The position numbers and the translations under genes were made by a program. From assembly GCA_029565065.1 (NCBI GenBank), contig JAKQOW010000018.1:4043-68042 (forward strand): 64,000 bases of DNA, written 5' to 3'. The notes under the pieces were generated by a model. The model saw only the letters and a list, made by a program, of their open reading frames with translations. It was not told where the DNA came from and did no database searches. Source of the stretch: Acidobacteriota bacterium (lineage in GTDB: Bacteria > Acidobacteriota > JAAYUB01). Numbering within the stretch: position 1 is the first letter of the stretch; every line of letters starts with the position of its first letter. Positions 1 to 64,000 of the stretch are shown here, one piece after another.

Positions 1-878
1 GCCCCCGGGCTCACGAGCACGCCGTCGCCCGGCGCCACGGCGTAGTTGGACGGCCGGTGACGGCGCCGGGGAAACAGCGCGACTGTCCAGCCCGTCTGTC
101 CGTACCAGAGCAGGAGGTTGACGAGCGGTTCGGCTCCCGCCGGGTCCGCGGGCAGGCGCTGCAGCCATCCGGCCAAGGCCCGCCGGAGCTCCTCCTCCTG
201 CCCCCCCTCCAGGACGATGACTGTGCGGCCATACCCATCGATGGTGAACGCCGCCACTCCTTCGAGCGCGGGCAGCTCCCGCCGCCGGCCGGCCAGGGCG
301 GGCTCGGCCAGATGGTGCACATCCGCCTCGACGAGGGTGCTGTACCGCGGGATGGCCTGAAAGTGCAGATGGTCCGGTGCCGACGCCCCGCAGCGGGGTC
401 CGTTGTACAGCAGGCTGAAGCGGCCGGCCAGCCGCCGTGCCAGCGGGAACATGGCCGGCAGACAGGCATCCAGCACCTGGGGGCGGTGGTCGCGATGGAT
501 CACCACCGGGTGGGGATAGAAGATCGGAAACGGGTTGAGGAAAATGGCGAAATCCCGGTCTACCGCCAGGCCGCGTTCCGGCGGCGGCATCTGGGCCGGG
601 CAGAGGAAGCAGGCGCGCCGGCGGATGGACGCCGGGTCCACGGGGGCGGCCACGCTGGCCTCGCGAGCGGGATTGTATTCCAGGCGCACCCGGAAGGCCC
701 CGAGCGCCACCTCCCGGTAGCGGCAGGCAAACCAGGCGTCCCGAGCCTGCCGCAGCTCCGGCCAGGCGGATTCCTGCTGGACGATCAGGCGGTCCAGCCG
801 CGCTGCGAGGTCGTCCCCGTTTGCCGGTTCCGGCGGTCCGAGCAACTCGGGCGCAACCAAGCGTTCGTGCCAATCCAT
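1..878 (-). CDS. HIT-superfamily nucleotidyltransferase/phosphorylase, GalT/Ap4A-phosphorylase branch (partial, 3' end beyond window start)
   Basis: Hand translation of minus strand from ATG at 878: MDWHERLVAPELLGPPEPANGDDLAARLDRLIVQQESAWPELRQ... continues without stop to position 1. Contains CFLC and HLHFQ (His-x-His-x-Gln) motif typical of GalT/Apa2 family. Not in the supplied ORF track because it has no stop in-window. Replaces the GC-artifact ORFs 57..932(+) and 11..469(-). Confidence 0.55.
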   Translation of the reverse strand, partial: MDWHERLVAPELLGPPEPANGDDLAARLDRLIVQQESAWPELRQARDAWFACRYREVALGAFRVRLEYNPAREASVAAPVDPASIRRRACFLCPAQMPPPERGLAVDRDFAIFLNPFPIFYPHPVVIHRDHRPQVLDACLPAMFPLARRLAGRFSLLYNGPRCGASAPDHLHFQAIPRYSTLVEADVHHLAEPALAGRRRELPALEGVAAFTIDGYGRTVIVLEGGQEEELRRALAGWLQRLPADPAGAEPLVNLLLWYGQTGWTVALFPRRRHRPSNYAVAPGDGVLVSPG

Positions 879-1100
879 AGCATCCCTTCGTCCACAGGCT
901 GTGGCGCCGTCCGACGTCCGTGCGGCTCATGATCCCAAAAACGGATCCTGAATGCAACGGACTGAATACGCCGGGCCGTTTCCGTCATCTGAATACAGGG
1001 CCGGGCGCCACGGATCCGGCCACCGGCGAGGCGAGGGAAATGAGTTGCTTTTTTCTCGATTCCCTGCATACAATTAGGGAAAGTCCGCGGGAGCATCCGG

Positions 1101-1391
1101 GTGGAAAACAACCAGCGCCGCAGCAAACGCGTTCGCACCAATTTTTATATGAAGCTGAAGGGTGTGGACGTGCACGGCAAGTACTTCGAGGAAGTGGTAC
1201 AGACCGCGAACCTCAGCAAGACCGGCGCTCTGTTTGTCACCGAACGCGACCTCGAGGTGGGCACCAACGTATTCCTGTCGATCCCGCTGCCGTCCACGGT
1301 GGTGCGGATCGAAAAGTTCGAGAATTCCCGGGAGAAGAAGTACGCAGTCTATTTCAAGCCGTACCACCCCGAGGAAGAAGAAAAGAAGTAA
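1101..1391 (+). CDS. PilZ-domain c-di-GMP binding protein (96 aa, GTG start)
   Basis: RRSKRVR (RxxxR) followed by NLSKTGALF (D/NxSxxG) = the bipartite PilZ c-di-GMP motif. Single-domain size. Confidence 0.6.
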   Translation: MENNQRRSKRVRTNFYMKLKGVDVHGKYFEEVVQTANLSKTGALFVTERDLEVGTNVFLSIPLPSTVVRIEKFENSREKKYAVYFKPYHPEEEEKK

Positions 1392-1449
1392 TCGCCGACC
1401 CGCCGCGCACGCATCATTCCGTTCTAATCCATTGTACGAGGAGATTTTT

Positions 1450-1908
1450 ATGAACCCCATCCAACGCCTCCTGTGCCTGGGGATCGCCATCCCCGTGCTC
1501 CTGCTGCTGTCCGCCAGCTGCTCGGCCGTCACGCCGGTAACGGAATCCACCGCCGCCTCCAACGAGACGGTCATCGGCCACGGCGCCGAGCTCGATCTCA
1601 AGGATCACCTGGTGAGCGGCAAGACCGTGATCTTCGACTTCTTCAGCGAGTACTGTCCGCCCTGTCGGAAGATCTCTCCGCTGCTGGCCAGGCTGGATAC
1701 GAAACGGGACGATCTGGTCGTGGTCAAGATCGACATCAACCGGAAGGGCGTCACCGGCATCGACTGGGGCTCCCCCGTCGCCCGGCAGTACAACCTGCAA
1801 AGCATTCCCCACTTCAAGATCTATTCGCCCGAGGGCAAACTCGTTGCCGAGGATGAAGCGGCCTTCAACCAGGTGATGAGCCTGCTGGACAAAGAAGGGA
1901 TCAAGTAG
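1450..1908 (+). CDS. thioredoxin-fold lipoprotein (CPPC active site)
   Basis: Signal peptide with lipobox LLLLSASC; CPPC redox motif in FDFFSEYCPPCRKISPLL; GAGGAG RBS 8 nt upstream of ATG 1450. The ORF-track start at 1162 is an upstream extension overlapping the PilZ gene. Confidence 0.6.
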   Translation: MNPIQRLLCLGIAIPVLLLLSASCSAVTPVTESTAASNETVIGHGAELDLKDHLVSGKTVIFDFFSEYCPPCRKISPLLARLDTKRDDLVVVKIDINRKGVTGIDWGSPVARQYNLQSIPHFKIYSPEGKLVAEDEAAFNQVMSLLDKEGIK

Positions 1909-1950
1909 CGTCCGTCTCCCGCACCCGCTATCCTGAACAGACCACCCCTT

Positions 1951-1984
1951 GCCGCCCCGGCCCGCCGGGGCGGCGGTATGTTTG
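1951..1984 (+). terminator. rho-independent terminator-like hairpin after thioredoxin-like gene
   Basis: GCCGCCCCGG-CCCG-CCGGGGCGGC perfect 10-bp GC stem followed by GGTATGTTTG. Confidence 0.4.
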
Positions 1985-1995
1985 CGCGGCCATGA

Positions 1996-2038
1996 ATGAA
2001 AAAACGCCCCGCCGAAAGGCGGGGCGTTGTGTTTGGGT
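1996..2038. terminator. bidirectional rho-independent terminator (groEL 3' end / convergent thioredoxin-like gene)
   Basis: AACGCCCCGCC-GAAA-GGCGGGGCGTT 11-bp stem, flanked by AAAAAA on one side (T-run on minus strand, just after the groEL stop) and GTGTTTGGGT on the other. Confidence 0.6.
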
Positions 2039-2056
2039 CGGTTCAGCCGAACGGGA

Positions 2057-3697
<1,641 letters not shown>

Positions 3698-3725
3698 TTA
3701 TCAATGAGTTACTGCGTTCGCGAAT

Positions 3726-4013
3726 CTACTCGACGATGCCGAGGATCTCGTCCTCGCGCATGATCAGATATTCCTGGTCTTCCATCTTCACTTCGTTGCC
3801 GGAGTACTTGCCGAACAGCACCCGGTTGCCCACCTTCACCTCGGGCGTCACCCGCTGGCCGTTGTCCAGGATTTTGCCGTTGCCGACGGCGATGACTTCG
3901 CCCTGCTGGGGCTTCTCTTTGGCGGTGTCGGGGATGATGATCCCGCCCTTGACCTGCTCCTTTTCTTCCAGTCTCTTGACGATCACACGATCGTGCAGCG
4001 GTCTGATTTTCAT
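3726..4013 (-). CDS. groS: co-chaperonin GroES (95 aa)
   Basis: [47 protein letters not shown]...; start re-set to internal ATG at 4013 with AAGGAGAG RBS. The ORF-track N-terminal extension to 4169 is not supported. Confidence 0.9.
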
Positions 4014-4075
4014 AGGCTCTCTCCTTAATATTGGGTGTTGAAGGTCGTTCAAACAAAAAAATTCATGGGTTTGAT

Positions 4076-4092
4076 TGCAAAGTGGATGCCAA
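4076..4092 (-). promoter_or_regulatory. sigma-54-type -24/-12 element upstream of groES
   Basis: Minus-strand sequence TTGGCATCCACTTTGCA = TGGCAT-N5-TTGCA (consensus TGGCAC-N5-TTGCW), about 60 nt upstream of the groES ATG. No CIRCE inverted repeat (TTAGCACTC-N9-GAGTGCTAA) found in 4014-4205. Confidence 0.3.
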
Positions 4093-4205
4093 TGTCCGGA
4101 CAGGCAACATGAAGCCGGATTGAATTGAAAACGCCCATTCTGCAAGGCTTTTTGCAACAAACACGGCACGGGAACATGCTGGAGAATTAGTCTTCTGGTG
4201 GAGAA

Positions 4206-5372
4206 TTATGCCCCGGTCTGCTCAGGCTTCACCATCTCCAGACACGGGCGCCGCCGGATCACCGCGTCGTAGAGCGCCTCATACTGCCGTACAATCCGGT
4301 CAGCGGTGAATTCCGCCAGGACCCGCTGCCGCGCCTCCCGGCCGAACTTCCGGCGGCGGCGCTCGTCAGTGAGCAGATCGGCCGCGGCTTCGCCCAGGGC
4401 GGTCACGTCGCCCGGGTCGACCAGATAACCGGTCTGCCCGTGGCGGATGACCTCGGGCATCCCGCCAACCCGGTAGGCGACCACCGGCACGCCGCATGAC
4501 ATCGCCTCCAGCGCCGACAGGCCGAAGCTTTCGCTGCTGCTGGACATCAGGTACACGTCGGCCAGCGACAGGTATTCCAGCACGTTGCTCTGCATCCCCA
4601 CGAAAGTGACCAGATGGTTCACATCCAGGTCCCGTGCCAGCTGTTCGGCGTGGGGGCGGTCGGGCCCGTCGCCCACCACGACGAGCCGGCAGCGGGTTCG
4701 CCGGCGGGCGATGTCCAGCACCCGGATGATGTCGGGCACGTTTTTGACCGGCCGGAAATTCGACACATGCAGCATGAGTTTTTCGTCCGGTGCGGCGAAG
4801 CGGTCCCGCGCCGCGTGGCGCTGGCGTCGGAACGCATGGGGGTCGATGAAGTTGGGGATTACGAAAATGGGGCAGCGCATATCGAAGAAGCGCTCGGTCT
4901 CTAGCCGCAGCCAGTCGCTCACCGCCGTCACCGCATCGGAATGGCGGAGGATGAACTGGGTCACCCGGGCCATGGACGGCTCGCTGCCCACGACGGTGAT
5001 GTCGGTGCCATGCAGTGTGGTGATGAACGGCAATCGGATGCCGTCCTCGGCGAGCATCTCCCGGGCGGACCAGGCGCTCATGCCGTGGGGGATGGCATAG
5101 TGCACGTGGACCACATCCAGTTTGTGGTTCCGGGCCACGTCCGCGATCATCGCCGTGACCTCGAGGGAGTACGGCGGATATTTGAACAGCGGGTAGACCG
5201 ACACCTCCACCTTGTGGAAAAAGACATTGGGCAGACCCGGCGTCACCCGGATCGGCAGGGCGAAGCTGATGATGTGGACCTGATGGCCCAGCTTGCCCAG
5301 CTCTTTGGCAAGCTCGGTGGCGACGATTCCGCTGCCGCCGTGGGTGGGGTAACACACGATGCCGATGTTCAT
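4206..5372 (-). CDS. bshA: N-acetyl-alpha-D-glucosaminyl L-malate synthase (GT4 glycosyltransferase, BshA)
   Basis: 388 aa; near-collinear with B. subtilis BshA: MNIGIVCYPTHGGSGIVATELAKELGKLGHQVH...VHVHYAIPHG...TTLHGTDITV...HVSNFRPVKN...ESFGLSALEAMSCGVPV. Confidence 0.8.
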   Translation of the reverse strand: MNIGIVCYPTHGGSGIVATELAKELGKLGHQVHIISFALPIRVTPGLPNVFFHKVEVSVYPLFKYPPYSLEVTAMIADVARNHKLDVVHVHYAIPHGMSAWSAREMLAEDGIRLPFITTLHGTDITVVGSEPSMARVTQFILRHSDAVTAVSDWLRLETERFFDMRCPIFVIPNFIDPHAFRRQRHAARDRFAAPDEKLMLHVSNFRPVKNVPDIIRVLDIARRRTRCRLVVVGDGPDRPHAEQLARDLDVNHLVTFVGMQSNVLEYLSLADVYLMSSSSESFGLSALEAMSCGVPVVAYRVGGMPEVIRHGQTGYLVDPGDVTALGEAAADLLTDERRRRKFGREARQRVLAEFTADRIVRQYEALYDAVIRRRPCLEMVKPEQTGA

Positions 5373-6121
5373 AGCAGCCGCCCCTGCTTCCGGCCGAATG
5401 CCGCCAACGGATCGTCCACCAGCAGATAGCCCTCGCTGTGGAAACCTTCGGCGAACCGCGCCCCAACCATGGCGCCCATGCTCCGGCAGTGTGCGCCCAC
5501 GACGTCAAGGAAATCGGGCTGGCCCAAGTAGGTGGCCGGCTCATCCGGCTGGCGGGGCGACACCTGGCTGTGGTGGCAGCGGATGGCCGCGAGCTTGGCG
5601 TCCCAGAATTCGCTGACATCCACCAGGAAGGTGGGGCGGAGCCGGTGGGGCTGGGCGAAGGTGAAGAAGTACTTCGGCCGATGCGGCGGCAGGTCGGGCT
5701 CGAGCTTGGCCAGACCGGCGTGGTGGCAGGCCGAACGGACAAGGGCGTAGGCACCGGCATGGTCGGGATGCGGATCCAGGGTGTGGTGCGAGAACACCAT
5801 GGCGGGCATCGTCTGCCGGATCACGCGGACCAGCGCGGCGCGGGCCGCGGCCGTTGGGGCCAGATCGCCATCGGGCAACTCCAGGTTGACCCGAAACGCC
5901 ACGCCCAGCGCCTCGGCAGCGGTCCGGCTCTCCGCCACGCGGGTTTCCGGCTCGCCCCGGCTCCCGGATTCGCCCCGGGTGAGATCCACCAGGCCGATCC
6001 GGCGTCCGGCCGCGGCGAGCCGTGCGATGGTGCCGCCCATGCAGATCTCGAGGTCATCCGGATGGGCTCCCACGGCCAGAATATCCACCGGGCTCAGACC
6101 CGGCGCGCCGAACACGATCAT
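5369..6121 (-). CDS. bshB: PIG-L/LmbE-family deacetylase (GlcNAc-malate deacetylase BshB)
   Basis: 250 aa; ILAVGAHPDDLEICMGGTIARL...HPDH motifs of LmbE-like zinc deacetylases; ATGA overlap with bshA. Confidence 0.75.
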   Translation of the reverse strand: MIVFGAPGLSPVDILAVGAHPDDLEICMGGTIARLAAAGRRIGLVDLTRGESGSRGEPETRVAESRTAAEALGVAFRVNLELPDGDLAPTAAARAALVRVIRQTMPAMVFSHHTLDPHPDHAGAYALVRSACHHAGLAKLEPDLPPHRPKYFFTFAQPHRLRPTFLVDVSEFWDAKLAAIRCHHSQVSPRQPDEPATYLGQPDFLDVVGAHCRSMGAMVGARFAEGFHSEGYLLVDDPLAAFGRKQGRLL

Positions 6122-6122
6122 G

Positions 6123-7745
6123 TCACTCCTCCAGCCAGAGCATCACGTGGCGCGGGTCGAAGGGATCCACCGCCTGCATCAGCCGGTCCACCAGTCCGGG
6201 GCCGAACACGCTGAGCAGGGGCAATAGATTCAGGGTGCGCTCCTGCAGATTCCCATTCGGGACGAGCTCCTGATGTAGGGTGTCGAACCGTCGGATCAGC
6301 TCCTCGTTGTCCGCTTTGGCCTGGCGGCGGACCCGCTCCTCCAGCTTGTCGACGAGGCCGTTGATCTTGCCCAACGTTGAGGCCGTGAAGCGGGTGACGT
6401 CCTCTGGATAATCCAGCAGCGAGCCGGCCAGCCGGTCCAACGCTCCGGTCAGTTCACCGCGGCGCTCCAGAAACGCCTCGAGACGCTCGACGCGTCCTTG
6501 CGCCGCCAGCAGCCGCGTGAGGGTCTCCTCGCGGGGATCGAACAGCGCTCGTGGCTCCAAACCCAATTGCCGGGCCCGCCGGGACGCGCCGGGCGGGATC
6601 AGCGTGGCCGAAAAGCGCGGCCACAGGAGTGGCGGCGTCAGCCCCCACAGGGGATAGAGCGGTCGGATCTGGGCGTGGTAGGCCAGCTCCGCCGGACCGC
6701 CCACGTAGACCGCGGTGGAGAACAGCCAGTCCTGGAAAAGCGGCCGCAGCAGGGCGTCGGGCGAGAAGCGGGCGGCGTCCTGCCGGAGCCAGCCAGACCA
6801 CCCGGTGACGTCGCAACCCACAGTCGTCCCGTCCACGGTGAATCCGCCCCCGGGCGCTTCCATCACACGCCGCCGGCCGGCCTCGGGGTGCAGGTAGAAC
6901 AGGAACGCGCGCTGGGGTTGAATGCGGATCTGCGGTTCATGTCCGGCCGCTTCGAGTGCGGTCTGGCGGTCCGTCACGCGGCGAACGGCCTCGGTTCGAA
7001 GCTCGGGATATCGGGCCAGAAAACCGGCCAGGGCCCCGTGCCGCTCCATGGCCATGGGATCGAACAGGCACAGGCCCAGCGGCGCGAGCAGGCGGGCCAT
7101 GAAATCGCGGAACGCATCAGCCAAACCGCGGCCCGACCGGTAACACTCGCCCACCAGCCCCGCGGCCCAGTCGCGGTGCGTGCTCCGGGGCAGCAGCTCC
7201 AGCGCCTCTTGCCAGAACGATGCCGCCGCCGTATCGATAACCACCTCTGCCACAGGGCGGAGATCGGCGGCCGGCGCGGTCGGCAGGGTCAGCCGTTGCA
7301 GGCCCCGGCCGGGCACCATCCAGGTGATGTCAGACACCTCGCGGAGGTCGTGATCCTCCGAGGCGATCCAGAAGACGCCCACCGCCGGCACGCCCGACCG
7401 GCGCAGCTCGCCGACCAGTGCCGCAACGGTCAGCGCCTTGTACAGCGTGTAGGGGGGGCCGCCCAGGGCGCCGGCCTGTTGGCCGGTGAGAATGCACACC
7501 GCGCCCGGCCGGCCAGCGTGCGCCAGCGTTTCGGCCACGGCGGGGTGCGTCGGCTGATTCTGGCGGATCAATTCGTCCAAACCGCGGAATGTCCGCGCCG
7601 GCGTCGCCGCCTCGCGCAGGGCGACGTCGTCCCAACGGGCCAGACCCAGGAACGCCTGGCGCACATCAGGCCGCCGGATGATGTCCCGGAAAAACGGACT
7701 GCAGCCCGGCAGCTCGGCCGGATCGAGTCGCAGGATGTCCACCAT
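6123..7745 (-). CDS. bshC: bacillithiol biosynthesis cysteine-adding enzyme BshC (540 aa)
   Basis: AVCILTGQQAGALGGPPYTLYKALTVAAL...VFWIASEDHDLREV matches the BshC GQQ / EDHD signature. Start re-set to MVDILRLDPAELPG (ATG 7745). The ORF-track extension to 7946 runs into the divergent intergenic region. Confidence 0.75.
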   Translation of the reverse strand: MVDILRLDPAELPGCSPFFRDIIRRPDVRQAFLGLARWDDVALREAATPARTFRGLDELIRQNQPTHPAVAETLAHAGRPGAVCILTGQQAGALGGPPYTLYKALTVAALVGELRRSGVPAVGVFWIASEDHDLREVSDITWMVPGRGLQRLTLPTAPAADLRPVAEVVIDTAAASFWQEALELLPRSTHRDWAAGLVGECYRSGRGLADAFRDFMARLLAPLGLCLFDPMAMERHGALAGFLARYPELRTEAVRRVTDRQTALEAAGHEPQIRIQPQRAFLFYLHPEAGRRRVMEAPGGGFTVDGTTVGCDVTGWSGWLRQDAARFSPDALLRPLFQDWLFSTAVYVGGPAELAYHAQIRPLYPLWGLTPPLLWPRFSATLIPPGASRRARQLGLEPRALFDPREETLTRLLAAQGRVERLEAFLERRGELTGALDRLAGSLLDYPEDVTRFTASTLGKINGLVDKLEERVRRQAKADNEELIRRFDTLHQELVPNGNLQERTLNLLPLLSVFGPGLVDRLMQAVDPFDPRHVMLWLEE

Positions 7746-7872
7746 CAGCCGCTCCCTGGGTTCGGATACCGGCGGCCGGATGCCGCCGGACGGGAAAACC
7801 GGCTTGATTCTAGCACACTCTTCGGATATTCTGGGTTCAACCGCACGCGCACGTCGGAGATGTCCCTTGGAC

Positions 7873-8637
7873 ATGAAGGAATTGTACCTCAAGGTGCAGC
7901 AGTGGGTGGATGCCTGCAGCCGGATCGAAGACTTGGGCATCCGCAAGCACCAACTCCTGGACCGGCTCCAGGAGCTTCCGCCGGACGCTTTCGCCGAGGC
8001 GCTCTATTACATCCTGCGCCAGGCCCAGACTGGCCGGCCGGCGTTCAAAGAGGTTTTGGACGCCGTGAGCGATCTGGAACCCATGATCGCCCGTCTGGGA
8101 CGGCCGTTTTTCAGCGAGGTGTACACCTACTCCCGCGCGAAGCACTTCGACGACGTGGTGCATTTTCTCCGCCAGCCACGCCCCAAGCGCGGGCTGAAAA
8201 CCGCTGCCCTGCCCGATCCGGACCAGCTCGCCAACGAGCTCACCCTGGGCCAGCGCAAGGCGCTGGCCATGAGTCCGGACCGGCATACGATGGAACAGCT
8301 GATGTTCGATCCGGACCCCAGCGTGATCCACCGCCTCCTCAGCAATCCGCGGATCACCCTTCCTTTCGTCATCCGGATCACCGCCCGCCGCCCCAACTAC
8401 CCCGCGGTGCTGACCGAGGTCTTTCACTCGCCCCGCTGGATCGTGCACTACGACATCAAGGTGGCGCTGGTCCGGAATCCGTACACCCCGCCGCCCATTT
8501 GCCTGCGCCTGCTCCCGAACCTGCGGACCCAGGACCTGCGGGAGGCGGCGGGCGACACCAGCCTGCTCCCGGAGATCCAGGAAGCCGCCCGCGACCTGCT
8601 GCAGAAACGCGTCCGGCAAGCCGAGTCGGCCCCCTGA
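7873..8637 (+). CDS. hypothetical protein (254 aa, helical repeat-like)
   Basis: ORF with ATG at 7873 (MKELYLKVQQWVD...), 24 nt upstream of the histidine kinase gene. No recognisable catalytic motif. Confidence 0.45.
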   Translation: MKELYLKVQQWVDACSRIEDLGIRKHQLLDRLQELPPDAFAEALYYILRQAQTGRPAFKEVLDAVSDLEPMIARLGRPFFSEVYTYSRAKHFDDVVHFLRQPRPKRGLKTAALPDPDQLANELTLGQRKALAMSPDRHTMEQLMFDPDPSVIHRLLSNPRITLPFVIRITARRPNYPAVLTEVFHSPRWIVHYDIKVALVRNPYTPPPICLRLLPNLRTQDLREAAGDTSLLPEIQEAARDLLQKRVRQAESAP

Positions 8638-8661
8638 CGATCCCCTGTTTCGGAGTGTTGC

Positions 8662-10245
8662 GTGCGCCAGTTTTTCCGCAGCCGGATGTTCCCCATCGCC
8701 AGCGGCATCGTGTTGTTTTCCACGATCACCATCGGCATTCTTACCTTCCGATATGTCGCCGAAAAGGAAAGCCTGCTGGAAATCACCCTCTTGCAGAGCA
8801 ATCTCAGCATGGTCCGCCAGACCCTCAACCGGATCGAGCTGAACGTCTCCGCCCAGGACCAGAAGCTGTACACGTTTCTGACATCGAGTTCCTTGCCGGA
8901 GCTCCAGCTGCGACTGGCCAACGCCCCGGCTGACCCCGTCCCGCTGATCCGCCAGATCTACCTGCTCGACGACCAGTGGAACGTGTACTTCCCGGCTGAC
9001 CGGCAACGGGAGAACGCCCGCTGGTTCCGGCGTCGTGTCCTGAGCACCACCGACACGGGCGCGCTGCTCCCGCTCAGCATCCAACACCTCCACACCGCCA
9101 TCGACGGGCGGTACTACCTGTTCTCCCTGCTGCCGTTCACTCTGGCCGGCGACGACCGCCGCTTTCTGCTGGTCCAGGAATACCGCGGGGACGATCTGGA
9201 TGTGTTTTTCGGCGCCTCCATCCGCGACCTCGAACGCAACTATGTGGTCTGCATCCGGGATTACGAAAACAACCTCATTTTCGGCACCCCGTTTCAGGTG
9301 TCGCGGAAGTATTTCGTCGAGCAGCGCTTCCCGAAAACCTTCTACAAATGGCTGTTCCAGCTGGCGCCCCGCAACGCCGACCAGCTCGAGCAGGAGGCCC
9401 ATGGCATCCGGAGCCAGAACATCCTCCTGCTGGCCATCAACCTGGTGCTGATCCTGTCGGCCTGGTTCCTGGTCTATGTGAGCCGGCGCGAGGAACAGAA
9501 ACTCACGCAGCAGAAAGAGGTGTTCATCCGCAACGTCTCCCACGAGCTGAAGACGCCGCTGGCTCTGATCAAGATGTTCAGCGAGATCCTGCTCATGGGC
9601 CGGGGCCGCGATGAGACCACCCGTCAGGAATACCTGTCGGTGATTTTCGCCGAAACCGAGCGGATGACCCACCTGATCAACAACGTGCTGGACCTGGCCA
9701 ACCTGGAGAACGGGTTGCAGAAGTTCAGCTTCGAGGACCTGCGCCTCGACCAGGTGGTGCCCCGCCATCTGGAGGCGTTCGACTACCGGATGAAAAAGGA
9801 GAAAGTGGAACTCCAGGTCGACGCGGAGCCCGGACTCCCCATGATCCGCGGCGACGCCAACGCGCTGGCCCTGATCCTGCTCAACCTTCTGGACAACGCC
9901 ATCAAGTATTCCGCCAACAAGTCCCGGCGCGTCCGGATCCGGATTTTTCACGAACCGCCCCATGTGTGCCTGGAGGTGCGGGACGAGGGGATCGGCATCG
10001 CCCCGGAGGATTTGCCCAGCATCTTCAACAAGTTTTACCGCAGCGACAACATCGCGGTCCGCCGGGTCCGCGGCAGCGGCATCGGCTTGAGCCTGGTCAA
10101 GTATCTGGTGGAGGCGCACGGCGGCGAGATCCATGTGGACAGCGCCGTCGGTGAAGGTTCGGTGTTTGTCATCCGCTTCCCCGCCCGGGTGGAAGCACCG
10201 CCATCCGTCAACGAAACGGACGGGGCCGCTCCCCATCGGTCGTGA
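8662..10245 (+). CDS. membrane sensor histidine kinase (HisKA + HATPase_c)
   Basis: N-terminal TM, second TM around residue 250; H-box IRNVSHELKTPLALI; N/G boxes LLNLLDNAIKYS, GSGIGLSLVKYLVEAHGG. No response regulator adjacent. Confidence 0.85.
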   Translation: MRQFFRSRMFPIASGIVLFSTITIGILTFRYVAEKESLLEITLLQSNLSMVRQTLNRIELNVSAQDQKLYTFLTSSSLPELQLRLANAPADPVPLIRQIYLLDDQWNVYFPADRQRENARWFRRRVLSTTDTGALLPLSIQHLHTAIDGRYYLFSLLPFTLAGDDRRFLLVQEYRGDDLDVFFGASIRDLERNYVVCIRDYENNLIFGTPFQVSRKYFVEQRFPKTFYKWLFQLAPRNADQLEQEAHGIRSQNILLLAINLVLILSAWFLVYVSRREEQKLTQQKEVFIRNVSHELKTPLALIKMFSEILLMGRGRDETTRQEYLSVIFAETERMTHLINNVLDLANLENGLQKFSFEDLRLDQVVPRHLEAFDYRMKKEKVELQVDAEPGLPMIRGDANALALILLNLLDNAIKYSANKSRRVRIRIFHEPPHVCLEVRDEGIGIAPEDLPSIFNKFYRSDNIAVRRVRGSGIGLSLVKYLVEAHGGEIHVDSAVGEGSVFVIRFPARVEAPPSVNETDGAAPHRS

Positions 10246-10260
10246 GCGGAGGCGGATTCC

Positions 10261-10533
10261 TCAGTTCCGCTGCTTCATGTAAAAGCCGTAACTGAGCTTG
10301 ATCAGCGTCTCGCGAAGACTGCGGGGCGGGTCGAAATGTTCCTGCTCCAGAAGGAAGCGGAAGCGCTCCAGGAACTGTTGCTCCATGACCGGGCTGGAGC
10401 GGGCGTCCCGGCCCAGGAGCGAGTCATAGTAGCGGATGGAGTCCTGAAAGAGCACATCGAACGGAGCGATCTTTTCACCCAACTCCGCTTCGAGTTCGTT
10501 ATAAGAGGATGGCAGGACACGTACATCGCTCAT
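10261..10533 (-). CDS. hypothetical small protein (90 aa)
   Basis: ORF only; sits between the HK and the AmpG operon. Confidence 0.3.
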   Translation of the reverse strand: MSDVRVLPSSYNELEAELGEKIAPFDVLFQDSIRYYDSLLGRDARSSPVMEQQFLERFRFLLEQEHFDPPRSLRETLIKLSYGFYMKQRN

Positions 10534-10566
10534 GGCCCCTCATTATAGTGGGCGGTTCGCGCCGAT

Positions 10567-12198
10567 TCAACGCTTTTCCGGGCGTTTGCCGGCCAGATCG
10601 GCAGCCGACGAGCCATCCAGGTAGGGGAGAAACAGGAGCAGCCCCATACTGGGCACCGTGGCCAGGAAGGTGAAGCCGAAAAAGATCGGATAGCCCAACC
10701 AGCCGGCCAGGATCCCCGAGAAGATGCCGGCGGAGGTGGCGCCCACCGTCATGATGCTCGTGGCGATGGCCATGTGGGCGGCCTTGTAGCTGGGCTTGCA
10801 GGTCCGCATGATGAACACCATGAAGGCGGCGGTGCCCATGCCCGCCCCGAACGCTTCCAGGATGATGAGCGCCGCCACGAGATTACGGTCGGGAAACCAG
10901 ACCGCGGGACTGAGCGCCATCGCCGTCAGCTGCCGCGCCCACACGAACGGCGCCTGGTACAGGTCGGACGCCAGCGCCAGCGACAGTTGCCAGCGGTTGG
11001 TGCATTGCGGGACGTAGTGCCAGGCCATGAACATGTACAGCAGGTTGAGCAGGTTCTGACTCAGGGCGCACGGCCAGATCATCCGGCGCAGACCGAATCG
11101 GGCGATGAGCCCGCCCGCGAGCAATCCGCCGATGATCGAAGCGATGATGCCGAAGGTTCCGTAAATCAATCCGTACTGAGCCCGGGTGACGCCGGCATCG
11201 CTGAGGAACGGATAGGCCATGTTCAGAAGGAACGATTCGCCGGCCCGCCAGAGAACAATCGCCGTCAGGATGATGCCCACTTTGGGCTGGTCGAGGTAGT
11301 CGACAAACGCCAGCGCGTAAAACGAGTCGGACGCATACAGCCGCCGCTTGAACCGCTTGAGGTTCAGCGCCAGCCCCAGCATGGTGAGCAACAGCACCAG
11401 ACTCACCAGACCGGCCGATCCCAGTCTGTCCAGGACCGCCTGACATCCGGCCGCCGGTGCATCGAGCCAACCGAGCCGGCCCATCCCGAGGACGGCCAGG
11501 ATCGCCAGCAGCACTCCCGCCACCGTCCGCTGCACGGCGGCCCGGCGCACGAGCAGGCCCAGCTCGGCCATAGACCGCCGAGGCTGCTCCGCCCGCGGCA
11601 GACAGCGCGAATGGATCAGCCAGAGCAGGAGCAGGACGACTGCGGCGACGCCGAACGCCGTGGTCCAGTTGGTGTAGCCGGAGAGGGTGACGATCCCACC
11701 TCCGCCGGCGACCATGGCCAGCCGGTAGCTCATCGCCTGGAAACCCACGAAGCGCGCCTGCTCCTTTCGATCCAACGCCTCCAGGTAAAAGCCGTCGATG
11801 GCGATGTCATGGGTGGCCGACAGCAGGGCCGTCAGCAAGAACAAGCCGGCGACGATGTCCAGCGCCCGGGGGGTGGCGGCGCCCAAGGCCATGACGGCCG
11901 TGGCAACGGCCAGGGCCAGCTCGGCGGCGAGCAGCCAGCGCCGTTTGGTGGCGAACTGGTCGACGAACGGTGACCACAGAAATTTGAGGGTCCAAGGCAA
12001 ACCGTAGAGCGAGGTCAGGCCGATGGCCTGCAGGCTGGCGCCGCTGTCCTTGAAAAACACCGTGGAGACCAGCCGGACCACGCTGTAGGGAAATCCTTCC
12101 GCGAAGTACAGCGTGACGACCCAGAGCCGTTTCCACCAGGGGATCGGCATAACCGACGCCGCGGAAGATTCCGATGCGGCCAGCGGCTCACTCATCAT
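10567..12198 (-). CDS. ampG: MFS permease, AmpG-like muropeptide transporter family
   Basis: 543 aa, polytopic; N-terminus LWVVTLYFAEGFPYSVV resembles the AmpG LYFSQGLP signature. Abuts the stop of the upstream OMP gene. Confidence 0.55.
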   Translation of the reverse strand: MMSEPLAASESSAASVMPIPWWKRLWVVTLYFAEGFPYSVVRLVSTVFFKDSGASLQAIGLTSLYGLPWTLKFLWSPFVDQFATKRRWLLAAELALAVATAVMALGAATPRALDIVAGLFLLTALLSATHDIAIDGFYLEALDRKEQARFVGFQAMSYRLAMVAGGGGIVTLSGYTNWTTAFGVAAVVLLLLWLIHSRCLPRAEQPRRSMAELGLLVRRAAVQRTVAGVLLAILAVLGMGRLGWLDAPAAGCQAVLDRLGSAGLVSLVLLLTMLGLALNLKRFKRRLYASDSFYALAFVDYLDQPKVGIILTAIVLWRAGESFLLNMAYPFLSDAGVTRAQYGLIYGTFGIIASIIGGLLAGGLIARFGLRRMIWPCALSQNLLNLLYMFMAWHYVPQCTNRWQLSLALASDLYQAPFVWARQLTAMALSPAVWFPDRNLVAALIILEAFGAGMGTAAFMVFIMRTCKPSYKAAHMAIATSIMTVGATSAGIFSGILAGWLGYPIFFGFTFLATVPSMGLLLFLPYLDGSSAADLAGKRPEKR

Positions 12199-13527
12199 TT
12201 AGTTCCACGCGAACACGCCTTTGATCGTGTAGATGACTTCGAACCGGAAAAAATATCCCGGCGACGAGCCGTCGTAGAAGTCGCCCGGCCAGAATCGCTC
12301 GTAGACCACGTGTCCCCGCCAGCTCTCGGCGGGGATGATGTCCACGCGAATCTGGAACATGTCACCGCGATTCGTGCCGCCGGCGAACACTGTCGGATTG
12401 CCCGGATAGGGGTGAGAGGCGCCCAGATGGTAATACGATACGCGGCCCTTGGCCCACGGCCGGGGGGCCACGGTCGCCTCCGCGTGCCACATGCGGGTAT
12501 TCGTCCAATAAGCCAGGCCTTTCTCCGGTAACTGGCTGTAGATGTACAATTCGCTCCACTTGGGCCAGCGGTTGAACAGCGGATCCCAGTTTTCATTCGC
12601 CGGAGTCGTCGGATCGTCGCCGGAGAAGCCCCAGTAGCCGAACTGGGCGGTGGGCTTCCAGTCGTGGGTGAAGGCTTTCTTCACGTAGGCGTATCCGCCC
12701 ATCGCCCGGATCGGCGTGTCGGGATGCTGGCCGCCCCACTGGCCGGCCAGTTCGCCGGCCGCCGACCAGCCGCCGCCCACCGTCTGCTCCAACCGGCCGC
12801 CGAGGGTGTGCACCCGTCGCTCCGGTTGGTACTGCGGATGACTGGGATCCCGGGTGTCGCCGGATTCCTTCTTGTAGAAGTAGTACGCGTCGAGGCTCTG
12901 GCCGCGGCGGGTCCGATCGGTCGCATAGACACCGATCGCCTCCTCGTCCCACTCGATGAGGGTTTTGTGCTTGTCGTTGATCCGCGGCAGATAGATGTCG
13001 TGGTCCGGATTGGAAATGCCGATGAGTTCCAGCTTCAGGTCCTGGACCGGTGACCACGTGATGTCCACCGCGTTGAAGTAGGCGGTGCGAGAGCCGTCCA
13101 GGGGATTCCCCTCGATGAAGAGAAATCCTTCTCCCCGCACCAGGTTCTGCCGCCCCGCCTTGACCGACCACTGCCGATTGAGTGCCAGATCCAGGTATAG
13201 GTTCTCGAAGATGATCTCGTCGAACTTGAGCGGCGTGTCGGGTTCGGTGGTCTTGCGCGTCTCGTTGTTGAGCCCGAGGTAGAGTTCGGCGCGCTGGCCG
13301 AGGTTCAGCCGGGCCCAGAGGCGGGAACGAAACCGCCACCACCGGCGGGCGTCCGGGTTGTCCGCCGCCCAATCGTTCAGGTTGTCCATGTTCTCCGAGC
13401 GGACGCGTTCCTCGAAGCCGATCTCGACGCGGGTGGCGTCCGGATCGGCGGCTGGCTGGGGATCAGCGGCGCCAACCGTCCCGAGCAGAAGGGCGATAAC
13501 GATCAGGCAATACAATGACCGGATCAA
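12199..13527 (-). CDS. outer-membrane beta-barrel protein, alginate-export/porin-like (442 aa)
   Basis: Start re-set to TTG at 13527 preceded by AAGGAG RBS, giving signal peptide MIRSLYCLIVIALLLGTVGAADP. Sequence has the alternating aromatic/G-rich beta-strand pattern. The ORF-track start at 13641 is an extension. Confidence 0.5.
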   Translation of the reverse strand: MIRSLYCLIVIALLLGTVGAADPQPAADPDATRVEIGFEERVRSENMDNLNDWAADNPDARRWWRFRSRLWARLNLGQRAELYLGLNNETRKTTEPDTPLKFDEIIFENLYLDLALNRQWSVKAGRQNLVRGEGFLFIEGNPLDGSRTAYFNAVDITWSPVQDLKLELIGISNPDHDIYLPRINDKHKTLIEWDEEAIGVYATDRTRRGQSLDAYYFYKKESGDTRDPSHPQYQPERRVHTLGGRLEQTVGGGWSAAGELAGQWGGQHPDTPIRAMGGYAYVKKAFTHDWKPTAQFGYWGFSGDDPTTPANENWDPLFNRWPKWSELYIYSQLPEKGLAYWTNTRMWHAEATVAPRPWAKGRVSYYHLGASHPYPGNPTVFAGGTNRGDMFQIRVDIIPAESWRGHVVYERFWPGDFYDGSSPGYFFRFEVIYTIKGVFAWN

Positions 13528-13732
13528 GGTGATCTCCTTGGATGGGCGGGTCAGAAGCACTCCGCTCGCTGCCCCCGGATGGAGCACAGCACCGATGAAA
13601 TTGGCATCATACCCAAAGCCGGCACAAAAGAAAAGGTTCACCTGCGCCGCCTCGTCGCCCGGCGTCGTCCGAACGGCGCCGCAGCGGCCGGAGGTCGTTC
13701 CGCATGGCTGTTTTCACCCGGCCTGTGGCATA

Positions 13733-14617
13733 ATGGACGCGCCATTACGACCGCAGGAGCAGACCGGCGCCGTGATCGCCTGCCGAAACATGACCGAGGC
13801 GGATCTCCCCGCCGCAGTAAGGATCATCAACGAGTCGTATCATGATTTCCCCATCCGGACCGCGTTCAGCGCCTGGGGATTGGGTCACACCCTCGTCCCG
13901 CAGTATGGCCTCGACCTGGCGCGCAGCTTCATCGCGGAGGCGGATGGCGAGATCGCCGGGGTGCTGCTGCTGGCAATCGACGGCGACGCGCGCGAGTCGT
14001 TCGTCTTCGGTTGGAATGTGCCGCCCCGGTTTCACCGCCTGCGGGTGGGTTTCGAGCTCGAGAAGTGCTTCACCCGCCAGCACCTGGAGCTGGGGGTGCG
14101 GATCAGCTGGGCGTTCGTGGCTCACTTCCGCCGAGCCCACCGCTACCGGGCGGTGCGCTTCCGGGAGACCCGGTCGCTGTATTGCCTGGACGTGCCGGCC
14201 CCTTCCCCCGCGGCCAATTCGGGGATCGAAGTCAGACCTTGCACACTGGCGGAGTTGGAGCCGCACTATCGCGCCGATCCGCCGGCGGAGCCGGCGCCCT
14301 GGATTCAGCGGTGGCGCCAAATCGCCCGCTGCGGCCCGCTGCCGGCCTGGCGAATGGCGCTGGCCTGGCAAGGGACGGATGTGGTGGGTTGGGGAATCTG
14401 GCGGGCGGAGCTTTTTCTGACCGTCGTGCAGGCGCTCCGGTTCCGGGAGCCGGCGGCTGGCCGCGCCCTGCTCGTCGCGGCAGGCGGTCCCAACAAACGC
14501 CCCCTCCATCTGCCGTACGTGCCGGCCGGGGAGCCGCTATACGCAATGCTTCAGGAACTCGGCGCCACCACGGCCCTGGAGTACCGGGAGATCCGGCGCG
14601 ATTTCCCCGTCGCCTGA
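13733..14617 (+). CDS. hypothetical protein, possible GNAT-fold acyltransferase (294 aa)
   Basis: IAEADGEIAGVLLL... pattern reminiscent of the GNAT beta4-alpha3 region. Start chosen at the first ATG (13733) downstream of the convergent OMP gene; the ORF-track start at 13358 overlaps the OMP gene. Confidence 0.4.
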   Translation: MDAPLRPQEQTGAVIACRNMTEADLPAAVRIINESYHDFPIRTAFSAWGLGHTLVPQYGLDLARSFIAEADGEIAGVLLLAIDGDARESFVFGWNVPPRFHRLRVGFELEKCFTRQHLELGVRISWAFVAHFRRAHRYRAVRFRETRSLYCLDVPAPSPAANSGIEVRPCTLAELEPHYRADPPAEPAPWIQRWRQIARCGPLPAWRMALAWQGTDVVGWGIWRAELFLTVVQALRFREPAAGRALLVAAGGPNKRPLHLPYVPAGEPLYAMLQELGATTALEYREIRRDFPVA

Positions 14618-14679
14618 CCACCCGCCGCCGGCCTGTGATTCATCATCGGCGGATGGATCGGGCAGGAAAGGCCGGTGGG

Positions 14680-15777
14680 TCAGGATTGCAGACGCTGGCC
14701 GTACTGCCGGTCGTAGTACGACCGGTATTCGCCGGAGGTGACTTGCCGGCACCATTCACGGTGTTCGGCATACCAGCGGACCGTCTCCCGCAGGCCGTCG
14801 GCCAGGGATACTTCCGGCCGCCAGCCCAGTTCGCCGCCGATGCGGCGCCAGTCGATGGCGTAGCGCAGGTCATGTCCCGGTCGATCCGTCACGAAGGTGA
14901 TCAGGTCCCGGCAACGGGCGACACCGGACGCCCGCAGGTCCAGCTCGTCCACCAGGTCGCACAACAAGCCGACGACTTCGATGTTCCGGCGCTCTCCGTC
15001 GCCACCCACGTTGTAGGTCGCGCCGACTTGCCCGCACCTGAGGATCCGGTCCACCGCGACACAGTGGTCCCGAACGTGCAGCCAGTCCCGGACATTCTCG
15101 CCTCGGCCGTACACCGGGAGGGGCCGCCCCTCCAGACAGTTGAGGATCACCAGCGGGATGAGTTTTTCCGGAAACTGCCATGGGCCGTAATTGTTGGAAC
15201 AGTTGCTCAGCGTGACCGGCAGGTCGTACGTCCGGTGCCAGGCGCGAACCAGGTGGTCGCTGGCCGCCTTTGACGCCGAGTAGGGACTGGATGGGTCGTA
15301 GGGCGTCGTCTCGGTGAAGCGGCCGTCGGGACCGAGGCTGCCGAACACCTCGTCGGTGGACACATGGTGAAAGCGGACGTCGCGCCGCCCCGACCACGCC
15401 TTCCGGCACGCTTCCAGCAGCCGGAACGTGCCCAGCACGTTCGTGGTCAGGAAGACTTCCGGGCCCAGGATGGAACGGTCCACGTGGCTCTCGGCGGCGA
15501 AGTGGACGACGCTGTCGATCTGCGCGTCGGCGAGCAGTCCCGCTACCCGGTCAAAATCGCCGATGTCGCTCCGGATAAAGTGATAACGGCTGTCGCCGCC
15601 CGGCCCGAAGCGGGCCTCCACATCGGACAGGCTCGCGAGATTGCCGGCGTATGTAAGTGCGTCCAGGTTCCAGATCCGGATCGCGGGGTCTGACTCCAGC
15701 AAATGGCGCACGAAGTTGCCGCCGATGAAACCGGCGCCACCCGTCACCAGCACGCGGCGGGGCTCAAACGAACTCAT
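14680..15777 (-). CDS. rfbB: dTDP-glucose 4,6-dehydratase
   Basis: 365 aa; VLVTGGAGFIGGNFVRHLL, YSASKAASDHLVRAW (YxxxK), typical RmlB. Confidence 0.9.
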   Translation of the reverse strand: MSSFEPRRVLVTGGAGFIGGNFVRHLLESDPAIRIWNLDALTYAGNLASLSDVEARFGPGGDSRYHFIRSDIGDFDRVAGLLADAQIDSVVHFAAESHVDRSILGPEVFLTTNVLGTFRLLEACRKAWSGRRDVRFHHVSTDEVFGSLGPDGRFTETTPYDPSSPYSASKAASDHLVRAWHRTYDLPVTLSNCSNNYGPWQFPEKLIPLVILNCLEGRPLPVYGRGENVRDWLHVRDHCVAVDRILRCGQVGATYNVGGDGERRNIEVVGLLCDLVDELDLRASGVARCRDLITFVTDRPGHDLRYAIDWRRIGGELGWRPEVSLADGLRETVRWYAEHREWCRQVTSGEYRSYYDRQYGQRLQS

Positions 15778-16630
15778 TGCGGTTCTCCCGGATCCAGAGC
15801 TTCAGGGCCTCCTGCCAGGTGGGCAGGGGTGCGTAGCCCTCCAAGCGGAGGACCATGTTGTCCAGGGTGGAGTTCCGCGGCCGGTTGGCGGGCCGGGGGA
15901 CATCCTCGGTGGCGCAGGGTACGATCTCGCCCGGCAGGAGGAGGCCAAATTGAATTTCGCAGGCGAACTCGTACCACGACACCGCTCCTTCGCACCCGCC
16001 GTGGACGATGCCGGGTATCGGCTCCCGGATCAGGCGGTGGACCAGATCGGCCAGCACCCGGGTGGATGTGGGATTCCCCCGCTGGTCGGCGACCACCCGA
16101 ACGGGCTGCGAACTGCCCACCGACTGGAGCAGTTGGCGGATGATCGTCCGGGGAAAGCACGGGCCGGTGTTGGCGTACAGCCACGCCGTCCGGACAATGG
16201 TGTGCCGCCGGCAGCAGGCGGTCACGGCCCGCTCACCGGCCAGCTTGGATTGCCCGTAGACGTTGATGGGCGCCGGGGGGTCAAACTCATGGTAGGCCCG
16301 GCCCAGGCGGCCGGAGAACACGTAATCGGTCGACAGCGCGATCAGCCATGCCCCCGCCTCCTCCGCGGCCATGGCCACGTTGCGGCTGCCGATGGCGTTC
16401 ACGGCGAAGGCCGAGTCGACATCCTGCTCGGCGCCATCCACGTCGGTGAAGGCGGCGGCATGGACCACCACCTGCGGCTTGATCCTGCGCACCGCGTCGC
16501 GCACGACGCCCAGATTGCGGATGTCGCACGTCTCCCAGGTCAGAGGGAAGAGCTCGTAATGCTGGCCGAGCCAGGTGATGAAATCGCGTCCGAAGCGGCC
16601 CTCGGCGCCGGTGAGCAGCACCTTCTTCAT
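15764..16630 (-). CDS. rfbD: dTDP-4-dehydrorhamnose reductase (288 aa)
   Basis: MKKVLLTGAEGRFGRD...; start re-set to ATG 16630 with GGAGGAGG RBS. The ORF-track extension to 16876 is a GC-rich artifact. ATGA overlap with rfbC. Confidence 0.85.
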   Translation of the reverse strand: MKKVLLTGAEGRFGRDFITWLGQHYELFPLTWETCDIRNLGVVRDAVRRIKPQVVVHAAAFTDVDGAEQDVDSAFAVNAIGSRNVAMAAEEAGAWLIALSTDYVFSGRLGRAYHEFDPPAPINVYGQSKLAGERAVTACCRRHTIVRTAWLYANTGPCFPRTIIRQLLQSVGSSQPVRVVADQRGNPTSTRVLADLVHRLIREPIPGIVHGGCEGAVSWYEFACEIQFGLLLPGEIVPCATEDVPRPANRPRNSTLDNMVLRLEGYAPLPTWQEALKLWIRENRNEFV

Positions 16631-17115
16631 GGCGCCTCCTCCAGGCGGTACGGGCTGCGGGGATCCTCCTCGTGCCGGATCTCGTCCACCGGCTCCCGGC
16701 GCTCGGGCCCCTTGAAGAGCGCATTGGGCAGATTGATGACCAGGCCGTCGGCCGGACCCATGTTCTGGTAGGCGTGCACGACCCCCGGCGGCACGATCAC
16801 CACGGCCGGCGCGTCCGCACCGGCGAGGACGACCTGGCGGCAGCCGCAGGTGGGGGATTCCGGCCGCGTGTCCCACAGGTGAACGCGGAACATCCCGGGG
16901 CCGGGAAAGCAGAAAAAGTCGGTCTGGTCGCGGTGTTCGTGCGGTCCCCGCGTCACGCCGGGGTGCGTGACCGAGACGTAGCCCATCACCGGCAGGCGTT
17001 CCGGCGCCTCCGTGTCGCTGCGGAATATCTCGGCCAGCCAGCCACGCGGATCCTCAAACCGTCTGAGCGGTCGGAACTCGACCCCGGCGATGGCGCCATT
17101 TCGCCAATTCGTCAT
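16627..17115 (-). CDS. rfbC: dTDP-4-dehydrorhamnose 3,5-epimerase
   Basis: 162 aa cupin; FEDPRGWLAEIFR, HPGVTRGPHEH motif region. Confidence 0.85.
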   Translation of the reverse strand: MTNWRNGAIAGVEFRPLRRFEDPRGWLAEIFRSDTEAPERLPVMGYVSVTHPGVTRGPHEHRDQTDFFCFPGPGMFRVHLWDTRPESPTCGCRQVVLAGADAPAVVIVPPGVVHAYQNMGPADGLVINLPNALFKGPERREPVDEIRHEEDPRSPYRLEEAP

Positions 17116-17843
17116 GAGCCGGCCTCCCGGCTCTGCACCAGCTGGCTGGCCCGGTCCAGGCTCTCGAATGTCCCGGCGTCAGTCCACCAGCCGTGGAAAA
17201 ACTTGGCGAACAGCTGGCTGCGCTGGATGTATGCGTTGTTGACGTCGGTGATCTCGTACTCCCCCCGCGCTGACGGCTTCAGCGTACGGATGATCTCGAA
17301 CACCCGGTTGTCGTAATAATAGACGCCGGTCACGGCATAGGGGCTTTTAGGCTGGGTCGGTTTCTCCTCGATGCCGGTCACCCGGTCGCCGCTGAGCTCG
17401 GCCACGCCGAACCGCTCCGGGTCGGATACCTCCTTCAGGATGATCATCGCGCCGCCGGGCTTGGCCATATACGCGCGGGTATACTCGCTCAGGTCGTCCT
17501 CAAATATGTTGTCGCCCAGGATCACCAGGAGGCGGCTGCCGGCCGCGAAGTTCTCGGCCAGCGCCAGCGCCTGGGCGATGCCGCCCGCCTCGTCCTGCAC
17601 CTTGTAGGTGAATCGGCAGCCAAACTCGCGACCGCTCCCCAACAGATTGACGACGTCACCCATGTGCTCGGTGCCGGTGACCACCAGGATCTCCGCAATC
17701 CCCGCTTCGGTCATCTTGTGGATGGGGTGGTAGATCATCGGCTCCCGCCCCACCGGCAGGAGGTGCTTGTTGGTGACCTTGGTCAGGGGAAACAGCCGGC
17801 TGCCGGTTCCGCCGGCCAGGACGATCCCTTTGAGTGTCTCCAT
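17112..17843 (-). CDS. rfbA: glucose-1-phosphate thymidylyltransferase, short form (243 aa)
   Basis: METLKGIVLAGGTGSRLFPLTKVTNKHLLPV...; start re-set to ATG 17843; overlaps rfbC by 4 nt. Confidence 0.8.
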   Translation of the reverse strand: METLKGIVLAGGTGSRLFPLTKVTNKHLLPVGREPMIYHPIHKMTEAGIAEILVVTGTEHMGDVVNLLGSGREFGCRFTYKVQDEAGGIAQALALAENFAAGSRLLVILGDNIFEDDLSEYTRAYMAKPGGAMIILKEVSDPERFGVAELSGDRVTGIEEKPTQPKSPYAVTGVYYYDNRVFEIIRTLKPSARGEYEITDVNNAYIQRSQLFAKFFHGWWTDAGTFESLDRASQLVQSREAGS

Positions 17844-18123
17844 GTCGCGCTCCCGTGCGCCCGGCAGGCGCCTCCAAAAGGCGCGCGCTGTCGGGGATTT
17901 TGGCGGAATCACCTTATCATGAGTACCGCCGGGTCACAAGTCCCGAGTGGGCGGAATCGCCTGGTGCAGAAGCGGCTGTGATGCTGCTGGCGCTTGAATC
18001 CGCAAATCCGGACCTGGCGGAGCGCGGCCACCGGACGAAACCCGGACGGCCAACCACAGGGAGGCGAGGTTCCGGGAATTTTAACTTTGTCCCTTATCGA
18101 TTATGTGTTAAAAAAAACTGTTT

Positions 18124-18921
18124 ATGGCAAAGCAGCAGTCCAAATCCGAAACCGACATCGACAAGCTGGTGGCCATCGTCCGGCAGCTGCGGGCGCCTGG
18201 CGGCTGCCCGTGGGACCGCGAGCAGACCCGGGAAACCCTCAAGCCGATGCTGGTGGAGGAAACCTACGAGGTGCTGGGCGCCCTCGACGACGACGACCCG
18301 GCTGAGCTGCGGGACGAGTTGGGTGACCTGTTACTCCAGGTGGTCTTTCACGCCCAGATCGCCGACGAGCGGGACGAGTTTCGGATGCAGGACGTCATCG
18401 ACGCCATCCATGACAAGATCATCCGCCGGCACCCGCACGTTTTCGGCGGCGTCCGGGCGGAGACGAGCGAGGAAGTCCTGGCCAACTGGGACAAGATCAA
18501 GAGCGAGGAGCAGGCCGACAAGAACAAGCCGCGTGAATCGCTCCTCGACGGCATCAGCCCGGCCCTGCCCGCCCTCCACGAGGCTTACCAGATGGGCGTC
18601 CGTGCCAGCCGGGCCGGAATCGACTGGAACGGCGCCGACACCGTCACCGGCGCGGCGCGCACGGCGCTGGATGCGCTCGAATGTCGGCTGCCGGCCGGGA
18701 ACCCGGCCGCCCTCAAGGCGGCCGTCGGTGAAATCCTGTTCGCCGTCGTGAATCTCTGCCGTCATCTCGGGATCGATCCTGAAACCGGACTCAAGCGGAC
18801 GAATCTTACCTTCCGGGACCGCTTCCGGGCTCTCGAGCGGCGACTCAAGGCGTCCGGACGGACGCCCCAGGACTGCCCGCCGGACGAACTGGCCGGGTTG
18901 TGGCGGGAAACGGCACCATGA
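18124..18921 (+). CDS. mazG: nucleoside triphosphate pyrophosphohydrolase MazG
   Basis: 265 aa; CPWDREQTRETLKPMLVEETYEV...LGDLLLQVVFHAQIADE MazG/NTP-PPase signature; AT-rich leader upstream. Confidence 0.85.
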   Translation: MAKQQSKSETDIDKLVAIVRQLRAPGGCPWDREQTRETLKPMLVEETYEVLGALDDDDPAELRDELGDLLLQVVFHAQIADERDEFRMQDVIDAIHDKIIRRHPHVFGGVRAETSEEVLANWDKIKSEEQADKNKPRESLLDGISPALPALHEAYQMGVRASRAGIDWNGADTVTGAARTALDALECRLPAGNPAALKAAVGEILFAVVNLCRHLGIDPETGLKRTNLTFRDRFRALERRLKASGRTPQDCPPDELAGLWRETAP

Positions 18922-19175
18922 CCAAGCTCAACGTGATGCAGCATCCGGTGTACAGCGCCCTGCACGTGTGCAGCGGGTGCGGGCGGGTCAAGCTCATCAC
19001 CAAATGGGTCAAGTTCGACACCTCCTTCCTGGGACATGAGGCGTACATCGTGCCCACGCACTGCCCCGATTGCTTTCGCACCATCATCTGCATCATGGAA
19101 GACAAGAAACGCAAGCGGAGCGAACTGCGGCTGGAGCGCCGCATCCGGAATCGGATCAAGAAGAAGCTGTCTTGA
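18918..19175 (+). CDS. small zinc-ribbon protein (85 aa)
   Basis: MTKLNVMQHPVYSALHVCSGCGRV...HCPDCFRT: two CxxC pairs plus a basic tail. Its ATG overlaps the mazG TGA (ATGA). Confidence 0.45.
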   Translation: MTKLNVMQHPVYSALHVCSGCGRVKLITKWVKFDTSFLGHEAYIVPTHCPDCFRTIICIMEDKKRKRSELRLERRIRNRIKKKLS

Positions 19176-19275
19176 GGCGTCCATCGATCGCTCCACGGGC
19201 GCCGGCCGTCCCGCGGCTCTCCGGCTTGACACGCCATCCCCGATATGTCACATTGAGACCCATTCCTCGGGAAGG

Positions 19276-19881
19276 ATGGCCATGATGCGCGACCGAATTC
19301 GGGACGTTTTTCTGCAAGCCCGCCGGCTGCACGAGACGGCCGCCGACCGGTACGCTGACGATGTGGAGCGCGCGGCGCGGGAGACCGCGGCGCGGATCCG
19401 GCAGGGCGGATGCGTATACATCTTCGGGAACGGCGGATCCGCTGCGGACGCCATCCACTGGAGCGGCGAGCTCATGGGCCGCTTCAACCTGGACCGTCCG
19501 GGCATCCCTGCCATCGCCTTGGCGGTCAACCCGTCGGTCATCACCGCCGTAGCCAACGATTATGAATTCGACCAGGTCTTCGCCCGCCAGCTCGATGCTC
19601 TGGCCCGGCCGGCCGACGTGGTCATGGCGATCAGCACCAGCGGCCGGTCGCCCAACGTGCTCAACGCGCTCCGCTGCGTGCGCAGCCGGGGCTGCTTCCG
19701 GCTCGGGTTCACCGGTGCGGATACCCACGAGATGAGTCCGCTGGTGGACGTCGTGTTCTCGGTACCCTCGCCGTCCACCCCGCGGATCCAGGAAATGCAT
19801 GCCCTGCTGGGCCACCTGCTCTGTGAGCTGGTTGAGGCCGACCTTTACGGGCCGAAGGCGGGCTGCACCAACCCATCATAA
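19276..19881 (+). CDS. gmhA: SIS-domain phosphoheptose isomerase (D-sedoheptulose-7-phosphate isomerase)
   Basis: 201 aa; IFGNGGSAADAIHWSGEL...VMAISTSGRSPNVLNAL typical GmhA/DiaA SIS motifs. Start re-set to ATG 19276. Confidence 0.7.
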   Translation: MAMMRDRIRDVFLQARRLHETAADRYADDVERAARETAARIRQGGCVYIFGNGGSAADAIHWSGELMGRFNLDRPGIPAIALAVNPSVITAVANDYEFDQVFARQLDALARPADVVMAISTSGRSPNVLNALRCVRSRGCFRLGFTGADTHEMSPLVDVVFSVPSPSTPRIQEMHALLGHLLCELVEADLYGPKAGCTNPS

Positions 19882-19891
19882 GGAGACCGCC

Positions 19892-21004
19892 ATGCGCCGC
19901 CTGGCCTGCAGCCTGGCCGGAATCATCGCCTTGACTGTCCTTCTCGCCGCACAGACCCCCGCCGCTCCGCCGGCGCCGGCGGACCCGGCCCGGATCGAAG
20001 CCGTGCTGGAGACGGATCTTGGTTCCGTTATCATCCGCTTCTTCCCGGATGCCGCACCGAAGCACGTGGCCCAATTTCTGAAACTGGCCGGCGAGGGCTT
20101 TTTTGACGGACTCACCTTCTTCCGGGTCATCCCTTACGGCATCATCCAGGCCGGCGATCCGCTGACCCGCAACCCGGCCGCCCGGGACCGCTACGGCACA
20201 GGAGGCTTGCGCCAGCTCAAGGCTGAGTTCAACAACCACCCCTGCCGGCGGGGCGCGCTGGCCGCCGTCCTGGTTCCCGGCGATCCCGACAGCGCCGGCA
20301 GCCAATTCTTCATCTGCGTCACCGACCAGCTGCAGCTCAACGGCCAGTACACGGTCTTCGGACAGGTCGCCGGCGGCATGGCGGTTGTGGAAAAAATTTC
20401 CACGCTTCCAGCCGATGCCAGGCAATTGGCCACAGAGCGAGTCGCCATCCGCCGGGTGATCATCCGGACCATCCCCGAGCCCGCGTACCGCGGCGCGCCG
20501 ACGGAGCGCCTCCAGCGCTGCCGGGCCGTCATCGTCACCGACGTCGGCGAGATCGAACTGTCGTTTCACCCGGAAACGGCGCCCGAGCACGTGCGGCAGT
20601 TCCTGAGCCTGGCGGCCGCCGGCCTTTACAACGGCACCGATTTTCACCGGGTGGTCCCCGGCTTCGTGATCCAGGGCGGCTTCCTGAGCGGTCGCCGACC
20701 GCCCGTGGATGAGACATACGGCAGCTGGCTGCAACCGTTGCGGGCGGAATTCAGCGACCGGCCACATGACCGCGGGGTTTTGTCCATGGCCCGGGGCACC
20801 GATCCAGATTCCGCAATGGATTCGTTCTTCATCTGTCTGGCCCGCCAGACCTCGCTGGACGGCAAATACACGGTGTTCGGCGCGGTCACCCGCGGCCTTG
20901 ACGTGGTGGATCGAATCGCGACGATGGCCTGCGATGAACAGGAGCGTCCCATCCAGCGCGTGGCCATTCGGGAGATCCGGGTCATCGAGGAGATGAAACC
21001 ATGA
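19892..21004 (+). CDS. secreted peptidyl-prolyl cis-trans isomerase with two tandem cyclophilin domains
   Basis: Signal peptide MRRLACSLAGIIALTVLLAAQTPAAP; two repeats each carrying the FFRVIPYGIIQAGDP / FHRVVPGFVIQGG and FFIC..LDGKYTVFG cyclophilin motifs; AAGGAGA RBS. Confidence 0.8.
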   Translation: MRRLACSLAGIIALTVLLAAQTPAAPPAPADPARIEAVLETDLGSVIIRFFPDAAPKHVAQFLKLAGEGFFDGLTFFRVIPYGIIQAGDPLTRNPAARDRYGTGGLRQLKAEFNNHPCRRGALAAVLVPGDPDSAGSQFFICVTDQLQLNGQYTVFGQVAGGMAVVEKISTLPADARQLATERVAIRRVIIRTIPEPAYRGAPTERLQRCRAVIVTDVGEIELSFHPETAPEHVRQFLSLAAAGLYNGTDFHRVVPGFVIQGGFLSGRRPPVDETYGSWLQPLRAEFSDRPHDRGVLSMARGTDPDSAMDSFFICLARQTSLDGKYTVFGAVTRGLDVVDRIATMACDEQERPIQRVAIREIRVIEEMKP

Positions 21005-21447
21005 AACTACTGGTCATCCTCATCCTGATCGCCGCTGCGGCGGGTGTGTACCTGGTGGTCCAGGGCGTTTCGTTTCATCAGGCCAACGAGTCGTACCAGG
21101 CCGACATCCAGCGGCGGCTTCACGGCATGGCCTGGGAGCGCACCGAGGCGATGAAGCAGGAGATCATCAAGCTGGCCGGCCCCTACGGCATCGATCCGGC
21201 GGGGATCGAGATTTCTTTTCTGCGCTCCGGGCACGTGCCCGCCGGCAGTCCAGTCGGCATGATCGAGGAGGCGTACCCGGTCAAGAAGGACGTGCTTGAA
21301 ACCACCGTCCGCTACCAGCGGCCGATGCTGTTCTGGTCTCAGGAATACGTGTTGACCGCCACCATCCTCCGCGCCAAACCCGTCCACCCCCACCAGGACG
21401 CCATTCAGGACGCCATCCGGTCGGTGCTGCCGCCGCCCGCCCCCTGA
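21001..21447 (+). CDS. hypothetical membrane-anchored protein (148 aa)
   Basis: N-terminal TM MKLLVILILIAAAAGVYLVV; ATGA overlap with the PPIase stop. Confidence 0.45.
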   Translation: MKLLVILILIAAAAGVYLVVQGVSFHQANESYQADIQRRLHGMAWERTEAMKQEIIKLAGPYGIDPAGIEISFLRSGHVPAGSPVGMIEEAYPVKKDVLETTVRYQRPMLFWSQEYVLTATILRAKPVHPHQDAIQDAIRSVLPPPAP

Positions 21448-21575
21448 GCCGTCGCCTGCGACCGTTCACGGTCCGGCCGTTAAAATTCTCTTGATCCTTT
21501 CCGCCGGAGTGATTACATTCATCTTTTGATCGTTCGATCGATCACCACTGAAGTTTCAACAATAGGAGTATTCGG

Positions 21576-22487
21576 ATGGGATTCAAAAGGTTTGTCGTCG
21601 ACCTGGCTCCCGGACCGCTGGTCAAGATCTTCGCCCGCCCCTACGTTGCCGGAGACAGCATTGAAGCCACCGTCGCCTGCGCCCGCAGCTTCTGGGACGA
21701 GCGACGGGTTTGCTCCACCATCGACCTGCTGGGCGAAGAGTTGGAGTCGGACACAGAGGTGCAATACACCGTCGACGTGTATCTGCGCCTGATCGCGGCG
21801 TTGGGCCGGCAGCCTTTCGCTTCGGTCTCGCTCAAACCCACCCAGCTCGGCAGCCATCGCGGCGGCAAGCACGCCGAGCAGATCATCGAAGGGATCGTTC
21901 AGGCGGCCGCGGCCCACGACATCGGGGTCACCATCGACATGGAGGACCATACCGTCACCGACATGACGCTGGAGATGTACCGCAACCTGAAGCCCCGTTA
22001 CCCAATTCTCGGCACGGTGCTGCAATCCCGGCTGTTCCGGAATCGGGATGACATCCTGTCGCTCAAGGGGCTCCAGGCCCGGATCCGCATCTGCATCGGG
22101 ATCTACAACGAACCGGCCAGCATCGCGCTGACCGACAAGAACGAGATGAAAAAGCAGCTGCTCAAGGACGTGGAGCTGCTGTTCAGCGAGGGGCATATCC
22201 CCGAGATCGCCACCCACGAGGAGTGGGTCATCCACGAGGCGATCAATATCGCCGAGCGGATGAACATGGGGCGGGACCGCTACGAGGTTCAGATGCTCAT
22301 GGGCGTGCCGCGCCAGGCGCTCCAGGATGAGCTGATCCGCAACGGCGTGACCGTGCGGCTGTATGTGCCGTTCGCCGAACAGTGGAAGTACGCGGTGAGC
22401 TACTGCAAACGGCGACTGGCGGCCAATCCGATGATGGCCGCCTATGTGATGAAGAACATGTTCCAATCGGTCGTGGGCAAGAAATGA
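21576..22487 (+). CDS. proline dehydrogenase (monofunctional PutA-like)
   Basis: 303 aa; collinear with the bacterial proline dehydrogenase TIM-barrel family (conserved C-terminal RRL..N motif); AGGAG RBS. Confidence 0.7.
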   Translation: MGFKRFVVDLAPGPLVKIFARPYVAGDSIEATVACARSFWDERRVCSTIDLLGEELESDTEVQYTVDVYLRLIAALGRQPFASVSLKPTQLGSHRGGKHAEQIIEGIVQAAAAHDIGVTIDMEDHTVTDMTLEMYRNLKPRYPILGTVLQSRLFRNRDDILSLKGLQARIRICIGIYNEPASIALTDKNEMKKQLLKDVELLFSEGHIPEIATHEEWVIHEAINIAERMNMGRDRYEVQMLMGVPRQALQDELIRNGVTVRLYVPFAEQWKYAVSYCKRRLAANPMMAAYVMKNMFQSVVGKK

Positions 22488-22510
22488 CCGACGGCCGGGG
22501 CGGTACGAAC

Positions 22511-23230
22511 ATGAAATACCAGCGGGTCCTGCTGAAACTGAGCGGCGAAGCCCTGACAGGGGGCGGTTCGGAGCCGATGTCGGCGGACGTGCTGGATTAT
22601 CTGGCCGATGAGATCCACACCGTGATCCGGGCGGGCGTCCAGCTCGGAGTGGTGGTAGGCGGCGGCAATATCTTCCGGGGCGCCACCGGCGCCGGCCGGG
22701 GTATCGACCGGGTCACCGGAGACTACATGGGCATGCTGGCCACCCTGATCAACTGCCTGGCCCTGGCGGACCGGCTGGACCGGCGCGGCTGCCCCTGCCG
22801 GATCCTGTCACCGTTCGCCCTGCCCCAGGCAACCGAGCCGGCATCAGCCGAAAACGCCCGCCGCGCCATGGGTGAAGGGCGGGTGGTCCTGTTCGCCGGC
22901 GGCACCGGCAATCCCTTTTTCACCACCGACTCGGCCGCCGTCCTCCGTGCCCTCGAATCGGGTTGCCAGGCTGTGTTGAAAGCCACCAAGGTGAACGGCG
23001 TCTATGACCGCGATCCGAACAAGGATCCCTCCGCCCGGTTTCTTCCACGCCTCAGCTACCGGGAGGCGGTCGAGCAGCGGCTGGGCGTCATGGACCTGGC
23101 GGCGTTCTCCCTGTGCCTGGAACACGACCTGCCCATCATCGTTTTCGACATTACCCAGCCGGGCAATGTACTGAAGGCCGTGCGGGGCGAGGCAGTGGGT
23201 TCCCTCATCGATCGCGACGGTGCCCGGTAG
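22511..23230 (+). CDS. pyrH: UMP kinase
   Basis: MKYQRVLLKLSGEALTGGGS...VVGGGNIFRG...TGNPFFTTDSAA canonical PyrH motifs. Start set at ATG 22511; an alternative ATG at 22484 overlaps the ProDH stop. Confidence 0.85.
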   Translation: MKYQRVLLKLSGEALTGGGSEPMSADVLDYLADEIHTVIRAGVQLGVVVGGGNIFRGATGAGRGIDRVTGDYMGMLATLINCLALADRLDRRGCPCRILSPFALPQATEPASAENARRAMGEGRVVLFAGGTGNPFFTTDSAAVLRALESGCQAVLKATKVNGVYDRDPNKDPSARFLPRLSYREAVEQRLGVMDLAAFSLCLEHDLPIIVFDITQPGNVLKAVRGEAVGSLIDRDGAR

Positions 23231-23386
23231 TCCCGGCGCATCCCGCCGCCCGTCGTCCGGCCCCGGCCGCCGTTTGGCGACCGTGACCGTCTGTGCTATC
23301 ATGACGCTTTCCGCCCGTGGATCCGTCCCCGCCATCCGGCATGCCGGCGGGCCCCCGGACCGATTCAACCCAGCGAGGAGCAATCC

Positions 23387-25723
23387 GTGAACCTGTTGGA
23401 CGACCTCAACCCGGCCCAGCGGGCGGCCGTGGAGTACACCGACGGCCCGCAACTGGTGGTGGCCGGGGCCGGCAGTGGCAAAACCCGCGTGATCACCTAC
23501 AAGGTCGCCCACCTGATCGCCACCGGCCGCTTTGCCGCCGAGCACATCCTCGCGGTCACGTTCACCAACAAGGCGGCCGACGAGATGCGGGAGCGCATCC
23601 ATGCCCTGCTGGGCCCGGGCCGTTCGGCGACGCCCACCGTGTGCACCTTCCACTCATTCTGCGCCCGGTTCCTCCGCCAGGAAATCGGAGTGATCGGCTT
23701 TTCGCCCAACTACACCATCTGCGACGCTGACGACCAGGCCCGCCTGGTCAAGGATATTCTGAAGGAACTCCACATCGCCGAGCCGCCCGTCTCCGTCGAC
23801 ATCATCGTGGGCCGGATCGGTCGCGCCAAGATCCACGCGATCGCTCCCACCCAATACGCCGCCCGGTTCCGCGATGCGGACGCCGATCTGCTGGCCGAGA
23901 TCTTCGGCCGGTACGAGCGCCGGCTGACGGCCAGCGGCGCGCTGGACTTCGAGGATCTGATCCTCAAGGCCAACGAGATCCTCGAACGTTATCCGGACAT
24001 CCGCGCCCGGTTGGCGCATCGCCACCGTTACCTGCTGGTGGACGAATTTCAGGACACCAACCCACCCCAGTACAAGCTGGTCCAGTTGTTGGGCGGCGAA
24101 CACCGCAACCTGTGTGTGGTCGGTGACGAGGACCAGTCAATCTACGGTTTCCGCGGGGCCATCCTGGCCAACATTCTGAACTTCGAGCGGGATTTCCCCG
24201 GCGCGAAGCTGTTCAAACTGGAACAGAATTACCGCTCCACCCGAGCCATTCTGCGGGCGGCGTCCGGGCTGGTGGCCCACAACCGGCAGCGCCGCGAGAA
24301 ATCTCTCTGGACCGATAACGTCGAAGGCGAGCCGGTAGTGTTGTATCGGGCCGGCGATCCCAAAGAAGAGGCCAACTGGGTGGCGCGGGCCGTCAAGGAT
24401 TTGCTGCTCAACGATTTCATCGGCAGTGTGGGCATCCTCTACCGGGCCAATTTCCAGTCTCGCCGGGTGGAGGATGGCCTGAAGGGCCTGGCCATCGCCT
24501 ATCGGGTGGTGGGCGGCCAGGCGTTTTACTCCCGGAAGGAAATCAAGGATCTGATCGCCTACCTCAAGCTGGCGTTCAACCGGCGCGATGACGCCGCGTT
24601 TCTGCGTGTGGTGAACGCCCCGCCCCGCGGTCTGGGCGACCGGGCCATGGAGCTCCTCCGGCGGCAGGCCGTGGCGCGCGGCAACGACCTGTGGGGCGCC
24701 CTGGAGGACATCCTGGCCGACGAGAGCGTGCCCACCCGCCTGCGGACGGCGTTCCGGCTGTTCCACGACCTCGTCCAGTTGCTCGCGCACAGCGCGACGG
24801 AGAAACCTCTGGGTGAGTTCATCGAGCAACTAGTCAGCCAATCCGGTTACCAGAAGTATCTGTCCCAACAGTCTGATCCAGAGTCGCAATCCCGGCTGGA
24901 GAACATCCAGGAGTTCATCACCGCCGCCCGGGAGCACCAGCAGGAAGGGGGAACCGTGCAATCGTTCCTGGATCGGGCCGCTCTGGTCAGCGACTCAGAG
25001 ACCGTCGCGGGATCGGGCCGGGTGACTTTAATGACCCTGCATGGCGCCAAGGGCCTGGAATTCGACCACGTGTTTCTGGTCGGAGTGGAACAGGGCCTCC
25101 TGCCTCATCACCGCAGTCAGGAGACGGACGAGGACATCGAAGAAGAACGTCGGCTGTGCTACGTGGGCATGACCCGGGCCCGCAAGCGCCTGGCGCTGAG
25201 CCATTCCTGGTCGCGCCCCACCCCCGACGGATCGCGAACCGACCCGGTCCGGCCATCCATGTTTTTGGACGAGATCCCGGCGGACGCGCTGCTGGAGTTA
25301 CCCCGCTACACACCGTTCCCGTTGACGGCCGCCGGCGCCCGGCCGGTGCGCCTCCGCACCAAGCTCAAGGACCAGGGGTTCCGCACCCTGGACACCGCGG
25401 CCGAAATCCAGGCGTTCTTCGGCAAGTCGGGCGGCGCGCGCGCCGCCGACCCGAAGACCGGGCCCCGGATCGTCCACCGGGTGATCCCTCGCCCGGACGC
25501 CGCAGCGCCGGCCGCCACCGGCAAGCCGAAGCCAGCCACCAAGCCCGGCGCGCGGGCAGCCGCCGGGTGGAAGCTGGGCGACCGAGTCGTCCACCCCACC
25601 TTCGGGCGCGGCACCATCCAGCGCATCGACGACACCGCCAACGGGCGCAAGCTGACGATTTATTTCGAGCGCTTCGGCCTGCGGCGCCTGATGGATCACC
25701 TGGCTGATCTCGAGCGTGGCTGA
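23387..25723 (+). CDS. uvrD: ATP-dependent DNA helicase, UvrD/PcrA/Rep family (778 aa, GTG start)
   Basis: Walker A AGAGSGKTRVIT; motifs TFTNKAADEMRERI, LLVDEFQDTN, VVGDEDQSIYGFRGA, YRST; C-terminal extension with TFGRGTI Tudor-like tail. Confidence 0.85.
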   Translation: MNLLDDLNPAQRAAVEYTDGPQLVVAGAGSGKTRVITYKVAHLIATGRFAAEHILAVTFTNKAADEMRERIHALLGPGRSATPTVCTFHSFCARFLRQEIGVIGFSPNYTICDADDQARLVKDILKELHIAEPPVSVDIIVGRIGRAKIHAIAPTQYAARFRDADADLLAEIFGRYERRLTASGALDFEDLILKANEILERYPDIRARLAHRHRYLLVDEFQDTNPPQYKLVQLLGGEHRNLCVVGDEDQSIYGFRGAILANILNFERDFPGAKLFKLEQNYRSTRAILRAASGLVAHNRQRREKSLWTDNVEGEPVVLYRAGDPKEEANWVARAVKDLLLNDFIGSVGILYRANFQSRRVEDGLKGLAIAYRVVGGQAFYSRKEIKDLIAYLKLAFNRRDDAAFLRVVNAPPRGLGDRAMELLRRQAVARGNDLWGALEDILADESVPTRLRTAFRLFHDLVQLLAHSATEKPLGEFIEQLVSQSGYQKYLSQQSDPESQSRLENIQEFITAAREHQQEGGTVQSFLDRAALVSDSETVAGSGRVTLMTLHGAKGLEFDHVFLVGVEQGLLPHHRSQETDEDIEEERRLCYVGMTRARKRLALSHSWSRPTPDGSRTDPVRPSMFLDEIPADALLELPRYTPFPLTAAGARPVRLRTKLKDQGFRTLDTAAEIQAFFGKSGGARAADPKTGPRIVHRVIPRPDAAAPAATGKPKPATKPGARAAAGWKLGDRVVHPTFGRGTIQRIDDTANGRKLTIYFERFGLRRLMDHLADLERG

Positions 25724-25803
25724 CGGTCCGGGCAGCCGCTGACGCCGCTCGCCGCGTCACAAGCAGACATAGAGGAGATGAGCGACGGGAGGGATCCCGC
25801 GGT

Positions 25804-26991
25804 TTAAGACCGCTTGGCCAGCTGCTCCTGGTAGTCCTTCCAGAAGGGTGAGATGTTGCGCAGGCGCTCGATCAGCGGCGGCAGGTGCTCCAGCACGTAA
25901 TCGATCTCCGCTTCCGTGTTGTACCGGCTCAGGCTGAACCGGATCGAGCCATGGGACGCTGTGAACGGCACTCCCATCGCCCGCAGGACGTGAGATGGTT
26001 CCAGCGAACCCGACGTACAGGCTGAACCGGACGAGGCACAGATGCCCAGCTGGTCCAGCAGGAGGAGGATAGCTTCTCCCTCGATGTACTCGAAGCTGAT
26101 GCTGGTGGTGTTGGGCAGCCGGTGCTCCCGGTTGCCGTTGACCCGCACGTTGGGGACGGAATGGAGGATCCCGTCTTCCAGCTTGTCCCGGAGGCGGCGG
26201 ACCCGGTCATTTTCCTCCCTCAGCGCGGCCCGGGCCAGCTCACAGGCGCGCCCCAGACCGACGATGGAGGCGACGTTTTCGGTCCCGCCACGGCGGTTCC
26301 GCTCCTGGTGCCCGCCGATGATGAGCGGCACCAGCCGGATGCCCTTCCGGATGTACAGCACACCCACGCCCTTCGGGGCATGGAGCTTGTGGCCCGACAA
26401 GCTGAGCAGGTCGATGGTACTCTGCGACAAGTCCAGCGGCAGCTTGCCCACCGCCTGGACGGCGTCCACGTGAAACGCCGCCCCGTGGGCCTTGACGATC
26501 TGCCCGATTTCCTCGACCGGGAAAACGACGCCGGTCTCGTTGTTGGCATACATCACCGACACCACGGCGGTGTCGGGGCGCAGCGCATTACGCAGCTCGG
26601 CGAGGTCGAGTCGCCCTTCACCGTCCACACCGAGGAGCGTCACCTCGTAACCGCGCTTGCGCAGGTGGTTGCAGAGGCTGAGCACCGCGGGATGTTCCAC
26701 GCGGGTGCTGATGACGTGGCGTTTGTCCGGATTGGCCTCGAGCACGCCGCGGATAGCCATGTTGTCGCTCTCGGAGCCGCAGCTGACAAACAGGATTTCA
26801 GTGGGATCGGCGCCGAGGATGGCGGCCACCTGGTCGCGGGCCTGGGCGATATGTCGGGCCACCTGTCCCCCGAACGCGTGCATGCTCGATGGATTGCCGT
26901 AGAGTTCGGTGTAGAACGGCAACATCACCGCGGCCACCTCGTCGGCCACCCGGGTCGTGGCGTTGTTGTCGAGGTAGACGACGCGGCTCAT
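25804..26991 (-). CDS. nifS: cysteine desulfurase (NifS/IscS class)
   Basis: 395 aa; VYLDNNATT, SGHKLHAPKGVG (PLP lysine), SSGSACTS active-site Cys loop. Confidence 0.85.
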   Translation of the reverse strand: MSRVVYLDNNATTRVADEVAAVMLPFYTELYGNPSSMHAFGGQVARHIAQARDQVAAILGADPTEILFVSCGSESDNMAIRGVLEANPDKRHVISTRVEHPAVLSLCNHLRKRGYEVTLLGVDGEGRLDLAELRNALRPDTAVVSVMYANNETGVVFPVEEIGQIVKAHGAAFHVDAVQAVGKLPLDLSQSTIDLLSLSGHKLHAPKGVGVLYIRKGIRLVPLIIGGHQERNRRGGTENVASIVGLGRACELARAALREENDRVRRLRDKLEDGILHSVPNVRVNGNREHRLPNTTSISFEYIEGEAILLLLDQLGICASSGSACTSGSLEPSHVLRAMGVPFTASHGSIRFSLSRYNTEAEIDYVLEHLPPLIERLRNISPFWKDYQEQLAKRS

Positions 26992-27845
26992 GACTTGACC
27001 TCCACCACCTGGAGGTCCGCGGCGACGAACTCGCGCAGCTTGGCTTCCACGGCCCAGCGAATGGTCAGCTCGGAACTGGGACAGGACGCGCAGGTGCCCC
27101 GCATGGCCACGAGGACCTTGGATCCTTCCACGTCCACGAGCTCGATGTCGCCGCCGTCCTGCTGCAATGAGGGCCGGATCTCCTCTTCCAGAATCTCCTT
27201 GATTTTGAGGATGCGTTCCACGTTGGTGAGCTTGCGCTGTTCGCGGGCCGGTTGCTTCGCCGGTGTTTCCACCCGCTCCTGGCGCACCTCGTGGATGATC
27301 TCCTCGATATCCATATGGCAGCTCTGGCAGCCGCCGCCGGCCTTGCAGTAATTGGTCACTTCCTCGATGGAGTTCAAGTTGTTCTCGCGAACCACCTTGC
27401 GGATCAGTCCCTCGGTCACACCGAAGCAGTGGCAGATTATGCGTCCCTCGTCTTCCTCCTCCAGGTGCTTGCGTTCCAAGCCGTAGTAGTTGGCCACGGC
27501 CGCTTCAAGCGCCTCCCGACCCATGACGGAGCAATGCATCTTCTCGGGCGGCAATCCGCCCAGGAAGTCGGCGATCTGCTGGTTGGTGATCTGCATGGCT
27601 TCGTCCAGGGTTTTGCCCTTCACCATCTCGGTCAGGGCGGACGCAGCCGCGATCGCCGAGCCGCAGCCGAAGGTCTTGAAACGGACATCCACGATGCGCT
27701 TCTGATCGTCCACTTTCAGATAGATCCGCAAGGCGTCCCCGCAGGCGATGGAGCCTACCTCGCCGACCGCGTCGGCGCCGGGAAGATCCCCGACGTTGCG
27801 CGGATTAAAGAAATGATCCTTGACCTTGTCCGTGTATTCCCACAT
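26988..27845 (-). CDS. nifU: three-domain NifU Fe-S scaffold (IscU-like N, central ferredoxin-like, C-terminal Nfu)
   Basis: 285 aa; IACGDALRIY...FGCGSAIAAAS (IscU), central CHCF...CKAGGGCQSC, C-terminal GTCASCPSS (Nfu CxxC). Start re-set to ATG 27845 with GGAG RBS; ATGA overlap with nifS. Confidence 0.8.
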   Translation of the reverse strand: MWEYTDKVKDHFFNPRNVGDLPGADAVGEVGSIACGDALRIYLKVDDQKRIVDVRFKTFGCGSAIAAASALTEMVKGKTLDEAMQITNQQIADFLGGLPPEKMHCSVMGREALEAAVANYYGLERKHLEEEDEGRIICHCFGVTEGLIRKVVRENNLNSIEEVTNYCKAGGGCQSCHMDIEEIIHEVRQERVETPAKQPAREQRKLTNVERILKIKEILEEEIRPSLQQDGGDIELVDVEGSKVLVAMRGTCASCPSSELTIRWAVEAKLREFVAADLQVVEVKS

Positions 27846-28040
27846 GGATGTCTCCTTCAGACTGCTGCCGAAATCCGGCTTGGGTGCGATCCACTCCATC
27901 TGCTTAGAAGCATTCCGGAACGTTCGGTTTCAGCTTAGTATCTGCCGCAGGCCGGGACCCTGCGTGCGGCCGTTTGTTCTATTTAGCTCAGCCGGCGGAG
28001 TTTGTCAAATGCTGCGGGCCTGAGCGCCGCCTCCGTAGGT

Positions 28041-28084
28041 CCAAAAGGCGGGCTGGGAGCTTCCCGGCCTTGGCCGGGAGCTCC
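28041..28084 (-). terminator. hairpin/terminator-like element downstream of FmdB-like gene
   Basis: GGAGCTTCCCGGCC-TTG-GCCGGGAGCTCC imperfect inverted repeat (one bulge) followed on the minus strand by CCTTTTGG. Confidence 0.35.
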
Positions 28085-28132
28085 GTGTGGTTGGTAGGGT
28101 CAAAGAGTTGGTGGTCGAATTAGATGGGACTG

Positions 28133-28405
28133 CTAGGCAGTTTTTTCAGGTGTGTTTGATTTGGATGGGCTATCAGACTTCTTGTCGGTTGTCTCCTTCC
28201 GGTCGCCGCTGCTGGCGGGGCTGGACTTGTGGGCGTAGTCGGTGATGTACCAACCGCTGCCCTTGAACTGGATGGCCGGGGCGGAAGGCGCAAGCTCCAC
28301 CCGCTGGCCGCAGTCCGGACAGTCCGTGACCGGGGGATCCGAAAATTTCTGGATCTTTTCAAAACGGTGGTTGCACACGGTGCACACATACTCGTAAATG
28401 GGCAT
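28133..28405 (-). CDS. FmdB-family zinc-ribbon putative regulatory protein (90 aa)
   Basis: MPIYEYVCTVCNHRFEKIQKFSDPPVTDCPDCG = FmdB CxxC...CxxC signature; GGAGG RBS. The ORF-track start at 28513 translates the AT-rich promoter. Confidence 0.6.
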   Translation of the reverse strand: MPIYEYVCTVCNHRFEKIQKFSDPPVTDCPDCGQRVELAPSAPAIQFKGSGWYITDYAHKSSPASSGDRKETTDKKSDSPSKSNTPEKTA

Positions 28406-28438
28406 CTGTGAAACCTCCGACTTGCTGACTGACCCTTC

Positions 28439-28467
28439 CTTATATGAAATTTGATTGTTTCTGTCAA
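28439..28467 (-). promoter_or_regulatory. sigma-70 promoter of the FmdB-like gene with upstream A-tract
   Basis: Minus strand: TTGACA-17 nt-TATAAG, preceded by AAAAAAAATAATAAAAA (UP-element-like); about 27-nt leader to ATG 28405. Confidence 0.5.
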
Positions 28468-28513
28468 CATTTTTATTATTTTTTTTACAGCATCCTTTCC
28501 GGCCGCAAATCAC

Positions 28514-28542
28514 TTGACTCCCTGACGACAGTGATCCAATAT
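28514..28542 (+). promoter_or_regulatory. sigma-70-like promoter for aroD-aroE gene
   Basis: TTGACT-17 nt-CAATAT, 60 nt upstream of ATG 28602; divergent from the FmdB promoter. Confidence 0.4.
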
Positions 28543-28601
28543 CCAGCCGAATCCTTGAATTCCGTCATGATCACATTCGAATCCAACGGTGTGCCAGTCC
28601 C

Positions 28602-30074
28602 ATGACCTGTCTAACGCTCAGCGGCTCAGCTTCCCTCAAACCGGACGGCAAGTCGCGCCCCCCCGCTCCGTGGTCGGCATTTGAACTGCGTTTGGACCTG
28701 CATCCCGACGCCGCGCTTCCGCCCGCCGGCGACTTGCCCGCCATCTACACGTGCCGCCGGCGGCAGGACGGCGGACGGTTCGCGGGCTCCGAGGTCGAGC
28801 GGGCGGCCGTGCTGCGGCGCGCTCTGGCCGCCTGCCGGCCGGATGACCGCATCGACATCGAGTGGGACAGCGCGTTCCGCGACTGGCCTCGTCGCCATCC
28901 CGGCACCGGATTCATCGTGTCATATCATAATTTGTCGGTCACTCCGCCGGATCTGGACGGAATTCTCACCCGAATGGCGGCGGAGCCGGCCCGTGAATAC
29001 AAAATCATCACCGCCGCCGGAACGTGGCGGGATATCGTCGCCATCAAGCGGCTCCTGGCCGAGGCCCGGCGGCGCGCCATCCCCCTGACGGCGTATTGCT
29101 GCGGTCCCCTCGGTCCCGTCAGCCGCCTGCTGGCCCTGGCGTGGGGCACCTGGCGGCTCTACCTGGCCGCCACACCGCTGGTGCCAGGCATGCTCACCAC
29201 GGCGGAGTTTTTCAAGGTGTATCGCGCCCAGCGGGTGAATGTCGGCAGCCGGCTCTATGGCGTGGCGGGATATCCGGTGGAACGGTCTCTCTCCCCCTGT
29301 TTGCACAACTGGTTGTTCGAGATCCGAACCAGTCCCGATCTCTACGTTCCCCTGCCCGTTCCCGATGCGGCTGATTTCCTGGCGGCCCTGCCCGACCTGG
29401 ACATCACCGGCCTGAGCGTGACCGTCCCGCTCAAGGAGCACCTGCAGGGCCTGTGCGTTTCCTGCAGCGACGAGGCCGCCCGCATCCGTGCCGTGAACAC
29501 CCTGACCCGCGTCGATGGTGGCTGGCACGGTGACAACACCGATTGGTCCGGTTTCCGCGACGGCGCGGCCGGATTCCTTCCGGCCGCCGGCCCGGTACTC
29601 GTCCTGGGAGCGGGCGGATCGGCTCGGGCGGTGATGTACGCGCTGGAGCGGGCGGGGATCAAGCCGTTCGTCTGGAACCGCAGTCGGGAGCGTCTGGAGC
29701 GCCTGCTTGCGGACTATCCGGCTGTCCGGCGATGGGACGTTTCCCGCGCTTCGACCGTTCAGGCGGTGATCAACACTCTGCCACACGCTGCCGTGACTAG
29801 GTTGGACGAAGTGGGTTTGGGCGGGCATCCGCCTGTGCCGGTCTTCGACTTGAATTACGGGTCTCCCGCCTCCCGCGTTCTGAGTGATGCCGCCGCCCGG
29901 CACTGGCCTGTCCAAGATGGCTTGTCCATGCTGTATCATCAGGCCCGTGCCCAGCACCGCCGCTGGACCGGCGGCGATCCCCCCGTGAGCTGGGACCAGG
30001 CCCGCCAACTGCTCCTTCAGGCGGTGAGGGAACGATCGTCGAACGGCGAGCCTTCTTCCGGCGGCGATGACTGA
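28602..30074 (+). CDS. aroDE: bifunctional 3-dehydroquinate dehydratase (type I) / shikimate 5-dehydrogenase fusion
   Basis: 490 aa. N-terminal half has the AroD-I catalytic region (REYKIITAAGTWRDIVAIKRL, CCGPLGPVSRLL). C-terminal half is AroE (RLYGVAGYPVERSLSP, NTDWSGF, LVLGAGGSARAVMYAL). Confidence 0.7.
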   Translation: MTCLTLSGSASLKPDGKSRPPAPWSAFELRLDLHPDAALPPAGDLPAIYTCRRRQDGGRFAGSEVERAAVLRRALAACRPDDRIDIEWDSAFRDWPRRHPGTGFIVSYHNLSVTPPDLDGILTRMAAEPAREYKIITAAGTWRDIVAIKRLLAEARRRAIPLTAYCCGPLGPVSRLLALAWGTWRLYLAATPLVPGMLTTAEFFKVYRAQRVNVGSRLYGVAGYPVERSLSPCLHNWLFEIRTSPDLYVPLPVPDAADFLAALPDLDITGLSVTVPLKEHLQGLCVSCSDEAARIRAVNTLTRVDGGWHGDNTDWSGFRDGAAGFLPAAGPVLVLGAGGSARAVMYALERAGIKPFVWNRSRERLERLLADYPAVRRWDVSRASTVQAVINTLPHAAVTRLDEVGLGGHPPVPVFDLNYGSPASRVLSDAAARHWPVQDGLSMLYHQARAQHRRWTGGDPPVSWDQARQLLLQAVRERSSNGEPSSGGDD

Positions 30075-32740
30075 GGCGGGCGTGGCTCCAGACCGAGCCG
30101 GACAGCCGTGAACGACCCCGCAAACCCAGGCAGGCAAAGTTCCAGCCACTCCTCGGGCCGGACCGCTCCCGCCGGACCAACGTAGGTCGTGAAGCTCAGC
30201 TCGACGGCCCGCCCCGACTCGGTTGCGTCGGCCGCCAGCAGGAGCGAGCGCACCTCGCGCAGACGGCCCTCCTTGCCCGGCCGGCGGTCGACTACGGACA
30301 GCGACTCCTGCGCCAGGAGCTGCCGGATTCGAGCACGCAGCACTTCCGGCCGCGCTTCCCGCACGTCCGTCAAGGCGGACGGTCCGTCCACAAGCTCCGC
30401 TGTGGGCACGTCGATGCGGAACCGGGCGATCCCGGCCCAGCGGTCGATCGACGGTGCGTCTTCCGGCAATGCCTCCATCCCGACGAACGCGACGCCTTCG
30501 ATGCTGACCGCGTTCAACGCCGCCAGAGCGGATTCGCCGTCGCACGCCGCGCCCAGCCACACGTCCGCGAGTTCCCGTTCCCCGCCCACCCCCACACCGA
30601 GCGCCGGTCCGAAACTCACCTGTGGCCGGGGATGAAAGCCCTGCGTGTAACTCAGGGGCAGGCCGGACCGCCGCAGAATCCGCTGCATGGTCCGGACCAG
30701 ATCCAGATGGGAGAGCCAGGCCGCCGGGCCCAACTTCGTGAAGGTGATGCGGTACCGTTGAGCGGTGGTCTCTGCGGCGCCGGCCGTCTCCGATGCGGCG
30801 ACTTCCGCCGCTCGCCGGCTCATCTCGGCCAGTGCCGCCACATTCTGTTCCCGGCGCTCACGCATCGACGGAATGTCGCATCCCGCCCCGCACGCCAGGC
30901 AATGCGTGGTCACCGGCTTGTCGGGCGCCGCGGCCGGTCGCACGCCGCATGCCGGCGTGGTCCGACCTTCACTCGCCGCCGCCCACTCCCGGCGTAGAAA
31001 GGGTTCCGATGCGCCCAGGTCGATGTGCCCCCACGGCAACTCGCCGCCGGGTATCACGGGGGCCAGATACACAGACGGATCCACACGACATCGCTCGAAC
31101 GCGGCAGCCCATTGGTCCGGCCGGAAACACTCATCCCACCCATCGAAGCGCGCGCCCGACCGCCAGGCGTCCAGGATGACCGGGGTCAGGCGGCGATCGC
31201 CGCGGGACAAGATCGCTTCCAGCCGGCTGAGCCGAGCGTCGTGCCACTTCAGACGCACTTCGCGGGAGCGGAGGTGTTGCCGCAGCATCCGTATCTTGCG
31301 GGTCAGCGTCTCTGGGGCATCCATGCCCGCCCATTGAAACGGCGTATGGGCCTTGGGGATGAAAGACGCCACGCTTAGATTGACCTGAAATTTGCGCCGG
31401 CGGCCGCGATAATCCGGCTCCGCGCGGACCACGGCCACGATCCGGTCGGCCAGTTCGGCGATGCCGGCCACGTCCGCGTCCGACTCGAACGGCAGACCGA
31501 TCATGAAATACAGCTTGATCAAATCCCATCCGGCGCGGAAGGCCGCCAGGATGCCCTCGAGAATTTCAGACTCGGTCAGGTTCTTGTTGATGCGGTCCCG
31601 CATGGCCTGCGTGCCCGCCTCCGGCGCCACCGTGAAACCGGTCTTGCGCGTTTCGGAAACGGCCGCCGCCAGCCGGGCGCTGAGTCCGGACACCCGGAGC
31701 GAAGGGAACGAGAGCGCGACCCGATCCTCCGCCAGCCGGCCGGCCAGGACTTCCGCCAACATTTCGATGCCGCCGAAATCGGCCGAAGACAGCGAGGCGA
31801 GTGACACCTCTTCGTAACCGGTGCGCGCCACTGCCGTCTGGACCCAGTCTACCAGATCCGCCGCGTCCCGCTCGCGCTGCGGCCGATAGAAGAACGAGGC
31901 GTGGCAGTAACGGCACCCCTGCAGGCAGCCACGGCTGATCTCGGCCGAAACCCGGTCATGGATGATCTCGGTGTTGGGTACCACCAGATTTACCGGCAGC
32001 GGCATGTCGGCCAACTCGGGCTGCCAGCGCCGCCGGACCGGCATCGGGAGTCCTTCCCGCCGGGCCTGCTCGGCATCCACGACCATCCAGGGACCCGCCG
32101 CCCGCACGGCATAAAGAGACGGCACGTACACACCCGGGATCTCGGTAAAAGCGCGCAGCCAGTCACACCGCCGGGCGAACGACCGCTTCTGCGGGCGCAG
32201 CTTCGCCTCCAGGCGGACGATTTCACCGAACGCCTCCTCCCCCTCACCGATGAGGAACAAGTCGAAGCAGTCAGCCATCGGCTCGGGATTGGACGCCACG
32301 GGGCCACCGCCGATGACCAGCGGTGCGTGCGGGTCCCGATCCCGCGTCAGGAGCGGGATGCCGGCCAGGTCGAGGAGGGTGATCACATTGGTGAAGGTCA
32401 TCTCGTAGAGCAGGGAGAATCCGATCACATCGCATTCGCCCAGCGTCAGGCCGCTATCCAACGACCGCAGGGGCAGCCCCAGACGGCGCAACCCCATTTC
32501 CATATCCGGCCACGGGCAATGGAACCGTTCCACGGCCACACCGTCTTCCCGGTTCAGCCGGTGATACAGCAACCGGGAACCCCAGTGCGACATGCCGATT
32601 TCGTATGTATCGGGAAACACCAGCGCCACCCGGCTGCGTGCCGTGACCGGATCCCGACGGATCACGTTGAATTCGCACCCGAGGTAGCGGACCGGTTTTT
32701 GCACGGTCCGCAGCAGGGTCGGTGGATACAACAGATTCAT
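30017..32740 (-). CDS. B12-binding radical SAM protein (TIGR03960-like) fused to TIGR03936/DUF2344-like C-terminal domain (907 aa)
   Basis: SRGCLQGCRYCHASF radical-SAM CxxxCxxC cluster motif after an N-terminal B12-binding-like region; about 300-aa C-terminal extension. 3' end overlaps the aroDE 3' end by 58 nt (convergent). Confidence 0.65.
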   Translation of the reverse strand: MNLLYPPTLLRTVQKPVRYLGCEFNVIRRDPVTARSRVALVFPDTYEIGMSHWGSRLLYHRLNREDGVAVERFHCPWPDMEMGLRRLGLPLRSLDSGLTLGECDVIGFSLLYEMTFTNVITLLDLAGIPLLTRDRDPHAPLVIGGGPVASNPEPMADCFDLFLIGEGEEAFGEIVRLEAKLRPQKRSFARRCDWLRAFTEIPGVYVPSLYAVRAAGPWMVVDAEQARREGLPMPVRRRWQPELADMPLPVNLVVPNTEIIHDRVSAEISRGCLQGCRYCHASFFYRPQRERDAADLVDWVQTAVARTGYEEVSLASLSSADFGGIEMLAEVLAGRLAEDRVALSFPSLRVSGLSARLAAAVSETRKTGFTVAPEAGTQAMRDRINKNLTESEILEGILAAFRAGWDLIKLYFMIGLPFESDADVAGIAELADRIVAVVRAEPDYRGRRRKFQVNLSVASFIPKAHTPFQWAGMDAPETLTRKIRMLRQHLRSREVRLKWHDARLSRLEAILSRGDRRLTPVILDAWRSGARFDGWDECFRPDQWAAAFERCRVDPSVYLAPVIPGGELPWGHIDLGASEPFLRREWAAASEGRTTPACGVRPAAAPDKPVTTHCLACGAGCDIPSMRERREQNVAALAEMSRRAAEVAASETAGAAETTAQRYRITFTKLGPAAWLSHLDLVRTMQRILRRSGLPLSYTQGFHPRPQVSFGPALGVGVGGERELADVWLGAACDGESALAALNAVSIEGVAFVGMEALPEDAPSIDRWAGIARFRIDVPTAELVDGPSALTDVREARPEVLRARIRQLLAQESLSVVDRRPGKEGRLREVRSLLLAADATESGRAVELSFTTYVGPAGAVRPEEWLELCLPGFAGSFTAVRLGLEPRPPQSSPPEEGSPFDDRSLTA

Positions 32741-32803
32741 CGCCGTCGCTCCGCTGCTCTCGACTGAAACATTGGATGAGATCTCAGACCGGGGGAATTC
32801 GCC

Positions 32804-33889
32804 TCAGACCGTGTATCGGTGGATCCGGAAGTTGATCAGCAGACCCATGGCCATGAACGCGGTGACCACCGACGAGCCGCCCCAACTAAGCGGCGGCAAG
32901 GGGATTCCGATCACCGGCATCAAGCCGAGGGTCATGCCGACGTTGATGGCCAGGTGCACGGCGTAGAGCGCAATGATGCCCGCGCTCGCATACATGGCCA
33001 TTCGATCCGAGGTTTCCATCGCGATCGCCAGGCCGCGCTGAAAGATCGCCCCATACAGCAGCAGCACCAGCACGGCGCCAATGAAACCCGTTTCCTCACC
33101 GACTACCGCATAGATGAAGTCGGTGTGGCGCTCGGGCAAGAAGCCCAGTGCCCCCTGACTGCCCTCGCCCAGTCCGCGTCCGGTGAATCCGCCGGATCCA
33201 ATGGCGATGACTGACTGGATGGTCTGGTATCCGGTGCCCTTTGGATCACGGCCCGGATCGGCGAGGACAAGAATCCGCTCTTTCTGGTAATCCCGGAGGA
33301 CGAACCAGGAGCTGGCCAGGAGCAGGATCAATATGACACCCGCCAGCGCCACCACCCGCTTGCGAATTCCCGCCAGCAGGATCAGCACGATGAACACGGG
33401 CATCATCGTCAGGGCTGTCCCGAGATCGCGTTGGAGGATGATCATGCCCGTTGGCACCAGCATGATCAGGCCGGCAACCAGCAGAGTGACCGGGCGCAGA
33501 TACCGTTCGGGATAGTCCGCCAGAAACTTGGCCAAGGTCAGGATGATGACCAGCTTGACCACCTCCGAAGGCTGGAATGTCACTCCGCCGAGCCGCAACC
33601 AGCTCTTGGACCCGTGGATCTCCACGCCGATCAGGAGCACCACGGCCAGAACCAGCACCGACAGAGCGTACAGGATCCAGATGTGGTTCAGGACGACGCG
33701 GTAGTCCACCCACAGCACCGCCACGAACAGCAGCATTCCCAAGCCGAGGCGCACCAGATGCTTCTCCAGGTAAGGCGAATCCCCCGCCACCTGCGTGGAG
33801 TAGTAGATCTCGACACAGCCGATCAGGCAGAGCATCAGGAAGGCTCCGACCAGTATCTTGTCGAACTGCCGCCAGTCTTTATTGCCCAT
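32804..33889 (-). CDS. rodA: rod shape-determining protein RodA (SEDS family)
   Basis: 361 aa polytopic; FQPSEVVKLVIILTLAKFL, ERHTDFIYAVVGEETGFIGA typical FtsW/RodA motifs. Confidence 0.85.
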   Translation of the reverse strand: MGNKDWRQFDKILVGAFLMLCLIGCVEIYYSTQVAGDSPYLEKHLVRLGLGMLLFVAVLWVDYRVVLNHIWILYALSVLVLAVVLLIGVEIHGSKSWLRLGGVTFQPSEVVKLVIILTLAKFLADYPERYLRPVTLLVAGLIMLVPTGMIILQRDLGTALTMMPVFIVLILLAGIRKRVVALAGVILILLLASSWFVLRDYQKERILVLADPGRDPKGTGYQTIQSVIAIGSGGFTGRGLGEGSQGALGFLPERHTDFIYAVVGEETGFIGAVLVLLLYGAIFQRGLAIAMETSDRMAMYASAGIIALYAVHLAINVGMTLGLMPVIGIPLPPLSWGGSSVVTAFMAMGLLINFRIHRYTV

Positions 33890-35693
33890 GGCGCGCCTCG
33901 ACCAATCGATCGGCTCCCGGCGGGGGGTAAAGTTCGAAGTACTTGCGCATCACTTCCCCCGCGATGGGCGCGGCGGCCGTTCCCCCGTGGCCGCCGTGTT
34001 CGATGATCACGGCCACAGCGATGCGGGGCTCGTCCACCGGCGCAAAGCAGGCGAACCAGGAATTCTCCTTGAACCGGGTCTCGTAATTTTTCAGCCGCTC
34101 GGCCGTTTCGGTGTTGATCAGCTGAGCGGTTCCGGTTTTGCCGGCGACGGTGATGCCCTCGAGCCGCGCCCGGGTGCCGGTCCCTGAATCCACCACCATC
34201 TGCATGCCTTGAACGATCCGGTGGTGCAGTGCGGCGGGCAGCAGCGACTTCCGGTCCGGCCGGGACCGGTCATCCGGCTCCAGTCGGAGCCGGGGCACCG
34301 GCGGCTCGGTGTTGAGCGCGACGGCGCACATGAACCGGGCTACCTGGATGGGGGTGACGGACACCGCGCCTTGGCCGATGGCCACCGAGATTGTCTCTCC
34401 CGAATACCATTTCTGACCAAAGACACGTTGCTTCCATTCGCTGGAAGGCATCAGGCCGGCCCGCTCCGACGGCAGGTCGACCCCGCTCTTCACGCCCAAC
34501 CCCATGCGCACCGCCCAGTGATGAATCCGATCAACGCCCAGGCGGATCCCCACATTGTAAAAATAGATGTTGCAGCTATTGGCGATGGCGTCCAACAGGC
34601 TCACCGCGCCGTGGCCTGACGCATTCCAGCAATGGACCAGCCGGCCCAGCATCATGGTTTCGCCGGTACAGCTGAACTGGGTGTCTTCGGTGATGACGCC
34701 CTCCGCCAGGGCCGCCGTCGCCACCAGAATCTTGAAAATGGAGCCGGGGGCAAAGGCGCCCTGAATTACCTTGTTCTGCAGCGGCTTGTCCGGGTCTTCG
34801 ACCAGCTGGCGCCACTGGGCCGGCGTCAACTGGTTGACGAACAGGTTGGGGTCGAACTCCGGTTTGCTGACCAGGCAATATAATTCGCCGGTTCGGACAT
34901 CCATGGCAACCAGCGCGCCTTTCTGCCCTTCCATCAACTCCTCGGCCCTGCGCTGCAGTTCCGTGTCGATGGATAAGGTGAGGTCATGGCCCTTGCTTGA
35001 CGGGATCCGCTCCACCACCTGCGTGATCTGCCCGATGCTGTTGATGAAGACCTTCTGCTGCCCCTTGTCGCCGCCGAGCATCGAGTCGTAGAATCGCTCC
35101 AGACCGGTCTTGCCGACGATATCGCCCGGCCGCCGGCTTGCGAACGCCGTCTGTTTGAGTTCCCCGGGCGTGACCTCGCCCACGTAGCCATTCAGATGCG
35201 ACGCCATGGAACCCAACAGGTAGCGGCGGGTGGGCACCCACTCGAGCGTCAGCTCGGGAAAGCGCTCGAAATGAGCTTCGGCGAACGCAATCTCGGCAAA
35301 GCTGAGCCGGTTTTTAAGCACGATGGGGAACACGGTCGGCACCCGCCGGTATTCTTCCAGCTTCCGGTCCACAAAAGCCGGGTCCAGGCCGAACCGCTCG
35401 CGCAGCACGCGGAGCAGCATCTGATGATCTTTCATGTACTCCCGGCGAAGCACCAGCGAAAACGAGATCTCGTTGTCCACCAGCAGCCGGCCTTGCCGGT
35501 CCATGATGAGGCCGCGGGGCGCAGGAAGTTCGATGATCCGGAGGCGGTTCTGCTCAGCCTTTTCCCGGTAGTAGTCCGCCCGCGTGATCTGCAGATACCA
35601 GAGCCGGCCGAACAACACCAGCAGCACGCCGCCCAGGGCCAATTCAAACAGAATCAGGCGTTTCTGGAAGAGACTGCCGCTCGGGCCGAACAT
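33879..35693 (-). CDS. mrdA: penicillin-binding protein 2 (elongasome transpeptidase)
   Basis: 604 aa; N-terminal TM; PAPRGLIMDRQGRLLVDN; SxxK (STFK-like GSIFK), SxN, KTGT motifs. Confidence 0.85.
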   Translation of the reverse strand: MFGPSGSLFQKRLILFELALGGVLLVLFGRLWYLQITRADYYREKAEQNRLRIIELPAPRGLIMDRQGRLLVDNEISFSLVLRREYMKDHQMLLRVLRERFGLDPAFVDRKLEEYRRVPTVFPIVLKNRLSFAEIAFAEAHFERFPELTLEWVPTRRYLLGSMASHLNGYVGEVTPGELKQTAFASRRPGDIVGKTGLERFYDSMLGGDKGQQKVFINSIGQITQVVERIPSSKGHDLTLSIDTELQRRAEELMEGQKGALVAMDVRTGELYCLVSKPEFDPNLFVNQLTPAQWRQLVEDPDKPLQNKVIQGAFAPGSIFKILVATAALAEGVITEDTQFSCTGETMMLGRLVHCWNASGHGAVSLLDAIANSCNIYFYNVGIRLGVDRIHHWAVRMGLGVKSGVDLPSERAGLMPSSEWKQRVFGQKWYSGETISVAIGQGAVSVTPIQVARFMCAVALNTEPPVPRLRLEPDDRSRPDRKSLLPAALHHRIVQGMQMVVDSGTGTRARLEGITVAGKTGTAQLINTETAERLKNYETRFKENSWFACFAPVDEPRIAVAVIIEHGGHGGTAAAPIAGEVMRKYFELYPPPGADRLVEARHGQ

Positions 35694-36187
35694 TATGGCT
35701 GCTCCACCTCAAACAGATCGGCGGGCGGCCGGACGATCAGCATGCGCACAACCACGTTCCCGCATGCCGTGGCGGCCGCTCCCAGCAGGAGCGGGGTGAG
35801 CGACTGGGCGGGACAGGTCTGCCCGAAGATGACAAAAAGTCCCACAACGGCCAAGTTGTTGGCGCAGGCGAGCACGAAGACAAAGAGCGACTGGAGGGCC
35901 GGGTGGTCCATGTTGATGCGCCGGCACGCGAGGCTGGACAGGAAGCCGGCCGCCATCTTGGTGGTCGCCTGAATGCCCAGCGGATAGAATGGTGACAGAG
36001 TGAGATCGTGAGCCAGACCCGCCAGCCAGCCCCGCCAGACCGACTGAAGGGGGGTCGAACGGGTGGCGGCGTGGAACGTCAGGATCAGGATGAAATCCAT
36101 GAAACGCAAAGGTGCCCACACCTGCGGCAATACATATTGCAGGCCGGTCGCCACGACCAGCAACAGGAGGAACACCCAGGTTTTCAT
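35693..36187 (-). CDS. mreD: rod shape-determining protein MreD
   Basis: 164 aa polytopic membrane protein, placed between mreC and mrdA. Confidence 0.6.
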   Translation of the reverse strand: MKTWVFLLLLVVATGLQYVLPQVWAPLRFMDFILILTFHAATRSTPLQSVWRGWLAGLAHDLTLSPFYPLGIQATTKMAAGFLSSLACRRINMDHPALQSLFVFVLACANNLAVVGLFVIFGQTCPAQSLTPLLLGAAATACGNVVVRMLIVRPPADLFEVEQP

Positions 36188-37011
36188 GGCGCCGCTCCGG
36201 CCGTGCGCTTCAACACGAACACGTACCGGCAGCGGCTTGCATCCACCGCCGGCTGGACCTTGATCTCCTGGAAATACTGACCCGACTGGTCCGCCTCGAT
36301 GATGCGGCCGACGGTCAGGCCGGGTGGGAAAATGCCATCGTCACCGGAGGTGTGGATCCAATCGCCCGCCTTCACGGGTGCGGCGATGTGTACATAGTCG
36401 AACTTCAGATGATACCGTCCGGCACCGTGGATGATCCCGCGGATGCCCCGGGACTGAATGATCCCAGCCAAGGCAAACCCGGCGTTGGTCACCAGGGCGA
36501 CCTGGCTGTGTGCGAGCCCCGCAAGTTGGATCCGGCCCACCACGCCCCGCGTGTCCAACACCGGGAGATCCGGGACAACCCCGTCCTGGTAGCCGCCCCG
36601 GATGGTGAGAGTCCGGTCCCACACCTGGAAGCCGCGCATGGTGACCTCCGCCAGCACGGCATCGCGTCCGAATTCCGGCAGCACCCGCACCATGCGCTCC
36701 AGGCTGGCTGATCGGTCCAGCCGCTCTTCCATGAGCGTCTGCTGGATGCGGGCTTCAGCCAGCCGGCGCTTGAGAGCCAAGTTTTCGTCCTTGAGTTCCT
36801 TGACGGTGCGGAACGCCGACAACCAGTCGCCCAGGGCCGCCATGCCGCCGCCGGCGGCCGAGGCCAGCGGCAGAAACAGGTTGGCACAGACCGACTTCAA
36901 TACCGTCTCCCCGCGGCTGGTCTTGAACTGCAGAGACACCGCCACCAGATTCAGGACCAGCAGCGCGGACAAGAGCTGATATGATTTCAGGGACCTCAAC
37001 AGGTGGATCAT
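36184..37011 (-). CDS. mreC: rod shape-determining protein MreC
   Basis: 275 aa; N-terminal TM, coiled-coil (ENLALKRRLAEARIQQ), beta-rich C-terminal domain. Confidence 0.75.
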   Translation of the reverse strand: MIHLLRSLKSYQLLSALLVLNLVAVSLQFKTSRGETVLKSVCANLFLPLASAAGGGMAALGDWLSAFRTVKELKDENLALKRRLAEARIQQTLMEERLDRSASLERMVRVLPEFGRDAVLAEVTMRGFQVWDRTLTIRGGYQDGVVPDLPVLDTRGVVGRIQLAGLAHSQVALVTNAGFALAGIIQSRGIRGIIHGAGRYHLKFDYVHIAAPVKAGDWIHTSGDDGIFPPGLTVGRIIEADQSGQYFQEIKVQPAVDASRCRYVFVLKRTAGAAP

Positions 37012-37049
37012 GAACTCTCAAACAGAGCCGGACAGATCAAGCCGGAGCG

Positions 37050-38081
37050 TTAAATGGCCACCTTCCGCAACAGATCGAAGTTGCTGAGCATTTTGCCGAC
37101 CCCGAGAGCCACGCCGAAGAGCGGATTTTCTGCGATGAACACCGGCAGCTTGGTCTCGTCCATGATGCGCTTGTCCAGGCTCTTGAGGAGAGCGCCGCCG
37201 CCGGTCAGGACGATGCCCCGATCCACGATGTCAGCGGACAGCTCAGGCGGCGTCCGCTCCAGAGCGACGCGCAGGGCGTTGATGATCGTCGTGTTGCAGT
37301 CCGACAGCGCCTCGCGGATTTCCGAGTCGGTGATCACCAGGTTCTTGGGAATGCCGTCGATCAGGTTGCGTCCCTTGATCTCCATCGTCAGCTCTTTTTC
37401 CAGGGGGAAGGCGGAGCCGATTTCGATCTTGATCTGTTCGGAGGTTCGCTCGCCGATGAGAAGGTTGTGCTTGCGCTTGATGTACTGGATGATGGCCTCG
37501 TCCATCTCATCCCCGGCCACCTTGACCGTTCGGCTGTACACAATGCCGGAGAGGCTGATGACGGCGATATCGGTGGTGCCTCCGCCGATGTCCACAATCA
37601 TGTTTCCGGACGGCTCGGTGATCGGCAGCCCGGCGCCGATGGCGGCGGCCATCGCCTCCTCGACCAAGTAGACTTCGCTCACCTTGGCCCGAAGGGCGGA
37701 TTCCTTCACCGCCCGCTTCTCCACCTGGGTGATCTCCGACGGTACTCCGATCACCACGCGGGGGCTGATCAGATATTCCCGGTTGTGGGCTTTCTTGATG
37801 AAATACTTGAGCATCTGCTCGGTGGTGTCGAAATCGGCGATGACCCCGTCCTTCATGGGCCGGATGGCGACGATGTTGCCGGGGGTTCGGCCCAGCATCT
37901 CTTTGGCCTCGCGGCCCACCGCTTCGATGCGGTTGGTCAGCTTGTTGATGGCGACGATGGACGGCTCATTGAGCACGATGCCCTTGTTCTTGGCGTAGAC
38001 CACGGTGTTCGCCGTGCCCAAGTCGATCGCCAGGTCGGTGGAAAAGACACTGAATAGGGAACGCCAGTTCATGAGGATCAA
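37050..38081 (-). CDS. mreB: rod shape-determining protein MreB (actin homologue)
   Basis: DLAIDLGTANTVVYAKNKGIVLNEPSIVAI...DIGGGTTDIAV...LTGGGALL near-identical pattern to E. coli MreB. Confidence 0.92.
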   Translation of the reverse strand: MILMNWRSLFSVFSTDLAIDLGTANTVVYAKNKGIVLNEPSIVAINKLTNRIEAVGREAKEMLGRTPGNIVAIRPMKDGVIADFDTTEQMLKYFIKKAHNREYLISPRVVIGVPSEITQVEKRAVKESALRAKVSEVYLVEEAMAAAIGAGLPITEPSGNMIVDIGGGTTDIAVISLSGIVYSRTVKVAGDEMDEAIIQYIKRKHNLLIGERTSEQIKIEIGSAFPLEKELTMEIKGRNLIDGIPKNLVITDSEIREALSDCNTTIINALRVALERTPPELSADIVDRGIVLTGGGALLKSLDKRIMDETKLPVFIAENPLFGVALGVGKMLSNFDLLRKVAI

Positions 38082-39481
38082 CCTGCTATCATGATTTTGT
38101 TTTTCGATTCTTCCTTCGCCGCATACATCGCCGCGTCGGCCTTCTGGAGCAACCCTTCCGCCGTCATGGAATGTTCGGGGAAAGATGCAATGCCGATGCT
38201 GACGGTGAGCCGAAGCTTGAGGTCCCGGCCGCCGCTGAACAGAAAATGCTCCACCCGTTGGCGCAGGCGCTCGGCAATGACCTGGGCGCCCTCGAGGGGA
38301 GTTTCCGGCAGGATGATTACGAACTCGTCGCCGCCGTACCGGACGATGACGTCCGAATCGCGAACCTGCTTCCCGAAAATCTGCCCAACCTCGCAGAGCG
38401 TGGCGCTGCCCACGAGGTGGCCATAAGTATCGTTGACGTTCTTGAAGTTGTCAATATCGATGAACAAGATGGACAGGTTCTTTTCGTACCGGAGGCTGCG
38501 CTGGATCTCAAATCCCAGAAACTGCCTCAGGTAGCGGAAATTGTACAGGCTGGTGAGATCGTCGGTGATGGTCAGGCGCTGGACGCGTTCATGATACACC
38601 AGGCTGTCGTAGATCAGATTGAACGGGTGGCTGAGGATCTGCATGTACTGCCGGTCGAATTCGGTGAAACCGCCCGGACTCTTCTTGTTGACCGCCAGGA
38701 ACAAGCCGTTGGAGTGGTTCAGGCTTTTGAACGGATATGCCAGCACCGAACGGATCATGCAGGCCGGTTGGTTGCCGTACGATTCGATCTCGTAATCGAA
38801 GGTGTTGTCCAGCATGGGATCGCCCTTCTGGAAGATGTCCTCGAGGATCACGTTGTTGAACTTGAAGTCCAGCAGCTTGTTTTCCTCGAAGATGTTCCGG
38901 ATGGCGTAGATCAGCTCGAGGAGCTTGCGCTCCTCATTGTAAATGTAGATCAGGAAATTCTCCGCATCCAGGATGCGGCACATCAGCAGTGCGAATTCCT
39001 TGAAAATTGTGTCCTTGTCCTGGTTCAGATTGAGGATGTCGAGGACTTCCTGAAATAACGTGATGATCTTGGTGTCATCGATTTGCTGCAAGGCCAGTTT
39101 TTTCTCAATTTCACGGAGCAGCGACGAGTTGTGGTTGTAGATGTATTCCACCAGGGAAGCGGTGATGGGGAGAAACACATGCAGTGAAAAATTGAGCTCC
39201 CGCGAAATCGCATTGTAGTCCGGATGAGGTTCGGTGGAATAAGAAACGAATTCCGCCAGTGGAAAGATGGTGCGGATCTCTTTGTAGAAAACGTTCTTGT
39301 CCCGCTTCAGCGGGAAGAACACCAGCTTACAGTAGGGATCTTCCTTGAGCAGGTTCTTGCGCAACCGGTCCAGCGAGACGAAGGACATTCGACCCTGCAG
39401 ATCGCCGCCGGCTCCCAAGTCGGGCACTTCCTGCTCGTAGACAAAACAGATTTCGCCGGCTGGCTTGCTGACGGATCGCAT
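38078..39481 (-). CDS. GAF-like sensor + GGDEF diguanylate cyclase (467 aa)
   Basis: C-terminal GGDEF domain with intact active-site RYGGDEF and upstream I-site-like RxxD. About 290-aa N-terminal sensor region. ATGA overlap with mreB start; 3-nt gap to the upstream FecR-like gene. Confidence 0.8.
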   Translation of the reverse strand: MRSVSKPAGEICFVYEQEVPDLGAGGDLQGRMSFVSLDRLRKNLLKEDPYCKLVFFPLKRDKNVFYKEIRTIFPLAEFVSYSTEPHPDYNAISRELNFSLHVFLPITASLVEYIYNHNSSLLREIEKKLALQQIDDTKIITLFQEVLDILNLNQDKDTIFKEFALLMCRILDAENFLIYIYNEERKLLELIYAIRNIFEENKLLDFKFNNVILEDIFQKGDPMLDNTFDYEIESYGNQPACMIRSVLAYPFKSLNHSNGLFLAVNKKSPGGFTEFDRQYMQILSHPFNLIYDSLVYHERVQRLTITDDLTSLYNFRYLRQFLGFEIQRSLRYEKNLSILFIDIDNFKNVNDTYGHLVGSATLCEVGQIFGKQVRDSDVIVRYGGDEFVIILPETPLEGAQVIAERLRQRVEHFLFSGGRDLKLRLTVSIGIASFPEHSMTAEGLLQKADAAMYAAKEESKNKIMIAG

Positions 39482-39484
39482 GGA

Positions 39485-40735
39485 TCAGTCCATCTTGATC
39501 GTTTTGTTGATCCGGCGCACCGCGCCGCTGTAATCCTTGATCACGATCTCCAATCGAGCTTCCGCCCCCCTGGCGAAGGGATCCGTGAAGTGTTTAAACG
39601 TGCCGTCCTTTTCCAGGATGACCATCCGGCCGTTGATGGTCAGGAGGTTGTCCGGATCGGTGCGGCCAATGACTTCCAGGATGTTGCCGATCACCACGAT
39701 CTCGGTCAGGTCAAAACGAATGGATTCGCTGGGATTGAGTTTCTGCGGCCGGATACCGAACATGCTTGTGGCACTGGGGTATCCTTCGACATTGTTACTA
39801 TCGATCGCCGTCACCCGCCAGTAGTAGTTGCCGTACGCCAATCCCGAGACGGTCAGCGAGTCTTTGCCGGTGACAACCCGCTCGAAGAGCTTCTGGTAAA
39901 ACTGGGGGTGGTTGGAAATGGCCACCCGGTAACTGTGGGTGGCGTTCACGACCTGCCACTGGAACCGGATGTTGACCCGCTCGGGATCCTTCGCGGAAAA
40001 GATCTCCGACGTGAGGGGCGCCAGTAGAATCGGCCCCGGAGGCAGCGTGCGTTTCTGCATCGCGCCGTCCTGGACGTTGACAGATTCGTTGCCGCGCACC
40101 ACCATCGAATCGCGCGTTTCTTTCGAGGTGACGGCCGCCTGCCCCTGGGAAACCTTCAGGCCGGTGTCCTTAAGGCGGTCGTCATACGTGGCGCTGGCTC
40201 GCGTGTTGGAACCGACGTCCGCAACCGTGTTGGCCGTCTCCACCTTCGTCCTGGATTGCGGCGTGTTCTTCTGATACGTGGACAAATCCAGCGCGCCGGT
40301 GGCCAATTCCACGTTCACGCTGCGGGTCAGATTGGAGGGGTTCTCGTAGCTTTCGAGGATCGAAACCAGCGAATTGGACTTGACTTCGTATATCGTCCCG
40401 TCGAAGAAGACCACCCGGCAACTGCTGTTGGCGCCCGTCCGGACAAGGTCGCCGGGATACAGGCGCTCCACCTTGTCGGCGGCAACCCACTCCAGCGAAT
40501 CCAGCGGTTTGACCTTGACATCGCCGTCCAGGTAGGTGAATTGGGCGGCGCGTTTTTCCAGCACCTCCGGTTGAGCGTCGGTGGATTTGCCGCCGACGGC
40601 GATGCCGTACTTGTTGATGAACCAGAGGCCTACGCCGAACACCACCGCCAGGACGACGATGATCCAGAACCGCAGCGTCCGGTAAGGGATCGTGGTCCAC
40701 TCAATATACTCGATGACCCGCCGCTCTTTGGGCAT
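39485..40735 (-). CDS. membrane-anchored FecR-domain-like protein (416 aa)
   Basis: Start re-set to ATG 40735 (MPKERRV...) downstream of a promoter. TM WIIVVLAVVFGVGLWF. GDLVRTGANSSCRVVFFDGTIYEVKSNSLVSI resembles FecR/anti-sigma sensing domain. The ORF-track TTG start at 40825 lies in the promoter. Confidence 0.45.
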   Translation of the reverse strand: MPKERRVIEYIEWTTIPYRTLRFWIIVVLAVVFGVGLWFINKYGIAVGGKSTDAQPEVLEKRAAQFTYLDGDVKVKPLDSLEWVAADKVERLYPGDLVRTGANSSCRVVFFDGTIYEVKSNSLVSILESYENPSNLTRSVNVELATGALDLSTYQKNTPQSRTKVETANTVADVGSNTRASATYDDRLKDTGLKVSQGQAAVTSKETRDSMVVRGNESVNVQDGAMQKRTLPPGPILLAPLTSEIFSAKDPERVNIRFQWQVVNATHSYRVAISNHPQFYQKLFERVVTGKDSLTVSGLAYGNYYWRVTAIDSNNVEGYPSATSMFGIRPQKLNPSESIRFDLTEIVVIGNILEVIGRTDPDNLLTINGRMVILEKDGTFKHFTDPFARGAEARLEIVIKDYSGAVRRINKTIKMD

Positions 40736-40783
40736 GGGAAATGTGCCGTTCAGCCCCTGTAAACTCTTTATCCGCCGGGAAAG

Positions 40784-40812
40784 ATCATATAGAATGAAAT
40801 AGTTGATTTCAA
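40784..40812 (-). promoter_or_regulatory. sigma-70 promoter for FecR-like/GGDEF/mreBCD-mrdA-rodA transcript
   Basis: Minus strand TTGAAA-17 nt-TATGAT in an AT-rich island (40740-40830) within an otherwise GC-rich region. Confidence 0.4.
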
Positions 40813-40866
40813 TATGATTTTTCAATCACGTCGGCGCAACAACTCGATGACGCATTCGAGGCGGAT

Positions 40867-41226
40867 ATGACCAATGGCGGACTCAACGAAGAGGATGTGC
40901 GGCCATGGGGCCGATTCATCGTGCTGGACGAAGGGCCAAACTTCAAGGTGAAGCGGATCGAGGTGGCTGCCGGCAAGCGGCTCAGCCTCCAGTCGCACCA
41001 GCACCGCCGTGAACAATGGACGGTCGTACAGGGAGAAGCCGTGGTGAGCATCGACGGCGCGGATCATCGGCTGGTTCCGGGTGACAGCACGTTCATCCCA
41101 CGGCAAGCCCGCCACCGGGTGGCCAATCCCGGGCCCGCGCCGCTGGTGTTCATCGAGGTCCAGACCGGCGACTATCTGGGCGAGGACGACATCACCCGTC
41201 ACCAGGACGATTTCGACCGAGCCTGA
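40867..41226 (+). CDS. stand-alone cupin, mannose-6-phosphate isomerase type II C-terminal-like
   Basis: 119 aa; RPWGRF..L......VKRI.V..G..LSLQSHQHRREQWTVVQGEA...IP...HR..N pattern of the ManC cupin domain. Confidence 0.55.
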   Translation: MTNGGLNEEDVRPWGRFIVLDEGPNFKVKRIEVAAGKRLSLQSHQHRREQWTVVQGEAVVSIDGADHRLVPGDSTFIPRQARHRVANPGPAPLVFIEVQTGDYLGEDDITRHQDDFDRA

Positions 41227-41462
41227 CCATTTGATCGCAGGGATTCGGCCATCCACCCGATCGCCCCGTCGGCTGCTCTCCTCCCGTACAACTTGGCAGA
41301 GCGACTCCTCAGTACTCGGCAATCCGGTCTGCAGTCTCCCACCACGCGATAGCCCGGCATGCGAGCACCCTGCCGGACATGGGTCAGCCGGTGGTGATTC
41401 ATCGAGCAGGTTTGTGGCGGCGTTGAATGAATCCTGTTGCGGAAGAGTGGCGGATTCCCCCG

Positions 41463-42314
41463 TCACCGGCCGGAAGGATGCAGGCGTTCCATGACGCGGC
41501 GGACGATCTCGTTGGTCCAATCGGGTTCTTCGGCCGGTTCAGCCTTGGGGGCGGGCGTTGCCGTTCCACCGCCCGGGGCAGTGGCCGGTTGCGCCAGATC
41601 GGTCATCAGGCGGTCCAGCCGGAAAGGGTCTTCGGCGGGCAGCGACTCGCGAACCCGGCACTCGGCAACTTCCCCGGTCAGCCCGTAGCCGGTCCGGATC
41701 TGGCGAAGCTTGTCCACCTGGTCGCGACTCAGGACGTTCACGGCGCCCAGCCCCCTGGCCAGGTAGAGAATATGCGCGAAATGCTCGATGGACTCCATCC
41801 GGTAGTACGCTTCGTAAATGGTGCGCCCCAGTGTCAGCGCGCCGTGATTCTGGAGCAGGAACGCGTCGTAGCCACTGAGATAAGGGCGGAGGGATTCCGG
41901 CACCTCCAGCGTGCTGGGTGTGCCGTAGGGTGCCAGCGGCACCGCTCCCAGGCTCACCACGATTTCGGGCAGCACGCAATGCGACAGCGGCATGCCGGCC
42001 ACCGCATGCGCCGTGCAGTATGGCGGATGCGCATGGAACACGGCGCGGATCTCCGGGCGCTGGTCGTAGACCAACAGGTGCATCTGAATTTCCGACGAAG
42101 GCCGGATGTCGCCCTCCAGCAGGCGTCCCTGTCGATCCACGCGGACAATCATATCCGGCGTCAGAAAGCCCTTGCTCTGCCCGGTGGCGGTGGCCAGAAT
42201 TTCCGTGTCGGAGATCCGGACGCTGATGTTGCCGTCGTTGGCAGCCACCCAGCCCCGCAGCCAGCAGCGGCGTCCCACTTCGATGATGTCCTTCTTCACA
42301 TCGTAAATGTTCAT
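41463..42314 (-). CDS. class II aldolase/adducin-family protein (fuculose-phosphate aldolase / MTRu-1-P dehydratase-like) with low-complexity C-terminal tail
   Basis: 283 aa; EIQMHLLVY...VFHAHPPYCTAHA metal-binding His pattern of class II aldolases. Confidence 0.65.
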   Translation of the reverse strand: MNIYDVKKDIIEVGRRCWLRGWVAANDGNISVRISDTEILATATGQSKGFLTPDMIVRVDRQGRLLEGDIRPSSEIQMHLLVYDQRPEIRAVFHAHPPYCTAHAVAGMPLSHCVLPEIVVSLGAVPLAPYGTPSTLEVPESLRPYLSGYDAFLLQNHGALTLGRTIYEAYYRMESIEHFAHILYLARGLGAVNVLSRDQVDKLRQIRTGYGLTGEVAECRVRESLPAEDPFRLDRLMTDLAQPATAPGGGTATPAPKAEPAEEPDWTNEIVRRVMERLHPSGR

Positions 42315-42479
42315 GCGTCTGGACCGCGCTCATTCTAAGCCGGGGCAGCCGGCAACACAAGTGCCATTGCGCAGCGAGCCCCCCGGCAAGTCCCCGAGAC
42401 GCCGGCCACACGCCATAGTGGCTGCGCTTTGCCCTGGTCCGGGTGGCGAGGGAAGGAATTGCTGACGACATGCAAATGC

Positions 42480-42509
42480 ATGACACGATCCGTGGGGTGC
42501 TGGTATAAT
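42480..42509 (+). promoter_or_regulatory. sigma-70-like promoter upstream of ECF sigma gene
   Basis: ATGACA-18 nt-TGgTATAAT (extended -10), about 33 nt upstream of ATG 42543. Confidence 0.35.
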
Positions 42510-42542
42510 GCCCTCTCTTAAACAACATACGGGTTCAGGATC

Positions 42543-43067
42543 ATGTCGGCCAATCTGCCCTCACACATCGACCTTACAAAATTGCGCGAAATATTTCTAG
42601 CGCTGGCTAAACGAAGGGTCCGCGATGAGCAGGATGCGGAAGAAATCGTGCAGGATGCGCTGATGACTGTCGTTGAAAAATCCGCTTCGCAAACCTTCGA
42701 AAAAAGCTTCCTCCAGTGGGCATTCGGCGTGCTGCGCAACAAGATCGGCAACTATTACCAGCAACGCGAGCGGCGCCATCGCACGACCGAAGAGATGACC
42801 GAGGACACGGAGCGGACGCTCCAGTCCGGTTTACCGGACCCGCTGTCAATGTCCACCGAGGCTGAACTTCGCAGCAAGATCCAGCGCTCCTGGCGGCAGC
42901 TCGGCGGCCAGTGCCGGCGGCTGTTGTGAATGCTGTACTCCGGGTATTCGCGTGAAGAGATCTTCGCCGAATTTCCCCAATATCATTTCAAGGTGGTCAA
43001 CACGAAGATCTTCCGCTGTCGGAATTACCTGCGCCGGCTGTTCCGCCAAGAGGGGTATTCACTATGA
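42543..43067 (+). pseudogene. ECF (group 4) sigma-70 factor interrupted by an in-frame TGA at 42927-42929
   Basis: Region 2 (EEIVQDALMTVVEK...FLQWAFGVLRNKIGNYY) is in ORF 42543..42929. Region 4.2 (YSGYSREEIFAEFPQYHFKVVNTKIFRCRNYLRRL) continues in the same frame right after the TGA (ATG 42930) up to TGA 43065-43067. An alignment-contiguous sigma factor is split by a single stop codon. Confidence 0.55.
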
Positions 43068-43810
43068 ACTGTCGTGACAGCCGAATCAAGCGGCTGCTGC
43101 CTCTCTACGAAGCCGGGCTGCTCAATCTCCAGGAAGCCGGCGAGGTGGAGACGCATCTCCTGTCGTGCCCCGGCTGTGCCGAGGAGATGTTTGCGATGCA
43201 GCCGGTGATAACCGCTATCCGGGGAATGGAAAGTCCGCTGGACTCGGTCGAGGAGCCCGGCTTCCTGGTGCGGTTTGTCTCGTTGCGCTGGGCCAGCGTG
43301 GCCACCGCGGCCGCATTGCTGGTGGTGGTCTGCACGTCCGCCTGGCTGTTGCTGCCCGGTTGGCTGTCCACGCCGCCCTACCCGCCGGCAGCCGATCTGG
43401 CGCGCTCCCTGCAGCATCTGGAGCAGATGGGCATGGACGACTATGCCAGCTTGACGCCGAGCGATTCCCGGTTCGTCACCGCGCTGGGCTTGTTTCGGCA
43501 AAACCGGGCCCGCGACGCGCTGGCGGCCGTGACACCCGCGCTGCCACCCGTCGGTCAGTCCTCGCCGGCCGTACACCTGGCCGCCCGGTGCCACCTGGCG
43601 CTGGATCGGCCGGAAGCCGCCCAGCGCCTGCTGGCGCAGCATCCGGTTTCGCCTGGCGACACCCGGTACCGGGATTACCTGTGGATCCGCGCCGTGGCCT
43701 CCCTGCGCCGCGGCCGGCATGACGCCGCCATCACCGATCTGGAGGAGCTGGCCCGCCATCCGGGCGCCAACCAGGCGGCATCCGCCGATCTGCTCGAGAA
43801 GGTGCGCTGA
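43064..43810 (+). CDS. zinc-finger (zf-HC2) anti-sigma factor with membrane anchor and TPR-like periplasmic region
   Basis: THLLSCPGCAEE = H-x3-C-x2-C ZAS motif at N-terminus; TM VATAAALLVVVCTSAWLLL; ATGA overlap with the sigma gene end. Confidence 0.6.
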   Translation: MNCRDSRIKRLLPLYEAGLLNLQEAGEVETHLLSCPGCAEEMFAMQPVITAIRGMESPLDSVEEPGFLVRFVSLRWASVATAAALLVVVCTSAWLLLPGWLSTPPYPPAADLARSLQHLEQMGMDDYASLTPSDSRFVTALGLFRQNRARDALAAVTPALPPVGQSSPAVHLAARCHLALDRPEAAQRLLAQHPVSPGDTRYRDYLWIRAVASLRRGRHDAAITDLEELARHPGANQAASADLLEKVR

Positions 43811-43828
43811 GCGCCTCGCCAGTTCCCT

Positions 43829-44356
43829 CTACACGCCCGGCCAAGACTCCCGATGCACTTTGTGCGGGTCGAATTTGTCTTTGATCACGCCGGCTTCCGC
43901 GGGGTGCCCCAGGGCCAGCAGGCTGTGGGGGACGATGGTGTCCGGCAGGTCCAGCACCGACGCGACGCCCCGCATGCGATCCTCGCGCGGATACACCCCC
44001 AGCCACACGCCCCCCAGTCCCAGGCTGTGGGCCGCGAGCAGTACGTTCTGAGCGGCAGCGGCGCAATCCACCACCCAATACGGTGGTCGCGTGTCATCGA
44101 CGCTGCGGTCCAGGTTGCCGCAGAGCAGCAGGGCCAGCGGTGCTTCAGGCAGCATCTTCCCGTTCGGAATGACCTCCGCCAGCTGACGTCGCCGATTTGC
44201 GGCGGTGATCACCACCAGCTCCCACGGCTGCATGTTCCGGGCCGATGGCGCCGCCATCGCAGCCCGCAGCAAGCACTCGAGCAGATCCTCTCCGACGGAT
44301 TCAGCAGTGAACCGGCGAATGCTCCGGCGCGTCAGGATGGCGTCATAACAATCCAT
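43829..44356 (-). CDS. nitroreductase-family protein (175 aa)
   Basis: ILTRRSIRRFT...PSARNMQPWEL canonical nitroreductase N-terminal motif; GGGAGGA RBS. Confidence 0.75.
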   Translation of the reverse strand: MDCYDAILTRRSIRRFTAESVGEDLLECLLRAAMAAPSARNMQPWELVVITAANRRRQLAEVIPNGKMLPEAPLALLLCGNLDRSVDDTRPPYWVVDCAAAAQNVLLAAHSLGLGGVWLGVYPREDRMRGVASVLDLPDTIVPHSLLALGHPAEAGVIKDKFDPHKVHRESWPGV

Positions 44357-44409
44357 CGAATATCCTCCCGGCGTGTCCGCCCCACCGCCGACCCCCGGAG
44401 GGGTGCCGT

Positions 44410-44438
44410 TTGCTTTTTCCCGGGGCTGGCCCTATAAT
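44410..44438 (+). promoter_or_regulatory. sigma-70 promoter of panB-panC-DUF2520 operon
   Basis: TTGCTT-17 nt-TATAAT; lies downstream of the ORF-track GTG start (44373), which argues for the TTG 44469 start. Confidence 0.4.
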
Positions 44439-44468
44439 ACAACCGTTTTTTCCCATCCGGAGAGGGTT

Positions 44469-45332
44469 TTGGCAAAGAAGCATACTGTTTGCACCATCCG
44501 CCAGAAGAAGTCCCGCGGCGAAAAGATCACCGCGCTGACCGCCTACGATTTCCCCACGGCCCGGATCGTTGACGACGCCGGGATGGATATCGTGCTGGTG
44601 GGCGATTCACTGGGCATGGTCGTGCAGGGGGAGTCATCCACTCTGCCGGTAGACATGGCGGCCATGCTCTACCACACGCGAATCGTCCGGCGAGCGGTCC
44701 GGTCCGCTCTGCTCGTGGCGGACCTGCCGTTCGGCGCCTACCAGGAATCGCCCATCCAAGCCGTCCACAACGCGATCCGCCTGGTAAAGGAAAGCGGCGC
44801 CGAGGGGGTCAAACTCGAGGGCGGGCGGCGGCGCCTGCCGGCCGTCACCGCCATCCTGGACGCCGAAATCCCGGTGATGGGCCATCTGGGCCTGACGCCC
44901 CAGTCATTCCACCGGTTGGGGGGATACCGGATCCAGGGGCGGACGGTGGCCGAAATCGAGAACCTGCTCGAGGACGCGCTGGCTCTGCAGACCGCCGGCT
45001 GTTTCGCGGTGGTGCTCGAAGGCATCCCGCATCCGGTGGCCGCGATCATCACCCGCCAGCTGGAAATCCCCACCATCGGCATCGGATCAGGCCCGGCCTG
45101 CGACGGCCAGATCCTCGTCCTCCATGACATGCTCGGACTGGGCGACACGCCGCCCTTCAAATTCGTTCGCAGTTATGCCCGATTGGCGGAGGAGATGATC
45201 CGCGCCGTGCAACGGTACGGCGCCGATGTCGTCAGCGGCTCTTTCCCGTCGATCGACGAGAGTTTTACGCTCGATCCCGAGGTTCAGCGCGAAGTGGAAG
45301 GCCGATATGGAACTCATCACCAAGATCAATAA
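44469..45332 (+). CDS. panB: 3-methyl-2-oxobutanoate hydroxymethyltransferase (ketopantoate hydroxymethyltransferase)
   Basis: KITALTAYDFPTARIVDDAGMDIVLVGDSLGMV... PanB signature. Start proposed at TTG 44469 after GGAGAGGG RBS and promoter; ORF-track start 44373 rejected. Confidence 0.75.
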   Translation: MAKKHTVCTIRQKKSRGEKITALTAYDFPTARIVDDAGMDIVLVGDSLGMVVQGESSTLPVDMAAMLYHTRIVRRAVRSALLVADLPFGAYQESPIQAVHNAIRLVKESGAEGVKLEGGRRRLPAVTAILDAEIPVMGHLGLTPQSFHRLGGYRIQGRTVAEIENLLEDALALQTAGCFAVVLEGIPHPVAAIITRQLEIPTIGIGSGPACDGQILVLHDMLGLGDTPPFKFVRSYARLAEEMIRAVQRYGADVVSGSFPSIDESFTLDPEVQREVEGRYGTHHQDQ

Positions 45333-46158
45333 ACTGAAGGCGGTCGTCCGCAAGGCCCGCGCGGCCGGCAGCCGGATCGGCTTCGTCCCCACCATGGGCG
45401 CCCTGCACGAGGGCCACCTGTCGCTGGTCAAAAAAGCCCGCGAGTGCGCCGACGTCGTCGTGGTGTCGATTTTTGTGAACCCGCTCCAGTTCAGTCCGTC
45501 CGAAGATTTCACCAAATACCCCCGAAACCTATCCCACGACGTCGAGTTGCTGACCCGGTACAAGGTGGATTTCGTCTTCGCCCCCGCCCCCGATGAGTTC
45601 TACGCCCGAGATTTTGAAACGCGGATCGAGGTCGACGACCTGTCCGGCAAACTGTGCGGCCAGTATCGACCCGGCCACTTCGCCGGGGTGACCACCGTGG
45701 TGGCCAAGCTGTTCACCCTCGTGGAGCCCCAGTACGCCTTCTTCGGCCAGAAGGATGCCCAGCAGGCCATCATCATCCGGCGGATGGTCGCCGACCTGAA
45801 GTTTCCCGTCGAGGTGAGTATCTGCCCCATCGTGCGCGAACCGGACGGCCTGGCCATGAGCTCCCGGAACGTCTATCTGAAGCCGGACCAGCGGCGCGCC
45901 GCCCCCGTCCTCTACCGGAGCCTGCGGCGGGCCGCCGCCCTGGTTCTCGCCGGCGAACGGCGAGCTGAAGTGATCCGGCGCGCTATCGAGGAGACGCTCG
46001 CAACCGAGCCTCTGGCCAAACCGCAGTACGTGGCGATCGTCGAAACCAACCGGCTGGAGCCGGTGTCCATGGTCAGCGAAAACACCTTGATCGCTCTGGC
46101 CGTTCATATCGGGGACACCCGCCTCATCGACAACATTCTGGTGTCAGCCCCCTCATGA
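45307..46158 (+). CDS. panC: pantoate--beta-alanine ligase
   Basis: IGFVPTMGALHEGHLSLV (HxGH), FSPSEDFTKYPR, KMSSS-like LAMSSRNVYL; overlaps panB 3' end by 26 nt. Confidence 0.85.
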   Translation: MELITKINKLKAVVRKARAAGSRIGFVPTMGALHEGHLSLVKKARECADVVVVSIFVNPLQFSPSEDFTKYPRNLSHDVELLTRYKVDFVFAPAPDEFYARDFETRIEVDDLSGKLCGQYRPGHFAGVTTVVAKLFTLVEPQYAFFGQKDAQQAIIIRRMVADLKFPVEVSICPIVREPDGLAMSSRNVYLKPDQRRAAPVLYRSLRRAAALVLAGERRAEVIRRAIEETLATEPLAKPQYVAIVETNRLEPVSMVSENTLIALAVHIGDTRLIDNILVSAPS

Positions 46159-46991
46159 CCGGATCCGCCCGTTCACCGGACGTCCCGCTGCTGATTGTCG
46201 GAGCCGGCCGCGTCGGTTTGAGTCTGGCTGCCGCTGCCCGCAGAGTCGGTGTGCCGGCTGAAGTCGTTGGTCCGGGGACCCGGCACCGCACGGTCACGGT
46301 TCGGGGCCGGCGCCTGGCTGTTCATGCCGCCAGTATTCGCTTCGCTTGCCATCAGCCGGCGCACCTGGTACTGGCGGTGCCGGACGATGAGTTGGCTGCG
46401 GTGGCGTCCGAATGGGCCGAGCAACTGCCGGCCGAGTGTGCCGGCGTCGCCCTGCATACATCCGGCGTCCACACCGCCGAGGTGCTGGAGCCGCTGCAGC
46501 ACCGCGGCTGGCCGACGGCTTCGTGGCATCCACTCCAGACATTTCCCAAACCGGATCCGTCCCGCTTTTCCGGCATCGTCGTGTGTGTGGAAGGCGCTCC
46601 GGCCGCCGTCCGAGCCGGCAACCGGTTGGCCCGCCGGCTGGGCGCCCGGCCCATCAACCTGCCACCTGCACTGAAAGCGTTGTATCACTGCCTGGCGACG
46701 ATCAGCTGCTCCCATGTGGCCGCCCAAATGCTGTTCTGTCACGGCGCGTTGGGGGATTTCCCCCCCGCAGTCCGAAAGCCGCTGGCGCGCAGCCTGCGCG
46801 CCTTGGCCGCGGCGACGGTGGCCGGCTTCTCAGACGAGAATCCCGCAGCCGGCATCACCGGTCCCGCCGCCCGTGGCGATCGCCTGACGGTGGCGCGCCA
46901 TCTGACGGCGCTACGCGAACACTTTCCGGAGTGGGTCTCCGTCTACCAGCTATTGGACGACTTCCTTCGCCGGCAGACCCGGCGCGACTGA
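46155..46991 (+). CDS. Rossmann-fold + DUF2520-like protein (candidate ketopantoate reductase)
   Basis: 278 aa; N-terminal LLIVGAGRVGLSLAAA dinucleotide-binding motif; C-terminal ProC/KPR-like helical domain; ATGA overlap with the panC stop. Confidence 0.5.
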   Translation: MTGSARSPDVPLLIVGAGRVGLSLAAAARRVGVPAEVVGPGTRHRTVTVRGRRLAVHAASIRFACHQPAHLVLAVPDDELAAVASEWAEQLPAECAGVALHTSGVHTAEVLEPLQHRGWPTASWHPLQTFPKPDPSRFSGIVVCVEGAPAAVRAGNRLARRLGARPINLPPALKALYHCLATISCSHVAAQMLFCHGALGDFPPAVRKPLARSLRALAAATVAGFSDENPAAGITGPAARGDRLTVARHLTALREHFPEWVSVYQLLDDFLRRQTRRD

Positions 46992-54898: not shown

Positions 54899-56020
54899 AT
54901 GATTCACCTGGTAGTGGGCGCCAAGGGCATCGAAGAGGAGCGGGAGCTGTCCTTCGACCAGAATATCGTCAAGATCGGGCGGCTGAAAGAGAACGACCTG
55001 CCCCTTCCGGCAGCCAACGTGTCGCGCGTCCACTGCATCATCACGTTCGAAAACGGCGAGTACTACATTTCAGACTCCAGCTCCAACGGCACCTTGCTCA
55101 ACGGTGAAATCGTGGGGCGCAACCGCCGGCTGCCTCTGCGTCACGGCGACCGCATCGAAATCGGGGATTTTCTGATCCGTTTCGTGATCCAGGATGCCCA
55201 CGAAGAGTTCGAGAAGACCACCGATTTTCTCCAGGCCAAGTTTGCGGAGCTGCTGGTCCAACCCAAAGCCGAGACCCGCATCCCTTACCTGCTCATCGTG
55301 GGCGGTCCCACCAACGGCACCCGCGTGGAGCTTCTGGACGAGACGGGCGAAACTCTCATGGGGCGCACCCCGGACTGCCCGGTCCAGATTCCCTCACCGA
55401 CCGTCTCCAAGCATCACGCCCGGATCATCCGGCGCGGGGCGATCATCGAAGTCGAGGACTTGGGCAGCTCCAACGGCACCTGCGTGAACGGCCAGCCGGT
55501 CCAGGGTATCCAGCCGATCCAGGACCGCGACGAGATCATCCTGGGACAGCAGGGCATCGCCGATCCCATCAAGATCGTGCTGTCGATCCCCGTCCCGCTG
55601 ACCGAACAGGAGCCCGGAATCCCGCCGGCGGCGCCGCCCGTTGCGCCGCCGAAGGCCGAGACCGGTGCGGAAGCGCCATCCACGGTGATGGATCCCAAGA
55701 TGGCCGCACCGGCTGCCGCCCCGCCGTCTCCGGAGACCGCCAAGTCTGACGCCCCCGCCGCCGCCCCGCCGACGGCACCCGAGCCGCCACCCGTCCCGCC
55801 ACCCGCGCCGGAGCCCCCGCCGCCCGCGCCGCCGCCACCCACCGTCAAAGGCGCCGGGCCCGAACCCAAGGCGGCCGCCGAATCCAAGTCGTCCGCCCCC
55901 AAGGCCCCTCCGCCTGAAGAGGTTAAGACCGGCATGGGCGCGCTGGAATGGATCATCATCGGCGTCGGCGTGCTGGCCGTGATCGCCGTCGTCGCGGTTC
56001 TGGTGATCTATCTGGTGTGA
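54899..56020 (+). CDS. double-FHA protein with long Pro/Ala-rich linker and C-terminal tail-anchor TM (373 aa)
   Basis: FHA1 (GR..S.RVHCIITFENGEYYISDSSSNGTLLNGE) and FHA2 (GRTPDCPVQIPSPTVSKHHARII...DLGSSNGTCVNGQ); PAAPPVAPP...PPPAPEPPPPAPPPP linker; C-terminal TM WIIIGVGVLAVIAVVAVLVIYLV. Confidence 0.7.
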   Translation: MIHLVVGAKGIEEERELSFDQNIVKIGRLKENDLPLPAANVSRVHCIITFENGEYYISDSSSNGTLLNGEIVGRNRRLPLRHGDRIEIGDFLIRFVIQDAHEEFEKTTDFLQAKFAELLVQPKAETRIPYLLIVGGPTNGTRVELLDETGETLMGRTPDCPVQIPSPTVSKHHARIIRRGAIIEVEDLGSSNGTCVNGQPVQGIQPIQDRDEIILGQQGIADPIKIVLSIPVPLTEQEPGIPPAAPPVAPPKAETGAEAPSTVMDPKMAAPAAAPPSPETAKSDAPAAAPPTAPEPPPVPPPAPEPPPPAPPPPTVKGAGPEPKAAAESKSSAPKAPPPEEVKTGMGALEWIIIGVGVLAVIAVVAVLVIYLV

Positions 56021-56026
56021 CATTCC

Positions 56027-57529
56027 TTAGAAATACTTGCGGGCTTCGCTTTGGAGGAATTCGTCCAGGCGCTGAATACGCCGGTCGAACACCATCTTCC
56101 GGAAATCCTCGACCAGCCGGATGGCGTCCAGCTCAGCCAGGATGATATTGATCTCCCACATGGTCCGCTGGCGCTGGACACGGATATCGTCTCGGTCCCC
56201 CTCCAACTCGGGCGCGCGGAGAACCCGGCGAGTCAGGTCCTTGTACGCCTCGTGCTCCGCCTTCAGTTCCTTGACGTGCTTAAACAAACGGGTCAGCGCG
56301 CCCTGGATCCGGGTGGCCGCATCCTCGCCGTCGCTGACGCTCTGCCGGTATTGCCCGAACGCCTCGCAGATGGCGCGCGCCTGGCCGTCGGTGATGCCGC
56401 TCACCGCAGCCAGGTCTTTGGACGTGGCCATGAAGTACTTGTCCAGCGAATTCATGCCCGCCGCGATGAGCTTGTTACGGCTGACCGGTCCGATGCCCGG
56501 CGTCTTGCGCAGGATGGTGTTGATAATGATGGTGTCCCGAACCGAGCCGCGGGTGGCGTGGGAACCCGACGTGGCAAAGGCTTCCGGCAGCAGCGTGGTG
56601 AGGTTGGCGTACTCCTTCAGCAGCTGGATCCGGATGTCGCGGGATATGCTCGTACTCTCGGAGTACTTGGCGTCCATCATCAACTTTTTGAACCGGTCCA
56701 GAATGCGGTTGATTTTCTCATAGCTCATCTTGGTGCCGGCATCTTCAATGATCTTCAGGGAGCTGATGCAGATGTCCACCCACTGCTTGCTCGCAGCTCC
56801 GGACTGGAGTTCGGCGACGAACTCCTTGACCGGCTGAAGATAGGCGCTGGATATGGACAGGAACAGCTTCTGGATCTCGCCCTCCTCGGATGAGGACAGG
56901 GCCACCCTCCCCTCATCGGGCTGCACCGCCACCGCTTGAGACGGCCGCGGCTGGGTGATGGCGTCAAAGGCGTCATCCAGGTCGTCCAGCAGCGAATCGA
57001 CGAAATCGCCAAAGCCCTCCATCTCGTCAAAGGGGTCGTCGACGATGGCCGCCGCCGCGCCGGTCGCCGACGGCGGAGCGGGCGCCATCGCTTTTTCCTG
57101 GGCCAATTTACGGATAAAGTTTTTCAACAGCGCGGAATTCTGGGAGGCGAACCTGAACGCCGGTGCCGGTTCGCCCGGCGGCAGCTCCTGTTGCGTGGCG
57201 TAATGCCGCTTCAGGTTCAGTGCCAGGTCCTGGATCTCCTCGATGAAGACTTCCATCTGGCGGTTGGTGGCGGCCAATCCCTTCTCGTCCAATAATTTGC
57301 TGAGTTGATGCAGATCATGAGCCGCTTCGCTGACCCCCACCAATCCGGCACCCAGTTGCTGGGCAGCCAAGAGGAACTCTCCACACTGGAGCGCCAAGGC
57401 GTGGTAATACGCGCGATTGTCCGGGTAGGCCTTGATCCGTGTTGCGTACAACTCCATCAAGCTGAACACGTCATCGGTGTTGACGATAAAGTCTTCTAGA
57501 CGCTTCAGATGATCCATGGCTTGGCTCAC
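56027..57529 (-). CDS. hypothetical protein with tandem helix-hairpin-helix motifs (500 aa)
   Basis: KTPGIGPVSRNKLIAAG and VSGITDGQARAICEAFG HhH-like motifs; acidic low-complexity central region. Convergent with the FHA operon (7-nt gap). Confidence 0.45.
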   Translation of the reverse strand: MSQAMDHLKRLEDFIVNTDDVFSLMELYATRIKAYPDNRAYYHALALQCGEFLLAAQQLGAGLVGVSEAAHDLHQLSKLLDEKGLAATNRQMEVFIEEIQDLALNLKRHYATQQELPPGEPAPAFRFASQNSALLKNFIRKLAQEKAMAPAPPSATGAAAAIVDDPFDEMEGFGDFVDSLLDDLDDAFDAITQPRPSQAVAVQPDEGRVALSSSEEGEIQKLFLSISSAYLQPVKEFVAELQSGAASKQWVDICISSLKIIEDAGTKMSYEKINRILDRFKKLMMDAKYSESTSISRDIRIQLLKEYANLTTLLPEAFATSGSHATRGSVRDTIIINTILRKTPGIGPVSRNKLIAAGMNSLDKYFMATSKDLAAVSGITDGQARAICEAFGQYRQSVSDGEDAATRIQGALTRLFKHVKELKAEHEAYKDLTRRVLRAPELEGDRDDIRVQRQRTMWEINIILAELDAIRLVEDFRKMVFDRRIQRLDEFLQSEARKYF

Positions 57530-57587
57530 TGGGAACAGCCGCCATAATATAAGAAGGGAGAGGATTTTGCAACGCGGAAAAAATCAG

Positions 57588-57615
57588 TAGACAACTATGC
57601 ACATTCAAGTACAAT
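57588..57615 (+). promoter_or_regulatory. sigma-70-like promoter of nuo operon
   Basis: TAGACA-16 nt-TACAAT about 55 nt upstream of the nuoA ATG. Confidence 0.4.
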
Positions 57616-57669
57616 TACAACCGAATCTGGCAATTCGGGAAACTCCAACCTCTGGTTTCAGGGGTTCAT

Positions 57670-58053
57670 ATGCATCAAGAGCCCACCTACACTCAGTATT
57701 TTGCCATTTTCCTGTTCATCGCAATTGCCCTGCTCTTCCCGGCAGTTGCGCTGTTGATCGGACGGCTGCTGCGTCCGCATCGTCCTGATCCCGCCAAGCT
57801 GACGCCGTTCGAATGCGGCATGGAGCCGGTGGGCGACGCCCGGGAGCGCTATCCGGTCCGTTACTATGTCATTGCCCTGCTGTTCCTGATCTTCGATGTC
57901 GAGACAATCTTCATCTTTCCCTGGGCGGTGATCTATCAGGGCAACAGTCCTGCAGTAACCCTGTTCCTGCTTCTCGAAATGGCGGTTTTCTTCGCCATCG
58001 TGATCATCGGGTATGTGTACATCTGGAAAAAGGGCGCGTTGAAATGGGTATAG
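57670..58053 (+). CDS. nuoA: NADH-quinone oxidoreductase subunit A
   Basis: 127 aa, 3 TM; [32 protein letters not shown] NuoA/ND3 signature. Confidence 0.85.
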
Positions 58054-58514
58054 AAGGCAAACTCCCCCGCGGCGTCATCACGACCACGGTCGATTTTTTC
58101 TATAACTGGGCCCGCAAGTCGTCGATCTGGCCGGTCACCTTCGGTCTGGCCTGCTGCGCCATCGAGATGATGGCCGCGGGTGCCTCGCGGTGGGACCTGG
58201 ATCGTTTCGGCATCCTGTACCGGCCGTCGCCCCGCCAATCCGACCTCATGGTGGTCGCCGGCACCGTCACGCTGAAGATGGCCCCGGCGGTCAAGCGCAT
58301 CTATGACCAGATGCCGGATCCGAAGTGGGTGATCGCCATGGGCGCCTGCGCCAATGTCGGCGGTCCGTTCGACTCGTACGCGGTCCTGCAGGGCGTGAAC
58401 AAGCTGTTGCCGGTGGACGTGTATGTCCCCGGGTGTCCCCCCCGGCCGGAGGCCCTGATCTACGGTCTCATGAAGCTTCAGGACAAAATCGGCCAGATGA
58501 CCATCGCCCGTTAA
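58044..58514 (+). CDS. nuoB: NADH-quinone oxidoreductase subunit B (N2 cluster)
   Basis: [15 protein letters not shown]...[11 protein letters not shown]...[10 protein letters not shown] (CCxxE...C...CP cluster ligands). Start ATG 58044 overlaps the nuoA end. Confidence 0.9.
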
Positions 58515-58538
58515 AACCCGACCGACGGCGGACAAGGC

Positions 58539-59141
58539 ATGAACGATCAAGCACCTTCCACTCAACCCCAGGCCCCCGGCGGCGATGCGGCGCCCGCGGG
58601 GCCCCGGTACGAGCCGCTCGCGCAGAACCCGGTTGCGGACGGGATCAATCAGCGCTGGCCGGGCGGGTGCACCGGCGCCTGGAGTTTTCTGGACCAATGG
58701 TTCTTCGACGTCGCCAAAGATCACGTAGCGGAAATCGGCCAGTGGCTGCGCGATGAGATGCGGTTCGACATGTGCGCGGACGTGACCGCCGTCCATTATC
58801 CCGAACGGGAAAGCCCTTTCACGGTTATCTATAATCTGTATTCGTTCGCCGACAACCGGCGGATCCTGCTTCGCGCGGAGCTCGCCGCCGACGCGGCCAT
58901 CCCCAGCGTCACCGCCGTGTGGCCCTCGGCCGCCTGGCCGGAACGGGAGGTGTTCGACATGTTCGGCATCCGCTTCAGCGGCCACCCGGACCTGCGGCGG
59001 ATCCTCATGCCCGAGGACTGGACCGGTCACCCGCTGCGGAAGGACTATGACATCCGCGGGCGGGATCCGCAGTGGATCGCCCGCCACCTGGAACTGCGCA
59101 CCCCCGCCGCCGCGCCCGAGGGAGAGGCCTCCCATGAGTAA
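58539..59141 (+). CDS. nuoC: NADH-quinone oxidoreductase subunit C
   Basis: 200 aa; [29 protein letters not shown] typical NuoC/30 kDa motif. Confidence 0.85.
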
Positions 59142-60270
59142 TACCGCACCCCCCGCCGCCGCGACCGCCCCCATCCTGAAAGAAGATGTGATGGTCCTGA
59201 ACATGGGCCCCCAACACCCGTCCACGCACGGGGTGCTCCGCGTGATCCTGAAGCTGGACGGCGAAAAGATCGTGGACCTGGATTGCGACATCGGCTACCT
59301 GCACCGGGGCATCGAGAAGATCGCCGAGAACCGCTCCTACACCGGCGCCGCTCCGTACATGGACCGGCTGGACTACATCGCCGCCGTGTCCAACAACCTG
59401 GCCTACGTCGGCGCCGTGGAAAAGCTCGCCGGTGTGCAGGTGCCGCCCAAGGCGCAGCACGTCCGGGTCATCCTGACCGAGCTGACCCGCATCGCCTCGC
59501 ACCTGCTCTGGCTGGGGACCCACGCGATGGACATCGGCGCCCTCACCGTTTTCCTCTACTGCTTCCGCGAACGCGAAGACATCCTGAACATCCTCGAGAT
59601 GACCACCGGCGCCCGGCTGACCACCAACGCCTTCCGGGTCGGCGGGCTGGCCGCCGACATCCCCGACGGCTTCGTCGAGAAGACCCGCGCGTTCTGCGAC
59701 CTGATCGGCGGCCGGATCGACGAGTATGAGGGCCTCCTGTCGGCCAACCGGATCTGGCTCTCCCGCACCCGGGGGATCGGGGTCATCAACGCCGGCGACG
59801 CCGTCGCCATCGGCCTGTCGGGGCCATCGCTGCGAGGTTCCGGGGTGAAGTGGGATCTGCGCAAGGCCCAGCCCTACGAAGCTTACTCCAAGTTCGAATT
59901 CGACATCCCCACAGGTGCAAACGGCGACACCTACGACCGGTACCTGGTGCGCCTCGAGGAAATGCGGCAGGCCAAGCGGATCATCCTCCAGGCGCTGGAC
60001 GGGATGCCGGAGGGCGATTTCCGGGCCAAGGTGCCACGGGTCCTCAAGCCGCCCGCCGGCGAGGTGTACCATTCCATCGAGGCGCCCAAGGGTGAACTGG
60101 GCTTCTATCTCGTCAGCGACGGTTCGGCGAATCCCTACCGGGTCCGCATCAAGGGGCCGTCGTTCTTCAACCTGCAGGCGATGCGCCGGCTGTGCATCGG
60201 CCACTTCGTCGCCGACGTGGTGGCCATCATCGGCACGCTGGACATCGTCCTCGGCGAAATCGACCGTTAA
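59134..60270 (+). CDS. nuoD: NADH-quinone oxidoreductase subunit D
   Basis: [26 protein letters not shown]...[10 protein letters not shown]...[10 protein letters not shown]; start ATG 59134 overlapping the nuoC stop. Confidence 0.9.
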
Positions 60271-60290
60271 TCTCACGGGGAAACTGGCCC

Positions 60291-61328
60291 ATGCTGGAAC
60301 TGTTTAAGCCGTACACCGAAGAACTGGTCAAGATCGTCATCCTGCTCGCCCTGATCTCGCTGGCCATCGCCTACCTGACCTGGCTGGAGCGGAAGGTCAT
60401 CGGGCACATCCAGTCGCGGCTCGGCCCCATGCGGGTCGGCTGGCACGGCCTGCTCCAACCCATCGCCGACGGGATCAAGTTCATCATCAAGGAAGACATC
60501 ATTCCGGCCAAGGCCGACCGGTTCGGCTTCATCCTGGCGCCCCTGCTGGCGTTCATTCCCGCATTCATCGTCTTCGCCCTGATCCCCTTCGACGGCCCGC
60601 AGGCCTTCACTGTCGGCGGCAAAACCTACAGCGGCTATGTGGCCGACGTTGACATCGCGCTGCTGTTCGTCATGGCCATCACCTCCATCTGCGTGCTGGG
60701 CCTGATTGTGGGCGGCTGGGCCTCGAACAGCAAGTACCCGCTTCTCGGCGCGCTCCGGTCGGTGGCCCAGCTGGTCAGCTACGAGATCCCCATGGGCCTG
60801 TCGGTCATGGGCGTTGTGCTGATGGCCGGCTCCCTGAGCCTCGTGCGGATCGTCCAAGCCCAGGAGCGGCTCGGCTGGTGGTTCTTCCTGCCGCAGCTCG
60901 TGGGCTTCGTGATCTATTTCATCTGCGGCGTGGCCGAGACCAACCGCAACCCCTTCGACCTGCCCGAGGCCGAGGCCGAATTGGTGGGAGGGTACCACAC
61001 CGAATACAGCGGCTTTCGCTTCGCCCTGTTCTTCCTGGCCGAGTACGCCAACATGATCACCATCTCGGCGGTGGCCGCCACCCTGTTCCTGGGCGGCTGG
61101 TTGATGCCGTTCCCCTCGCTGCTCGCGCCCTATCTGTCCTGGGTGCCAGGCATCGTGTGGTTCTCGCTCAAGGTGTTCGCCTTCCTCTTCCTGTATCTCT
61201 GGTTCCGGGGCACGTTTCCCCGCTACCGCTTCGACCAGCTCATGGGGATCATGTGGAAGATCCTGCTGCCGGTCGCCATCGCCAACATCCTGGTCACCGC
61301 CGGGGTGATGCTGTATCTCAACCGATGA
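60291..61328 (+). CDS. nuoH: NADH-quinone oxidoreductase subunit H
   Basis: 345 aa, 8 TM; LERKVIGHIQSRLGPMRVGWHGLLQPIADGIKF, AETNRNPFDLPEAEAELVGGYHTEYSG. Confidence 0.9.
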   Translation: MLELFKPYTEELVKIVILLALISLAIAYLTWLERKVIGHIQSRLGPMRVGWHGLLQPIADGIKFIIKEDIIPAKADRFGFILAPLLAFIPAFIVFALIPFDGPQAFTVGGKTYSGYVADVDIALLFVMAITSICVLGLIVGGWASNSKYPLLGALRSVAQLVSYEIPMGLSVMGVVLMAGSLSLVRIVQAQERLGWWFFLPQLVGFVIYFICGVAETNRNPFDLPEAEAELVGGYHTEYSGFRFALFFLAEYANMITISAVAATLFLGGWLMPFPSLLAPYLSWVPGIVWFSLKVFAFLFLYLWFRGTFPRYRFDQLMGIMWKILLPVAIANILVTAGVMLYLNR

Positions 61329-61345
61329 CCGGGAGGACGCGCGCC

Positions 61346-61804
61346 ATGACTCCTGTCGCCCAGCTGGTCAAGAAGATCCTCTTTATCGACCTGTTCCAGG
61401 GGCTGGCCATCACCATCCGGGAGATGTTCACGCCTGCGGTCACCGAGCAGTATCCGCGGCAGCGCTCCCACGTGTACGAGCGGTTCCGGGGTGAGCCGCG
61501 CATGGGCGTGGACGCCAACGGCAAGACGCTGTGCATCGCCTGCAACCTCTGCGCCCAGGTCTGCCCGGAGAACTGCATCACGGTGAAGCGGGAGAAGAAT
61601 CCGGAGACGAAAAAGTTCGAGCTGACCGGCTACGTGTTCGACATGCGGCGGTGCATGTTTTGCGGCTTCTGCGAGGAGATCTGCCCCACTGACTGCATAC
61701 AGTTGACCCCCGCCTACGAGTTGGCCCGCTACGACGTCCGGGACTTCGTCCTGGAGCTGCCGGCGCTGGAGCGGGGCATGGACAAGACCCACTACCGGAA
61801 GTGA
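61346..61804 (+). CDS. nuoI: NADH-quinone oxidoreductase subunit I (2x[4Fe-4S])
   Basis: [12 protein letters not shown] and [12 protein letters not shown] ferredoxin motifs; GGGAGGA RBS. Confidence 0.9.
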
Positions 61805-61815
61805 TAGGGAGCGCC

Positions 61816-62340
61816 ATGGAAACGCTAATCTTCTGGAGCCTGAGCGGACTGATCGTGCTGTTCGCCCTGCTGGTGATCAGCGCCAAGAATCCGGTCCACA
61901 GCGCCATCTTCCTGGTAGGCACCCTGTTGTTCATGGCCGGGCTCTACATCCTCCTCGACGCGGAATTCATCGTCGGTGTGCAGGTCATCGTCTACGTGGG
62001 CGGGATCACCGTGCTGTACCTGTTCGTGATCTCGCTCATTGTCCTGAAGCGCATCCCGCTGGAAAGCACCCTGAACCGGCAGTGGCCGGCGGCGGTCATC
62101 GCCGGCCTCGCGGTGATGGTGGAAGTGGCGTTCTTCCTCCTGAAGGGCGACCTGTTCTTCCAGGTGTTCGAGAAGAAGAAAATGATTTACGGCACCGGCG
62201 AAACGGCGGCCATCGGCCGGGCACTTTACGGCCCCTACGTCTTCCCCTTCGAGATCGCCACCGTGCTGCTGCTGCTGGCCATCATCGGCGCCGTGCTCAT
62301 GAGCCGGAAGCCGGAGCGCGATCAGACCCCGGAGTCTTAA
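61816..62340 (+). CDS. nuoJ: NADH-quinone oxidoreductase subunit J
   Basis: 174 aa, 5 TM; [22 protein letters not shown]. Confidence 0.8.
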
Positions 62341-62342
62341 CC

Positions 62343-62642
62343 ATGGAGATTTACAATTTTCTCGCCGTCAGCACCATCGTGTTTACCATCGGCCTGATCG
62401 GCGTGCTGGTGCGGCGCAACATCATGATCATCCTCATGTCGCTGGAGCTGATGCTCAACGCGGTCAACCTCAACCTGGTGGCGTTCTCGCGGCTGTGGGG
62501 CGGCGTGGTGGGTCACGTCTTCGTCATCTTCGTGATCACGGTGGCGGCGGCCGAGGCCGCGGTGGGCCTGGCCATCGTCATCGCCGTCTACCGGCACCGC
62601 GAGTCCATCAACATCGACGACATGAACCTGTTGAAATGGTGA
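62343..62642 (+). CDS. nuoK: NADH-quinone oxidoreductase subunit K
   Basis: 99 aa, 3 TM; [18 protein letters not shown]...[17 protein letters not shown]. Confidence 0.85.
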
Positions 62643-62667
62643 TCCCCCTGGAGGCGGAGCTACCCAC

Positions 62668-64000
62668 ATGAACGGTCCCATCCCCTACTTGTGGCTCATT
62701 CCCCTGCTGCCGCTGGCCGGCTTCGCAATCAACGGGCTGTACGGGCTGATCACCCAGCGGGTCCGGGAGCGCAAGCCGAACCGCTACCTCGTCGCCACCC
62801 TGGCCTGCGGGCTGGTGCTGGCGGCGTTCGTCCTCGGCCTCGCCGCCTGCTACGAGCTGGCCCAGCTTCCCGCGGAGGAACGGTCGGTGGAGCAGCTCGT
62901 CTTCCACTGGATTCAGGGCGGCGACGTCGCCACCACCGGCTACGGCGCCGGCGCCGTGGCGCCCGGCACGGTTCCGTTCCAGGTCGAGTGGGCGATCCTG
63001 CTGGATCCCCTGTCGGCGGTCATGCTGTTGGTGGTCACCGGTGTGGGGCTCCTCATTCATGTGTTCGCGATCGGCTACATGTGGGCGGACACCGGTTTTT
63101 ACCGCTTCTTCAGCTACATGAACCTGTTCATGTTCGCCATGCTCGTTCTCGTGCTGGGCAACAACTACCTGATGATGTTCCTCGGCTGGGAAGGCGTCGG
63201 ATTCTGTTCCTACGCCCTCATCGGCTTCTACTTTCACAAGCAGAGCGCCGGCGACGCCGGCAAGAAGGCGTTCGTGGTCAACCGGGTCGGCGACTACGGC
63301 TTCATCGTGGGCGTCCTGCTGCTGTTTGCCACCTTCGGCACATTCAACTACGGCCGGCTGGCCGGCCTGGTCAAGGACCTCCCCGCCGAGGCCCATTTCG
63401 GCATCCTCTCGGCCATCACCCTGCTGTTCTTCATCGGCGCCTGCGGCAAGAGCGCCCAGATCCCGCTCTACGTCTGGCTGCCCGACGCCATGGAGGGCCC
63501 CACGCCGGTGAGCGCGCTGATCCACGCCGCCACCATGGTCACGGCGGGCGTCTACATGGTGACCCGGAGCAATTTCCTGTTCACGCGCGCGCCGGTGTCG
63601 CTGGAACTGGTGGGTTTCGTCGGCGTGACCACCGCGCTGGCCGCCGCCCTGATGGCTTTGTTCCAGCGCGACATCAAGCGGGTGCTCGCCTATTCGACCG
63701 TCTCCCAGCTCGGCTACATGTTCGCCGCGCTGGGCGCGGCTGCCTTCGCCGCCGGGATCATGCACCTGATGACCCACGCCTTCTTCAAGGCGCTGCTCTT
63801 TCTCGGCGCCGGCAGCATCATTCACGCCCTGCACCACGAACAGGACCTGCAGCATATGGGCAACCTGCGGCGGCACATGCCGCTGACGTTCGCCACGATG
63901 TTGATGGCCTACCTGGCCATCTGCGGCATCTTTCCGTTCTCGGGATTCTTCTCCAAAGACGAGATCCTCTGGCGGTCGTTCGCCAGCGGCCATTACGTCT
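62668..64000 (+). CDS. nuoL: NADH-quinone oxidoreductase subunit L (partial, continues past window end)
   Basis: Translation from ATG 62668: MNGPIPYLWLIPLLPLAGFAINGL...FLGWEGVGFCSYALIGFYF...PDAMEGPTPVSALIHAATMVTAGVYM antiporter-like subunit motifs; no stop before 64000. The antisense ORF 62608..63993 is an artifact. Confidence 0.85.
   Translation, partial: MNGPIPYLWLIPLLPLAGFAINGLYGLITQRVRERKPNRYLVATLACGLVLAAFVLGLAACYELAQLPAEERSVEQLVFHWIQGGDVATTGYGAGAVAPGTVPFQVEWAILLDPLSAVMLLVVTGVGLLIHVFAIGYMWADTGFYRFFSYMNLFMFAMLVLVLGNNYLMMFLGWEGVGFCSYALIGFYFHKQSAGDAGKKAFVVNRVGDYGFIVGVLLLFATFGTFNYGRLAGLVKDLPAEAHFGILSAITLLFFIGACGKSAQIPLYVWLPDAMEGPTPVSALIHAATMVTAGVYMVTRSNFLFTRAPVSLELVGFVGVTTALAAALMALFQRDIKRVLAYSTVSQLGYMFAALGAAAFAAGIMHLMTHAFFKALLFLGAGSIIHALHHEQDLQHMGNLRRHMPLTFATMLMAYLAICGIFPFSGFFSKDEILWRSFASGHYV

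Follow-up and report, generated by a model that had tools for sequence, protein, structure and literature searches.

A predicted Hypr-class GGDEF enzyme and a FecR/Ig-like membrane protein encoded with the elongasome genes in an uncultured acidobacterium

The window analysed here is a 64,000-nt stretch of DNA from an uncultured acidobacterium (Acidobacteriota bacterium, GCA_029565065.1 JAKQOW010000018.1:4043-68042). With a probability of roughly 0.55, seven of its genes form a single transcription unit in which a Hypr-class GGDEF enzyme that condenses ATP and GTP to 3',3'-cGAMP and a FecR/Ig-like protein are encoded together with the elongasome. The locus and its relatives display the gene order, tight spacing, conserved GGDEF-mreB junction, intact catalytic residues and full Hypr signature on which this reading is built. 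If it holds, a cGAMP-type messenger would be tied to cell-wall elongation, a link that is undescribed so far; a search for a published description of a Hypr-type GGDEF-mreB linkage found none.

The whole series lies on the minus strand, where a predicted promoter is followed by the genes for a FecR-domain protein and a GGDEF protein and by mreB-mreC-mreD-PBP2-rodA. This is the order given in the initial annotation, and Pfam matches, weak only for mreD, support it. The FecR-domain membrane protein (39485..40735; 416 amino acids) matches Pfam FecR PF04773 with 31.7 bits (cutoff 24), and the GGDEF protein (467 amino acids; start ATG 39481, stop TGA 38080-38078) matches PF00990 with 158 bits (cutoff 23.8). 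As annotated, the ATG of the latter at 39481 is found 3 nt past the FecR-like TGA. The reported ATGA overlap of mreB with the GGDEF stop, by contrast, is wrong. Homolog N-termini place the mreB start at ATG 38072, and a spacer of 5 nt (TCCTC, 38073..38077, read from the sequence) separates it from the GGDEF stop codon, leaving no space for a promoter or terminator. A TTG start for mreB at 38081, the sole start overlapping that stop (gTTGA), was a mechanical call and was rejected. The product of mreB (37050..38072; 340 amino acids) matches Pfam MreB_Mbl with 487 bits and NCBIfam MreB with 524 bits. Next come mreC (36184..37011; Pfam MreC, 117 bits) after a 38-nt gap, mreD (35693..36187; 164 amino acids) with a 4-nt overlap, mrdA for the PBP2 transpeptidase (33879..35693; Pfam PBP_dimer and Transpeptidase) with a 1-nt overlap, and rodA for the SEDS polymerase (32804..33889; Pfam FTSW_RODA_SPOVE, 299 bits) with an 11-nt overlap. 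The Pfam MreD match amounts to 15.5 bits, but the position of mreD is conserved and its ortholog at locus L093 matches MreD. The five genes thus show the same-strand, contiguous or overlapping arrangement of an mreBCD-mrdAB operon, and no terminator-like site was detected within the FecR-like-to-rodA series. Judged by this layout, a catalytically intact GGDEF enzyme, tightly packed in the elongasome series, is very probably co-expressed with the elongasome genes.

The sigma-70 promoter that had been proposed ahead of the FecR-like gene was recovered as a predicted site, TTGAAA-17-TATGAT (40784..40812, minus strand; 10/12 consensus matches). It is located in a 131-nt divergent intergenic region between a plus-strand cupin gene and the FecR-like gene, and it scored best among four promoter-like sites found by a consensus scan of 9 kb, where 1.7 are expected by chance. 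A comparably placed TTGCAT-17-TATTAT precedes the ortholog at locus L008. A TTG start of the FecR-like gene at 40825 would sit upstream of the promoter; ATG 40735, which yields a length as in homologs, is most likely. A further promoter-like site inside the GGDEF gene (38454..38426) counts against a single promoter, and it is not conserved in relatives.

Among orthologs the GGDEF-mreB link is deeply conserved. The synteny check proposed in the initial annotation was strongly positive: mreB lies directly downstream of the GGDEF ortholog in 48/48 informative loci (7 exact-protein lookups, 4 genome loci and 37 metagenome loci), usually 2-9 nt apart. All seven distant homologs (P0119, P0012, P0060, P0014, P0021, P0110 and P0102; 36-55% identity) are followed by mreB-mreC-mreD-PBP2-rodA, and the genome loci L011, L012 (gp22), L013 (Blastocatellia) and L015 are arranged as in the window. 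The junction is likewise present in 37/37 informative metagenome loci, with a 4-9 nt spacer in 35 of them. Spacers of 2-9 nt were measured at 44/49 junctions including that of the window (43/48 without it), and main-clade loci have the stop codon embedded in an AGGA Shine-Dalgarno-like sequence (TAG GAAnT ATG). The five long spacers (111-203 nt in L012, L013 and L015; 88 nt in L097 and L098) could house a separate mreB promoter; that of L012 contains TTGACT-17-TAATAT. Wherever a taxon name is given, linked loci belong to the Acidobacteriota, Terriglobia, Blastocatellia and gp22 among them, and no ortholog away from mreB was found among the loci checked. When Acidobacteriota mreB loci were sampled from the MreB side, the GGDEF gene was absent in 3/3, with a SurA-like gene directly upstream instead. 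Thus, the elongasome does not require the GGDEF gene, and the linkage does not extend to Acidobacteriota elongasome operons in general.

The catalytic domain (residues 305-467; 38078..38569 with the stop codon, minus strand) is a genuine GGDEF domain by its PF00990 score, by a TIGR00254 match of 177.7 bits and by Foldseek rmsd values of 1.4-2.3 Å to solved GGDEF domains. Its active site is intact, as initially claimed: the motif RYGGDEF is complete (GGDEF at 38335-38321), D342, D344, N350, K447 and K456 show little or no variation across 24 orthologs, and an RDSD inhibitory site (38362-38351) is present five residues upstream of the motif, with RxxD kept in 51/51 linked orthologs. Hypr enzymes, a group of GMP-AMP cyclases including GacA, GacB and Bd0367, are defined by Ser or Thr, in place of Asp, at the position equivalent to 348 of GmGacA, a residue in contact with the base's Watson-Crick face, and under the Goldilocks model Ser348 enzymes require the central Asp of the GGDEF motif (PMC6456294). 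At position 304, Tyr, Ser, Ala or Gln leads mostly to cGAMP and Arg to more c-di-GMP (PMC6456294). The top PDB sequence match of the domain is GmGacA itself (6d9m_A; E = 1.3e-42; 148.7 bits, the best canonical domain reaching 120). In this alignment S359 (38407-38405), a substrate-specificity residue that the initial annotation had overlooked, corresponds to Ser348, F315 (38539-38537) to Tyr304 and D385 to Asp374. Ser is found at the 348-equivalent in 51/51 mreB-linked orthologs vs 1/44 unlinked GGDEF paralogs, of which 41 have Asp there and 34 have Arg at 304. All 51 linked orthologs also have GGDEF with its central Asp, a GHxxGS segment and, at the cross-dimer position 304, a residue other than Arg, namely Tyr in 45 main-clade loci, Ser in L012, L013 and L015, and Phe in the 3 loci of the window clade. 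The Phe has no counterpart among the Hypr enzymes cited in PMC6456294. Within the main clade the GGDEF domain is 93% identical, compared with 46% for the N-terminal domain. Because the full signature is present and 6D9M is the closest structure, 3',3'-cGAMP is a more likely messenger than c-di-GMP alone. The earlier proposal of c-di-GMP synthesis co-regulated with wall growth therefore keeps its co-regulation part, which the tight packing supports, and is revised as to the messenger: the likely product is 3',3'-cGAMP, possibly alongside c-di-GMP, and its production would keep pace with elongasome expression.

The region preceding the catalytic domain probably acts as a sensor. Residues 1-118 (39128..39481, minus strand) form a family-specific α/β domain, in which AlphaFold2 predicts strands alternating with helices (pLDDT about 70-86). 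It has no Pfam match and no relative among PDB sequences; P20, F73, P74, A76, Y81 and P105 are invariant. This domain of about 118 amino acids is an addition to the earlier FecR/GAF-GGDEF description. The GAF domain named there follows a coiled-coil linker (together about residues 135-300; 38582..39079, minus strand). In the window protein itself it stays below the Pfam threshold (GAF_2, 18.8 bits; threshold 28.6), but orthologs pass GAF/GAF_2, and the family profile matches the solved GAF domains of PDE5 (E = 7.8e-11), PDE10A, PDE2A, PDE6 and Lcd1. The N265-K-x5-F272-x3-D276 motif aligns with their NK..F...D motif, which marks the domain as of the cyclic-nucleotide-binding type. Sensor domains among linked orthologs are only 20-24% identical.

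Instead of a cGAMP synthase, the gene might encode an ordinary c-di-GMP-specific diguanylate cyclase whose product is co-regulated with the elongasome and perhaps read by PilZ proteins. We regard this as possible but rather doubtful. The GGDEF motif, the metal- and phosphate-binding residues and the RxxD site are all intact, Hypr enzymes also make c-di-GMP in vitro, some of them mostly c-di-GMP (PMC6456294), and the PilZ gene that had been noted in the window (1101-1391) is genuine. Its product matches PF07238 with 34 bits (cutoff 22.5) and has the RxxxR and [D/N]xSxxG motifs (as RRSKR and NLSKTG), from which c-di-GMP binding is predicted. However, this gene is 36 kb off, and no tie to the GGDEF locus was found. 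The Asp that confers GTP specificity is replaced by an invariant Ser, and the reverse exchange S348D converted GacA to a pure diguanylate cyclase (PMC6456294). The cross-dimer Arg, found in 94% of predicted cyclases (PMC6456294), is missing in 51/51 orthologs, and the nearest relative of known structure is a cGAMP synthase.

Two other explanations were weighed. The adjacency could be merely historical, a GGDEF gene having come to lie upstream of mreB on the same strand in some lineages with no functional tie to elongation. The three Acidobacteriota mreB operons with a SurA-like gene in its place and the promoter-like sequences in 88-203-nt spacers of some lineages are compatible with such a history, as is the lack of an effector connecting the messenger to MreB: the locus yielded neither a cGAMP receptor nor a riboswitch or phosphodiesterase, and an Rfam scan gave no match and no cGAMP riboswitch in the window. 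Yet the junction is kept at 48/48 loci, at 43 of these with a gap of only 2-9 nt, despite the divergence of the sensor domains; no ortholog was found at another genomic position, and the upstream membrane protein is also kept in some form. As neutral adjacency seldom lasts at such divergence, we consider this explanation unlikely. Less probable still is a reading in which the GGDEF protein serves the elongasome chiefly as a structural or regulatory partner, its N-terminal domain binding MreB or the FecR-like tail, for instance, and in which cyclase activity is secondary or only local. A catalytic domain conserved in the main clade beyond usual catalytic need, a family-specific N-terminal domain and a membrane partner with a conserved cytoplasmic tail motif would fit such a role, but the invariance of all catalytic and specificity residues implies that activity is under selection.

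For the cGAMP synthase reading we propose the following model. One promoter would drive synthesis of the cytoplasmic Hypr GGDEF enzyme, the membrane-anchored periplasmic FecR/Ig-like protein and the products of mreB-mreC-mreD-mrdA-rodA. The enzyme would convert ATP and GTP to 3',3'-cGAMP, possibly with some c-di-GMP. As for Myxococcus GacB, the enzyme may be activated by a cyclic mononucleotide bound to the GAF domain and cross-inhibited by c-di-GMP through its RxxD site. Because enzyme synthesis would be coupled to MreB synthesis, the messenger would monitor the growth of the lateral wall or adjust it, and the periplasmic FecR-like partner may pass envelope information to the enzyme.

GacB of Myxococcus xanthus (MXAN_2643) is a GAF-Hypr GGDEF protein that is activated by cAMP via its GAF domain, inhibited by c-di-GMP at the inhibitory site and linked to osmotic stress (10.1101/600031). 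Compared by description, in both proteins a GAF domain precedes a Hypr GGDEF domain that has an RxxD site. The cyclic-nucleotide-binding type of the window GAF domain parallels the one mediating cAMP activation in GacB, cross-inhibition by c-di-GMP is plausibly shared, and the osmotic stress associated with GacB is an envelope-related condition. The window protein differs in its additional family-specific N-terminal domain, in its origin (Acidobacteriota rather than Myxococcota) and in its location after a FecR-like gene and 5 nt upstream of mreB, a gene that 10.1101/600031 does not mention. For the catalytic domain, the closest solved relative is GacA of Geobacter (GSU1658 / Gmet_1914; Rec-Hypr GGDEF; 6D9M; PMC6456294), with 45% identity and 1.6 Å rmsd (Foldseek). 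The window protein and GacA have the same GHLVGS segment and both keep the Asp of GGDEF; the main clade also shares Tyr304 with GacA, whereas the window protein has Phe. GacA senses by a receiver domain instead of an N-terminal domain plus GAF, and it governs extracellular electron transfer via cGAMP riboswitches, none of which occurs in the window. Bd0367 of Bdellovibrio bacteriovorus (PMC9140294) is likewise a Ser-type promiscuous GGDEF protein, and through cGAMP it controls gliding motility, a process that spans the envelope. It differs in domain architecture and genomic context, and PMC9140294 makes no mention of MreB. GGDEF-family proteins or c-di-GMP have also been tied to wall growth, cell size or envelope biosynthesis, according to the titles and abstracts of the reports on RgsP in Rhizobiales (PMC6107284; cell growth or shape), cell-size control by c-di-GMP in Anabaena (PMC9927289) and the coupling of envelope biosynthesis with c-di-GMP (bioRxiv 10.64898/2026.06.11.731730). 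These systems involve c-di-GMP or degenerate domains, and in those titles and abstracts none is described with an mreB-rodA operon location or a Hypr signature.

The FecR-like protein is predicted to comprise a short cytoplasmic tail, one transmembrane helix (residues 18-43), a periplasmic FecR β-domain, an FN3-like domain and a C-terminal Ig-like domain. In Foldseek, its AlphaFold2 model (pLDDT 85) best matched the periplasmic domains of anti-sigma factors of the FecR family (4m0n, 6ovk) and FN3 arrays. With FecR/PupR-type anti-sigma factors it thus shares a periplasmic β-domain of common fold (PF04773). Unlike these, it has FN3-like and Ig-like domains and no anti-sigma domain, there being only ~17 residues before the transmembrane helix, and its gene adjoins cupin and GGDEF genes, being paired with a GGDEF enzyme instead of an ECF sigma factor. 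The nearest ECF sigma gene is paired with its own zf-HC2 anti-sigma partner. Going by its domain content and gene neighbours, the protein should not be filed as an anti-sigma factor. A full-length homolog is encoded upstream in L008, L091, L012 and L013, and main-clade loci have a shortened one consisting of the transmembrane helix, half a FecR domain and the C-terminal Ig-like domain. Alignment of the homologs revealed a conserved motif, IEWTTIPYRT, in the cytoplasmic tail.

The enzyme encoded ahead of mreB (window positions 39481-38078, minus strand; 467 amino acids) is recognized by Pfam and NCBIfam only as a generic GGDEF domain protein, with no NCBIfam equivalog model being reached. Its best sequence match in the PDB, however, is 6D9M, the Hypr GGDEF domain of GacA from Geobacter metallireducens (E = 1.3e-42), which scores 148.7 bits, whereas the top-ranking canonical domain reaches 120 bits. 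Counting out residues along this alignment places S359, N350, D385 and F315 at Ser348, Asn339, Asp374 and Tyr304 of GacA, respectively. Hypr enzymes, the GMP-AMP cyclase class of GGDEF proteins, are marked by Ser or Thr as residue 348 (exchange S348D leaves an enzyme that is purely a diguanylate cyclase), by a GGDE[F/Y] motif, which is obligatory, and by the cross-dimer residue 304, which is Arg in 94% of the predicted cyclases and Tyr, Ser, Ala or Gln in Hypr enzymes whose dominant product is cGAMP (PMC6456294).

Ser at position 348, GGDEF and the RxxD inhibitory site are present in all mreB-linked orthologs with a readable domain (51/51). Position 304 is occupied by Tyr in the 45 loci of the large ortholog group referred to here as the main clade, by Ser in three loci of reference genomes (L012, L013, L015), and by Phe in the clade of the window protein, the latter residue being found in none of the Hypr enzymes that PMC6456294 cites. 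The specificity segment reads GHLVGS in the mreB-linked family as opposed to GHxxGD in canonical cyclases. By contrast, among 44 GGDEF domains at unlinked loci, which were obtained by the identical motif scan, position 348 is Asp in 41, Asn in two and Ser in one, and 34 have Arg at position 304. Judged by this difference in sequence, the mreB-linked family forms a Hypr clade of its own. It is predicted to make 3',3'-cGAMP and possibly some c-di-GMP as well, and the assignment of c-di-GMP synthesis in the initial annotation is revised to that extent. The intact active site inferred there holds on alignment: GGDEF, D342/D344, N350 and K447/K456 are conserved in the orthologs together with RxxD, and identity within the main clade amounts to 93% in the GGDEF domain compared to 46% in the N-terminal domain.

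The single Ser-type protein among the 44 unlinked paralogs is a GAF-GGDEF protein (L014) from a Deltaproteobacteria MAG (JBBTBW010000001.1). It carries the motifs LYNSRF...LRGS...GGDEF, is encoded away from mreB and shares 27% identity with the window protein in the stretch of residues 90-374. This paralog may be a GacB-like relative and might serve as an outgroup to the acidobacterial clade.

The association of the GGDEF gene with mreB is not peculiar to the window, whose DNA is identical to metagenome contigs from several samples and whose proteins have their nearest named relatives in Acidobacteriota. Seven homologs retrieved by exact-sequence look-up (36-55% identity), one of them named Terriglobia/Acidobacteriia, all show the order GGDEF-mreB-mreC-mreD-PBP2-rodA. 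A scan of genome contigs with the ortholog alignment returned mostly generic GGDEF paralogs, which were reused as the control set for the Hypr residues; the orthologs among the matches listed, L011, L012 (gp22), L013 (Blastocatellia) and L015, have the identical gene order. Scanning metagenomes with the sensor part as query, which covers the main clade only, yielded 44 loci, and mreB comes next in all 37 that reach beyond the gene, with a spacer of 4-9 nt in 35 of them. In total, the junction is kept in 48/48 informative ortholog loci, including lineages whose sensor regions are merely 20-24% identical; the linkage reported for the window is thus conserved in relatives. In the main clade the GGDEF stop codon lies within an AGGA ribosome-binding-like sequence (TAG GAAnT ATG), a layout typical of translational coupling. 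Looser spacers occur in L097 and L098 (88 nt) and in L012, L013 and L015 (111-203 nt), and the gap of L012 holds a promoter-like TTGACT-17-TAATAT.

Sampling from the MreB side identified three Acidobacteriota MreB proteins (about 80% identity, on long contigs) without a GGDEF gene and with a SurA-like gene directly upstream. Thus, the linkage is not a feature of every acidobacterial elongasome operon: each copy seen of the enzyme family is mreB-linked, but not all such operons carry one. In these loci (L139, L140, L141) the SurA-like gene is divergent from mreB as in the main clade, the intervening 200-440 nt are empty, and transposase or integrase genes are located near two of them (L140, L141). 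This arrangement suggests that the pair of membrane protein and GGDEF enzyme was acquired, or lost, as a cassette precisely at this mreB-adjacent position. The GGDEF gene has the lowest G+C content of the operon in all four genomes compared (window, L007, L008, L092), with 0.54 in the window compared to 0.60-0.65 elsewhere in the operon. Horizontal transfer was rejected as an explanation of the low G+C (0.54 against 0.64) since GC3 is only slightly lower (0.77 versus 0.81-0.86 in the neighbours) and relatives show an equal dip; the low value is an effect of an amino acid composition rich in K, N, I, F, Y and E.

In the window, the genes are organized on the minus strand in a manner compatible with joint expression from one predicted promoter. 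A 131-nt AT-rich intergenic region, bordered by a cupin gene on the plus strand (40867-41226), contains the σ70-like TTGAAA-17-TATGAT (40812..40784) named in the initial annotation, which ranks first among the four promoter-like sites of a consensus scan over 9 kb (1.7 expected by chance). The FecR-like gene (416 amino acids) most likely starts at ATG 40735, in agreement with gene calls on other contigs and with all homologs, and ends at TGA 39487-39485; the mechanically called TTG at 40825 would be positioned upstream of the promoter. The GGDEF ATG follows 3 nt past this stop codon, as had been noted. The ATGA overlap postulated between the GGDEF gene and mreB, however, does not exist: a 5-nt spacer (TCCTC) separates TGA 38080-38078 from ATG 38072, the mreB start that agrees with the N-termini of MreB homologs, and the mechanically called TTG at 38081 is the sole start overlapping the GGDEF stop. 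Downstream, the described order is present, with mreC following after a 38-nt gap, mreD overlapping mreC by 4 nt, the PBP2 gene (mrdA) overlapping mreD by 1 nt, and rodA overlapping the PBP2 gene by 11 nt. No terminator-like site was seen at any junction of the series from the FecR-like gene to rodA, including that between the GGDEF gene and mreB, and no riboswitch or leader RNA was found in the whole window (Rfam gathering threshold) or in the 32-42 kb region (Rfam E <= 1). The genes of the series are tightly spaced, in one direction, with one promoter-like site ahead of them. Within the GGDEF gene, about 350 nt before mreB, there is a TTGACA-17-GATACT site (38454..38426, minus strand; 10/12 matches). 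It is made up of conserved codons of IDIDNF...NDT and is missing at that position in 11 related loci. Probably this is a chance match; it could be a clade-specific mreB promoter.

An alignment of 24 orthologs divides the GGDEF protein into three parts. The family-specific N-terminal domain (residues 1-118) has no Pfam match and no sequence relative in the PDB, and AlphaFold2 predicts strands alternating with helices; a receiver-like fold is a mere impression from this order and is not claimed. A long helix and a GAF domain connect it to the GGDEF domain. The GAF match is sub-threshold in the window protein and above threshold in orthologs, and the family profile matches cyclic nucleotide-binding GAF domains of PDE5 (E = 7.8e-11), PDE10A, PDE2A, PDE6 and Leptospira Lcd1, with the NK..F...D motif aligned in the matches to the PDE and Lcd1 domains. 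When residues 1-300 were used as query against representatives, only 5 clusters were found at E <= 1e-10, which shows the sensor region to be family-specific. The model of the whole protein most resembles sensor-coiled-coil-GGDEF cyclases such as PadC, DgcR, PleD and WspR.

The FecR-like protein consists of a short cytoplasmic tail, one transmembrane helix and an all-beta periplasmic part (model pLDDT 85) that matches periplasmic domains of FecR-family anti-σ factors (4m0n, 6ovk) and FN3 arrays. It lacks a cytoplasmic anti-σ domain and an adjacent ECF σ factor gene and is therefore not an anti-σ factor. Some 2 kb ahead of the operon lie an ECF σ factor gene (Sigma70_r2) and, after it, a zf-HC2/TPR anti-σ-like gene (42543-43810, plus strand); this pair is self-contained, which makes the FecR-like protein an unlikely anti-σ factor for it. 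The tail motif IEWTTIPYRT (residues 9-19) is kept even in homologs of 25-30% identity (P0146-P0150), which suggests that it is a peptide on which a cytoplasmic partner docks. L008, L091, L012 and L013 have a FecR-like homolog ahead of the GGDEF gene. The ORF directly upstream in the main clade (240-260 amino acids, no Pfam match) is a shortened homolog (35-42% identity). Its membrane anchor and C-terminal Ig-like domain are retained, as is the first half of the FecR domain; the tail motif is not clearly retained. By sequence comparison, the module thus recurrently has a third member, a periplasmic protein anchored in the membrane.

GacB of Myxococcus, a GAF-Hypr GGDEF enzyme connected to osmotic stress responses, is activated by cAMP, and c-di-GMP inhibits it through the inhibitory site (10.1101/600031). 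By analogy, a cyclic mononucleotide may switch on the enzyme described here, c-di-GMP may cross-inhibit it, and cGAMP output would track elongasome expression up and down. A cGAMP effector for wall growth was not found at the locus, and a direct protein-protein role of the enzyme at the elongasome is possible. In a wider model, the periplasmic FecR/Ig-like protein would sense the state of peptidoglycan or envelope and signal via its conserved cytoplasmic tail; the cyclic mononucleotide-gated Hypr GGDEF enzyme would turn this signal into cGAMP rather than c-di-GMP; and cGAMP, or the enzyme directly, would tune MreB-directed wall synthesis. That such a cGAMP module is built into the elongasome in several major Acidobacteriota lineages is a speculation to which we assign a low probability. 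If true, it would represent the first housekeeping, cell-shape role of bacterial 3',3'-cGAMP.

Hypr GGDEF enzymes are considered rare. To our knowledge, they have been studied in a few bacteria only, with roles in electron transfer, gliding or development, and almost no experimental signalling biology is available for Acidobacteriota. Such enzymes and the GAF-Hypr architecture as such are already known. One of the Hypr enzymes that PMC6456294 cites is Cabther_A1065, with Arg as residue 304, as opposed to Ser in the Blastocatellia ortholog L013. The source of Cabther_A1065 is presumably the acidobacterium Chloracidobacterium thermophilum. The searchable literature revealed neither an obligatory Hypr clade at the head of an mreB-rodA operon nor the extra N-terminal domain or the FecR/Ig-like partner of this clade. 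Strong comparative evidence from sequences points to a Hypr clade with its own sensor architecture, fixed at the head of the rod-shape operon in Acidobacteriota that are abundant in soil and sediment. Should the predicted product be correct, cGAMP would be linked to core cell wall growth, a partner protein in the membrane would be identified along with candidates for the input signals, and the "diguanylate cyclase" annotations of these genes in genomes would name the wrong messenger.

The stand-alone PilZ protein (1101-1391, plus strand; 96 amino acids) possesses a genuine PilZ domain (Pfam 34 bits; RRSKR and NLSKTG motifs), as initially annotated, but is located 36 kb from the operon with nothing linking both; should cGAMP be what the operon enzyme makes, the PilZ protein would not be its obvious receptor. 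At the other end of the operon, rodA is followed after 63 nt by a gene for a 907-amino acid radical-SAM protein (30017-32740, minus strand; Radical_SAM_N2, B12-binding, DUF2344). A counterpart at the 55% identity level occupies the same place in L008. In the main clade, rodA is followed by an RNase E/G gene, reminiscent of the mreBCD-...-rng order in Proteobacteria.

Follow-up and report, generated by a model that had tools for sequence, protein, structure and literature searches.

Does the ECF sigma factor locus at positions 42543-43067 of the window (the whole 64,000-nucleotide stretch of DNA analysed) represent an intact gene misread in assembly, two cooperating genes, a gene whose stop codon is decoded as an amino acid, or a gene in the course of being lost? 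The sequence and the ORF list of the window show a 128-codon ORF that runs from the ATG at 42543 to a TGA at 42927-42929, with the C-terminus ..QLGGQCRRLL, followed in the same frame by a 45-codon ORF (MLYSGYSREEIF...RRLFRQEGYSL) that opens at the very next codon, the ATG at 42930, and closes at the TGA at 43065-43067. With Trp in place of the stop, the full-length translation spanning codon 129 reads ..RRLLWMLYSGYSR.. The 45-codon ORF and the following 248-aa anti-sigma ORF (43064-43810) share an ATGA overlap. An earlier sequence-only reading had described a sigma factor split by a single in-frame TGA with the frame resuming at the next codon, and a ZAS anti-sigma (HLLSCPGC) overlapping the end of the sigma gene; all of its coordinates were confirmed, as was the anti-sigma ORF, which matches zf-HC2. 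The features of the locus are as follows.

42480..42509, plus strand: sigma-70-type promoter-like site, ATGACA, 18 nt, TG-n-TATAAT (11/12 consensus match, extended -10).
42543..42929, plus strand: 5' fragment of the ECF sigma gene, from sigma2 through the linker into sigma4 helix 1, of which it includes the first half; 128 aa (Pfam Sigma70_r2, E 1.6e-9; codons 1-128 100% identical to the intact allele in contigs L014, L016, L017 and L018).
42927..42929, plus strand: premature TGA in place of the Trp codon 129 (TGG), by G-to-A at 42929 (homologue alignment and related contigs at the DNA level).
42930..43067, plus strand: cut-off 3' fragment with the remaining sigma4 including the helix-turn-helix, 45 codons from the ancestral Met130 (alignment to sigma4 of AlgU, RpoE, SigH and SigW).
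43019, plus strand: synonymous, window-private C-to-T, Cys159 TGC to TGT (C in all other alleles and relatives).
43041, plus strand: non-synonymous, window-private C-to-T, L167F (Leu invariant in the family alignment A3; the ENA TGA allele keeps Leu).
43050..43055, plus strand: GAGGGG, Shine-Dalgarno-like, 8 nt ahead of the ATG of the anti-sigma gene (read from the sequence).
43064..43810, plus strand: intact anti-sigma of the zinc-binding type, with an N-terminal H-x3-C-x2-C, a single hydrophobic stretch that probably spans the membrane, and a TPR domain at the C-terminus (Pfam zf-HC2, TPR_19).

The family to which the disrupted gene belongs was determined from its domains and relatives. In Pfam, the 5' ORF matched Sigma70_r2 (PF04542, E 1.6e-9, 37.9 bits with the cut-off at 24), and the 45-aa piece gave no match to the r4 models (Sigma70_r4 and r4_2), either alone or merged with the 5' ORF. 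A search with the merged protein found 18 relatives, mostly 174-175 aa, that align end to end through the stop, in agreement with the earlier view of an otherwise contiguous sigma factor; this speaks against a chance ORF pattern. A profile alignment of eleven full-length family members (A3), searched against the PDB, matched solved ECF sigma structures, namely 6in7_B (AlgU/sigma-H), SigH, SigW, RpoE and CnrH, over positions 14-166 with E-values down to 7e-8. The intact allele exceeds the cut-off of NCBIfam TIGR02937 (sigma70-ECF superfamily) with 47.7 against 42.9 bits, and no specific NCBIfam subfamily was matched above cut-off. With regard to ECF (group IV) membership, sigma2 is present, as is sigma4, without sigma1.1 or sigma3; the single uninterrupted frame for both domains is absent in the window and present in near-identical strains. 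Because the family profile matches ECF structures and the intact allele passes TIGR02937, the locus is, on the strength of these matches, an ordinary ECF sigma/ZAS-type anti-sigma pair with a divergent sigma4.

The profile alignment also locates the break. In 6in7_B, the residue opposite the stop is the Leu of ..ALTLREFEGLS.., part of the first helix of sigma4 (region 4.1). Since the stop aligns within sigma4 helix 1, the break cuts domain 4 and does not fall between the domains, which corrects the earlier statement that region 2 ends at the TGA. The sigma4 of this small family has two invariant cysteines, C124 of helix 1 (QCRRLLW) and C159 of the recognition helix (FRCRNYL), which could form a redox-sensitive pair. 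According to A3, the family is spread over Acidobacteriota, with distant relatives in Ignavibacteria.

Analysis of the downstream gene indicated an anti-sigma factor with a Pfam zf-HC2 domain (PF13490, E 2.5e-6, 27.9 bits with the cut-off at 22.2) and TPR_19/TPR repeats. The sequence HLLSCPGC corresponds to H31-x3-C35-x2-C38. As in ZAS-type anti-sigma factors, this motif is N-terminal and the gene adjoins the sigma gene; zinc binding is predicted. Fifteen public contigs code for this 248-aa protein without any residue changed.

Comparison with homologues revealed which codon the stop has replaced. Among the 14 homologues covering the site, the residue at the stop position is Trp in 12 and Gly in two, and all 12 distinct related contigs read at the DNA level (L002-L006, L014 and L016-L022) carry TGG. 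The sequence-only reading had proposed asking which residue orthologues have at this position, and the alignment answers with Trp, encoded by TGG. Because the relatives read TGG there, the stop is attributed to a single G-to-A transition at 42929, giving W129*. A metagenome pattern scan that permitted either TGA or TGG at the site added four contigs, each of which carries TGG. At the species level, the relatives are Acidobacteriota MAGs of anaerobic membrane bioreactors and sludge digesters, and DNA identity to the window is 92.7% for L005 and 84% for L004.

The TGA allele was found on three contigs only, those for which the 128-aa product is on record: the NCBI contig of the window (80,208 bp) and two ENA contigs. 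One of them, contig k141_14148 of ENA assembly ERZ27257490 (L001/L015, 69.7 kb), is the only ENA contig with TGA that was compared at the DNA level; the third TGA-bearing contig encodes the same two fragments according to its protein records. The intact 174-aa protein (P0022) is encoded on 13 contigs, and close variants on a further 52 and 18. Four contigs (L014, L016, L017 and L018), from four other samples (ERZ773360, SRR5168924, SRR4236650 and SRR4236664), show 99.87-99.97% DNA identity to the window, a difference at about 0.05% of bases, and an identical anti-sigma protein, together with an intact 174-aa sigma gene.

We therefore favour, with a probability of roughly 80%, the reading that W129* is a genuine nonsense mutation of very recent origin in an otherwise ordinary ECF sigma gene, which would make the locus a pseudogene in the making. 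The allele would be an ordinary young loss-of-function mutation. The sequence-only reading had left four options unranked. Among these, recent pseudogenisation gained support from the TGG orthologues, the intact near-identical strains and L167F at an invariant residue; a sequencing or assembly error and a two-piece sigma factor lost ground, and read-through is possible at a basal level. Under the favoured reading, the G-to-A transition at 42929 would have arisen in one population of an uncultured anaerobic-digester species of Acidobacteriota, where the allele would segregate. Translation would stop within sigma4 helix 1, so that the main product would be sigma2 without the -35-recognising helix-turn-helix, and this truncated sigma would presumably be unable to direct transcription of the ECF regulon. 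The promoter and the downstream anti-sigma gene would have been left untouched, with anti-sigma probably still being produced, and the 3' fragment would then have begun to accumulate changes in the lineage of the window.

The signals for expression of the locus are consistent with this course. The promoter-like site ATGACA-18-TGGTATAAT at 42480-42509 does not differ between the window and the intact allele. Of five aligned relatives, four retain its -10 element (TGnTATAAT), L005, L004 and L006 among them. Because this site is near-consensus and unchanged and its -10 is conserved, the sigma locus is probably still transcribed. A near-consensus promoter of the housekeeping type with an extended -10 is unusual ahead of an ECF sigma gene; many such genes control their own expression through an ECF-type promoter. 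With regard to the downstream gene, we infer that translation of the anti-sigma need not be coupled to that of the sigma ORF. Because it has its own GAGGGG ribosome-binding site and an unchanged sequence, the anti-sigma is probably still made and would now be partnerless.

Comparison of the alleles revealed a nested series. At codon 129, position 43019 and position 43041, the intact allele reads TGG, C and C, the ENA contig TGA, C and C, and the window TGA, T and T. The changes at 43019 and 43041 were found in no relative, and both lie inside the 135-bp stretch downstream of the stop; the F167 version of the 45-aa fragment has no record in the contig index. In intact relatives, no part of the gene is under stronger constraint than the 3' fragment, which has dN/dS of 0-0.02 and, per pairwise comparison, 0-1 non-synonymous against 2-16 synonymous differences. 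The window has four private SNVs in the 20.7 kb compared, two of which lie within the 3' fragment. Finding two of four private SNVs in 135 of 20,747 bp has a probability of about 3e-4 if the SNVs are independent and of about 0.01 if the pair counts as one event among two. The three-haplotype comparison showed that SNVs of this population come in tight pairs, and because of this pairing the enrichment is suggestive and not proof of relaxed selection. These two substitutions, which are the whole of the evidence for decay, suggest that the 3' fragment is starting to decay in the lineage of the window.

An alternative that we regard as unlikely is a leaky hypomorph, in which UGA is read by near-cognate Trp-tRNA at a useful rate, restoring Trp129 and making W129* a low-expression allele rather than a null one. 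Given that the codon originally specified Trp, misreading by tRNA-Trp would yield the wild-type protein; the promoter is intact, and the stop stands in the context UGA-A. In PMC9122581, which cites Engelberg-Kulka 1981, UGA is given as the stop most readily misread by tRNA-Trp, with a 3' A (UGA-A) leaky in E. coli, and translated bacterial pseudogenes are documented (PMC9122581; PMC7918605). Against a useful rate of read-through, the stop occurs in no relative, nothing points to selection or programming, no stimulatory structure follows the stop, and the later L167F at an invariant downstream residue would be unexpected under continued selection. Basal read-through of stop codons is typically low. 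With respect to programmed read-through, the stop was found in three near-identical contigs only, with L167F downstream of it in the window. Thus, of the read-through suggested by the sequence-only reading, a basal level remains plausible given UGA-A and the ancestral Trp, and a conserved or programmed event does not. If read-through did matter, the allele would show that a Trp-to-UGA mutation can be phenotypically soft. A stronger version, which we consider distinctly improbable, is that W129* is a selected 'dimmer', in which tRNA-Trp would restore Trp129 at a low rate in the leaky UGA-A context, so that this lineage would keep a strongly down-tuned ECF response alongside full anti-sigma expression, with the free sigma2 fragment possibly competing for core RNA polymerase.

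A sequencing or assembly error, in which the true codon would be TGG and the gene intact, is very unlikely. The window is a single base away from the near-identical strains at this site, and the TGA contigs may come from a single study; indeed, the window assembly and the ENA assemblies may derive from overlapping read sets. On the other side, comparison of k141_14148 with the window revealed 12 differences and no indels in 20,747 aligned bases, so the ENA assembly is not a copy, and the occurrence of the same A at 42929 in it makes a random consensus error very improbable. The same two fragments are encoded on a third contig, and the 20.7 kb around the site contain no indel or other disruptive change relative to intact strains. 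The distinct TGA assembly and the third contig thus turn the balance against the error that the sequence-only reading had allowed for, and in favour of a real nonsense allele. The haplotypes of the window, L014 and L015 are mosaic relative to one another, and strain differences are tightly clustered at 33281-33308, 52707-52761 and 52928-52933. The mosaic haplotypes and clustered SNVs suggest either that strains recombine within the population or that the assemblies are consensus sequences of mixed strains.

A functional two-piece sigma factor, in which translation would stop at UGA and re-initiate at the adjoining AUG so that sigma2 and sigma4 polypeptides cooperate like SigO-RsoA of B. subtilis, has a still smaller chance of being correct. 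The stop and the start abut in UGAAUG, a geometry that allows termination-reinitiation, and split ECF sigma factors do exist, as PMC7826278 reports for SigO-RsoA. Against this, the break lies inside sigma4 helix 1 instead of the linker that joins the domains, the ATG corresponds to the ancestral Met130, also seen in intact genes (WMLY or WLLY), and no Shine-Dalgarno-like motif precedes the ATG at 42930. Furthermore, no split relative was found among the members covering the site and the contigs read at the DNA level, and the allele is confined to three near-identical contigs. The break within a helix, the unsplit relatives and the ancestral Met130 together weigh against this option of the earlier reading.

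Recoding of the TGA, whether by selenocysteine insertion or by genome-wide reassignment, is supported by nothing beyond the in-frame TGA itself and can practically be dismissed, as orthologues have Trp rather than Cys or Sec and 34 of 50 long ORFs end in TGA, with Trp written as TGG. The SECIS element that the sequence-only reading had proposed to look for downstream of the stop did not appear: the 81 nt at 42920-43000 fold no better than shuffled sequences (z = -1.07), the homologues have Trp or Gly, and a gathering-threshold Rfam scan of the whole window gave no family match. Reassignment of TGA (tables 4 and 25) was likewise rejected, since TGA ends 34 of the 50 ORFs of at least 150 aa, the Pfam-supported ones of RodA, MreC, PanC and the anti-sigma among them, and TGG is used for Trp in long ORFs at a G+C content of 64%; the same stop-codon census upholds the earlier judgement that genome-wide recoding is unlikely. 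No tRNA genes were found in the window.

The remainder of the window contains two further gene groups. At 48743-53460, according to the gene calls of L014, lies a cluster whose products resemble components of a flagellum or type III secretion system, here in an Acidobacteriota MAG: besides another sigma factor with regions 2 and 4 (238 aa), it codes for one protein like FliG_C, one like FliH/SctL and one of 774 aa that combines FHA, YscD-like and TPR parts. On the minus strand at 32804-38081 is a cell-shape operon, mreB-mreC-(164-aa ORF)-PBP2-rodA; neighbouring genes encode a GGDEF protein and one with a FecR domain.

Taken as a young nonsense allele, the two ORFs of 42543-43067 are best annotated as a single pseudogene or disrupted ECF sigma allele, not as two genes and not as a case of recoding. 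The locus would then present gene loss caught in mid-course within a metagenomic population, with three states side by side in public assemblies: the wild type, W129* by itself, and W129* joined by substitutions further downstream. The significance beyond annotation is small.

The allele resembles young bacterial pseudogenes made by a single nonsense transition, among them 'pseudo-pseudogenes' with residual translation (PMC9122581; PMC7918605), in its stop created by G-to-A, its intact mRNA signals, its nearly undamaged ORF and the possibility of near-cognate read-through. In the cases of PMC7918605, the in-frame stops are conserved and are argued to be read through, whereas the stop of the window is not conserved across lineages. 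With SigO-RsoA (2009 work, as cited in PMC7826278), the locus shares sigma2-like and sigma4-like parts on two adjacent ORFs. SigO and RsoA are separate conserved genes with a whole domain each, while in the window a point mutation that is absent from relatives cuts a sigma4 helix. The closest likeness in overall design is to group IV (ECF) sigma factors with a co-transcribed ZAS anti-sigma, such as RpoE/ChrR, SigH/RshA and SigW/RsiW, with which the locus has in common sigma2 and sigma4, the ATGA overlap, the H-x3-C-x2-C motif, a hydrophobic segment and an outer TPR domain. In contrast to these pairs, the sigma gene of the window is broken by W129*, and the sigma4 of its family is divergent, with two invariant Cys.
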